A program made the position numbers and the translations under genes. Positions 1-64,000 of a DNA stretch of 64,000 nt are shown here, one piece after another (the stretch's first letter is position 1; every line of letters begins with the position of its first letter). Under the pieces are notes generated by a model. It was given only the letters and a program-made list of their open reading frames with translations. It was not told the DNA's origin and did not search any database. Source of the DNA: the human T2T-CHM13v2.0 reference genome, Homo sapiens; assembly GCF_009914755.1 (NCBI RefSeq), contig NC_060936.1. The stretch is one strand, 5' to 3'.

Positions 1-552
1 AGTGGGGATAATAATAATACTTGCCATGAAGGTTATAACATGAAGAGTAAATGCGTTCATTCATGAAAACCGCTTCCTACGATGCCTGGCAGTCAGTGTG
101 CAAAGTTACTTTCCCAAGGTCATCCATGTAGTTAATGTCAGAAAACAGAATTTTTCACTCCTAATCCTGTTTTCCAGGCAAGTATGTTTTTTTTAACAGC
201 AGATTATTATGAACATTCTCAACATAATTGATACTTGAGTCTCATTGTGTGTGTTTGCTTCTAGTAACTATATCGATTCACGTTTGTTTTCTATTCTTTT
301 TCCCTTCTGATATTATGATATTAATTCTTCATGTAGACAGCCTTTTCATAAATTTCTGAGCAATAATATTAGTCCTAGGTTAAAGCCAGACAGCTGAATT
401 TATGGTATGTATCCCTTAAAAATTATTGTTATCTCAAACAACTTTACAGGAAAAAAAGCATCAATTGATGTTAAACCTCAAATATGCGTTTGTTTTTAGC
501 TGAAAATTCCAAGCAGAATTACCCAAGTATTGAAAATCTTCAGAAAGAGCTG

Positions 553-685
553 TAAGTTGATGGATATCTCAATTACCCTGATTTGATCTTTACTCATTAT
601 ATAAATGTATCAAATTATCATGTTTCCCCCCACATATGTATACATATTATGTGTGAATAAAAAAATTAAAAAAGAAAAAAGAAAT
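553..685 (+). mobile_element. Old L1 3' end fragment with A-rich tail
   Basis: gatggatatctcaattaccctgatttgatc...tatcaaattatcatg...aataaaaaaattaaaaaag resembles the L1PB/L1MA 3' terminus. Confidence 0.6.
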
Positions 686-2413
686 AGCATTAGTTAGTAT
701 TAGACAGTGTCAATAAGGCAAGAAATTTAAAAATGATCTAATTACAAGACTTAACATCTAGAAACCTTTTGTTTTTTGAAATTAAACCAAGATATAAAGA
801 CACAGAATCAAGTTATCCAGAATGTGCAGAGTCAGAAATGGAGGACATCTTGTCTCTAGTTCATTTTATATTTTTAGGCAGTGGTTAATCAGTGAAATTT
901 TGTCATGGGTTGGGGAGATCTCACCATTTCTCTTATCATTTTCTTCTAGCCATGCTTCACTCTGGGGTTTAGGGGAGATTCATAGTGGAGGGAATAAGGA
1001 CTAGGACCTAACTGTATTCTGAGAAAAAGTATGTAATTTGAAGAGGTCATCAGGAAATCATTTCCCAAGCAGGGCACTTGTCTTTGAAATCCTTTCTCAC
1101 TCCAGATCTAACAAAGCCCTAGTTCATTGTACCTCAAAGGATGATCTTAAGCAGCTGGTTTGGGCTGGCCAGCTTTGATGGCTGGAGCATTTGAACTGCA
1201 GAGGTTGGGGGTGTCGGGGGTAGGGGGTGGTTAAAATGGTTTATTTCCGTTTAATTGTTTGTATTATCTGTCCAGGATTCCTCTTAAGGAAGAATGGGCT
1301 TCATCCTGTGGGAAATGAACATCTCTCTGTGAATATTATGGGGGCTTAGACAAAATAAAATCACTTTTAAGAGCCCAATTTGATGTTCTGGTAAATTAGT
1401 TCATTTAATCACTTGGTGCTTCTGTGATGGATTTAGTGTGGGCAAGGGGTATCCGCACTTTCACATCCCTGTCCCTTTAAATTCCTACAATCTGGAAGGC
1501 CCCTTCACACTTTCAGTTTGCTGAATCCTGCTCTTTCTTCAAAGATTCCCCAATAACCTTCCCAAATCATTTACCTTCAAAATTAAAAGGACAAGATTTT
1601 ACATTCCTCTGGTGTCCTGGGAGAGGGGCAGAGGAATTAGTATTCTCTGGACTTGGCTTCATCTTGGAGAAGAGAGTTGAAAGTAAATCATGGGATGGAA
1701 TTTGATAATTTTAGCTTTGTCTTCAAGAAGAAGGATTAATTTTCTTCCCTAATATATTCCTTCTTGTCTGGGCTGAAGCATTGCTGAATTTGATCTCACT
1801 AGATTCCTCTATTAGAATATAAGTTCCATGTGGATGAGGATTTGTCTAGTTACAACTATATCCTGAGTGCCTAAGACAGTATCCAGCATATGGTGGGTTC
1901 TCATTCATTTAAATAAATAAATGAATGACCCAATGTGTCAGTCAAGGTAACCTGGGTTGTGCTGCAGTAAACACAACCTCTAAATCTGAGTGGTCTATCT
2001 CTTATGCACTGAGGTCAGTTGGGAGCTCTCCTCCATACTTCCTCCCATTGGAACCCAGGCCGACAAAGAAGCTGCCATCTTGAATTTTGCTTATCACTGG
2101 ATAGAGGAAAAGAGAGCTGTAGGTTTTGAACCAGCAATAGAATGTTCTGGCCTGGAAGTCATATGTGATCCTTTAACTTACAATTCACTGGACAGAGCTA
2201 GTCACATGTTCCCTGCCAAACCATGTGGAAGTATGTTTGCAATCTGACTACATTCCAAAACTATTAATAGCAATAATGACTACTACATTTAAGGAAGGCT
2301 TTAACTTAATTTTTTATGGGAACTTGACCATTATTAGAATTTTGGTGAGGCCATGAGGCAGCTCCATTTCCCAGAATGACTTTTAGAATCATAAGCTAAT
2401 CACTTTGAATCAC

Positions 2414-2780
2414 GTGTCTTAGTTTTGGGCTGCTATTAACAAATTACAAAATAGACTGGTGGCTTAAACAATAGAAATTTATGTCTCACAGTTCTGGATG
2501 CTGGAAAGTTCAAGATTGTGGTGCCAGCATTGGTAGGTTCTGATGAGATTCCTCTTCCTGGTTTGCTGGTGGCTGTCTTCTTGCTCTGTCTTCACATGGC
2601 CAGAAAGCAGAGAGAGGAAGCAAGCTGTCTTGTGTCTTTTCTTAGAAGCGCAATAATCACATCGGGAGGGCACCATCCTCATGACCTTCTCCTAAAGACC
2701 CTACCTCCTAATACCATTCCACTGGGGGTTAGGGTTTCAACATGAATTTCGGGAGGAACACAAACATGAAGTCCGTAATA
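2414..2780. mobile_element. MLT1A-like MaLR solo LTR
   Basis: Begins tgtcttagttttgggctgctattaacaaa...ggcttaaacaatagaaattt...cacagttctgga; ends with ttagggtttcaacatgaattt, typical of MLT1A/B. Confidence 0.75.
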
Positions 2781-2958
2781 CCATGCGTTCTTACAAAAGC
2801 AGTATCACCCCAAGAGGGTGAAAATTGGTTCTTGGAGGATGAGAAAATTCAGATCTTATGATGGTTTGTGGACCTCCAAAGGGCCACACTACATAAACAG
2901 ACATATAATATATATGTGGTATTTACATATCATGGTGGGGACAATTAGGAAAAAATGT

Positions 2959-3053
2959 GCGGAGGTTGCAGTGAGCCAAGATCGCACCACTGCACTCCAG
3001 CCTGGGCGACAGAGCGAGATTCCATCTTGGTAAATAAATAAATAAATAAATAA
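2959..3053 (+). mobile_element. 5'-truncated Alu (end of right arm) with (TAAA)n tail
   Basis: gcggaggttgcagtgagccaagatcgcaccactgcactccagcctgggcgacagagcgaga followed by (taaa)n. Confidence 0.9.
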
Positions 3054-3634
3054 GTCTTTTTAGGGAACAATAATGAAAAAAGAATGAGGAAAACTGCTTT
3101 AAACCAATGAGAAGTTAGCTTATATCTAAACTTCTTGTTGCTGGTGGTGTTTGACAGGAGTGGTGACTCCCTGGGGCTTGTGAATTATTTCCGCTGGTGT
3201 GAAGAGGTGATGCCTCCACTTCAGGCCACTTTCATGAAGTGATTGCTGCCTTCTCTGCATCTGCTATTCTCTAAAACATCCTGATACCAGCAGGTTGAGG
3301 AGGCCTATAAGCAGAATATTACTGATATCACTAGCGGTAATACTTTCAAGGCAAGGAAAAAGTTCTCTCCCACAGCCTACCATTTAGGATAACGAGTCCC
3401 AACAGATGGGTTCTATGCTAAATAATGGACTGACTAGTATTTTTGTTCTGATATTTTGATCATTTGAGTTTGGAAATTTCACTCTCAGACTCAGGTTGGC
3501 TTATTAAATATTTGTTGACTTCCAGAGAAATCCCTTATTTTTAAGAAAAGATAAAATAAGCAAAAGATCGTTTTCTTATGTTTTTAGTAAACTTGAGTTA
3601 GAATTGTTGCTCCCTGTATCTGAATTGCAGATTG

Positions 3635-3765
3635 AGCACTTATTAACTAAGAGACTTTCTTTGAGTTATTTAATTCCTTTGTGCCTTGGTTTCCTCATAC
3701 GCTAAACAGGGATAATAATAATTCCTACTTCATAAGGTTGTTGTAAGGATTAAATAAGGTATATA
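3635..3765 (+). mobile_element. MIR fragment
   Basis: MIR core tttgtgccttggtttcctcat...gggataataata...gttgttgtaaggattaaat. Confidence 0.75.
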
Positions 3766-4787
3766 AGCATTTTTAAGCTTTTATAAATTGGCAAATAAGA
3801 ATTGTAAGTATTCATCGTGAATAACATGATGTCTTGAAATATGTATGGATTGTGGTTTGGCTCAAGTGACCCTAATTAACATACATTTTACCTCACTTTT
3901 TGTGGTAAAAACACTTAAAATCTGCCCTCTGAGCAGTTTTCAAAATACAATACATTGTTATGAGCTTTAGTCACCATGTTGTACAGTAAATCTCTTGAAC
4001 TTATTCCTTCTATATAACTGAAATTTTGCATCCTTTGACCAATATGTCCCCAATGCCCCCACCCCAGTGCCTCTGGTAACAACCATTCTATTCTCTACTT
4101 TCCTGAGTTCAACTTTTTTGAATTCTACATTTAAGTGAGATCATGTGGTATTTTTCTTTCTGTGCCTGGTTAACTTCACTTAACATAATGTCCTCCAGGT
4201 TCATCCATGTTGTCATAAAAAGATTTACTTCTTTTTTAAGGTTGAATAGAATTCCATTATATATATATACCATATATTTTTAATCCATTCATCCATTGAT
4301 GAACTCTTAGGTTGATTCTATGTCTTGGCTATTGTGAATAATGCTGCAGTGACCATGGGAATGCTTTTACATACTATTTCATTTCCTTTAGATATATACC
4401 CAGAAGTGAAATTGCTGGATCATATAGTAGTTCTATTTTTAATTTTTTGAGAAACCTCCATACTATTATCCATAATGGCTGTACTAATTGACATTTCTAC
4501 CAAGAGTATCTAAGGGTTCCCTTTTCTCTACATCCTGGTCAACATTTGTTTTCATTTGTCTTTTTTATAGTAGTCATTCTAACAGGTGTGAAACATCTCA
4601 TTGTGGTTTTAATTTGCAATTAACTGATAATTAGTGAGGTTGAACATTCTTATGTATGCCTGTTTGCCATTTGTACATACTCTTTTGAGAAAGAATGCCC
4701 TTTGCTCAATTTTGAATCAGGTTATTTATTTTCTTGCTATTGAATTGTTTGAGTTCCTTATATATTTGGGTTATTAATCCCTTATAG

Positions 4788-5097
4788 CAGCAGTCCCCAT
4801 ATTTTTGGCCTACTCATTTCGTGGAAGACAGTTTTTCCATGAACTGGGGTACAGGGGCATGGTTTTGGGATGAAACTGTTTTACCTCAGATCATCAGACA
4901 TTAGATTCTCATAAGGAATGCACAACCTAGATCCCTTGCTTGTGCAGTTCACAATAGGATTTGCACTCTTATGAGAATCTAATGCCACTGCTGATCTGAC
5001 AGGAGGTAGGGCTCACCCACTGTTCACCTCCTGCTGTGCAGCCTGGTTCCTTACAGGACACAGACCCATACCAGTCTCCAGGGCTTGGGGACCCCTG
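4788..5097. mobile_element. MER1B-like hAT-Charlie DNA transposon inserted in L1
   Basis: Termini cagcagtcccc...ggggacccctg; 8-bp TSD ccttatag (4780-4787) / ccttataa (5098-5105). Confidence 0.85.
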
Positions 5098-7350
5098 CCT
5101 TATAAGATGTATGACTTGCAAATATTTTATCCCATTCCATAAATTGTCTTTGCATTCTGTTGATTGCTTATTTTAGTATGCAGAAATTTTTAGTTTGATA
5201 CATTCTTATTAGTCTATTTTTGCTTTTGTTGCCTGTGCTTTTGGGGTTGTATCCAAAAAATCATTGTCCAAACTAATGTCATAAAGCTTTCCCACTATGT
5301 TTTCTTCTGGTAGTTTAATAGTTTCTGGTCTATGTTTTAATCTTTAAAACATTTTGGGTTGATTTGTGTATATGATATGAAATAAGGGCCTAATTTTATT
5401 CTTCTGTATGTGAATATCCTTTATTCCCAACATTATTTATTGAAGAAGCTGTCTTTTTCCCTTTGTGTTTTCTTGGCACTTTTGTCAAAAACCAATTGAC
5501 TATAAATGCATGAGTTTATTTCTGGCCTTTATTCTGCTCCATTGGTCCATGTATCTGCTTTTATACCAGTACCATGCTCTTTTGCTTGCTATAGCTTTGT
5601 AGTATATTTTGAAGTCAGGTACTGTGATGCCTCCAGCTTTATTCTTGTTTATCAAGGTTGCCGTGTTTATTTGGGATCTTTTGTGGTTCCAGACAAATTT
5701 TAGAAATGTTTTTCTATTTCTATGAAAACATCATTGGAATTTTGGTTGCATTGAATGTATTCAACTTTTCACCATTGAATATGATGTTAGCTACAAGTTT
5801 GTTGTATTGCCTTTATTGTACTTCTATACCTAATTTGGTAAGAATTTTTATCATGAAAGATGTTGAATTTTGTCGAATGCTTTTCCTGTATCTATTGAGA
5901 TTATCATATGTTTTTGTCCTTTATTCTATTAATGTGGTGTATATCACATTTATAGGTCTGTGTATGTTGAATCATCCTTGCACCCCTCGGAAAAATTCAA
6001 CTTGATTATGGTGAATGGTCCTTTTAATATGCTGTGGATTTCAGTTTACTATTATCTATATTCATCAGGGACATAGGCCTGTATTTTTTTTTTTCTTGTA
6101 GTGTCCTCATCTGGTTTTAGTATCAGGGTAATGTTGGCCTTGTAAAATGAGGTTGGACATATTCCCTCTTCAAATTTTTGGAAGAATTTTGAGGTGGATT
6201 GGTATTCATTCTTCTCTAAAAGTTTTGTGGAATGCAACAGTGAAGCCATCAAGTACTAGGCTTTTCTTTGATGGAAAACTTATTACTGATTCAGTCTTCT
6301 TACTCATTATTGATCTGTTCAGATTTTCTTCTATTTCTTCATTATTAATTTTTGGTAGGTTGTGTATATCCAGGAATTTATTCATTTTTCTCTAGGTTAT
6401 TCAATTTGTCAATGTATAATTATTCATGATAGTCTCATGATCCTTTGCATTTCTGTGATATCCATTGTAATGTCTCCTTTTTGATTTCTGATTTTATTTG
6501 AGTTCTCTCATTTTTGTTAATCTAGCTAAAGTTTTACCAATTTTGTTTATCTTTCAGAAAACCAACTCTTAGTCTTGTTGATCTTTTCTATTGCTTTTCT
6601 AGTCTCTATTATTTATTTCTACTCTGATCTTATTATTTCCTTCTTTCTACTTACTTTAGGCTTAGTTTGTTCTTCTTTTTCTAGTTTCTTGAGGTATACC
6701 ATTAGGTTTTTTGGGGGGACTTTCTTTTGTGTTGATGTGGGGATTTATTGCTATAAACTTTGCTCTTAGAACTGCTTATGTTGCATCCCGTAAGTTTTGG
6801 TATGTTGTGTTTCCATTTTCATTTGTCTCAGGATATTTTTCAAATTTCCCTTTTAATTTATTCTTCAACTCATGGGTTGTTCAGGAGCATGCTGTTTAAT
6901 ATCCATATATTTGTAGATTTTCTGAAGTTCCTCCTGTTCTTGATTTCTAGTTTCATACCATTATGGTCGTAAAAGGTACTCAATATAATTTCAATCATCT
7001 TAAATTTGTTAAGACTTGTTTTGTGGACTAATATATGATCTATCCTGGAGAATGTTTCATGTGCATTTGAGAAGAGTGTGTATTCTGTCTCTGTTAAATG
7101 GAATGTCATGTATCTGACTGTAAGGTTTATTTGGTCTGAAATATAGTTCAAGTCCAATATTTCATTATTAATATTTTGTCCGGATGATCTGCCAATTGCT
7201 GAAAGTGAGGTATTGAAGTCTTCTACTATTATTGTATTACAATCTGCTCTCCTTTCATGTCTATTAATATTTGCTTTATATGTTTAGGTGCTCCTATGTT
7301 GGGTACATATGTATTTACAATTATTATATCCTCTTGATAAATTAGCCCCT

Positions 7351-7731
7351 TGATATAGTCCAAAACTGATCTCCAATGTTAGCGACGGGGCCTAGTGAGA
7401 TGTTTGGGACATGGAGGTGGATACCTTATGAATGGTTTGGTGCTGTCCTTGTAGTAATAAGTGAGTTCTTGCTCTATTAGTTCATATAGGAGCTTGTTGT
7501 TAAAAAGAGCATGGCACCTCCCCCTTCTCTCTTGCTCCCTCCCTTGCTATGTGACACACTTGCTCCCTTCTGCCTTCTGCCATGATTAAAATTTCTTGAG
7601 GCCCTCAACAGAAGCCTTCTTTGCTGGTGCCATGCTTCTTGGGCAGCCTGTAGAGCCAAATAAACCTCTTTTCTTTATAATTTACCCAATCTCAGTTATT
7701 CTTTTTTAGCAATGCAAAACAGACTAATACA
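7351..7731 (+). mobile_element. MST-type MaLR solo LTR inserted in L1
   Basis: Termini tgatatag...agactaataca; 5-bp TSD cccct (7346-7350 / 7732-7736). Confidence 0.88.
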
Positions 7732-8546
7732 CCCCTTTATCACTATATAATGACCTTCTTTGTTTCTTATTGTAGTTTAAATTTCTCATATAATGATTAT
7801 TATCTAAGTGTTTTTAATAGTACCTGGAGTATAGTAAGTCCCACACAAATATTAGTTACTGATAGCTATTGTTGCATTATCCATATTTTAATCATTATTC
7901 TTCATACATGGTCCTTAGTCTTTTTTCTTGTTATAAAATGAAGGATACAAGATTGTTTTTCTTATGCCATCTTTGGACATTCATCCACCTAGGCTTTGAC
8001 CATATTAGTATTCATGGCAGACACCGTAGGGTTCCTGGACACATCCTCAGTCACAATTTGCTTTTCCCTGGAAGCTTTCAGAGGTTGGATTAGGAATGCA
8101 CGTGTGACTCAATAATCTCTAACTCGAAGTTGCTGGATGGGACTTCAGGGAAAATTTTATTCAAAAAACTCGACTCAGAAAGTATGATTCTTTGACACTT
8201 AGTTCTTTCTGCCTTTTTCTTCTTACCACCTGGAATGCAAATGGATTGAATTGCTATTGGTGTGACAGCCATCTTGTGACTGTGATGAAACAACAGTGAT
8301 ACCATCACTTTAAATACAATGAAGCAGATGATAGAAAGAGGTTAAATCCCTGGCAGAATTTTTAGACAATCACATCACTCTCGACAAATTTCCTCTTGGC
8401 TTTTTGATATGTGAAAGAAGAAAATGTTTATGTATTGAAGCCATAGTTTTCCGTTGCTTTCAGCAGAAAGCATTATTAGTTAATGTACTGTTTTTACCTA
8501 TATGGAAATGTGTAAAATGTGAATGCTTTAAAAAATAAATGTAAAA

Positions 8547-8599
8547 TGCACACACGCACGCGCGCGCGCGCGCGCGCGCACACACACACACACACACAC
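8547..8599. repeat. Alternating purine-pyrimidine tract with (CG)10 core and (CA)n flanks
   Basis: Read directly: tgcacacacgca(cg)10(ca)n. Confidence 0.97.
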
Positions 8600-10819
8600 T
8601 ACTGGTAAGAGGTATATTTCCAGGACATACTAGGAGTGAAAAAAAAGTTTTTAAGTTTCTTTCTTCCTGAATTATAAACATAAGGGTTATTTCACATGAT
8701 AATGGGCAAATAACCATTTGTTCTTGAAATATCAAGAAAAGGGCTTCCTGCTTGATCATCTCTGCTTAATTAAAGTTTTTTGGTGAAATTAAGTACTACT
8801 TAAACTTCACAGTAATTATATTTTTACATTGTTATTTAAAAGAACAGATGTTCATAGCTAGCATTTATTTACATTTATGTGCTTGACATCATGGTAAACA
8901 TGCACTCTCTCTCTGTCTATATATATACATGCATACCCTCAGTTAATCGATTAGTCTTATATCAGCCTTAAGAGACAGGTACTGGGTTTTTTTCAGTATA
9001 TATAAGAATATTCAAGGCTTAAAAAGATAATTTACCTAATGTTAAATGAAGATTATTGATTGAAAACAACAGAAATTAACTTGGCTGATTTAATCAAAAA
9101 AAGAAATGTATTTAGAGAATATTACTAATATGCAAAATTGTTGTGGGGGCAGGAGTACCAAGATCATGAGCTATTTAGCCAGAATCAAGGTCCATTAATG
9201 ACACTAACACCCAGGCCACTGATACCGGATTTAGGACATTTCCACTGGCACCACTGGACTGCAACCATAGGAACTTGATCTTGCTTGACCTATAGTAGAT
9301 TCTACAGGGTCCCTATTTCTTAGTGTCAGTAGCTCCTAATTTAGAAATTTACCTGGCTTCATTTATTTGGTAGATTCTAGACCTCATGCTTAAAGTTCAG
9401 CTGTAAAGGAGGTTGGAGAAATGATATTTGCTTTCCAAAGTGGGAGGTGAGCCATACCTCCTATGAAGACTCATACAAGGAAGGGTATTTTCCAAACATT
9501 GGAAGGAATTTCAAATATTAGCCAGCCAAAAAGAACGATTCTGCACAACTAAGTCAAAATTCAAACCCAGATTTCTCTAACAGCAAAATCCAAACTTTCA
9601 ACCACCATCCTGAAAGGCTCATAATTTGTAGTAAGAAATCCGGCTTCCAAATTTTTAAGACAATAGAGCTCCCAACTGATTCCAGGGGGATAAAAACACT
9701 ATTATATGTATTTCTAATTCATTCTCCGCCCTCCTTCTCTTTAGAGGTTTTGTCAAGGGTCTGGTGGCATTCCCACTAGGTGGATTGACCAAGAGGTGGC
9801 ATTATTTTCTTTGACAACTGTGCTGACAGTTTTATAAGTTGAAATAAAAAAGTTCTGTTATCTATTGAGCAGTGTACATTCCTATATGGACAGATGTGAT
9901 GGTGTGAAGTGAGCTTTGGAATTGGAATGATTACAAAAGGCCCTTTACCTCCCCTTCCTCACCTGACATGTTTCCATTAAAATGGTGCATCTCAGCTGAA
10001 CTGTTCAGCTGTTCTCTGCCCGTGCTCACTCCGACAGCCCCTCATCCCTTGGGTAGGAGTGGCAAATCAGGATGATGAGAACCTAGGCCATTTCTTCTTA
10101 CTAATGGGTGTAGTCTCCTCTATTTCTTACTCGCGTTGCCTCTAACCCTTGTTTCCTATCTCCATGTGGAAACACTGACACCTGGGAAATGTCACCATCC
10201 TCTTTTAGCTGCTCTCCTCTGGGGTCAGGTAGGAGGTGAGGTGGACTTGTGACTGGCTGGACATGTAAGCTTAGTGGCTAACTGGAGACCCATCCCTTGC
10301 TACAGGAGTCTCCAGGTCTGGATCTAGAGAGAGAAGAGTCTCATTTTGTGTTCCTCAATGTAGACAATTTCTACTTTATTGGGTCATGGATAAAGTCAAT
10401 ATTTTGGTTCTCATTTGGCTATTGCGCATGAATTAGTTTTAGGCTCTGAGGAAATTTCAGAGTCAGGACCCTTGGATTCAAATATATCTACTTAATACAT
10501 TTGGCAAAGCAGTTAACTCTCCTGAGTCTCAGTTTCCTCAGCTATAAAGCAGGAATAGTATCACCTGCTTTGCATATATATAACCACAGTAAGGGCTAAA
10601 AGAGATTTCATGTATTAAATGTGTTACATGACCAGGCCTAGGGTAGGTATTCAAACCACATGAGCTATAAAGGAATTTTAGAAATGACAGGGACTATTTA
10701 CCTTTTAAAAGAATAATAGCTAGTCGAAACTGGTAAAAGAGAAAATCAGTCTAAGTTCTAATATAGTAGCACTTAGAAAAAAATGTTTATTGAATTGCAT
10801 GTCATTTTCTCCTTTAAAA

Positions 10820-11040
10820 GTAACTATTATTTATTGAGGACTTACTCTAGACCAAACACTTTACCAATATTATCTCATGTAACCCTCACAAGAAACCTTT
10901 GAATTCAGTTCTATTATAAGCAGTCCCATTTTGCGGATGAGAAAACTGAAGCTTAGAGATGTTAAGTAGTGCAGTGGCAGGCCTGGTGGTGGAGGTTGGG
11001 CCTGTCTGGATCCAGGATCAGTACTCATAACTACATACTG
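10820..11040 (-). mobile_element. MIR
   Basis: tatttattgaggacttact...cccattttgcggatgagaaaactgaagcttagagatgttaagta. Confidence 0.8.
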
Positions 11041-11874
11041 TCCTGAGGGCACAAAGGAAAATTTGGCTCTTTCCCTCCCATCCCATAATTCACATCCCCA
11101 AACGGTGGAATGCGAATGAGGGAAAGTGAACTTTCCCTGTGAGCTGTAGATCAGAATTCAAGCCCAAGTTTGTTAGCTGTAACACCTGCAATCTGAGATT
11201 CTAAGCAATATCACCTTTTGTCCTGAGTTCTGTGTAACTTGTCTGCACAGATGGATGTGTTCCAAATTCTGGCACTGAGGTCCATAAGAGAACGGTGAGA
11301 TGTGGCACTAACTGCTCAGGCCATCTGGATAACCTGTCAGGACTCCTTGGTTTGTTTACTCATCTCAGTTGGCTACATAAGTGGTAAGGAAAGTGGTCAG
11401 GGGCCTGGTTTCATTTGGAGAGCTCTGGGCTGTTATCTTGCTAGGTTTTCCCCTTCTTCTGAGTGTGATACCTATTCAGGGACAAAGTTCTGTTGAATAA
11501 GCAAGCTGTGTTTGAAGGCAGCCATCCAGGTCGAGAACAGTCCATCTATTCAGAATCTGATCTCTTGACAATGGGGGCTCTCAGGGTTATTGTTATGATA
11601 ATATGTTCTAACTCTTTCTTCCCAGAGCCAGGTAGGTTCCCATGAAAAGAGTGGAGTTGGCGTTGGATATTGTTTCTAGTAGCAGTTTTCCTGGTATGGG
11701 CGACAGGGACTCAGCGGTAAGATCGACTCTTACTAAATGGGTCCTGGCAAGGGCTGAAGGTGGGGAGTGGGTGCAGTGAGGTAAGCACAGGCCTGCTGGG
11801 GACCCTGCACAACCATGATGACCACACACAGTGATCCTGGAAGGAAGGATCTACAGGGCTAGGAAGAAACTCTG

Positions 11875-11876
<2 letters not shown>

Positions 11877-11923
<47 letters not shown>

Positions 11924-11935
11924 CGTGCGTGCGTG
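11877..11935. repeat. (TG)n(CG)4(TGCG)n compound microsatellite
   Basis: Read directly. Confidence 0.95.
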
Positions 11936-13984
11936 ATGGAGGAGTCTCATCAGACCTAAAATGGAGCCTAGATCTTAGTTCATGTGATAAAAGAGTTAAG
12001 CTCCCTTTAGCCTTGTCTCCCTTTTTTTAGTCCTTAAGTTCTGACTTCAGGCTTTTCAGTGTCTTAAGGTCTGAGTTCATTACGTTGGTAATTGTAATTA
12101 CCAATGTAATGCCAATATCCTCAATTCACAGTCATTCATTCATTTATTAAAAATTATTGATCAAGTACTTCTCATTTGTTAGGCAGTCTGCTAGGTGTTT
12201 CAGGGCAAGACTACCATGCACAACCCACACAACTATCCATGGCTATCCTTCTTTAGAAAACAAAAGATAAAAACATGATGTAGTCTCTGCTGCAACAGAC
12301 TTAGTGTCCAAGGCCCAGAGAGGAATTGAATGGGCAGGTGGGAGAAATGAAAGATTCCTTTGAGCTGGAAGGTTGTGACATTTGAATTGCATGTCAGGAT
12401 GAAGATCGGATCAAGAAACATGAAAATGTGAATAAAGTTGAAAGAGAGAATATTGGGACAAGTTGTAAAGGGGCAGGAAATGCCTGGCCGTGTGTATAGA
12501 ATGATGAAGAGTATAGTTCGAGGCAAAGGGTGTGTGAAGAAAACTAGTAGGAAAGAAGGTTGGTGACAGGTTGAGACCTTGAATTCCAGGTTAAGGAGTC
12601 TGTGTTTGACTGTGAAATCATGTGGATAGGTAATGTGAACAGAGTAGGTTTCAAGTAAATTAATCTGGTTGGAACATCAGTAAGGAAAGAGACTGGGATC
12701 AGGGAGACAGGGTAAATATGTGTCATTTAACAGCTCTTTATGCTCTGACTCAAGCTGTCCATTTTGTATATTTTTATATAACACCAGTGCCTCTTAAAGC
12801 AAACTGTTCAGAGGTGAACCAGGATGATTATTAGGCAATTATGTATACAAATTAAAACAAGAACATGTTTGTGTGACTTGGCTCAGTCGCCTATGAGTGA
12901 ATTTACATATAACTGACATTTCATATGTCCCATCTTTTTTTTTTTAAAAAAAGAAAGAATTATATAAGAAATAACATTTCTGTGTTTGAAGAATTCTTAG
13001 CAACGCTGTTGTAGACAGCTTGATCAGAGATGGTAATGCTCTAGTACTACTCCTTAGCTTTTGTATCCACCTATCTGGGCCAAGTGTGTTATTGGCAGTA
13101 GTGGAAGTTCCTTCCAACGTTACTGCCATTTCCTTGCATGTGAAGTAAGCTTCACTAATGGGACATTCCTGGATCTTGTCTCATTTCTTGCCTCTTCTGA
13201 TGCAAGTAGAGTAAATAATCTAATTGTCGAGTTTGAGAAAAGAAGTGGGTATGCATAGCTCAGCCACTCGCTCTTAGGTATGAGCTGCCTGCAGGAACCA
13301 TGTGTCCTGCCATGTGTCTCCAAGCCATAAGGTTTTCTAGGGTAAGACTTCACATGTGGAGACCTATAGTACTCATGCTGCTTGTCATAGCATGGGAAAA
13401 TTGGCCTAATTCTAGGTTTCAGTATTAGGAAGCCTATTTGCTTAGTGTTTCAGGCAAAATTCTCAAATATAACCATAAAGGTGATGTTTTGATTTCTCTT
13501 CTGCCTTACTTGGTGGTCTTATTTCTTGATTGGCTCAGAACTTGGGTGGGGGAAGAAGTGTGCTCCTTTTCAGGCCTCTGAAACTTTAGCAACACAGTGT
13601 GGCTGGAGGAGGTATTTGTGTTTTCACAGAAAGTAAGATGGTATTCATGTTTTGTACAAAAGGGAATTTGTTTCTGGCTGCAACTCCAAGGAGAAAAGTA
13701 TTCTGCCAGATAAGGTCTAAAATGCACATTCCAGCCCAATATCCCCATGGAAAATGTCAGTTCCCAGTAGTGAACAGAATTATCAAAGAGAACTCAGATG
13801 TAGAGTGTACCTGGGAAGGACAGGGGTGCAGCCTCACACAGCCCCTCTCCTTAACAGAGAAAGCTGCAGGGAGCATTTTCAGAGGAAAGCAACATCTTCT
13901 GTAGGAATCAGTTAACAGCAAAAATGGTACTTCAAGCAATTCACAAGCAAAGATTAACTCATCTCAGTAAAGAGCGTTAAGAAC

Positions 13985-14516
13985 TGCGGTAGGCTGAATA
14001 ATGATCTCCCAATGATGTCCACATCCCAATCCCCAGAACCTGTGAATATGTCACCTTACATAGCAAAGGGACTTTGCAGATATGATTCAGTTAAGAACAT
14101 TGAGATAATTAAGTTTCCCTGAATTATCCAGGTGGCCCAATGTATCACAAGGGTCCTTACAAGAGGGAGGGAAGAGAGTCAGAAGAATCACTTCTGTGAT
14201 TCTTCACAGAAGTTGTAATGATGAAAGCAGAGGTCAGGAAGTCAGGAGAGAGATTTGAAGATGTTGTACTCCTGGCTTTGAAGATGGGAGAAAGAGCCAC
14301 CAGCCAAGGAATGTAGGGGGATCTAGAAGCTGGAAAGGCAAGTAGATTCTGCCTGAGAACCTCCAGAAGGAATCAGCCCTGTTGACACCTTGACTTTAGC
14401 CCAGTGACCTGATTTTGGACTTATTACAGGACTGTATGAAAATAAATTTGTTGTGTGTTAAACCACTAAGTTTGTGGCAATTCAGTATAGCATTCAATAG
14501 GAAATTATTAAATACT
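13985..14516 (+). mobile_element. MLT1D-like MaLR solo LTR
   Basis: tgcggtaggctgaataatg...gatgtccacatcccaatccccagaacctgtgaatatg...gactttgcagat...aataaatttgttgtg. Confidence 0.85.
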
Positions 14517-15049
14517 ACAAGGACCCTAAAATAAAAATTAAACATTACAGCAAGGATGCCTAGAAGAAGTGGATCCAATTCTGGAAAACTAGCCTCTTTG
14601 CTGCATGGCCTAAGACTTCTCACCACCTAATTAATGAGAAATAACTGAACACTAATATGAGAACATTTATAGTGCACATGTTTATATAATTCATTGTATA
14701 AGGGTTTGTGTTGCTGATTGTAAGCTTAGACATTCTCAATAAATTCTTTCTTCCAAAATTCCCAGCTAAATAAACATTTAGGTATTGCTTTCTGTATTTT
14801 TTAAACCTAAGTAGACTTTACTTTTGATTAGAATCAGGGTTCTGGTATTAAGAAGGGGCTATAGGTAAAAATCCCTTCAAGACAGAATTCTGCCTTGAAG
14901 GAGCCCATTTATTTCTAGGAGTGGGGTTTGTTACCATATAATAATTGGCTTGGTGAGTTATTCAAATCTCTGTTTAAAAGTTAATTATTAAAATTCTCTG
15001 TTTAATGTTCTCTCAGGTTCCCCATTACCCACAAGAGAAAACCCATATT

Positions 15050-16050
15050 TCTTATGCTAGGACAGTGGTGAAGAAAAATTCCCTTTGTGGGAAGAACTCT
15101 GAGCAGCATGTTTGATTGTCTATGATGCTTGAAGTGATAGAAGGCCAGAAGTATGGCTCCTATGTTGATTCATGGGCAGTTGGATGGTCAGGTGCTTAGT
15201 GGGAACAGGATTGGAAAATTAGTGGCAAGAAAGTCTACAGAAGAAGTATGTGGGTAGACTATTCAGAATTGGCACCGAAGGTGAAGATATTTGTATTTCA
15301 TCCAAATGTCCACCACAGGTTATCCCTGTAGAAGAGATGCTTAATAATTAGATGGACAGAATGTTGCACTCTCCTGTAGATGTAATCACTCTTTCCCCAG
15401 CCACATCAGTGCTTGTTCATTGGGACCATGAACAAAATGGTCATGGTGGCAGGAATAGGCTAAGAACATGGACGTCCCCTTAATCAAGGCTAACCTAAAT
15501 AAAACTACTGAGTCGATCTGCCATCAACAGAGACCAACACTGGGTTGTTGATATGGACCATTCACAGGGGAACCAGTGAGCTACTTGATGGCAGATTGAT
15601 TGCATTTGACTTCTTTCATCATGGAAAGGGCAGAGATTCACATTCACTGGAATATACACATATTCTAGAAATGGATTTGCCTTCTATACATATAATACTT
15701 CTCCTAGTGTCATGATCCATGGACGAATGAAATGCCTTATCCATTGTCATGGTATTCTGCACAGCATTGTATCTGATCAAGAATCTCATGCCACAACAAC
15801 AGATGTACAGCAATGGATGCATGCCCATAAAATCAGCTAGTCTTACTACACACCTCCATTACTTAGAACTAGCTGGCCTAATTGAAAGATGGTGGCTGAT
15901 GAAGACTTGGTTATGACATCAGTTGGGAGACAATACCCTGCAAGGATGGGATTCTGTTTTACATGATGTAGTATATGCTTCAAATCAGACACCATTATAT
16001 CTCCCTCATACTCAGCCTACGTGGGCCTGGGAATTATAAAGTAGAAGTGA
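15050..16050 (+). mobile_element. Decayed ERVL-class internal sequence (RNase H/integrase part of pol)
   Basis: Recognisable remnants such as tggcagattgat (WQID) and actggaatatacacatattctagaaatggatttgccttc (TGIYTYSRNGFAF), typical of ERVL integrase; many stops and indels. Confidence 0.78.
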
Positions 16051-16059
16051 GAGTGTTTC

Positions 16060-16788
<729 letters not shown>

Positions 16789-17728
16789 TACACATTGGAA
16801 TCATGGGGCAACTTTAAAAAAACAAAAAACAAAAAAACGAGAGAGATTATTTGATTTCACCACAGGCATTTTGACTCAGTGTTTTTAAAGATGAGGTCTA
16901 GGACTCTGTATTAATTCCTCAGGTGATTCTTGTTCAGTAGTCTATACACCTGTATTTAAGAACCACATCTATTGCATACACCAACACCAATCCTTGAATT
17001 TTACATTGCCAGTATCACCACTTGCTAGCTGCATTACCCTCAATAAATTATTTAACCATTTTGAGCCTCATTTTCATCGTAAATTTGAGATAAAAGAAAT
17101 ACTTTCTTCAGAGGATTTTTGTGAAAATTAAATGCATGCCAAGTACTTAGAACAGTGCCTGGCACATAGTAAGTATACTACTCAGTTAAGTGTTTGCTAT
17201 AGTGATAATACTTATTATTAACATTGTCATTACTCAGTGATGTAAGAGCTGGTTCCTCTGCCATGTGTTCCATCTCCCTGTATTTGGGGGCCTTGCCCTA
17301 CCACTTCTCAGTATCAGGAGGTCAGAGCCCTCTCTCAACTCTAGCAGGAATAGTTGCTAGTCACCACAGGGCCAATACTTTCTCCTTACTAACTTTCAAT
17401 TCCTGTATCTGAGAATTTTGACTATCACGGAATGCCATTTTCAAATTAATTTTTTGTCTACTTTTTTTAGATAAGGTAGTCTGAGTTACTACTCACAGAT
17501 TCAAAGAAAGATATATATTGTTTGGTTTTGCAGGCTGCCACTAAATACTATGTACCTAACATATAATAAGCACATATTTTTATGATGGCATTATAAGATG
17601 TTATCTGGTGACTATAATGAGACTATTAGAAAGTATGGCTATTCAGCAATAACCATTTATTGAGCTGTGTGTGTGTGTGTGTGTGCGCGTGTGTGCGTGT
17701 GTGCATGTGCCAGATGTTATGTTAGATC

Positions 17729-17911
17729 AGAGGTTGACAACTATGACCTGTGGGTCAAATGTGTCCCACGGCCTGCTTTTGAAGATAAAGTATTATTGAA
17801 ACACAGCCACTTCCATTTGCTTACATATTGGTTGCTTTTACATTATAACCACAGAGTTGAGTAGTTGTAACTGCTCATCTGGATCTTTACAGGAAATGTA
17901 TGCAGACCCCT
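17729..17911. mobile_element. MER58A-like hAT element
   Basis: cagaggttgacaactatgacctgtgggtcaaat...ttattgaaacacagccac...gcagacccct. Confidence 0.75.
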
Positions 17912-20885
17912 TTGCTAGATGCTTAGGCTGCACAGGTGCAAAAAGATCACTGTGCCTGCTCTCAAAGAGTTTACAGACTAGAGTGAGGGACATAAAAGAA
18001 AACAAAAACCCAGTATAGTGGAGACATTTTTCAACTAATTGTGTAAACCATGTGGATGAGATTACAAAGCAGGAAATGATTAGTTCTTTCTATGAAAGTG
18101 GCTAAAAAGTCCCTGAATAAGAGATAAAATTTGAGTATCTCACTGTCTGAAATTTTGCTCAGTGGACAGAAAAAAGGTATTTCAGATGAGGATTCAGTAT
18201 GAGCAAAGGAGGCAGGAAAGGAAGCAGAAAGTGTGGGAATCACTCATTAAGTTGCCCATTGTGGTATAGCATCTGTGTGTGGGGACAGAAGGAGTAATTG
18301 AGGCTAGTGGTGGGTGGGTCCTAGAATGAAATCAAAACAAAACTCTAATTCTGACACGGGAATCCCCTTTCCATCTTATTGTAGCCTTCATCAGAGCTGC
18401 TGCAGCTTGCAGGCTGACTTACTCTTTTACGATGGATACAGTTATCTTTAGCCATGTAAGGATGGGGGAGAATAGTGGGTGTGGAGTCGGTCATTGTGAC
18501 ATTAGCCTCCTAATTTATGTCTGTGCAAAGATGTTTTTGTGGAAACGTTATGTTTTATGATTGGGAAACTATGAAAACTCCTTCCCTGGAATTGCTAACC
18601 ATTCATAACAGGAACCTTATTTTCCAAAGCACAATGTGAACAACACAAAAAAGAAAATCCAAAGATAAAGAGAAAAATGTCTTGAGGCCCCTTGCATAGT
18701 CATAAAAAAAGACAAGTAAATAAATTTTGGATACAAGATGGGAAAGCCAATCATTTTTGTAGAAAGAGATATTCCAAGGAGAGGTTTTTTTTTTTTTTCC
18801 ACTGGGAAAGCTGTGCAAATGATCCCTCACTTTGGACATAAGAAATGCTCTCCTTTTCAGCATCCTTTTCTTCTTGAAATCTGTCTTCTCGATTGCCCCT
18901 TCCTTAAATTCTGGACTCAGATTGGGGTTGGATTTGAGCTCCATGATGTTCTGTTTGGAGCAGAAAGGTAAAGTGGGAAGTACCCTGGGAAAAGTTGGGC
19001 CAAACTCTACTGGGGCTATAGAAACAAAAGCATAAATACTCCATAATGATTCACAAAGTTTTGGGATACTGTATTTGATCAGTTCTTCATATTATTTATA
19101 ATTGTTACAAACTGATCTTGAATACAGTATCATTTTATTAATAAAGACTTGGGTCTATGCCACTACCTTGCTTTGCGGCTTTTGACAAGCTCCTTTATCT
19201 TTCGGATATCAGTTTCTTTATCTGTAAAATAAGGATGCTAGGAAAAGTGGTTTGGAAAGGTGGAAATGCAATGAATTTGCAGTTAAGAGTGTGTTTCTCA
19301 AAACAACTCCAATTCAATTGCTTCTAACTAGCTTCTTATTTACTTCATGATCTTGGACAAATGGCCCCTCTAAACCACAGTCCCTTATTGGGAGAATAAT
19401 ACATCAAAATTTTATGAAGTTACTGAGAAGATTAAATTAAGTAAAGAAGAATTATAGACCAGTCAAGAAAGATTTTATATACCTAGGGTTTGCAAAAGAA
19501 CAAGAAGACTTAGGGACATTCAGATGATGACTTCTAAAGGTGCTTAATCAATGTCTTTAATATATGCCAAAAACCTTAAACACAGTGATAACTTTGACAC
19601 AATAATCTCACTCTTGGAATTCTTTCTTGAGGAAATAATATGGTATTTACGACTATTCATGATAGCAAAAATTATAATCTGAATTTTTAAGTAATGATTA
19701 AATAAGTTGCCTCTTTGTAGATTATTGAGTTATTAATTATGATTCTACAGCCCCTGGTGGAGTCTCACTCAACTTGCCTTTAAAATAACAATAAGAGCTT
19801 ATAAAATGTGGTTAAATATCATGCCATTCATATGTGGCATGTTTTTTCAAGGACACAAATATAAACATTTGTCGTCTTGTGCCAGGAGTGGGGCGGATCA
19901 CAACATTGAACATAACTATTGACACAATTCATTGCCAGAATCTATGATAATTTTCCACACATTTTCTTGTCTATGGAGTTTGAATGAGAAAATCCATCAA
20001 TGGCCTACCAATGCATCGCCCAAGAAGACTGAACAGTCCTGGACTCCTGGGACAAGGTGGGATAATATTATATTTTTCTCTCATTCTCTGCTGTCTGGCT
20101 CAGTCACTGAAAACCTTTACTCATCAGAAAACCAGGTAGTCACGTTTCTACTAGGTAAGAAGCCATAGAAGTTTTCCTTTCCATCCTGTTCCTGATCCGT
20201 CTTTTACGATCATTTTGTAGGGTGCTCTGCTTTTTGCTTCCAGACATGATTCTGCAGCCTGCTTCCAGAAAGCAAAGCAGGAGGTTGTTGGGTGGTGGCG
20301 ATACTGGCGTGAGGGTGAGGTGGTTACCCCTGTGCTTTTGCCCTCTAGAGGTAGAGTTCTCCTGAGCAAAGTACTATAGGGAAGACGTAACAGGTACACA
20401 GCCATTCTGATAATAGCACAAGCTGTGCAGCTCAGAGTTGCAGGGAACCACACGATGGAGGTAGGAAAGATTCCATTGTGGGCCAGAGAACCATCCTGAG
20501 GAAATGCCTGCTAGGCACAGGCGAGCAGCTGTGCAAATGAACTGCACTTTAGTTATGCTTTAAATTGAAGATGATGGAAATGAAAGGCAGAGAACAGAGG
20601 TCAAACTAAAAATAATTAAAACTGTCTTTGCCTAGAAATAGTCTTCCGCACATCATTCCAAAGCCCAATTAAATTCCAAGGAAACAAATAAAAATACATA
20701 CTCCAAGACTGTGGACAATTTTTAAAAAAATACATGTATGAATAAAAACTTGACAAGGATCATGACAATACAATTAATTACTCAGTGATTAGCTAGGAGA
20801 TGGTTTGGCTACCTAATACAGGAGGTCCAAATTGATGGCTTAAAGAAGATAAGTTTTGTTTTTCTCACATGCAAAAGAAGTCTGA

Positions 20886-21246
20886 TGATATGGTTTTGTT
20901 GTGTCCCCAGCCAAATCTCATTTTGAATTGTAGCTCCCATAATTGCCACGTATTGTGGGAGGGACCCAGTGGGGGATAATTGAATTATGGGGTCAGTTTT
21001 CCCCATACTGTTCTCTTGGTAGTGAATATGTCTCATGAGAGCTGATGGTTTTATGAGGGGAAACGCTTTTCACATGGCTCTCCTTTATCTCCTTTGCTGC
21101 GATGTAAGATGTTCCTTTTTCCTTCCACCATGATTGGGAGACCTCCCCAGCCACGTGGAACTGTGAGTCCATTAAGCCTCTTTTACTTTATAAATTACCC
21201 AGTCTCCAGTATGTCTTTATCAGCAGCGTGAAAACGGACTAATACA
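20886..21246 (+). mobile_element. THE1-type MaLR solo LTR nested in an older MLT1-like LTR (about 20780-21645)
   Basis: Termini tgatatggttt...aaacggactaataca; TSD tctga/tctgg; the flanks join into a continuous MLT1-like sequence. Confidence 0.88.
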
Positions 21247-21869
21247 TCTGGAGAGGCAATTCAGAGCTCCAAAGGCAGCCCTTGTGTCATTCAAGGGAGC
21301 AGCTTCCTTCTAGCTTTCCCCTTTGACATTCTGAAGGTGATCCTCTCAAGACGGCTGCCAAGACTCCAGCCACTGTGTCCAGGCAGGAAGACAAGAAGAG
21401 GCAAAAGGAACACATGCTCAAACGTGATTCTCTCCCTGTTAAGGGCCTTTCTGAGAAGCCTGCATTTGGTGACTTCCACCTAAAATTAATTCATTGGCCA
21501 GGACCATGATACATAGCCATCCTCTCTGCAGGGCAGTTTGGGAAATATGGTTTTGGCAGGGAATATTTATATACCCAACTAAAACAGAGTTAGTAAGAAA
21601 GAAGAGAATGAATATTGAGTCAGCAACTGGCAGTATCTGCCACATCTACAAATCTACAGAAGTCAGGCTGACGTTTGGCTTCTACTTTTGGGTGTAAAAT
21701 AACATCAGTGCATGGGACAATGTCTCTAAATTTTTAAGGGGAAAAACGTAACCGATATTTTTATACATAGTGAAGTCATAATTTATATGCGAAGCTACAA
21801 AAGAAAATTTCCAATATACGAGGGTTTAGAAAATATACTATGTGCACTTCTTTTAAAAAATCCCAAATG

Positions 21870-22218
<349 letters not shown>

Positions 22219-22613
22219 TTATGCCAGGTGACTGAGAGATGAGTCAAAAGTAAAAACTTCATCATTAGTTAAATATAATAGAAATCACTGGAGGTAAGAA
22301 CTGCACTCATTTAAACAGGTAGTTGATTAAGAAATTATTTTAAACAACTCCTCTGAGTACAATTAGAATGAGTGAAATGTCTAAGTAGATACCTCAATGA
22401 ATTGTGAACAATATTTATGTAAAAGCATCAATTAACAAAGATGATTCAAGAAGACATAGAAAGCATCATGATCTATATCCTAGGGAAAAAGAAAAAATAA
22501 GCAAAAATAAATAAAACACACTGAAAAACCAAATGATTTCATTGATGAGTTTCTTACAAACTTTTAAAGAAAATATAATGCTTATGATGCTAATTAAAAG
22601 TTTTGTACATACA

Positions 22614-22892
<279 letters not shown>

Positions 22893-23448
22893 AAAAGTTT
22901 TGTACATACAAAAAGTACAAAATTTTGCAGTTGATCCATAAAGTGTCATAAACCTGATGCCCAAAATTGATAAAAAAAATACTGAGGTAAAAGAAAACTC
23001 TAAACCATCTTCTCATAAATATGGAAGGAAATGTATATATGAAGTATTAGCCAATTTAATTCTTTAATACAATTCCACCTGGACCAAGGAATATCTAAGT
23101 AAAAAATGCAAATAGTTTTATAATTATGAATCCAATAATATATGAGATAAAAAAGGAAATCTTTTGATCATTAAATGAGTGCCCAAAATCTATTTAATAA
23201 ATCATAATGTGCATTTCTGTGAAAATCTAAAACACTAATAACAGAAGACTTTTCTTAACATGGTAAAAATAACTATCATAAACCAAAGATAACACTTAAA
23301 TATCAGAATATTTGACAAAAACTAAGATCAAAAGAAATATGTTGCTATCACCACTATTATTATTCATTGGGAGTTCTAATCCCAATGGAACAGGAGTAAA
23401 AGACATGGAACAGGTATAAAAGGCAGATGCATTAAAAAGGAAGATAGA

Positions 23449-23781
<333 letters not shown>

Positions 23782-24189
23782 TTAAAAAGAATCAATTGAA
23801 AAACAATTAGTGGTTTAAAAATTTGAGACAATATAAATAATCAAAATTCCTTTATAGATATCTAATAACCTGAAGACATGAAAAATATATCAACTGTAAT
23901 ATATATAAAATATATAAATATATAAGTATGTATAATGGATACATAATAATGTATCAGATATAATATCCATATATCCATATAACTATATGTACTATCCCAA
24001 TATTTTATATATATTATAAAGTACTAGTCATAAAATACTAGTCATGAACTAAGAGAGGCATAAAAGATTTTAATAAACTGAGAGCTTCTTCTGGAGAGGG
24101 TGGGGCCTAGAATAAATTTTTTGAAAAAGTGTTTCTTTACAAATCAACACATAGAGTGAATATAAATAAGCTTAAAATTCAAATGAACA

Positions 24190-24488
24190 GGCTGTGTGTG
24201 GTGGTTCATGCCTGTGGTCACAGCATTTTGGGAGGCTAAGGCAGGAGGATCACTTGAGGCCAAGAGTTTGAGACCAGCCTGGGCAATATGGTAAAACCCC
24301 ATCTCTACTAAAAAAATACAAAAATCAGCCAGACGTGGTGGTGCATACCTGTAATCCCAGCAACCCAAGAGGCTGAGGCATGAGAATCACTTGTACCCAG
24401 GAGGTAGACGCTGCAGTGAGCCAAGATCATGCCACTACCCTCCAGCCTGGGGGACAGAGCAAAACTGTTTCAAAACAAAACCAAAACC
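24190..24488 (+). mobile_element. Old Alu (AluJ-like)
   Basis: Dimeric Alu with ggaggatcacttgaggccaagagtt and heavy CpG decay. Confidence 0.92.
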
Positions 24489-26185
24489 GAATATAGGAGT
24501 GGAATTGAAATGTGCTTCCTCTTTTATCTTGCTTTTTCTCACCTAACACCTCCCTCTCTAGCCTTGAGTTTATAAAATTCACAGTTGTCACAAGTGTTTC
24601 CCTTTGCTGGGCCACCAACCTGGTTTGTCTGGGTTGTGAGGGGCAGAGTGGATGCTGTAAAGAATGTCTCCTCTCCTTGTAGGTGAGAGAAGAGAAGATG
24701 TTCCCTCACGTAGTTAATTCTGTGTGTCAGCTGATTACAATGCCAGACAATAGATGCCTTCCAATACAGGGGTGATAAATGTAGGCTAAATGGGAAGTGG
24801 AGTCATATTTTCTTGTTCATCTCTGATTCCCCAGCACATAGAAGAGTGATTGGCACATAATAAGCATTCAATAGATATGTGTTTAATAAAGGTTTTCACT
24901 GACTTGTGATATCTTTAATATTTTCTCACAGATTATTTGCCTGATATGTAATGATGGTTAATCCACAAATTAGTTAATCCATTGCAGATAACTGAGAGTT
25001 GATTATGCATGCAAAACAAAACCACTAAGAAAACAAAATAAAGATTATGCAGAGGGAAAAAAATCAAAGCAAAGGAAGTAATATATCAAAGTGATAACCA
25101 TGGCTGAGTTTAAATGATGGGGCACTTCTGCATTTTCTAAAATATTTAACAAATATACACTAATTTTATAATAAAAAACAGCTTTTATTTTAAGTATTTT
25201 GAGATGTGTTTGCACTTTTGGGTGGATTTCAGATTTTGCTTACATGATGTCATAAAGCTCAATTGATATGGTGGTTTCTTAGACAACCAACAGATCTAAT
25301 AACAAAGCATAAAACAAAGCAAAACAAAACAAAACAAAAAAACAAAAAAAAATCCCTAGATATCCAGATTTGGAATTTATCCCTAAATGACTGAAATTTT
25401 TACTTTATTATTGATTTATTCTCACATTGAAATAGTGCAGAGACCATCTCTGCATGACATTGTCTTCTAATACTATAGATAATAGGGGTAAGAGGTGTAC
25501 TTAAAAGATGAACAGGAAATAATGATGGCCAATCATCAATTGCTACCCCTCTTCATACTTCTTCTGAACCTAATTTATGTTGCTAGTAGATAATTTATCA
25601 TCACTGTTTTATGTTGATTCCCCCTCCCCATTGGTGAGGCTGTAAATTACCTGAGAGCAGAAACCATGCCTTGCTCATACACCCCACTCCTGGAATAAGT
25701 TAGGCCCCTGTGTCATGCTCTCTCACAATCCCCTGGGCTGCTCTTTCTGGAGCACTCTTCATAATTGTAAGGAGTGTGTTTAGCCTGCGCTCTTTTGACT
25801 TTCTCTGGAGGGGTCTCTACTAGAGTAAAAATTCTGGTCTCTTATCCCATCTCAGCTTTTTCTTCTCTTAACCAACAGAGCTTAGCCAGAGGTGTGGCCC
25901 AGCTGATTGGCAAGGGCCATCCTGAGTTGGCTGCTGGTCAGATAGGAGAAGGTGAAAGTGGGCACAGATTGCTTGGCAATGGGTGCTATTGGCAGAGAAC
26001 CTTAATGATGTTTGGCTCTGTCTTTCTGCAGGGACTATAAGTCGGATGATTAAATTAGTTCCCTGTGAAGGAGGCCTATAGTTTTGTGGAAAAAATTCAG
26101 TTCAGGGGCACATTATAAAGCCCTCTTGGCTAAGTAAGCCACATGCTCCAAACAGTTTTATCAGTCATAAAGCTGGTGTGCTTAT

Positions 26186-26649
<464 letters not shown>

Positions 26650-29600
26650 TAAAATGCTAAATTGTTTTGAATTGAATATCTGTATTGCCTGCTAGACTGG
26701 AAGGTCAATGAAAGCAGAGATCTTCTATCTGTTTCATCATTGCTTCCCCAGGGCCTATCATTGTGCCTGGCATATTATAGGCCATCAATAAATATTTGTA
26801 GTATGAACAAATAAATTTATCTTTTGATTATCATTTTTTAGTATAGTCCCTGACATAGAAGTAGGGCTTAGTAAATATTGATTTGAATTGGAGCTGAGGT
26901 TTCAGATGGGGGTGGCATCAGGAGTCACATTCTGGTTCATTCTTCTTGGTTCTTTGACCCAGTCCTCCCTATTCCTGGGTGAGTGCTAATAGCCCCTAAG
27001 CCAACTGTACTTGTTCATGTTGCTTCTCTTTCCCACCTCAGCACAGCGCATAAGGGGAGAGGGGAGTATAGTCAATGGGAACCTATCAGTTTCCTACTTG
27101 CATGCCTCATCTCCAGCCCCGTGGCAGAACATTTATTTTTTATTGAAAAAGACAAAAGCTGGGATAAAAGAGGAAATGAGGGCATTTAATCATAATAGTA
27201 ATAGGACTTAGAGTGTGTTCCACCTTCCCAGTAGCAGAAAGAACCTGTACGTAGGCTCTCCAGTCACCCTGTCCAGGCACTGGTCCACCTCCTAGATCCC
27301 GGGGCTCACTTTGGGCTGTGCCTTCTCCTGAACTCCATCTAGATTCTTAATTAAGAACAGAACATTTTCTTCATTTCCACTACACAGAGGAATGACATTA
27401 TATGCAGAACATCTGTAAATCTTAAGTGTGGGCCTCAGGCAGCACCACTTTCCCACACATAAATCTTTGTGTGAGCTTAGGTCAATCGATACTTGCCTTC
27501 ATAGGTGACTCTGGGGTCAAGCACATGTCCTTTAGACTATAAGGTCAGGACCCTCTTTCCAATGGGAAAGAGGCCACAATTGCAGAGAGCTGAACAATGG
27601 CCCCAGGTCGTGGCACTTGTCTGTGTTTTTCCTCCTGCAGTGCTCTGGCCTGGATGACTGGAAGCCCATTCAGTCAGCTGGAGTCTCAGACTTTCAGTCT
27701 GAAGGTGTGGCACAATCACCTATTCAGGGCTAATGTTCCTCCTCAACATGTGCAGTCCAGCCTACGATTTCCCTCTTCCATGGGCAAGGAGATAACAATG
27801 TCTTGGAGATCAGTCACTCCATCTTCACACAGCTTCTGTCAAATGATGCCCAACCATGTGCGGATGGCCAAAGCACACCTGGTGCTTCCATATGATAGAA
27901 TGTAATGCAGCTGTTGAAGATCGTATCTTTTAAAAATTATTTAACCATCTGGGAAAAGGTTGATGATGGATTATTAAGTGAAAAAAATTATTACACTGTA
28001 ATATAGATAGATGATAGGTAGATAGATGATAAATGGATCAAGCATGAAAGATGATGAGTGCCTCAAAACACTGAAGAGCTCTTCGAGACACTCAATCTCA
28101 AACCGAGGAACCATGTTTCTATAACTCTCTGTTTTGCCTTATGTTATCTAGAAAGACAAGCAGACAGAGTATATGTCTAGGAGGAAACAATCATAACCAT
28201 TATTTAAATGCAGAAATGTAGAGAATCCAGAGCATGGTGCAACACCAGAGTTCCCATTCAGTCTATTCGCTGAGTCACCAGTGGTCACCGGGGGTCCTTC
28301 TTCTGCTGCTCTCTTTCCATCTTTGCTTCCTTTCTATCTCTATGGTTTTCCCACCCCTTTACACATTTCTGCAGCATCTTAACATCACTCTGGCCTTAAC
28401 AGAGCCTTGCAATCCTCCACAGAAGCAGGCTTAAGGCCTCTGGGGGTTACAGAGTGAGGCATTTTTTGAGGTGAACTCCTCTTGCTAATATTTAGCTCAT
28501 CACATATAATTTATGGGGTTATTTATAGTAAAGAACACCCTATCAGGGGTAAGAGGGACAGAAAACCCCATCAGGTTTCATTGGATTTGCCATATAGTTA
28601 GGCAGACATATCATGAAATGTGTTGACCTAGAAGAGAAGATACCCAGTTTTTAATGGAAAGCAGAAGGGTTACCCAGTCATAATCATGGCTAGACTTAAA
28701 AGCTGCCTATTTCTATGTTTTAAAGTATACTTTTCTCTTATTTTCATAATCATCACTCTATACTCCTTAAAAAAAAGGTGACTACATCCGCCGTTTGCAT
28801 TGCTTCTTGAGAAAGTTTGAGAAATAAATTCTCATAAGTAAGCTGGAGCCATGGAATTTCTGATTGAGGTTGGAGTTACTGGAACCAAAAACCAATGTGA
28901 AAGGCAAAGCCTAACAATAAAGGCAGTGAGAACCAAATAGATAGCAGCAAAGTGACCTCTCTAAGGTTAGATCAGAGGATGCATGTTGCAGAACAAGGGG
29001 AATAAAATAGATAGCTGTGATAGGGCTGGACTCTGGAGGTCTGAGGAAGCTTGATTTGATGCTGAAGCCCATTGGAAGGGCAAACCCTAGAGTTGAGGCT
29101 GCAGGGCCTCCCCTCCTGCCCTCAGCTCTTATTCTACCCCACCTTCTGCTCGTGGCTCATCTGTCTCTCTCCTTCCCAGGTGGGGAGCTCAGCTGTTCTG
29201 AAAAACAAAATAGGAAGTCACTTATATGCCCTGGAGCCCTGCTTTTGTAATTCTGATACAGGGCATTAGACCTAATTTAATTTGAAAATAATATAGTAAG
29301 ATGAAAGGAAATCCCACTTGAGCTTCTCATTTTAAAAAGAGTTCAAAAAAAGATAAAGTAAGCCTGAGAACCTCAAAGAAGGCCCTCTGGTCAATAGAGG
29401 CAGACAGGCCAGATGTTTTTGCCATCTGTGTCTTGTCCCCTCTGACATGGGGCTAGCTGAGGGAGAGAGGCACACAACAGAAGAGCAGGCTAGCTTGCTA
29501 ATACTGCCCTCTTATTTAGCTCATGGAAATGTCATAACATCTAAGGTCTTACTTTCCCTCTGGATTTGAGGGGAAAACATCTATAGTCCTCTTGAACTCA

Positions 29601-29997
29601 TTTCATGGAAGGAACTTTGTTACAGTGCAAAATTTCACCAAAGATTAATTGAACTTGACATCCTGAATGTCTTTTGCACAATGTACTAAAGTGGATTTTT
29701 TTTTAAAAAATGTCAGTATCTGATCCTTGGTGTGTGGTTTTTAGATGTCCAAAGTATTCCCACTTCTCAAATTCCCTTTAAGAAGCTGGAATGCAATGCA
29801 TTTCTGAGTGTTCTTTATTTCAGTTGAATCCCCACCTTGCTATAGCAGTACTAAATATACTTAAAATCAACAATTCATCACAATAAAAAAAAAATACTGA
29901 GTGATATCCAGAGTGGCTGGCCTTCGTTCAACACCAACCATTCTCTAGTTTACGGGAAATTAGGATCACAGGCCAGCTTTACATTAACTGGAAAGTG

Positions 29998-30018
29998 TAC
30001 GCTACCATCTTGTGGACA
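29998..30018 (-). promoter_or_regulatory. Candidate CTCF motif
   Basis: The minus strand reads TGTCCACAAGATGGTAGCGTA, close to the CTCF core CCASYAGRKGGCRSY, in apparently repeat-free sequence. Motif match only. Confidence 0.35.
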
Positions 30019-31816
30019 AAATATCAATAACACTGAAATATACTCAAGACAACTTACCATCTCTTTTGTATTACAGTGAACATTTATTTTGTCCTGGGTT
30101 CCCACATGCACTCATGGTGACCATTCCATGCAATTTAGAACTTTGGCACTGAATTATCTTTGTTAATAAATTGGGTACAGTTCAACATGAAGAAAAGCGA
30201 GCTTACCAAGAAAATTTTGGAACCCAAATACCAGAGACCTGGATCCTCATGTAACCTTCGCCTTTGATTCTTGCCTCTTCAGTTTTCACTTTTCTAAATG
30301 CAAAATGCAAGTGTTGATTCTGGTCATCTTATACTGAACACATAGGTTTTTGGTTGGTGTTGACAGGGTTAGATTTTTATAATATCCCGAGGAGTTGAAC
30401 GTTATGATCCCAAGAGAAATTAATTTATTAACCAGTTGTTCTTTAACTGATACAAAAATTAGTTACTCTTCTCCTGGATGGTTTGCACATGAACATACAG
30501 GTGCATATCTCACTTGCTATGGTACCAAACAATGACATCATAGGATGCAGAAGGAGATGGTGTCATCACAGCTGTATGACATGAAAGTTATAGGATCACA
30601 GCATCTTAGGGTAGGCAAGGACCATCAAGTTCATTAAATTCAATTACATTTCTAATGCGTGAATCACTTGTATAATATCCAATTGCTTGTTGAATCTCTT
30701 CTTCTAGAATATAAGAAAGTACTTGAAAAGGGGACCACGTAAAAGACAGGAAAACAGGAGATTTCTATTCCAAATTTCTAAGGATGCTTTTTTTTATTGC
30801 TGTTGTTTGCTAATAGATATTATGACAGTTGGTAACTAGAGAATCTCTAAGGAAGAATCTGTAACTATCAGTCTCCTACCCTTGATGTTGTGGTTCTAGT
30901 CTATTTACAGTATGCCAAATAGCTTCTTGCCCACTGGAGCTCAGAAGACCTTCTAAAGTTAGAACTTTCCAGTGTTAAAAGTTTCTACTACAAGCTAAGG
31001 GTCTGTTGTATTCCCTCAATTCTTCCTTTAAGCCGTCATATCTAAGTTAGAAACATGTGCAAGTATGTGTGTTTGTGTGTTTGTGTGTTTTTCTGTGTGT
31101 GTCCATATACTTGTGTGTGTGTGTGTGTTCTCGGTGTTTTTCTTACTTGTAGGAAAATGATGACTCTCTCCCACCCCCAATTTGGTACTAGTGGCAAAGC
31201 ATCATTTAAGAGGGCCACACACTGGTCATTTTTGTTATGAGCAAAAAATATAACTGGTCTTACACAGTTTTCCTTCCTGTTAAAAAAAGGAGTAATCTGT
31301 ATCTTCTCTACCTCCCATAGATATATTTTGACAATTACGATACCACCATCTTTCATTAGCTCATTAATCTAAATATATATGTTTCTATTACAACATTGCT
31401 TACATAACAGAGAGCCAATTTCAAAAGAAGTATGTTCACCCCATTTAACTATTCATGCTGAAGCACTGAGTTTTGCAAATAGAAAAGCCCTAAAGCTACA
31501 ACAAGATGATGACAATGATGACAGCAACAGTAACAGAGACAATACAACACTTAGACAGGCATTTGTTCCCAGTACTGGGTCTGAGGAGGACAGGTGAGAA
31601 ATAGAAATGTAACTGACTACAAGTGAGTGACTGGACCAGGGATTCCAGAGCAATTCCGCTTGCCTTTGTATTTCAAGGTTCTTGACCCTCCTCTTCAGGA
31701 GTATATTATGGGTTATTATTTTTTTTTTTTTCATTTTATCTTGTGGCAAAAGTATAAATGTGGTCTCTGAAGAGAGGTCATTATTTTAAAAGGTCTGAGA
31801 AGCTTTAAAAAAGCTG

Positions 31817-32154
31817 TGATCCCACCCAAATCTCAACTTGAATTGTATCTCCCAGAATTCCCACGTGTTGTGGGAGGGACCCAGGGAAATGTAATTGAAT
31901 CATGAGGGCCGGTCTTTCCCGTGCTATTCTCGTGATAGTGAATAAGTCTCATGAGATCTAATGGGTTTATCAGGGGTTCCTGCTTTTGCTTCTTCCTCAT
32001 TTTCTCTTGCTGCTGCCATGTAAGAAGTGCCTTTTTCCTCCTGCCATGATTCTGAGGCATCCCCAGCCATGTGGAACTGTAAGTTCAAGTAAACCTCTTG
32101 TTTTCCCTAGTGTCAGGTATGTCTTTATCAACAGTGTGAAAATGGACTAATACA
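31817..32154 (+). mobile_element. THE1A/B-like solo LTR with a small 5' internal deletion
   Basis: tgat...cccacccaaatctcaacttgaattgtatctcccagaattccc...aatggactaataca; TSD agctg. Confidence 0.9.
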
Positions 32155-32246
32155 AGCTGGATAGAAACTCTGCCTTGATTAGCTATGAAACCAATATTGC
32201 CAAAGCACCTTTTTTTTTTTTTTTTTTTTGGATGTTCAGATAGTTC

Positions 32247-33547
32247 TTTTTTTTTTTTAATACTTTAAGTTCTAGGGTACATGTGCACAATGTGCAGGTT
32301 TGTTACATATGTATACATGTGCCATGTTGGTGTGCTGCTCCCATTAACTCATCATTTACATTAGGTATATCTCTTAATGCTATCCCTCCCCCTTCCCCCC
32401 ACCCTACCACAGGCCCTGGTGTGTGATGTTCCCCTTCCTGTGTCCAAGTGTTCTCATTGTTCACTTCCCACCCATGAGTGAGAACATGTGGTGTTTGGTT
32501 TTTTGTCCTTGCGATGGTTTGCTGAGAATGATGGTTTCCAGCTTCATCCATGTCCCTACAAAGGACATGAACTCATCCTTTTTTATGGCTGCATAGTATT
32601 CCATGGTGTATATGTGCCACATTTTCTTAATCCAGTCTATCATTGATGGACATTTGGGTTGATTCCAAGTCTTTACTATTGTGAATAGTGCCTCAGTAAA
32701 CATACGTGTGCATGTGTCTTTATAGCAGCATGATTTATAATCCTTTGGGTATATACCCGGTAATGGGATGCCTGGGTCAAATGGTATTTCTAGTTCTAGA
32801 TGCTTGAGGAATCGCCACACTGACTTCCACAGTGGTTGAACTAGTTTACGGTCCCACCAACAGTGTAAAAGTGTTCCTATTTCTCCACATCCTCTCCAGC
32901 ACCTGTTGTTTCCTGACTTTTTAATGATCACCATTCTAACTGGTATGAGATGGTATATCATTGTGGTTTTGATTTGCATTTCTCTGATGGCCAGTGATGA
33001 TGAGCATTTTTTCATGTGTCTGTTGGCTGCATAAATGTCTTCTTTTGAGAAGTGTCTGTTCATATCCTTTGCCCACTTTGTGATGGGGTTGTTTGTTTTT
33101 TTCTTGTAAATTTGTTTTGAGTTTTTGTAGATTCTGGATATTAGCCCTTTGTCAGATGAGTAGATTGCAAAAATTTTCTCCCATTCTGTAGGTTGCCTGT
33201 TCACTCTGATGGTAGTTTCTTTTGCTGTGCAGAAGCTCTTTAGTTTAATTATATCCCATTTGTCAATTTTGTCTTTTGTTGCCATTGCTTTTGGCGTTTT
33301 AGACATGAAGCCCTTGCCCATGCCTATGTCCTGAATGGTGTTGCCTAGGTTTTCTTCTAGGGTTTTTATGGTTTTAGGTCTAACATTTAAGTCTTTAATC
33401 CATCTTGAATTAATTTTTGTATAAGGTGTAAGGAAGGGATCTAGTTTTCTACAAACTTTTCAGAAAGCTGAAAGTTTCAGCTTTCTACATATGGCTAGCC
33501 AGTTTCACAGCACCATTTATTAAATAAGGAATCCTTCCCCATTTCTT
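32247..33547 (-). mobile_element. 5'-truncated primate L1PA (about 1.3 kb): ORF2 C-terminus plus 3'UTR
   Basis: The 286-aa ORF at 32461-33321 is the L1 ORF2p C-terminal region, including the cysteine-rich motif [16 protein letters not shown]; canonical L1PA 3'UTR and poly(A). Confidence 0.97.
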
Positions 33548-36500
33548 ATCTAAATCTAATGAGGGGAAGGAACCTTTCATATCCCACTGTTTCCCACAAT
33601 TTGGACATAGTATTTTCAGTTTACATACATTTTTATGTGAGTGATGGATTGTTGAATGCTAATACTAGAATTTTATCATAACATTATCAATGTTCTGTTT
33701 TGAAGAAGACTTTGCTGCATTCTTAGAGTTTTAGGGTAATTTAAAATTATTATTGTCTCCAGATGAACTTATCTCCAAATGAATAGTGGAACTCAATGAG
33801 AAAATAAGGCTCAGTGTCTAGAACATCTCTACACAGTCAACCTTTTAAATACTTATTTGTTCTGTATTTGAGAAATATGGGTAATAGACATAAAAGGTAA
33901 TCTGAGAGTAAAGGCATTATATAAATTCCAAGAAGAGCTTAATAGTAAGAAGAATGATATGATTTATTGAATTTCTATGACATACCAGGTAGTCTGCCAA
34001 TACTTTTCTCTATCCTGTCTCCAGTCTTTACCGTAGCCTGACCATCACCACTTCAAGCTTGGTATGCTTAAGTGGCTCACCCAAGTCACACAGTTAGAAG
34101 TACTAGATTTGGAACTCAGAGTTTATACCCTGCTTATGCCATACTGTGGTCTTTATTTAAAGATTGTGGTGTGTCCTGGGTGAGTTTTGATAGGAGGACA
34201 GTAAATTTTATAAAGCAAAATACCCACCTACAAGGTATCCAAATTAGTATTGTGGCTATTTAAGACTGTAACTTGGGAGAGAAGTTGAAGCTGGTGATAC
34301 AAATTTTGTGGTCACCTGCATAGATGCCAAAGCTAAAGATTAGAACTGAGATCACTGCAGGAAGACATAGGAAGAATGGAACACAAACCAATATTCTAAA
34401 GAATGCTAACAGGTAAGTGGGTGGGATAAAAGAATGAGCCTCTGATCCACAAGAAAGCCAAGAAACAAGATATGGGTAGTATCCTTATCCACTACTTACA
34501 GATCAGGAACCTGCAATACAAAGAGAGAAGTGACTTGTTCAAGGTCACACATCAAATCAGCATCCAACCTGGGACCATAAACCATGGTCCATGTCCACCA
34601 ACCCATTGCTTTTTGCCCCACAACTTTAAAATACAGCCCTTTTGTCTTCCTCAGCCCATTATTTGCTCCCCAGCGGGTGAGAATAGATAAATTCTGAAGA
34701 TAGCACTCCAAACCAGCCTGGGCTTCCAACTCTGTTGATCTGACAGCTTCCTGGTTCCCTTCTGAAATGAGCCCAAGTTAAGTATTGGTGTACATGGAGG
34801 GCAGGAAGGCAGATAGTAGGGGGAAGCGGGAGTAAGCATTAATTTTCTCATTTAATTAACTGCATTCAACAGAACTAATGCCATAAGCAACTTACTAAAG
34901 GCCAGTAATACATCCCTAAGGAAATACTTGGGGCCCAATTTTTTGGCCCATTAGTGACCACAAGAATAGCTTCATACATCCAGGTCTGTCAAAGCCAGAA
35001 GAAAAATGTGTATAATTGGAAAAAGTTTGAAAACAATCCTGGATAATAAATCACACTTACTCAGCTCTTTTGTCCTTCCAACTCTATAGCTAGCATCACA
35101 TTTCATAAGGGAGACATGGAGAAGAGGCAAACACTGAAAGGGAACCTTTACTTATTAGACACCAGAGGGAAGCCTCCGTGATCAGTGGAATCAGCTGTTT
35201 ACATAGATTCCACTAACTTGAAGGGTGTGTCATGCTGAGAGGAGGCTATGGCTGCCTGCTTCCGTCATGGTCCAGAACAGGGCCCCACAGTTTGACCCTT
35301 ATCTACAGGAAAGTTGGCAGGAGGAGCTTAACAAAATCTCTTCTAATTAGGTGTTCTGATAATCTTCTAAATTCCCTCATGCAAAAGCCAGCTACCTACC
35401 TCATTTCCTTGGACAGCCTGGAGTTATAATCTTCTCGACATTTATTGGATCTTCCTCCCTGGGAGATAGCTGCTCAGTAAAAGGAAGATGAAGTGGGGCT
35501 CCGCTGCTTACCAAGTGCATTTAACACACATTAGCGTCTTGCGTGGATGGAAACCAGCTGGAATAATTTTGTCAGGGAGTGCCAAGCTTTAGTCTGTTGT
35601 AGATCTTGAAGTGGATTCTCCCTGCTTGCTGGGATGAGGTCTTCGGATGTTAGTTTATGCCACTGCCAGTGATGCATGAATTCGGTCACTCAGTCTTCAT
35701 CCACAAAGACATTGTGAGCCTCATACTTTTAAGCCCAAGACTCCTAGGGGAGGGAGAGGCACCGATGCAGCTTGACATCCCTGTGAAGAGGTTCTCATCA
35801 TAGTCCTCCACCTGTAGCTCAATTTGTCTACTCATCTACCACGTACAGTGGTTTTTCCTGCCATTTCTCATGTGGACACATGTCCAACATGAGCTAGCAA
35901 GTCCATATACGTGTGTGGTACAGTGCAGGACAGGAAAGACTTTGCTCCCAAGAAGCACATTCTCTAGAAGTGGCCTCTTCTCAATATTGTTGAAATCGTC
36001 TCTTCACCTCACATTTTTTTGACCTATTAGGAAAGTAAAGGTCAGTGTGTTGATTACTCCATTGGAACATTCAGCAGCCAGACCAAGAAGCAGTCCGTGG
36101 GCAATGGCTTCATGCAAGGGCACCCCCAATGTTAGAACCGGGAGTCATTTCTGGATGCCAGGAAACCCTTGGAATGTGATTCGAGGGTCCTTTTCATCTT
36201 TCTGAGTCCCTCGCTCTGCATTTTTTAAAGCCTTGCTGAGAAGGCAAGCTCTGGGGAAGCAGGAGCCTGGCCTGTTCTGTTCATTCCTGTGTGTGCACAT
36301 CACATACATGCCTGAGTAAATATTGTTGAATAAAGGGATGAAGGAAACCAGAAATGCTGCTATTTGCAGATGAATTTCTGTGGGTCATCAGAGCTTTAAG
36401 GCAAATATCTCTGAGAAATAGGTCACAGTTTCCACTTTCTCAACTCATGATGCTGCGGATTTTCAAAATTTGTTTCATCTTTTTGAACAAGGGAAACTTT

Positions 36501-36616
36501 AAAAAAAATTCTTTATTTTAGGTTCAGGAATACATGTGCAGGTTTGTTAAATGGATAAATTGCGTGTCACAGGGGTTTGGTGTACAGATTATTTCATCAC
36601 CCAGGAAATGAGCATA

Positions 36617-36969
36617 TGTATTAGTCTGTTCTCACACTGCTATGAGGAAATACCCGAGACTGGGTAATTTATAAGAAAAGTGGTTTAATAGGCTCACAGT
36701 TCTGCATGGCTGGGTAGGACTCAGGAAACTTACAATCATGGTGGAAGGCACCTCTTCACAGGGCAGCAGGAGAGAGAATGAGTGCTGAGTGAAGGGGGAA
36801 TCTACTTATAAAACCATCAGATCTCCTGAGAACTCACTCACTATCACAAGAATAGAATGGGGGAAACTGCCCCTATGATCTCCCACTGGGTCCCTCCCAT
36901 GACATGGGGGAATTATGGAAACTACAATTCAAGATGAGATTTGGGTGGGGACACAGCCAAACCATATCA
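36617..36969 (-). mobile_element. THE1D/MST-type LTR inside L1
   Basis: tgtattagtctgttctcac...cagccaaaccatatca; TSD gcata. Confidence 0.92.
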
Positions 36970-37076
36970 GCATAGTACCTAATAGGTAGTTTTTTGATCC
37001 TCTCCCTCATCCATCCTCAAGTAGGCCCCAGTGTTGGTTGTTCCCTTCTTTGTGTCCATGTGTTCTCATTGTTTAG

Positions 37077-37548
<472 letters not shown>

Positions 37549-37887
37549 AATCTTATTATTTTTCATGGCCGCGGAGTATTCCACAGTGTGTATATACTAC
37601 ATTTTCTTTATCCAGTCTACTGTTGATGGGCATTTAGGTTGATTACATGTCTTTACTATACTGAATAGTGCTGCAATGTACATACATATGCATGTGTTTT
37701 TATGTTAGAATGATTTGTATTCCTTTGGGTATCCACCCAATAATGGGATTTCTGGTTAGAATGGTAATTCTGTTTTAAGTTCTTCAAGTAATCACTACAC
37801 TGCTTTCCACATTGACTGACCTAATTTACTTTCCCACCAGCAGTGTATAAGCATTCCAGCAAGGGAAACTTTTAACAGTAACATGAA

Positions 37888-38242
37888 TGTGTTAGTCTGT
37901 TCTCACACTGTTAATAAAGACACACCTGAGACTGGGTAATTTACAACGGAAAGATGTTTAATTGACTCATGGTTCCACATGGCTGGGAGGCCTCACAATC
38001 ATGGTGGAAGGTGAATGAGTAGCAAAGTCATGCCTTACATGGCAGCAGGCAGGAGGACTTGTGTAGGGGAACTCCCATTTGTAAAAGCATCAGGTCTCAT
38101 GAGACTTTTTCACTACCACAAGAAAAGTATGAGGGAAACTGTCCCCATGATTCGATTACCTCCACCTGGCCCCATCCTTGACACATGGGAGTTATTACAA
38201 TTCAAGGTGACATTTTGGTGGGGACACAGCCAAACCATATCA
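37888..38242 (-). mobile_element. MSTA/THE1D-type solo LTR
   Basis: tgtgttagtctgttctcacactg...cagccaaaccatatca. Confidence 0.9.
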
Positions 38243-38247
38243 ACGGA

Positions 38248-38347
38248 TCACAGTCTTTTCGTGAAGAATAAAGATAATGTGTGTTTATTTGGGAATGTGG
38301 TGTATACTCAGTAGCCATTATCTTTATTCTTCACAATAAGACTGTGA
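38248..38347. repeat. Inverted repeat with 32-bp arms (30/32 complementary) and a 36-bp spacer
   Basis: Left arm tcacagtcttttcgtgaagaataaagataatg; reverse complement of right arm tcacagtcttattgtgaagaataaagataatg. Confidence 0.95.
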
Positions 38348-38767
38348 GTAGAATAACAACCTGACCTGACCAGTGGGGAACCTGAATCTTAGAGAAATTA
38401 GATAATTTGCCTAAGGTAACCCAGTTAGCCAGTGGTAGGTTTTAATCCAGATTATTTGAGAGCAAGCTTGTACTTGTCAGACACCAGGGGAAGGTCTCAG
38501 GGTAGAGGGAAATCAACTATTTATTTGGATTCAACCAATTTAAATGCTGTTTAAGGCTAAGGGCTCCTGTTTCCTTTTGCAAAAACGGGTGTTCTTTCTT
38601 CTACAAAGTGTAGTCCATGGCCAGCAACCTTCACATCAGAGAGCTTATTGGAAATGCAGAGTCTTGGACTTTAACTCAACCCTAATGAATCAGAATCTGC
38701 TTTTTAACAAGATCCCCACATGATTTGTATGTACATTAAAGGTTGAGAAGCACTGGTCTACACCACA

Positions 38768-38778
38768 ACACACACACA

Positions 38779-38825
<47 letters not shown>
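38768..38825. repeat. (CA)n microsatellite following a MER5-like element (about 38610-38760)
   Basis: Read directly. Confidence 0.95.
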
Positions 38826-38826
<1 letters not shown>

Positions 38827-39623
38827 AGCAGCAGCAAGTTCTGAGGGAAGAAGTAAGTACAGAGATAAAAATTTGGAGTGCAGTCTGTGCTCAAAGAAGG
38901 AAGGCCTGTTCTGTAGCCACTGCATTGCTGAGAACTAAGAAGTGAGTAGGTAATGGACACAGTGTGGAGTACTGGATCTTTTACTGGTGACAGCAGCATT
39001 TCTACCTTAGCACAATAAACACTTTGGTTCAACCAAAGGGGTTGTTTCTCAAGCATGCATTTGGGGCTTAAGCTTCCATTGGGGTGGACAGCTTGCCGTG
39101 GTTTACCCAGGACTTTCCTGTAAGTCCTGCATCCTGAGAAAATCTTCTATTCTGAAAAAACCATGACGGTTGGTTATCCTAGCATCTATCTCTTTTCCTA
39201 AAGGGGCAAATAATAAAATTACCTTAGACTTAGATTCTGGAGATCTGAGTTCAGCTTCCAGGATCATCACCTATTATTGCTATTATCATACATGAGCCAC
39301 TTAAACTTCTCTTTTTCTTATCTGCATAATGAAGCTAATACCAAGCTCCTTTGGTAGCTGAAGAATAAATTAAAAGCTATAGATGTTAAGATCATCAAGA
39401 CAGGGATGATTTATATTCTATCTTCGTAGCCCTGAATGAAAGTTTGTGAATGCACTTTGTGAACTATGACATAATCTTGTATCCAAGATGTTGCCAGTGT
39501 TATAAGAATGTATCTCTCTTGAATACCTCTCTGTCAAATTCTATACAGTCTGTACTGCTCTGATGAATCCTAGTCTCCTCAGAGAAGTCTCCTAACTCAC
39601 TCCAGCTATAGTGGCTTCTCTCA

Positions 39624-39992
<369 letters not shown>

Positions 39993-40359
39993 TCTGTGTT
40001 CTGGAGACTTGGCTTCACCACTTAATATTCAAGTGACTTTGGACAAGTTACTTAACCTTGTGAAGTTCAATTGTTTCAGTGGTAAAATGGGAGCAATCAT
40101 AATAGTACCTGTCTAATTTATAGTTGGGTGTATGGAATAAGATAGTTAAATCTATGCGTACCATAAACTAAAGGCTTAGATATGTTAGTTGCTCTGCTCT
40201 GAAATATATTTAATGCTTACTTTCTTAGAATCCTAATTCTTATAGGACCTGCAACTTGGGGATGGAGTCTCTTGTAATAATAATCTTTTTTCAACTTTTT
40301 ATGTGTTTACTTTGTTCCTAGATTGTAAACACTTTCAGGTTAATAATAATGATATTATC

Positions 40360-40671
40360 GGCCATGCAGTGGTTCATGCCTGTAATCCCAGCACTTTGGG
40401 AGGGTGAGACAGGTGGATTGCTTGAGGTCAGGAGTTCAAGACCAGCCTGGCCAACATGGCAAAACCCTGTCTTTCCTAAAAATAAAAATAAAAAAAATTA
40501 GCTGGGTGTGGTGGCCGGTGCCTGTAATCCCAGCTACTCCGGAGGCTGAGGCAGGAGAGTCACTTGAACCTGGGAGCTGTAGTGAGCTGAGATCATGCCG
40601 CTGTACTCCAGCCTGGGTGACATAGCAAGACTCCGTCTCAAAATAAAATAATAGTAATAATAACAATAATA
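40360..40671 (+). mobile_element. AluS-like element
   Basis: gaggtcaggagttcaagaccagcctggccaacatgg; (AAT)n-like tail. Confidence 0.92.
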
Positions 40672-41074
40672 TCTAGACCACCTCCTCTGAGACCAGCAGC
40701 TGTAATAGCATTTTGAGCACTTGTCGTGTGCCAGGCACTATGTAAAGCAAATTGCCATCAGTGAGTGAGCACCTATTGTGAAGCAGGTACTTTACTTAGG
40801 TTACCTCATTAACTTTTAAGACATCCCCATGTGGTAGAAATTATTAGCCCCATTTTGCCGATGACTTTTGATGATATGGAAATTAAGTAACTTTCCTGTC
40901 AGCCACACAGCTGGGACTCAAACTAAAGACCATTTTATTCCGAAGCTCATGCCAGCCACACAACTGAGATTCAAACTAATGACTGTCTGATTCCAAAGCT
41001 CATGCCATTTCTATGTTGCTCAGGGATCCCCAGACCATCTAGTAGTTCTCTGCAAACACATAATAAAGTAGTGC

Positions 41075-41232
41075 TTCTCAAATGTTAATATAGATATTAA
41101 TCACCTGGAGATCTTGATGAACTTCAGATGCTGGTTCAGTAAATCTGGAATGGACCCGAGGTTCTGCCTTTTTAGCAAGTTTCCAGGTGGTACTGATGCT
41201 GCGGTCCAGGGACCACACTTTGAGTAGCAAGG
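41075..41232. mobile_element. MER5A-like hAT element
   Basis: atcacctggagatcttg...ggttcagtaaatctggaatggacccgag...gatgctgcggtccagggaccacactttgagtagca. Confidence 0.75.
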
Positions 41233-42009
41233 CTGCATTATTTACTTTCCAATGGGTTGGTTCATAGGTGAAGTCTCTAGGATCTGCATCTTCTGCAGTT
41301 CTTGGGGCTAGGTCTAGGGAAGGTGTGAGAGTGGCAGGAGGAGGATATTTGGTGGAACTGAGTAAGTAACCAGTCATATTAAGAACCCAGTTCTTAACTG
41401 GGGTGGTCATAATTTGGGACTACTTTTATCTATTTCTCTTAAATTCTGTGGCATTGGATATTCATCAGATATCCCCAATGATCACAATCACCTGGCGTAT
41501 TTGTAAACCAAAACACTTCCAAGGACTCTCTCCCGGGATGGGGCCTAGTAATTTGTAATTTTACAAGTACTTCAGAAAAGTCTGAAAAACACTGAAAGTG
41601 CTATAGAAATTGCAAAGAGCAGGCAATAAATGAGGGGTGATGTAATCAAAGAAGGCTTGGCTGGTAGGGGTCGGGAGGTTGCAGGGGGCCTGGTTAGGGG
41701 ATGGAGCTCAGCCCTGCAGAATGAGAGAGTTCTAAAAGGGCAAAAGACGGTGGGAAGAGTGCTGGGTGGTGGTGGGGCACATAAACAAGGGTATGAAGAT
41801 TGGTTCTGCATTTTTTCAGATTCAGTTTAAGGCCTACTGGATTTTGTTTGAAATGCTGTATAAACATCGTGTACATGGGTACATTAAAAATATTATAATA
41901 AAAGATTTTAAAAATATTGGTTATATACTCGAGTGACACCAAAGTCACATGCAACCAGAAGTTTGCATAGTATAATAAACCTTAAAAATTGCTGTGTTTC
42001 CAACTGCTG

Positions 42010-42680
42010 GATGAAAACATACATCGGAATGGCTAAAGTTAAAAAGCCCAATGATACAAGAGCTGGTGAAAACGCAAAACCCAATAGGAATTCTCACTCA
42101 TTGGTATAAATTGGTACAACCACTTTGGACAATTCTTTTATGGTGCCTATCCACGCTGAAATATGCCTTTCCTATGACCCAAGAATTTTACTTCTAGATA
42201 TAAATCAAACAGAAATTCCTACATTTCTAAGAACACCTAAAGTCTGAACAAGAATTTCATGGCAGCATTATGTATAATGGCCCCAAGCTGAAAATAAATT
42301 AGATTTTCTTCAATAGTAGAATAAAAATATAATATTTCATCATAAGAATATAGCACATTCTTATGATAAAATATTATATTGTAGTAAAATTGATTATTGC
42401 AAAAAGTAGATACAGAAAGTATATTCAATAGGTTTCATTTTATATGAAGTTGAAAAACAGATAAAACCAAACTATGGTGTTAGAAACCAAGATATGGCTA
42501 TCTTTGGGGAATTGGAGGGGGCAAAAACCTAGGAGTGGCATGGTAGGGGGGCTTATGGAGTACTGATAATATTCTATTTCTTAACCTGGGTGGTGGTTAT
42601 ATGAATATGTTCATTTTAAGATAATTTATTCATCCGTACACTTAACAAATGTGTTTTTTCTATTAAAATATCCTATTTCA
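42010..42680 (+). mobile_element. Ancient L1 (L1ME/MD-like) 3' region
   Basis: aaattggtacaaccactttggac...cctatgacccaagaattttacttctag...attctatttcttaacctgggtggtggttatatg. Confidence 0.7.
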
Positions 42681-42720
42681 AGAAAACACATGGGCAGGCA
42701 CACATGTATGCACATGCAGG

Positions 42721-42766
<46 letters not shown>

Positions 42767-43587
42767 TGGCATTTTAAAAAGAAGGGAGAAGACCCCACTC
42801 ACAGGAATTTCTATGCTAGGTTTGCACTGGCTCTATTTCTCAAAACTCATCTCTGGGACAAAACATTCAACTGACATTTGAGGATTTCTTTTCTCCCCCA
42901 ATCATGTGGTATAATGTTTGGCAAATGGAAATGACACTGGTTCTTCCCAAACCATGTATTTCTGTAAGAAACAGCCCATGGGCCACATTCATCTTCCCCT
43001 TGGAGAGGTATTTAAGCATCACTCAACCCTGTGGAGTAGGCTTATTCTTGATTGGGAGAAACAGCCAACACTCATTGCCTCTGGAAACTTGCCCTGAACA
43101 TTGAGTATCATGGAGATTTCTCAACAAAGCATGGTCAATCTTGTGAATAACTTGGTGAACTTGGTGATCACATGTTTCCACTCTCCATCTATTCACCACC
43201 TTCCCATGAACATGTACGTGCCTATTTGTTCTGGCTTTTGCAACCAACCTTGCAAAATCTATCTTCTACAGCTCCCAAGGCATGAGGGTTTGTTTTTTTT
43301 TCCCGATTACCCTGCTGGCTTAGTCCTGGCTTCATCTTCAAGCCAGAGGCCTGGGTGGTCTTTGAGAAATCAGAGGAAAGGTCATTAATGAGAGATCATC
43401 TCTCAAAAGTGATCTTTTATGAAGTCGCAGGCTAAAACCTCCCTGGAGTCTTGTCTTCTCCTAGTTAGGTAAAGATAGTATCACATGAGCTTGGGCAAGA
43501 AGTTGGAGGAGCTCTGAAATGATGAAAATGCAAATGAGAGTCTCAAAATAATCCAAAGCAAATAATTTATTTTAATAAGTTAGCCAA

Positions 43588-43887
43588 GGCCAGGCGCAGT
43601 GGCTTACGTCTGTAATCCCAGCACTTTGTGAGACCGAGGCAGTCGGATCACGAGGTCAGGAGATCGAAACCATCCTGGCTAACATGGTGAAACCCTATCT
43701 CTACTAAAAATACAAAAACAAAATTAGCCGGGTGTGGTGGCGGGCACCTGTATTCCCAGCTACTCGGGAGGCTGAGGCAGGAGAACGGCGTGAACCCAGG
43801 AGGCGGAGCATGCAATAAGCCGAGATCACGTCACTGCACTCCAGCCTGGGTGACAGAGCGAGACAATATCTGAAAAAAAAAAAAAAA
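43588..43887 (+). mobile_element. AluY-like element
   Basis: gatcacgaggtcaggagatcga and ggcgtgaacccaggaggcggagc; TSD aagttagc. Confidence 0.95.
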
Positions 43888-46800
43888 GTTAGCTAATAAA
43901 TACCTAGTGAGGGATTAATATGCAAATGATATATGGTGAAAACATAGATTACAATAATGAGCCCATTGCCCATATGTCATTTACCTTACTTTTAGGATAT
44001 CTGGCTTGTATATCAGTTTTTAAAGTAGGGCCTGAAAACTGACAGCCTGCAGGACTAATATGGCCCACAGACAGGTTTGGTTTGGCTTGCACAATTGTTT
44101 TAAAACTCAGAAACTTTACACTAAAATCCATACTTAGCAGCACCTCTTTAAAAACTGAAAGTTATGGCAACATGTTGACACATTAACAATTTATTGGAGC
44201 CACCATCTCCCATTGCCTTATACCAGAACTGTTTCACTCATGTATATTGCTTGTCTAATCCCTTTAGGAATTTGTGTTTTCCACCATTATAAAAGTGTCT
44301 GTCTTCGTAAATAGGTTCCATGAAAGGGGAATCATAATCATACCTGTTCCTAGGCTCTGTTGGTGGGATGTGCTTGGGCAGTTGTATTTATTATAATGTT
44401 ACCTCTCACTCCACCTCTCCACTTCTCACCCTGGGTTGACTTTTGACTTCACCAGAAATGGCACCTGAATCAGAGGTGGCCCATCCTGAAGCTTGCCAGA
44501 GACTTCTGGCCAGACAAGAAAGAGTGAACAAGGATAATCACATTCTTTGCTCAGAGTTTGGAATTAGAAAGCTGAGCAACTGTTTCTAGTTAGTGACGGA
44601 GAAAATTGGAGACATTGCAAAATGCGCTTAGCATCACAGCAAGTCAAAGCCCTATGCAAGCTGAGCCGGGTGGTAGAGAAAGTCCTTGGAGAGGGGAAAA
44701 TGGACTTCATGCACTGAAAGAGCCAGTGATAAGACACAAGGTTGCCCTGAAAGGCTGAGAGCACAGCTTTGTCCCCTTGAGTTCATTCTCAATTCTAGTT
44801 CTGGTGAAACCTAATGGACTTGGTTTCCAATCCTTGGATGTACCTGACTTAGAAAAACTTTTCCCCAGTCATCCTATATCCACCCTTCTTCTTAGGGAAA
44901 TAATTCACTGAATTTCCTTAAGGGAACCATTCCACTATGAGAACTAAGATTACCTGAGAATGAATCCTATGCACAGGGGAGAGAAGACTTACACCCTAAA
45001 TATTTCAGATGTTTCCTATTTCTCCAGAAATGCTTTTACTCATCAGAAGGCTCTCTAAGCCTTCACTCAGTGTATCTGCCTATATTTAAGGCATAGTTGG
45101 GAAATAAAATAATTACGAAAATACATTTTGTAAGTGTTTATCGAGCATCATCTGTATATGATCCAATATGGTAAAGACTGAGAGGGAAACAAAGATGACC
45201 CAATTTCCTGCACTCAAGGGGCTTACAATCTAATTTGTAAGACAAAAAATGTATATGAATTGCTATTCATATTGCAGAATGAAATAAACAGTACAGTAAA
45301 TAGTTGCAGATCCTTAGAGTCCTTAGGAGAGAGAGAGGAGGAAGTTATTCTCTTTAATGGAGGTTAGGGGGCTGCTTGGTAATCTGGCTTCCTGGCAATG
45401 AGGGGAGGCAATGATAGTTGGAGAACAATTTACGAGGAGACACAGACAACAGGGCAATGTTGATGGACATGAAGGGAGGCGACAGGAAAAAAAGAATATA
45501 AGAGATCTGGAAGTACAGCAGGACAGAGAGAATAATCTCTTTCATAAGAACCCTGGGGCATCGCTGGATGACATACTATTGCCCCCACCACCGTAGCACC
45601 AACACTGGGTATCGAGAAGGCTCAGAGGAGCAAAACGTCACCATGGATTTGGAATTCTTCCCAAGGGGACCTGCCTTCAATGGGGCTGTGAAGCTTTGTT
45701 TACATTTTAGAAGAGGGTGAGATGCAGCAAGAGCCTCCTGATTGAAAGGAACCATGGGAACAAAGGCATAGGAAGGCAAATTCAGGGGCAGTATTGTGTG
45801 CTGGGGGAGAGGGAGCGTGAGCAGACAAGCCTAACTGGATTGATCATTCACAGTGAAGAGTGCTGGAAAAACGCTGTTGATAAGGCTGTCTGGAGCCGGC
45901 CTGTGGAAGGCCTTGGATTGCAGGACAAAGGGTTTGGACTTGATCCTGGAGGCAGTGGGAGCCAGAGAAGACTGGGGCAAAGGGTTTACTTGATGGAAGA
46001 GTTCCTCATTCACTAAAGAAAAGCACCAGCACAGCTCATTTTTCTCCTTAGAAAACAATCACAGAATTTAGTTTTAGATGCACCCCCAACTCAGGGAAAA
46101 GCATATACCAGCCCCTGCAAAGTCTCCCGGGGGGAGTTCATGAGTTCAGACTCAAAGCACAAGATGTGTTTTACTTGGCATTTAAGCATTTCTATGGGTG
46201 ATGCATGTCCTCAAACGAGGACAGACCGATATGATTATACACTTTATATCAGCTGATTCTCAGTGGTGCCCTTCCTCTCCACCATTCAGTCTCTGACCCC
46301 TCCACTTCCAGATATCCAGAGTAAAATGGTTATAAGACAGATTGTATAATTTCTTGGTGGCATCTGTGTGGTGTAGATTCTCCGGGTAAGGGCTTTGCAA
46401 GAACTGAACTACTGTTTTCTCAAGCTCTCGAGGTCTCAATTAGTCCTTAGCAGTGGATGAAAACACCTAGCATCCTGTCTGGCAGTGGGGCCTGGCACAT
46501 GGCAGGAACTCAGCCAGAACTTGTTAGTAACAGTGTTTATGATACACAGGGTTGTAAACTGAAACTTTTGATGTATTTCTTCTTTCTTTCTCCCTTCCTT
46601 CTTGCTCACTTACTTCCCACTTCATTTCTCTTTCATTTCAGCTTTTCTATTCAGCTCATTCTTGTTTCTTCCCCCTTCGTTCCCTCTTTTCTTTTTACTT
46701 TCTATCTCCTTGTAACTTTCCTTTCTCTACAGGAACTGGGAAAGACAAGGGTGTGTGGGCGGTCATGGCTCCCCTCCAAGGAAAGTGTGAGGCTTTGGGC

Positions 46801-47752
46801 AAAATAGATCTCTCATTTCTTCCAAACATAGGTCTAATCTGAACTGTCTCCAGGCTCTAGTCTCCAATCCAACTTCAGTGGTTTTAGTTGGACTCCATGA
46901 GAAGGGACCCCAGGGATGCTGTGTCTTTAGTCTTGTCTTGGAGAAACCCAGCTTTCCATGCGTCTACTTGTCTCGCAGACTGGGGCACCCACGTTCCCTT
47001 TCCTCAAGTCACCAGCGCCTCAGAGAGACTCTTCAGAGTGAAATGCCTGGCTGAAGAGAAGCAGGACTTCATTAAGAGTTTGATTTATCCCCAAATGATC
47101 TATTGTTATGTATCAAACATGTTTTCCCTACAAACTAGTTGGCAGAGAGCACACAGATAAATTACTACAAGATGTAACCAGACAAGCTGTTCAAAAGGGA
47201 AATGGTTCTCTGTGTGTGGAGCTCAGGAGAGCACATCTATAAACATGTGTTGGGAAATCAATTTGGTGTAAGTTTGCAAAAGAAATGCACTGCTGTCCCC
47301 AAACTACCAGCTTGCTGTGATATCTGACTGTTCTTTTGAGATCGTAGTCCATTGTCACAGTGGTGAGGAAAGAGAGAGGTACAACCTACTCTGCAGTGTC
47401 TTCAAGGGGGAAGGAATACCAGGTTTTCCATAGGCAGTTGCAAATTCTCTCCCTAGGCACAAGTCAATTCATCCAATTCATTCTCTGGAGACAATAGGTT
47501 AGAGTAATTCTACCAACATATAACAACATTTAGTTGATGTTATGGTAATTTGAAAAGAATTATAGTAACATAATGCTACAGCACAGTACTATGTAGTGTG
47601 ATGTGGAAGAAAACCCCCGGGTGTGGCTTCAGAGAGAGAAGTGTGTAAATCCCTTCCTGACCATGTGCAACTTGCTAGTTTGGTGACCCTTGGAAAATTT
47701 CTTCACTTTTCTGAGATTTTTGTCCTTTTTCTATGAAGCAGTTAAGTGTATA

Positions 47753-48089
47753 CAGGTTGAATATCCCTAACCCCAAAATCCAAAATCTGAAATGCTCCAA
47801 AATATGAAACTTTTAGGGCACGAACATTTCACCACAAGTGGAAAATTCCATGTATAAGTACTAAAACACACTTCAGTTCATGTACAAAATTATTAAAGAA
47901 ATACTGTATAAATTACCTTCAGGATAGGTGTATAAGGTCTACGTGAAACATAAATGAATTTCATGTTTAGACTTGGAGCCCATCCCAAGATATCTCATTA
48001 TGTATATGCAAATATTCCAAAATCTGGAAAAAAATGGAAATCTGAAAGACCTTTAGTCTCAACATTTCAGATAAAGGATACTCAACTTG
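47753..48089. mobile_element. Tigger4/Zombi-like (TcMar) non-autonomous element
   Basis: TIRs caggttgaatatccct / aaggatactcaacttg flanked by TA on both sides. Confidence 0.85.
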
Positions 48090-48818
48090 TACTACTTGCT
48101 TTGACAAGACTTGCAAGAATTACAGAACACATGCAACCTGTCCTATAACTGCACTGTGGCCAATAAATTAAAAGTGCTTACATTAATTCCTTAGTTCCTT
48201 CCTCACATGAGCTACATTTCGAGTGCTCAAGAGCCACATGGGGCTGTGGCTACTGTAATGAGCAGCACAAATATACAATATTTCCATTATTACATAAAGT
48301 TCCATTCAACAGTGTTGTCCTAGAACATGCCAGACACAAAGTTAGGTACTTTACACATAATTTTCTCTTGTTTCAAAATTTTCAAACACCTTGGCACATA
48401 CAGCTTAATTAAAAGTCCATCTACCCAGCAAATCTGGAGTGCCCTTTGATAATCTGTTGCACAAAACTGTCCAAGACTGACTCTACCTAGTATTCTAAGC
48501 TGGCTCAAGTCTACAAGGCATAGTGATTGCTGAAAAATTGGAGAAGGTCAAAAACAGAGGACTTCTGGGCCTTTACCAAATGCATATATATGAGAGACTT
48601 TGGCTGCAACCACAAAACATATCTCAGTAGAGATGACAATGAGAATAGAAAGAAAGTGGAATCAGCAAAGGAAAAAAATAGTCCTGTAGGAATAGCCACC
48701 AAATACTCTTGCTTTAAACATGGTGAGGACAGCCTAAGAAACCTTCTCATGATTCATGTAACAGTCTTGGAAAAATTCCACGGTAGATAAAAGCTACTCC
48801 AAGATATGTAGCTGAAGC

Positions 48819-48978
48819 TTAGGAAACTTTCTCAAGGTCAAAGCCGAGTTATTCCAAATTTGCTTTCATTTCATTGAAGACCATCTTGACTCTTTGGGGT
48901 GAGTCCAACACATCTATGCTGCAGCTGATCATATTGTAGCCTGCTGAGAAGGACCTCTTGATCTTCAGAGCACATTTC
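48819..48978 (-). pseudogene. TH2: Hydroxylase pseudo-exon C (terminal coding exon, 160 nt to the ancestral stop) with premature TAA; absent from the ORF track
   Basis: Acceptor cttatttttttctgccAG (48980-48979); the first G completes CA|G from exon B. It encodes 52 codons, collinear with recalled TH [52 protein letters not shown] (17/52 identical, including IDVLDSPQ). Premature TAA at 48851-48849; ancestral-position TAA at 48821-48819. Confidence 0.9.
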
Positions 48979-49049
48979 CTGGCAGAAAAAATAAGGCAAG
49001 CACAAGGTAAGGTTGCCTTCCACAAGCAAAAGTGAAAAGAACAAAAGCA

Positions 49050-49282
49050 ATAGCTACATTTGTTAAGTGCTTATTGTGTACCCTGTTCCATTAATATTAC
49101 ACTGGTCATCTGATTTAATCTTCACCATAACCTTATGAAGAAATATTAATAGCCCCATTTTATAGAGGAAGAATTGAGGCAATAAATGGCTAAGAACCAT
49201 CCAAGGTCACAAGCTAGTAAATGGTAGAGCCAGGACTTGACCCTGTGCAGTATAGCAAGAATTCACATTCTTAACCACTGTG
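49050..49282 (-). mobile_element. MIR in the last pseudogene intron
   Basis: atagctacatttgttaagtgctta...ccccattttatagaggaagaattgaggca...ccaaggtcacaagctagtaaatgg. Confidence 0.8.
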
Positions 49283-49616
49283 CCTGTTAGTGTAAGTGAT
49301 CTCTCTGGCTTTCTCATTTAAGTTTCTAAAAATAATGAATTCTTATACAATCTTTAGGGTTTTCCTTCTGCAGCTTTTCTGGTCATTGTAGAAAACAGCC
49401 GTACGTATTACATAAAATTATAGCATTAAAAATAATGATATAAATACTGCTTTTTTTGACAATGCATCTTATAGCTCGTATATAAGCAAGCATTTCACAA
49501 ATAAGTGAAAAATGCAAATAAGACAGTGAGATTGTTGTATCTTTGAAGGTGTGGGATCATTTTGTCTTGAATGTTTGAGTGAAGACATTGTCAAATGAAA
49601 ATGGGCACTTAGATGG

Positions 49617-49826
49617 GGAGGGTGGTCCACAAACTAAGATTTGTAGATCTGCTGCCTATTTTTGTAAATAAAGTTTTATTGGAACACAGCCACATCATTT
49701 TTAGATTGCCCATGTTTGGTTTTGCACTACAATGATACAGTCAAGTAATTGTGACAAACTGCATGACCCACGAAGCCTAAAATATTTACCATCTGGCCCT
49801 TTACAGAAAAAGTTTGCTTACCCCTG
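49617..49826. mobile_element. MER58A-like element
   Basis: tttgtaaataaagttttattggaacacagccac...aagcctaaaatatttaccatctggccctttacagaaaaagtttgcttacccctg. Confidence 0.85.
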
Positions 49827-52115
49827 ACTTAGATGACAGTGACAAAATTATGTTCTGATAGTCTGTCTTAACTTATATCTGTCATTTTCAGTTGGTTGAA
49901 AATGTGGGATTTCACTGGTACAATATCAATGAAATTTGACATTATTTAATTTTACATAACCCAAAACTGCAAATAAGAGGAGCTGACAGGTCAAATGGCT
50001 AACATTTATAATGAAGCATTGTTGCAGTTCTGAATTTGACAGCCAAAGGCAATCCTAAATAAGATAGAATGAGAAGCTGCTCCATGATTCTCCAACCTCT
50101 CGTCCACTTCTGTCTATACCTCTAATCACAAGTAATCATTGTCATTATTCTTGTTATTGTTTTATTTACAAGGGTTTCACCTTTCCGACCTATAAGTTTC
50201 TTGAGGTCAAAAGATTGCCCTTTCATTAGCCCGGAACTTGGCACAGTGTTTGGTAGGAGACGGGCACATAGTAGTAGCTGAATGAATAACTACATAGCAT
50301 TGAGTTAAAGAGTCCATGCTTAGGAGAGTTAGGGAAGCTGCTACAATACGGAGATGTTTGGGCAGAGTGCTATCTCAAAGACTGGGTGAGCCAGCAGTGA
50401 ATTCATAAAAGTCACAGGGTTATTACCTAACCAATATGCAAATATATCCCAGGCTAAGTGAGGAAATCATGGCTAACTTTTACTGATCACACATTATCCT
50501 CTAGAGACACACCTTTCTCAGCTCCTTACATTTATTTCATTTAATCTTCACGACGACTCAAGGAAATAGGTTATTCTGTTTATTTCATAAGTGAGGAAAT
50601 AGAGGCATAGAGAGGTTTATTACCTAATCCCAGCTTACCCAGCAAAAAAAAAAAAAAAGGTAGAAATCAGTCTTAAACCCAAGGAGTCTGAAACCAGAGA
50701 CAAAATTTTCAATAGTTATGCTATATTCTTCTCTATGTGGCTGTATCTGTGACTTCTTCCTCTTCAGTGGTTTCCAAGACATTCTATAGGGAGCTCTCTG
50801 AGAACATATATTTTTACTTTTCTAACAAAAACCAATTGCCCAAACCTAGTTTGTTGCATAACTATGTATTTTATTGCCAACTTCCTAGTAACTAGCCTAC
50901 ACAAAAATAAAGCATATCTGGTGAACAGGGATAGGCATAACATACTCTATTGCCTTTATATTTCCAGCACTCATTTGGAATTTACTCTGTTATGCTTTTC
51001 TATGAAATTAAAATTATACTCTTTCAAATTTTGAAATACTGGAAAACTTTAGATAAAAGTCCTTGCTAGCCATATCCCAGTCTTCTGTCCAGTAGAATCA
51101 ATATCACCCAGGAGCTTGTTAGACATGCAGAATCGAGGCCCCATCCCAGACTGACTGAATTGAAACCTGCATTTTAACAAGCTGACCAGGTGATTTATAT
51201 GCACTTTAAAGTCTGAGAAATATTGACTCTGTCATGGCAGAATGATTACCATTGATTCCCCCAAAGAGAACAATTTGGGTACCTCTGGTTAGATGGGAAA
51301 GAGAGGCAGGCTGATAAAAACCTGATATGCTTGGGGCAGAGGCCCCATCCTAGCTGTGAAAAGACCTAGTGGCTTATAGCCCTGACTGCTTTTAAAAGCC
51401 CCAGAACCCAGGCTTCTCACCATACCAACTAATTTAGAACCTTTGAGGTGGGAACTATGTACCAGTATTTTTTAAAGATCCTGGGGTGAAGGTTAGTCCC
51501 TCTGTTGGAAATGGGTGTTCTTTGTAGGAGAGGAGGGAATGTGCCTCTATTTGCCCTCTTCAGCTGGGGAACTGACACTCACCTTTAATGTCTCAGTTTA
51601 TGCCTTAATGTTTTTTTCCTCCAGGAAGTCTGAATTAGGTGCCCCTGCGTGCTCCACAGCACCTACGTTACTTTTATCAAAAGCTATTGTAATTTCCTGT
51701 GTACTTTTTTCTGTGTCCCATTTGCCTCAAAATTTCATGATGGCAACACAGTAGCCATCTTGCTCACATGTGAACAACAGCTGCAGGAATGAGCACTCAG
51801 TGCACACTGATCATGTGCCAGTCCCTGTGCCTCTATTACCTTAGTTAAGACCCATTGCAACCCTCTTATCATCTCCATTTTCCAGGTGACAATTGAAGAT
51901 TTAAGAAAGTGAACTTGCCTCAGGTCACACTGCTTAGAAGTCCTTGGCGCTATTTTCAGTTCCTGGCACCTAGTAGGGTGTTCAATAAAGATTTGTTGAG
52001 TGAAAGAATAGAGGCATGAGCTATTGTCTTTTCAAGCCTGCCCACACCTTCTGTGGTGGAATTAAAGCCACACTGAGATTTCCTCCCCCTACTCTCCACC
52101 CCATCCCACACTCAC

Positions 52116-52249
52116 TGGAGCTCAGCCTTGACATCTTTTAAGTTCTCTGCCACAAAATAGATGGGCTGAAAGTCCCAATCTTTATATGCCTGGATGGCAG
52201 CAGCTTCTGCATCAAAGGGCTTGTATTCTGGCTTGTTTGACAGAATGTG
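52116..52249 (-). pseudogene. TH2: Hydroxylase pseudo-exon B (134 nt; equivalent to the penultimate TH exon / PAH exon 11) with mutated acceptor
   Basis: HILSNKPEYKPFDAEAAAIQAYKDWDFQPIYFVAENLKDVKAEL+CA vs recalled TH [44 protein letters not shown] gives 22/44 identities. Donor GTGAGT (52115-52110) is intact, phase 2. The polypyrimidine tract is present but ends ttttctttaAA|CAC instead of AG. Confidence 0.92.
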
Positions 52250-53383
52250 TTTAAAGAAAAAATCAAATGAGAGCGAAGAGACCAGATGTATAAAATTTTC
52301 CAAAGTATTTACTTTCAGCTTAGAGTCTCAAGCTGTGTTTCTCAACCTGAAGGCGGAGGACATAGTGTGGGAGGATTAGGGCATGGAATTGTGCAAAGGA
52401 CCTTAATCCTCAGCCATGTCATATATTTTCTTGGAGTGGAAATAAGCTTTATTCTCCACTCCTAGATGTACTGTTGGATTGTAATACTGTCATAACAAAT
52501 AAAATGCGAGCTCATTTAAAATTATCAAATCCATATTAGCTTTCCATCATCTTAGTAAGTACAAACAGCAGCGCTAATACATTTTGTGGGGTCCAGTGGG
52601 GATTTTTGAAGTTATTACTAGTAATAAAAATTCCAAATATATATTTACTGTGCAATGTACTGTGAATGCAGATTATCTCATATAATTCTCCATCAGCCCT
52701 TTGAGGTAGGCACTATTATTCTTGCTTTATACATGAGGATCACAAGATATTTAAAAACAGTGGTAATCGTATTTCCTGCTTAATAGTGTAATGGAGAGTA
52801 AACAGCTGGGGAACTCTGTCAGGTCAGTGCCAGAATGCCCTCCCCCACCAAAAATGAATCCATGGAGGCTCAGACAGCTTGGAGTGGGAGATGGGGAATG
52901 CTAATAACTATGCCTGGAAGTGACAGGGAGCCTCATGTAGACTGACAGAGTCTAAAATTTGGGAGTGGGTAGTAAGCCAGCAGGGAGGTGGCAGATGCCC
53001 AGACTATTTAGCAGGGCCTAGAATGGGTGTCTTAGGATGAGAATGGTACCTGTCTAAGGCAAATGAGTTATCACCTTGGGTTGGATGTGGAGAATATGTA
53101 TGGACCTCCAATGTCTAGAAAGAGCGCTTCACATTTACAAGTATTCACTGAGTCCCTACTGTGTTCTGCGCACAATGCAAGTGGCTGGAATACGGTTCTG
53201 AGCAAAAGAGATATGGTTTCTGCCTTAATCAGACTTGTTTAGAGAAACTGTTCAAATATTTACATGAGGCACAACAAAACTGTAGCAAGTGTGATGAAGG
53301 AAAGGTACAAGGTGCTATACAAGCATCCAATAGCAGAATCTGATTTCATTTGGGGGTCTCAGAAAAGGCTTTCCTGAAGAAGT

Positions 53384-53541
53384 ACTGGAGAGAGAGGAGA
53401 GCATTTCTGGCAAAGGGAATACTGGTGCCTAGATCCAATCCCCAGAGGTTCTAAATTGATTGATATGGTGATGAGCCTGGTCTTTTAAAAGGGAACAGCT
53501 CTTGGGAACTGGAGAGAGAGGAGAGCATTTCTGGCAAAGGG
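53384..53541. repeat. Perfect 34-bp direct repeat flanking a 90-bp insert
   Basis: actggagagagaggagagcatttctggcaaaggg at 53384-53417 and 53508-53541. Confidence 0.95.
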
Positions 53542-54049
53542 CCCCGAGGTAGAAGGAAGATAATACATTTGAGAAAGTGAAAGAAAGCCAATATGTCTTG
53601 AGCTCAGTGTGGGTGAGAAAAATACTTCTGTCTCGGAGGAGGTGAGACTCTGCACCAGCTATATAGATAGAGACTTTGACCCCAGAAAACAAGACAGGGA
53701 ATGAACCATTGAAACCTGAGCCCACGAGAAGACTAGAAGGGCTAAGGCTATTGAAGTATGAGTCTGAACTTCAATTTGTCATCGCAAAGGATGCAGGTGG
53801 TCCCAGTGTAGCCCTCAGTATACTGCCTGACAAGTGTGCAGGCAGCATGTACCCTGCTTAGGGCCAGGAAAGTTGTTTCAGACCTAGCTCCACCTCCTTC
53901 TCAATTTGGTATTACTGGGATTCTGCTGACCCCATTGTATTGCTTAGAACATTGCTACTCAAATTGGAGTCTTAGACTGACAGAATTTCTAGAGGTGGGG
54001 ACTGGGAGTTGTGTCGAGTGATCCTTATGTAGTTAAACTTTTGGTAATG

Positions 54050-54578
54050 GTGGTTTAGAAATGTGATCTTCAACCTTAACTGCACACTAGTGACCTAGAA
54101 GATCTTTAAAATTATTGATGCCTCAGCACCACCCCCACAGTTCCTGATTTAATTGCTCAGAATGTTTGTTGGGCATTGAGAATTTTGAAAGCTCTTCAGA
54201 TGACAGTAATGTTCAGCTAGATTTGAGAACCACAGATTTAGAGGCTAGTTCCCAAATGCCAGTCCACAGATCAGCTGTATCAGAAATATCTGGAGTGCTT
54301 ATAAAGAAATCGCCAGCCCTACTTCAGACCTAACATGCCAGAATTTCAAAGGGTAAAGCCCAAGAATAGGTACTTGAAAATATTTATCCTGACACTGAAA
54401 ACAAATATGGGACCACCACGTGATTTTTGAACCTATCTGGGCTTGGGAGGCCCTGATTTAGATTGAGGCATCTGAAACTGTAATCTGATTCAGTCTGTGG
54501 CGGCGTCCAAGGTTCTGCATGTTTAACAAGTTTTAAGGTTGTGCTGCTCGTCTGAGGACCACACTGCAAGCAGCAAGG
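54050..54578. mobile_element. Cluster of MER5-like hAT fragments
   Basis: Repeated MER5 motifs (gatttgagaaccac, catgtttaacaag, gaggaccacact). Confidence 0.6.
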
Positions 54579-57241
54579 GTTCAGGAGACCCAGAGGAAAG
54601 AATGGGCAGCTTTAATTTAAAATCTGTAAAGGGCTGTACCTGAAATCTATTAGCACAAGGGACCCTATTTTCATGGCCCTCTCTCTTTACCAGACCACTT
54701 TCTTTAGGGCAAGGATTGGGCCATTATCGTGTCTCCATTGCTAGCATCGAAACACAGTGCTCAGCACATGTTAGGAACACAATAAATGGGTTTTGAATTG
54801 ACTGAATACCATGACGTCCTTAGGGTCTAAGCTGTGGAGCCAGCTGAAGGTGAGACATTGCTATAATGCGGGCCTTCTGCCACTTCCAGTCATAAATTCC
54901 AATTGGACGGGGTCCAACGTGAAGCTGTGTGTTACCAAAGCCTCCTCTGTAGGGGGTAGGGTCAAAGCAGGCCTCTGAAATATTAATAATTCTGAGCAGT
55001 GACCACAGCTATGATATTTACAGACCCATGAAGCGCAAGAGACAGCCTGAGGTTGCTCACACAGCCAGAGACTCCAAGGACTTACTCTGCTCCAAATGGA
55101 GCATGTATATTGCCCAATCCTGCCAAAAGCCATACGGTTCATTAGCTTTTACTATACAGAGAAATGCGCCAGGCCTGGTGCTAAAATGACATGATAAAGC
55201 ATATTTGACAGCAATAGTCAGAGGAAAAGGCACAGTGGGAACGGAAGAGCTCTGTGGGACGTTGCTCATGCCTTTGGAACAGAAGAAAAATACCTCTGCC
55301 TCTCGATTTGGAGACCCAGGCTGGTTGGAATCTGACAAGGACTTATTACTTTAGAAACGTTTTTCAGGGATTTGATTTCATCCCCTGGATTCTCTTTGCC
55401 TGGTGATGGATGTTTTTCTCCTTAATATTTTTTGATGCTGTGACTATTTGTGTGGTTTGTGAGTTAGATATTGGGAGGGGGTCAGGAGAGGAAAAAGACA
55501 CAGAGAGAGAAAGAGTAAAAGACACAGAAAGACAAAGAGATAGAGAAGGGAGGGAGGAAGAAAAATGCCCACAACTGTAAGTGAGTGGAAAAGAGTGGAT
55601 GAAGAGCAGTGAGGAAAGGAGATGGGATGTCAGAGGAGGGTGGATGCTAGGAGGATCCAGGTCAGGGCCCTCCCTTCATTTGGGATGGATGGTCTTTATA
55701 CTTAAGGCTGGTCTTAGTGTGTTCTGATGGGTACTTATGTAATCTCTGTCTTCTTTCCAAGAGGCACAAAACTAGAATTTCTGGTCTCACCTTCAGTCCT
55801 AATAACTCTTTGCCTCCTGCCTTGCCATGAAATCTCTTCCCTAATTGTTTTTCTGCCACCATCACTCCTGTCCTTCCTATCAAAGACTACATGGTCTGGC
55901 TCAGGGACATTTACATTTATGTGTTAGAACTTTCTCAGGCTGTTATACCCCAACTTAATCTGGTCCTACCACACTTAAGTCTTTTGCCCATCTTCCCCCA
56001 GTGCCTTTGGCTCCCTTCTCTGGGCATAGCCTGAGACAGGGTTTCATGCTCTGCTTGGCCCACTCTCCACTCATCTGAGTACAGATTCTCCCTGGAATGT
56101 ATTCCAAATAGCCCAGTGTTTCCCAAAGTGTGTTTTCTGGACCATCTGCTTCAGAGTCATGGAGTTGGGGTAGAGAAAGGGAAAAAAGGGATTTTTTTTA
56201 ACATGCAGATTCCTGGGCTCGGTTCTCCAACCCCTAAACCAGACTGGGGACTGGAGGTGGGGGCAATTTTGAAAATATGCAGTTTTAATCCTTGACCCAG
56301 GATTGCGAAATATAGTAAAGTTTAAGAACCTCAGCAAGACCAGCCTTCTGGCTTCCCAGATTCTTTCTCCTTCAAGACCTGGCTCAGAAGATCAGAGACT
56401 CCCCTCCCGCAACACACAGGGTAATGTCAAAAGCCTGGGCCACACACCTTACACAAATCACTTAAACTCTCCAGGCCTTTCTCATCTTAAAGCAGGGGGC
56501 AGCATTGAAGTCACAAGTAGGAACAAGGACAGGACAGGTGACATCTAGACAGGAATGACGCTGGCCTGATGGGAATTAGGGGAACTGGAAGCTGCAAGCT
56601 TCAAGCAGGCAGCTGCTCCTCCAGTGCAGTCAATTGTGGCCAGATGGGAATGGGGCCCAGAGATGCCAAATCTTCTGAAATTTTTAGGGAAGCTAGAAAT
56701 CAGAATTTCTATGTAACATTTCCCAATTTTTTTTTTTTTATTCTCTGGCTAATTTCTTTTTAACGGGCCAAATAAAATTACACATGTGGGGCATATTTTA
56801 GCTGTTGAGTCCACATTTGCAATCTCCAGACTAAGGCTCCCTAAGGTTGCTTTCCACACGAGAGTCCTGGCATACGGCGATCCTGAAGCCCCCTGGTTAA
56901 ACAGGTTGTTCTGTTGCTGGTTGGAGCTTCCCAGCTGATCCCTCTGCTTTCCAGGAAAACCCCACAGCTCCCCTTGTTCTAAGAATCACTAAGGTTCTCA
57001 AAGCTTAGTGTGCATCACAGTCACTTGGAGGGCTTAGTTAAAACACAGCTTGTTGGGTCCTACCCGCAAAGTTTGCGATTCACAATGTCTGAGTTAGGAC
57101 TTGAGAATCTGCGCTTCTTACAGACTCCCAGCTGCTGAAGCTGCTGGTCCAGTGTTGGCACGTTGAGAACCATGGCTGTAGACCCATTACTCACTACTTG
57201 TTACCTATGATGTTTGCTTTCTCCTTAAAACCAGCACTCAG

Positions 57242-57572
57242 GGCTGGGTGCGGTGGCTCATGCCTGTAACCTCAGCACTTTGGGAGGCCGAGACCGGTGT
57301 GGATCACCTGAGGTCAGGAGTTTGAGACCAGCCTGGCCAAACATGGCGAAACCCCGTCTCTACTAAAAGTACAAAAATTAGCCAGGTGTGGTGGCAGATG
57401 CCTGTAATCCCAGCTACTCAGGAGCCTGAGGCAGGAGAATCACTTGAACCCAGGATGTGGAGTGAGCCAAGATCGCGCCACTGCACTCCAGCCTGGGCAA
57501 CATGAGTGAAACTCCATCTCAAAAAAAAAAAAAAAAAAAAAAAAAGGAAAAGGAAAAAAGAAAAAAAAAAAG
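57242..57572 (+). mobile_element. AluSx-like element
   Basis: gatcacctgaggtcaggagtttgagaccagcctggccaa; TSD aaaaccagcactcag / aaaaccatcactcag. Confidence 0.95.
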
Positions 57573-57783
57573 AAAACCATCACTCAGGTTTTAGCTTCTC
57601 TCTCATTCCTGAGTCACTTCGTACTGCAATACTTTGTGCCTTCCTGGTGTTGCTCACATGATCAAGAACTCATTTTAACAATAGCTGCCATGTTTGAGTG
57701 CTTACAGTGTGCCAGCCATTTGTCCAAACACTTTACTGTGTAATCGTCATCAGACCTTACTAAGGAAGGTATCATCCTCAATC

Positions 57784-57833
57784 TCTACATGAGGAAACCA
57801 AAGCCTGGTCTACATGAGGAAACCAAAGCCTGG
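57784..57833. repeat. Perfect 25-bp tandem duplication within a MIR
   Basis: tctacatgaggaaaccaaagcctgg twice. Confidence 0.95.
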
Positions 57834-59149
57834 AGAAGTTAAGTAACTGGCTTAATATCACAGAGTTTAGTGAATGGTAGAAACAAGGTCCCAACCCAAA
57901 CTGTCTGGCTCCAGAGATTGGTTGTCATATAACTTATAGACCAAGCTGCAACACTTTTGAGAGTGACACGAGATACTATTAATAATTATGCCAGGACAAC
58001 AGATATAAACCAAGACTGACCTTGGCAAACCAGGACATGAGGTTGTCCAACATATTCTGCCATTTTAAATGTACTCGTTGAATGGTTACAATCTTGTGAA
58101 ATGACGACAAGCTTTACAGCCAGCCAAATTCAGGCTTAATTGAGCAGAGGCGTGAAAGTACCCAACACAGTGCCTGCTGCATGGTAGGAAATCGGTAGAT
58201 ACCTGTTTCCTTCTGCCAAGTTTCTAATCCTTTGCTGGGCAACATGGGCAAGTGTAACATGTAGCCCTTATTCTGGAAGCCCTTACAATAGAGTTGATAG
58301 AAAAAAGGAACATAAATGAAAACTTTTAAAGATTATTCTAAGACTTTAGTAATCCGAGGCTGAGCATAAGAGTTCAGAGATGGTGATTCTCTTAGCTTTT
58401 GAATTTTTAGGTGAGTAGAAATTTGAACTGTGTCTTGAAGACTGAGTAGAAGGCAGGAAGGTTAGAATTGGGTATAGCTAAAGAAAGACTGAGTTTATTC
58501 AGAAGTGTCTCTGTGACATAAGTTTGTCAAATATTTCAGCTCCATTCCAACCATAGTAGTATTCCAGATACAATGAAACAGGGACACACTTTTGTTGTAT
58601 TTTATTTTTTCAGTGTTGTGCACTCACGAACCCCTAGAGAGCCCAGATGAGGACTTGATTCTCCCAGGCATGGAAGGACAGACAGAGAAACTTCTTAGGA
58701 GCATTGGTCTGTGGTTTTCAAGACCTTCTGTTATTTAGGAATTTTGAACAAACTCCTGCCCCCGCAATGGTTTTCACAGTAAGAGCAACAGCTGCGGGGT
58801 ACTTATTCCTCCCTGATTTATGTAAAAAGGAAGAGCAACTTCATCATACTTTTTCTCAGTCCCAAGTGCGGGAAATTCTAAACAGGCTCAACACCACCCT
58901 CTAGTGTGCACAAAGGGCGGACGTGGGAATTGAAGCCTGTTCATGACAAAGGCAGATGGTGAAGACTGGAGAAGGTAGAGGGAGAGAAACATCCTTGTAT
59001 CTGCAGGAAGCCCATGAATTAATATATATCCAAGTGCTCTAAGGTAAAGTACTTCTTTAATAGAAAGATCTAAGGGAGCGCTTCCAAAAGAAAGAATATA
59101 ATGTTCTGTGAAATACTAATCCCACGAGATTCCGTCCGCACGCACTCTT

Positions 59150-59314
59150 TTTTTTTTTTTTTTTTTTTTATACTTTAAGTTCTAGGGTACATGTGCACAA
59201 CGTGCAGGTTTGTTACATATGTATACATGTGCCATGTTGGTGTGCTGCACCCATTAACTCGTCATTTACATTAGGTATATCTCCTAATGCTTTCCCTCCC
59301 CCCTTCCCCCACCC
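59150..59314 (-). mobile_element. Extremely 5'-truncated L1PA (about 165 bp of 3'UTR plus poly(A))
   Basis: Poly(T) then tatactttaagttctagggtacatgtgcacaacgtgcagg...; TSD cactctt (59143-59149 / 59315-59321). Confidence 0.93.
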
Positions 59315-59587
59315 CACTCTTAAAGTGCCCCACGGTTAACTAAGTTTGGAATCCTCTACACATCATTACAGTCTTCTGCAAGCCCCTGTTACAGCTTCAG
59401 TGTTTAGGAAAGCTGTTGGGAAGTTATGCAGTGATGAAAAATCCACTTCCCACAAACATTTGACCCCTGAACTTTTTTTTTTTTTTTTTTTTTTACCTCT
59501 ACAAGCCCCATGTCATCCCCTAACACAACTTCTCATGGAACGTACTTTGGGCAATGCTACTAGAAAAAGTACAAATGAAGTTCTTAC

Positions 59588-59683
59588 CTCCGGCTTCCCA
59601 TTTGATGAAACAAGTCCTGTCCCATAGGCTTCGATGGCTCCACTCTGCTTGCAAAGATCAAACTCTAAAGTAAACCAATAGAG
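59588..59683 (-). pseudogene. TH2: Hydroxylase pseudo-exon A (96 nt; equivalent to the antepenultimate TH exon / PAH exon 10)
   Basis: Acceptor ttttgtgccttgatcAG (AG at 59685-59684) and donor GTAAGA (59587 downward) are intact. Translation [32 protein letters not shown] vs recalled TH [32 protein letters not shown] gives 20/32 identities. The iron-ligand Glu of the WFTxEF motif is retained. Confidence 0.92.
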
Positions 59684-62600
59684 CTGATCAAGGCACAAAA
59701 TGGAAAAAGAATGGAGCGGTGACTGAAACCAAATATCTAATCAACAGTGCCAAGGACTGGAAGATCCCTCAAGAGGCTGAGAGGCAACCCAGTTCTTCCC
59801 CACTTCAACCCCATCCCGATCTTCAGGCAGGACAGAGAGCCTTCGTACTGCTCTCCTAATGCATCATCCTCAGTCCCCTGGACCCCGCTTCTTTCAAAGT
59901 TCAATTATATCTGAGGCTTAGTTCAAGGGTCCTCTTCTTCAAATCTTCTCATGACTCGGGGGCCCACTGAGCATTTCCTTTCCTTCAGTTAGATCACCCT
60001 TTCATGTATTCATTAAAAGCACATTGAACACTTACCATATGCGTGATACAGTGCTGGGAAATACAGATCTGAAATAGACAAAGATCCTACCCCCCAGAGG
60101 AGCTCACAATTTCTACCACTGGAAGAGGAATGAAGAGAAGACAACGAAGGCTCAGTTCTAAGGAAGGCTTCAGCAGATGAAGATACAGTAAGTTGCGGGC
60201 ACATTGCCTTGTAGAACATATCCAACAGCATTCTCACCATGATCACATCAAGTTATCAGAACACAGCCTGCCTCAGGTTAAGCACTCTATGGATGTTAGC
60301 TTTTATTTGTGTTGTTATTATCATTCTTGCTATTATGTATTACATTTATGTTGTATTACTTTTTTTCTTATTCTACTGTTCCTGTACAATAAAATTGAAG
60401 GGTAAGATGCTATCTCCACCACAAATGGTTTAGTTTGTGAAATTACTGCAATACTCAGTGATTGCTGATAAATATCAATGCCAATGACACTTTATTCCTC
60501 TCCCTGTAAAATGATGCTACCAGTAACTATCTTTTCAGATTTCATTGATTCGTCAATTTTTCTTCATTCATTGAAATAATATAAGGTTTCCATTATGTGC
60601 CAGACTCTGTGCTAAGGAAAGGGAATATAATAATAAGACAGACAAAGTCCCTGCCCTCCTGGAGTTTGCTACATCTCAGAATTGTGGAGATTTCAGTGAG
60701 ATTACTTTATATGTGTGCATTTTCTGATATGAAAGGCTGGGTAAATGTAGAGTATTATTATAACTTAACAACCCACCAACACTACTGCTGTCAAGCATAG
60801 CCTCCAGTCTCTGAAATAGAGAATCTCACTGTGCTTACCTGGCACAGTGCCTGGTTTCATAGGCACCTTCAGAAATGTCTGCTTAATGAATGAATGAGTG
60901 GAAGAATTAATTAGAAACATTATTACTAAATTTCATTTTCTACATAAATAATAATCATGATGAAATGAAGGGGGGTGAATGGGAATACCTATGAATTAGT
61001 CAACTCTTGTTACATGGTAATTATGACATTGTGTACTTTTTTATCATTGTCCTCCTAGCAACCATGGTGTTCAGTATCAATATTCTCATTTTACAGATGA
61101 GCATAAATGAAGTTCAGGGATATTAAGTAACTTTCCCAGGGCTTCAAAATTATAAGCACAAATAATAACGGAATCAGTGGCCTGAGAACACACTCACATT
61201 TTCCTTCTCCTTTAAGGGGTAGTTTCATTCTTTTCCCCAGACCCTATTTTATTATTGAGGAACATGGTCTTCTTTTCCAGATTAAACTAAATGGGGATGG
61301 ATGAGGTGATGAGTTCCACCTAATGTGTCACAGCTGGAGATGCGTGTCATGGCCATTAACTGAAATTAATGCCCTGAAGGCAATCATTACCAACCCCAGC
61401 CTAATAGAAACCAAGGGCATCTCTGATAAAACAGTTTTGATTTCCTCCCAACATTTTCCAAATAAAGTTAAACAAACAACAGATTTCCTTAACACCAAAA
61501 GATGTGTTGTCGCTGAGCGGATTGAATCTTGATACAGAACTCAGTTACAAGGTAACAGGACCAAAGAAGGTCTAACAGTCACCTATTTGAACCGTTTTCT
61601 TGATGATGAATCTTCTCTAATGCTCCCTTCCCCAAATGCCCTCTAGCCTATGCTTGGATACTCCTAGTTGGAGAATTTCTTCATGCTTAAGATAGCCCAT
61701 TTTATCTTTAGAGTGAGCTTATTGGAAAGTTCACTGCATGTTGAGCTGAAACCTGCTTCAAGTGGCTTCTCCTCATTGTTTCTAATTTTCTTCCTGGGAG
61801 TCACTAGGAAATGTGATTTGCCATCCCCAGGAATAGTGTTTCCAGACTACTCCTATGGTACTTGCTCTACTACACACTTATACACTCAATATTTTTATTC
61901 AACTCATTATAACTTTACCTATTTTAATCTACAACTAAGCAATAAAATCTGTGAAATCATAGGTTGATGTGTTAGCTTTATGGTTTTCTAACACATATTA
62001 ATATTATTAATGTATTATTAATTATATATATTGTTTGTGTTATACATTATTTATATTAATGTATTATTAATTATATTATCATTAATGTATCAATGGTAGT
62101 ATGGCCATCCCATTTGGGAAACACCATGCATATCCCTTCTCTGTATATACTAGTTGAAAATAACAGCCAATCTTCATCGAGTTTCCAGTTGGACAAACAT
62201 TCTTAGTACTTTCAATTATATAATATAGAGTGAAATTAATTTACTACCTTGGTTATTTGCCTCCAATTTGTCTGTATGCCTATTTAGGTTTGGGGGCCAG
62301 TCTCAAATACAGTACTCTCATTATATATGCTATGATTTTATTAATCTGTGTTTCCATTAGCCTTGGAAGTCAGACTATGTATTTCTAAAGAGTTCACTGG
62401 TCCTCAACTTCTTTAAGTCTTTGTTACCTGCACCAGCATATCATCCTTCCCCATCTTGTTCCTTCTTTTGGAAACAAGTATAAGAGCTTTCATCAATCCT
62501 CACTGCATTTCATCTTGGCCTATCAATTTATAACCTGCGAAGATGCTTGTTGATTCTGATTCTGTTACCTAAATTATTCATTTTCTCTCCAATCCTCTAA

Positions 62601-64000
62601 TTATATATATATATTTGATAAACATGCATTTTGTATTTTCATGTAAATCACTGACAGGCATGTGGTCCTAGAAACTTGCTTCCAGATTAATATTGGTCCA
62701 TCAATCATCTTGCTTTAGGCACTAGTTACTATAATCAAATCCATGTTTATTATTAATCCTCTAGAGGCTTTTGTCATTTAACATGGCCTATATAATACTC
62801 TGGTAATTACTTCTTACATACTGATGTACCACCCATATGAACACTTGATTTTTGTAAGATTACTAAAGAATTCTTTAAACATCACTCTACTCTGGAAGTT
62901 ATAATAAGGATTATTGAGTTCCAACTTATCCATTTATTGGACCAAACACTTGACCTATACTGAGCATTTTAACTGCAATAAGTTCATAATAATAAAGATT
63001 ACTATCCTGAAGATATTGGAGGAAGATATTGGAGATCCTGAAGATTTTTAAGGTCATAACACCAAGCTAAGTAACCTGGTTGGTAGGTGGAGAAGATAAG
63101 ATTCAAACTCAGGTCTGTCTGACATCAAAGTCCAATCCATTTCTATTGTAAGATGGTCAGCTCAGAGTGGAAAACGCATTTGGAAAAATGTCTGCTCTCA
63201 CGTTTGCTGGGTATAGTGTCTGCATTTTGTACGCTAATATGTAACAGCTATCCTGGAAAAAATATCAGGTCCTTTTCTGAGGGCTTTGATTTTTTTAAAG
63301 AAAATTGTAGTCACATAATCTGCACAGAAGACAAGCTCCTATAGAAGATGAGGCATTCTTTGACCCTGCAAGGAGTCTCAGTGTGGAAGCTCTGAGCAGA
63401 GAGCAGCAGCAGGGTGCATGCACACTTAAGTTTTGCACAGTGAGGCAATACTTTTAAAAGCTGGTATATTAAGCCAGATCAGAATTTAAAATGAGCTTAT
63501 CTGTGATCTCTAACTGTGGCATAATTCCATAAGAAGAAGAAATGAATGTCTAGATTTATCCCCCGATCCTGAAGCAACTGCCACTGCAGCTAACACTAGC
63601 TTGCTTCTGCTTGATGGATAGCATAGTAGTATCATCTCTAACCATAGTACTCTCCAATGTACATTTATGGACACATAAGCAATCCAGCTCCTCTCCCTTT
63701 AAGAGTTGCTGTCCTAGAAATGGGGCTGCACTATTCATCCCACCCTACAGAGGGTACAGAGGGCCACTCAACATGGGGGCCATTTCAAAATGATGTAGGA
63801 GACTGATGGCTCCCAAAGGTAGGACAGACTAGTAGCTGTGCCATATGGACTTTTAGTTATTGGACATTCACCCCTTTGGGAGAAAGTTGGGATGGCTGCT
63901 TTTCAATAGGTGCAGGATCTCTGCAGCTTTGGCCCTGTCTCCAGTACTTAGAGGGTGGGTAGCAAGCAAACTTTTCCAGCAGAAGGCTGTGTTTTCACAT

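What the first reader, a model, noticed from the sequence alone, without database searches (positions are those of the whole stretch)
48819..59683. Fossil of a lost vertebrate dopamine-synthesis gene: intron-containing tyrosine hydroxylase paralog (probable TH2 unitary pseudogene) in a primate genome
Seen in sequence: three ordered minus-strand exons (96, 134 and 160 nt; internal junction phases 0 and 2) with real splice signals and kb-scale introns. Together they encode about 129 codons of an aromatic amino acid hydroxylase catalytic and tetramerisation region. Established: primates have four functional family members (TH, PAH, TPH1, TPH2), and this sequence matches none of them closely (about 33-63% per exon to TH, by eye from recalled sequence). 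Non-placental vertebrates carry a second TH gene, TH2, in the IGF1-PAH-ASCL1 region paralogous to IGF2-INS-TH-ASCL2, and it is described as lost in placental mammals. Inference: this is the physical remnant of TH2. I cannot tell whether any database already annotates it.
Basis: partly seen in the sequence, partly recalled or inferred. Interest (0 to 1): 0.95.

Follow-up and report, generated by a model that had tools for sequence, protein, structure and literature searches.

The report
Decayed human TH2 gene relic
Between IGF1 and PAH the human genome still carries the broken, intron-containing remains of TH2, the second dopamine-synthesis (tyrosine hydroxylase) gene that fish, frogs, reptiles, birds and the echidna keep and placental mammals are said to have lost.

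Summary
They are far beyond chance: Pfam Biopterin_H positions 203-323, and TH2-profile E-values of 3e-17, 1e-12 and 1e-9.

They are the 3' end of a much larger relic. A TH2 profile scan of the window plus the next 64 kb found eight significant exon remnants and one weak one. All are collinear on the minus strand and span about 63 kb (window numbering 48819-111902, so mostly beyond the right edge), ending about 14 kb short of PAH.

A careful ML tree places the relic inside the amniote TH2 clade (98/96). It sits beside the echidna TH2-like protein and away from mammalian TH1. An AU test rejects grouping with TH1 (p 0.0014).

The gene order IGF1 - relic - PAH, all on the minus strand, mirrors IGF2 - INS - TH on chr11.

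It is dead:
- a premature TAA;
- a 10-nt deletion, a 1-nt insertion and a TAG in one exon;
- lost splice sites;
- four exon equivalents undetectable;
- 15 of 51 universally invariant TH residues replaced.

No paper found in my searches mentions the relic, and RefSeq has no model here. The 5' exon remnants lie inside the lncRNA LINC00485, on the same strand.

The parts
48819..48978 (-). Last exon relic (El): end of the catalytic domain plus the tetramerisation helix. The ancestral stop is at 48821-48819. The acceptor cag| is intact.
   Evidence: TH2 profile E 1.2e-9. In PDB only TH chains match: 6 of 6 hits.
48849..48851 (-). Premature in-frame TAA inside the last exon, ten codons before the ancestral stop. 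It cuts off the end of the tetramerisation helix.
   Evidence: tblastn and frameshift-aware alignments to five TH2 proteins run through it to 48822.
52116..52249 (-). Exon relic Ek (134 nt), with an open frame and no indels. The donor CA|gtgagt is intact.
   Evidence: TH2 profile E 3e-17. 28/45 identical to echidna and alligator TH2 against 22/45 to mammalian TH1.
52250..52251 (-). Position of the acceptor dinucleotide of exon Ek. It reads 'aa' instead of 'ag', after a normal pyrimidine tract.
   Evidence: The homologous boundary was fixed from Pfam positions and from the human TH exon map.
59588..59683 (-). Exon relic Ej (96 nt), with an open frame and both splice sites intact. It contains the iron-ligand Glu (LEFDL), but the invariant Gly next to it is now Asp.
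   Evidence: TH2 profile E 1.1e-12.
59684..64000 (-). Start of the intron upstream of exon Ej; no exon relic was detected in it. The rest of the relic lies beyond the right edge. In continued window numbering (chr12 position = 102672000 + n):
- Ei 74377-74321 (weak; donor 'ta')
- Eh 75376-75307 (intact sites; keeps HELLDH)
- Eg 85289-85163 (10-nt deletion, 1-nt insertion at 85186, TAG at 85275-85273)
- Ef 92002-91907 (3' third lost, no donor)
- Ec 110316-110227 (intact sites)
- Eb 111902-111732 (57 codons against 58 expected; 'caa' at the acceptor; donor one base out of register)
- LINC00485 first exon, about 113528-113424
   Evidence: No hit in 59684-64000. Outside exons: TH2 profile E 6e-5, 3.8e-8, 2.1e-7, 1.6e-5 and 6e-7; Ei E 0.027. 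Lesions. LINC00485.

Best explanation
This is the unitary pseudogene of TH2. TH2 is the second vertebrate tyrosine hydroxylase gene; it arose with TH1 in the IGF/INS-TH-PAH paralogon.

What the ancestral gene did: it encoded an iron- and tetrahydrobiopterin-dependent tyrosine 3-monooxygenase. The enzyme had an N-terminal ACT regulatory domain, a catalytic domain and a C-terminal tetramerisation helix. In chicken, frog and zebrafish it is expressed in hypothalamic cerebrospinal-fluid-contacting cells.

What is left in humans: the gene stayed at its ancestral place (IGF1 - TH2 - PAH, all on the minus strand). It kept its intron positions and phases but lost function. At least nine of about thirteen coding exons are still recognisable over 63 kb.

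Shown here:
- the exons and their order;
- TH2 ancestry;
- synteny;
- the lesions (stops, frameshifts, lost splice sites, replaced invariant residues).

Inferred:
- the sequence makes no enzyme today;
- it has drifted without protein-level constraint for roughly the age of placental mammals.
For: 1. Family. Pfam Biopterin_H matches three consecutive exons. A TH2 profile finds 8 collinear minus-strand hits with E <= 6e-5 among 8791 ORFs of window + 64 kb; the ninth best has E 2.1. A ninth exon appears in a targeted search at E 0.027.

2. TH, not PAH or TPH. PDB bit scores for exon B are TH 37.4, PAH 30.0, TPH1 18.3 and TPH2 14.4. For exon A they are TH 38.1, PAH 36.4 and TPH2 31.7. Exon C matches TH only.

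3. TH2, not TH1.
- Over nine exons, 177/353 residues are identical to echidna and to alligator TH2-type proteins, against 147/353 to a mammalian TH1.
- Careful ML tree of 46 rows and 463 columns: the relic is inside amniote TH2 (UFboot 98 / SH-aLRT 96) and tetrapod TH2 (99/96). All TH2 separate from TH1 at 96/92. The relic is sister to echidna plus two unnamed proteins at 87/52.
- An AU test rejects relic + TH1 (lnL difference 25.2, p 0.0014).

4. Synteny.
- On chr12, IGF1 exons lie at 102.381-102.437 Mb, the relic at 102.7208-102.7839 Mb and PAH at 102.801-102.838 Mb. All are on the minus strand.
- On chr11, IGF2, INS and TH lie in the same order and on the same strand.
- A turbot gene model (P0148) fuses a near-full PAH (residues 29-456) to a TH2 (447-847). 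This implies PAH followed by TH2 on one strand there too.
- A passage in PMC11222543 names the paralogy group PAH, TH2, IGF1.

5. Not processed. Intron positions and phases equal those I mapped in human TH.

6. Dead. The lesions are listed under parts. 15 of 51 columns invariant in all other TH rows are changed in the relic, against 0-2 of 51-53 in four functional comparators. The end branch is 1.25, against a median of 0.099.

7. Only copy. The genome-wide search gave 38 matches, all in TH, PAH, TPH1, TPH2 or this locus.
Against: - TH1 is represented only by three mammalian sequences. No fish, frog or bird TH1 was available, so the TH1/TH2 split rests on limited sampling.
- The relic is a very long branch, which makes its exact position uncertain. 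Its mammalian sister position has only 87/52 support.
- Three exons (Ec, Eh, Ej) keep both splice sites and show no indel or stop. The last three exons together carry no indel. That is somewhat tidier than I would expect after about 100 million years of neutral decay. I could not test for residual constraint because no orthologous DNA from other mammals was available.
- Exon 1 and three further exon equivalents (Ea, Ed, Ee) were not found.
- Whether GENCODE or Ensembl already list the locus is unknown to me.
Confidence: 0.93

Rival explanations
1. The relic is dead as an enzyme gene, but part of it lives on as RNA. On this view the former TH2 promoter and 5' exons now drive or form the lncRNA LINC00485, so the locus is a gene-to-lncRNA conversion rather than inert DNA. 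This adds to the best explanation; it does not exclude it.
For: Published LINC00485 primers place its 5' end at 113525 and its 3' end at 98415 on the minus strand, in continued window numbering. The hub's table gives the span as 98415-113528, minus. Relic exons Eb (111902-111732) and Ec (110316-110227) lie inside that span on the same strand. Ec has a strong acceptor and donor. The lncRNA start sits in a CpG-rich stretch 1.5 kb upstream of Eb.
Against: I never saw the internal exon table of LINC00485, so overlap of its exons with relic exons is untested. No TH2 exon 1 or Ea similarity was found at or near the start: the best hit has E 1.3 and lies upstream of it. Eb lacks an AG acceptor. A CpG-rich start can arise independently.
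Confidence: 0.3
2. The exons are the remains of a tandem duplicate of the neighbouring PAH gene, or of another aromatic amino acid hydroxylase paralogue, and not of TH2.
For: PAH lies only about 14 kb upstream on the same strand (hub table). Exon A scores nearly as well against PAH (36.4 bits) as against TH (38.1).
Against: Exon C matches only TH in PDB, and it is one exon as in TH. Exon B favours TH by 7 bits. The regulatory-domain exons match the TH2 profile. In the tree the PAH part is the outgroup, and the relic lies deep inside TH2.
Confidence: 0.02
3. It is a duplicated or retrotransposed copy of TH (TH1) from chromosome 11.
For: TH is the best PDB match for every exon. PDB holds no TH2 for comparison.
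Against: The copy has kb-scale introns at the ancestral positions. An AU test rejects a clade with TH1 (p 0.0014). Identity is lower to TH1 (147/353) than to TH2 proteins (154-177/353). The position is syntenic for TH2.
Confidence: 0.01
4. The locus still encodes a protein, either a truncated hydroxylase-like product or a short peptide.
For: The exon A-B-C reading frame is open for 119 codons. Both iron-ligand His residues and the Glu are retained.
Against: - No start codon or upstream exon could feed that frame.
- Exon Eg is frameshifted and has a TAG.
- Exon B lacks its acceptor.
- 15 of 51 invariant residues are replaced.
- RefSeq has no model here (hub table).
Confidence: 0.02

Closest known systems
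Vertebrate TH2 (tyrosine hydroxylase 2; labelled 'tyrosine 3-monooxygenase-like' in birds, reptiles and echidna)
   Same: - Same orthogroup by tree.
- Same chromosomal neighbourhood, IGF1 - TH2 - PAH.
- Same exon layout as TH genes.
- Shared TH2-type motifs such as LSNKPEYKPFD, FVAEN..KLQ and THACKQYLD.
   Different: The human copy is broken: it has stops, frameshifts, lost splice sites and missing exons, and 29% of universally invariant residues are replaced. Its introns are expanded, so the gene spans about 63 kb.
Human TH (TH1, chr11p15.5)
   Same: It is the paralogue with the same domain order and the same intron positions and phases. It lies in the paralogous IGF2 - INS - TH block on the same strand.
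   Different: TH is intact and compact: its coding exons span about 7.6 kb. The relic is 42% identical to a mammalian TH1 over the nine exons, and the AU test excludes it from the TH1 clade.
Classic mammalian unitary pseudogenes that remain as syntenic exon relics (for example GULO in primates, vitellogenin genes in mammals). These examples are recalled; I checked no paper on them here.
   Same: An ancestral vertebrate gene is lost in a mammalian lineage, yet intron-containing exon fragments with disabling mutations remain recognisable at the syntenic site.
   Different: Here the lost gene is a neurotransmitter-synthesis enzyme. Its loss is linked in the literature to the absence of dopaminergic CSF-contacting cells in placental mammals (PMC6585609, passages seen).

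Membership tests
Biopterin-dependent aromatic amino acid hydroxylases (Pfam PF00351) | Significant match to the catalytic-domain profile | tested here: met
   two exons score above the 22.7-bit cutoff (35.7 and 43.3 bits) and the third scores 22.4 bits, at consecutive profile positions 203-323. Further catalytic exons were found with the TH2 profile.
Biopterin-dependent aromatic amino acid hydroxylases (Pfam PF00351) | 2-His-1-carboxylate iron site (my recalled definition of the family's active site) | tested here: met
   HELLDH in Eh and LEFDL in Ej keep the His, His and Glu columns. Neighbouring invariant residues are changed (G>D twice, R>Q, H>Y), so the site is retained only as sequence.
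Vertebrate TH2 orthogroup | Groups with named TH2 proteins and apart from TH1 in a phylogeny | tested here: met
   inside amniote TH2 at 98/96, with TH2 separated from TH1 at 96/92. AU p 0.0014 against TH1. Caveat: TH1 is represented by mammals only.
Vertebrate TH2 orthogroup | Lies in the IGF1 - PAH paralogon, next to PAH | tested here: met
   Searches (human coordinates; turbot PAH+TH2 read-through model), and a passage in PMC11222543.
Vertebrate TH2 orthogroup | Intact open reading frame encoding a full enzyme | tested here: not met
   Searches show a premature TAA, frameshifts and a TAG in Eg, lost splice sites, and four exon equivalents not found. It is therefore a pseudogene member, not a functional one.
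Unitary pseudogene | Disabled, at the ancestral syntenic site, with no functional orthologous copy elsewhere in the genome | tested here: met
   all 38 genome-wide matches fall in TH, PAH, TPH1, TPH2 or this locus.
Unitary pseudogene | Functional orthologues exist in other species | tested here: met
   full-length TH2-type proteins in birds, turtles, crocodilians, squamates, a frog, ray-finned fishes and the echidna. TH2 expression in chicken and Xenopus is reported in PMC6585609 (passages).
Processed (retrotransposed) pseudogene | No introns, colinear with the mRNA | tested here: not met
   Nine exon pieces are separated by introns of 0.9 to 18 kb at the TH intron positions.

The most novel reading that the evidence does not exclude
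The lncRNA LINC00485, studied so far only as a cancer-related 'sponge' RNA, may be the transcribed stump of the dead TH2 gene. On this reading its CpG-rich start descends from the TH2 promoter, and its first intron or exons carry the TH2 regulatory-domain exons.

If so, the locus is a dated example of a neurotransmitter-enzyme gene turning into a lncRNA. Its residual regulation (for example hypothalamic expression) could preserve a trace of the lost dopaminergic CSF-contacting cell programme.

A second open possibility concerns timing. The well-kept exons may mean that TH2 died later, or independently, in several placental lineages, rather than once in their common ancestor.
Probability: 0.3. 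Interest if true: 0.7.

Novelty: new member of a known kind. Interest (0 to 1): 0.55.

Why it matters
Papers state that TH2 was 'secondarily lost in placental mammals'. I saw passages to that effect in PMC6585609, PMC10433395 and PMC11222543. None of the papers my searches found describes what remains of it.

A physical relic turns that statement into something testable:
- Shared or different lesions across placental orders would show whether the gene died once or several times, and when.
- That timing can be set against the disappearance of dopaminergic CSF-contacting cells of the hypothalamus.
- The relic explains the origin of sequence inside a much-cited lncRNA locus (LINC00485).
- It gives annotators a pseudogene that RefSeq does not list here.

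As biology it is ordinary gene decay, not a new mechanism.

Tried and rejected
I replaced it with my own ORF-by-ORF profile scans.
- The search for homologous proteins with exon B, 'longer' and 'near'. It returned only P0001, a read-through translation of the same human DNA with TGA read as W. It also returned P0002, a 59-aa orthologous piece from an unnamed source, 91% identical. Neither gives taxonomic information.
- Searches for exon 1/Ea, Ed and Ee. The best E-values were 1.3, 0.17 and 0.33, no better than or close to the plus-strand controls (9.1, 0.45, 5.6). I count these exons as not found.
- A weak recurrent match at 30278-30138 on the minus strand (E 1.1, 2.1). It lies downstream of the gene's 3' end and is at chance level, so I rejected it.
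- Yamamoto et al. 2010 and Yamamoto & Vernier 2011 are not held. I could not see whether they mention human remnants.
- LINC00485 papers give primers but no exon table.
- No structure prediction or complex job was run, because neither would bear on a pseudogene.
The outside exons are now listed in text.


Full report
OBSERVATION

The three exons are real.
- On the minus strand, 59683-59588 (96 nt), 52249-52116 (134 nt) and 48978-48819 (160 nt) translate into peptides that Pfam assigns to consecutive parts of the Biopterin_H profile. The positions are 203-235, 236-281 and 282-323 of 331, with E 6.3e-9, 3.1e-11 and 7.3e-5.
- I scanned all 4478 six-frame ORFs (8 aa or longer) of the window with a profile built from 19 TH2-type proteins. 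These three are the only significant hits (E 3e-17, 1.1e-12, 1.2e-9), and the next best has E 1.1.

Two points were missed.
- The dinucleotide before exon B is 'aa', not 'ag'.
- The last exon has an in-frame TAA at 48851-48849. tblastn and frameshift-aware alignments to TH2 proteins continue through it to the ancestral stop at 48821-48819.

WHICH HYDROXYLASE

- Against all PDB chains, TH is the best match for each exon. Exon B scores TH 37.4, PAH 30.0, TPH1 18.3 and TPH2 14.4 bits. Exon A scores TH 38.1, PAH 36.4 and TPH2 31.7. Exon C matches TH chains only, 6 of 6 hits.
- A full HMMER scan of 1.84 billion representatives with exon B gave 126 hits. The top one is a 59-aa fragment, 91% identical, that also shares the flanking intron translation. 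That makes it an orthologous piece from an unnamed source.
- I searched on with one of the next hits (P0003). This returned 89 proteins, many of them named. They are 'tyrosine 3-monooxygenase-like' in birds, turtles, crocodilians, squamates, a frog and the echidna. They are 'tyrosine hydroxylase 2' in several ray-finned fishes.
- The spliced 119-residue peptide was computed inside a script. It aligns without gaps to these proteins at mostly 46-62% identity. Against a mammalian TH1 (P0073) it is 47%.

THE RELIC IS MUCH LARGER THAN THE WINDOW SHOWS

- The window's own genome is searchable. A turtle TH2-type protein gave 38 matches genome-wide. All fall in TH (chr11), TPH1, TPH2, PAH or this locus.
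- Four further collinear minus-strand matches lie to the right of the window.
- I fetched chr12:102736001-102800000 and scanned window + 64 kb (8791 ORFs) with the TH2 profile.
- Eight hits have E <= 6e-5. All are on the minus strand and all follow the order of the protein. The ninth best hit has E 2.1.
- In coordinates that continue the window's numbering, the exons are:
  - Eb 111902-111732 (ACT regulatory domain)
  - Ec 110316-110227
  - Ef 92002-91907
  - Eg 85289-85163
  - Eh 75376-75307
- A targeted search found a weak relic of the 57-nt exon at 74377-74321. Its E is 0.027 among 618 minus-strand ORFs, against a plus-strand control best of 4.1.
- Exon 1, the next N-terminal exon (Ea), and the two small exons between Ec and Ef (Ed, Ee) were not found above control level.
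- Exon boundaries and phases equal those I mapped for human TH on chr11.
- The relic spans about 63 kb, chr12:102720819-102783902. It ends about 14 kb from the 3' end of PAH as given in the hub's table.

TH2 ANCESTRY

- Over the nine exons the relic is identical at 177/353 positions to the echidna protein and 177/353 to the alligator protein.
- It matches 165-169/353 positions in chicken, frog and reedfish, 154/353 in a medaka TH2, and 147/353 in mammalian TH1.
- For trees I chose 45-51 of the 215 fetched proteins. I dropped most birds as redundant, and I dropped single-exon fragments. For the final tree I also dropped P0105, P0065, P0185, P0005, P0184 and P0173 as partial or long-branched.
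- The careful tree has 46 rows and 463 columns (LG+C20+F+G4) and is rooted on the PAH part of P0148.
  - The relic lies inside amniote TH2 (UFboot 98 / SH-aLRT 96) and tetrapod TH2 (99/96).
  - All TH2 separate from three mammalian TH1 at 96/92.
  - The relic's sister is echidna plus two unnamed UniRef proteins, at 87/52.
- An earlier quick tree of 52 rows agreed, with 95 for the amniote set.
- On that quick-tree data set the AU test rejects a clade of relic + TH1 (lnL difference 25.2, p 0.0014).
- Caveats: TH1 is mammalian only, and the relic's end branch is 1.25 against a median of 0.099.

SYNTENY

- Insulin-family exons of IGF1 lie at chr12:102380743-102436941 on the minus strand. That is 235-291 kb left of the window.
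- PAH exons lie at 102801389-102838385 on the minus strand. The relic sits between them on the same strand.
- On chr11, IGF2 (2221224-2223089), INS (2247506-2248538) and TH (2253608-2259240) follow in the same order, all on the minus strand.
- A turbot gene model, P0148, is a read-through. Its residues 29-456 are a near-complete PAH and residues 447-847 are a TH2. This implies that PAH is followed by TH2 on one strand there as well.
- A passage in PMC11222543 names the paralogy group PAH, TH2 and IGF1.

STATE OF DECAY

- Eb: 'caa' where the acceptor should be, one codon short, and the donor one base out of register.
- Ef: the 3' third is unrecognisable and there is no donor.
- Eg: a 10-nt deletion, a 1-nt insertion at 85186, and a TAG at 85275-85273 in the ancestral frame.
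- Ei: the donor reads 'ta'.
- Ek: the acceptor reads 'aa'.
- El: a premature TAA.
- Ec, Eh and Ej keep both splice sites and have no indel or stop.

51 relic-covered columns are invariant in all other vertebrate and invertebrate TH rows. The relic has changed 15 of them. Echidna TH2, frog TH2, a mammalian TH1 and an unnamed TH2-type protein changed 2/53, 2/53, 0/51 and 1/51. The changes include G>D next to the iron-ligand Glu, G>D inside HELLGH, and R>Q and H>Y in the FRVFQ.TQYIRH block.

This is the pattern of a sequence no longer selected as an enzyme.

As a rough inference only: 29% replacement at once-invariant codons corresponds to about 0.16 substitutions per site (binomial range roughly 0.09-0.26). 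With neutral rates for the human lineage, which I recall rather than computed, that fits a loss around the origin of placental mammals. The range is wide.

LITERATURE

- Passages in PMC6585609, PMC10433395 and PMC11222543 say that TH2 was secondarily lost in placental mammals. PMC11222543 says 'therians'. In chicken, Xenopus and zebrafish TH2 is expressed in hypothalamic CSF-contacting cells.
- None of the full-text searches turned up a paper that describes a human TH2 relic or pseudogene. The search for 'tyrosine hydroxylase 2' + 'pseudogene' + 'human' gave 0 papers. The search for 'unitary pseudogene' + 'tyrosine hydroxylase' gave 1 unrelated paper.
- The two key papers, Yamamoto et al. 2010 and Yamamoto & Vernier 2011, are not held, so a remark there cannot be excluded.
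- I consulted no supplements.
- The hub's RefSeq table has no gene model over the window part of the relic.

LINC00485

- Primers published for this lncRNA map its 5' end to 113525 and its 3' end to 98415 on the minus strand. qPCR amplicons lie at 100.4-101.4 kb (primers from passages of PMC7906134 and PMC7810966).
- Its start lies in a CpG-rich stretch, with GC 0.58-0.68.
- Relic exons Eb and Ec lie inside its span on the same strand.
- Whether any LINC00485 exon coincides with a relic exon, or whether its start descends from the TH2 promoter, is untested. I did not have its exon table.

VERDICT

It is a new, well-preserved example of a known kind of thing, and it is useful for dating a known gene loss. 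It is not a new mechanism.

Noticed in passing
beyond the right edge: continued window numbering 98415-113528 (chr12:102770415-102785528), minus strand: The lncRNA LINC00485 overlaps the 5' third of the TH2 relic on the same strand. Its first exon (about 113528-113424, donor TTCAG|gtacca) lies in a CpG-rich stretch 1.5 kb upstream of relic exon Eb.
   Followed up: partly
window 30138-30278, minus strand: A weak match to the TH2 profile (positions 259-285; E 1.1 in the window scan, 2.1 in the extended scan) recurred with several queries. It lies downstream of the relic's 3' end. I treated it as chance.
   Followed up: partly
proteins P0001 and P0002: Public protein collections hold 'proteins' that are read-through translations of this non-coding human or mammalian DNA. 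P0001 reads TGA as W and differs from the window by one residue. They probably come from host DNA in metagenome assemblies.
   Followed up: no
proteins P0148 and P0173: The turbot and Caranx gene models are named phenylalanine hydroxylase or hypothetical protein. I checked P0148: it is a fusion of a PAH and a TH2, which is an annotation artefact that incidentally records the PAH-TH2 adjacency. P0173 was not checked in the same way.
   Followed up: partly
proteins P0192 and P0194: Two UniRef entries whose species name was cut off in the listing are the closest full proteins to the relic (61.7% over 115 residues). They group with the echidna TH2-like protein on a long branch. They may be further non-placental mammals, which would bear on whether marsupials keep TH2.
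   Followed up: no
protein P0007: This 330-aa entry joins a reverse-transcriptase-like N-terminal part to TH2 exons Ej and Ek. It looks like a chimeric gene prediction across a retroelement in an unnamed animal genome.
   Followed up: no
window 59465-59495 and 57520-57580: Long poly(A)/poly(T) runs, the latter inside a stretch the hub lists as masked repeat, lie in the introns near exon A. They do not touch the exons.
   Followed up: no
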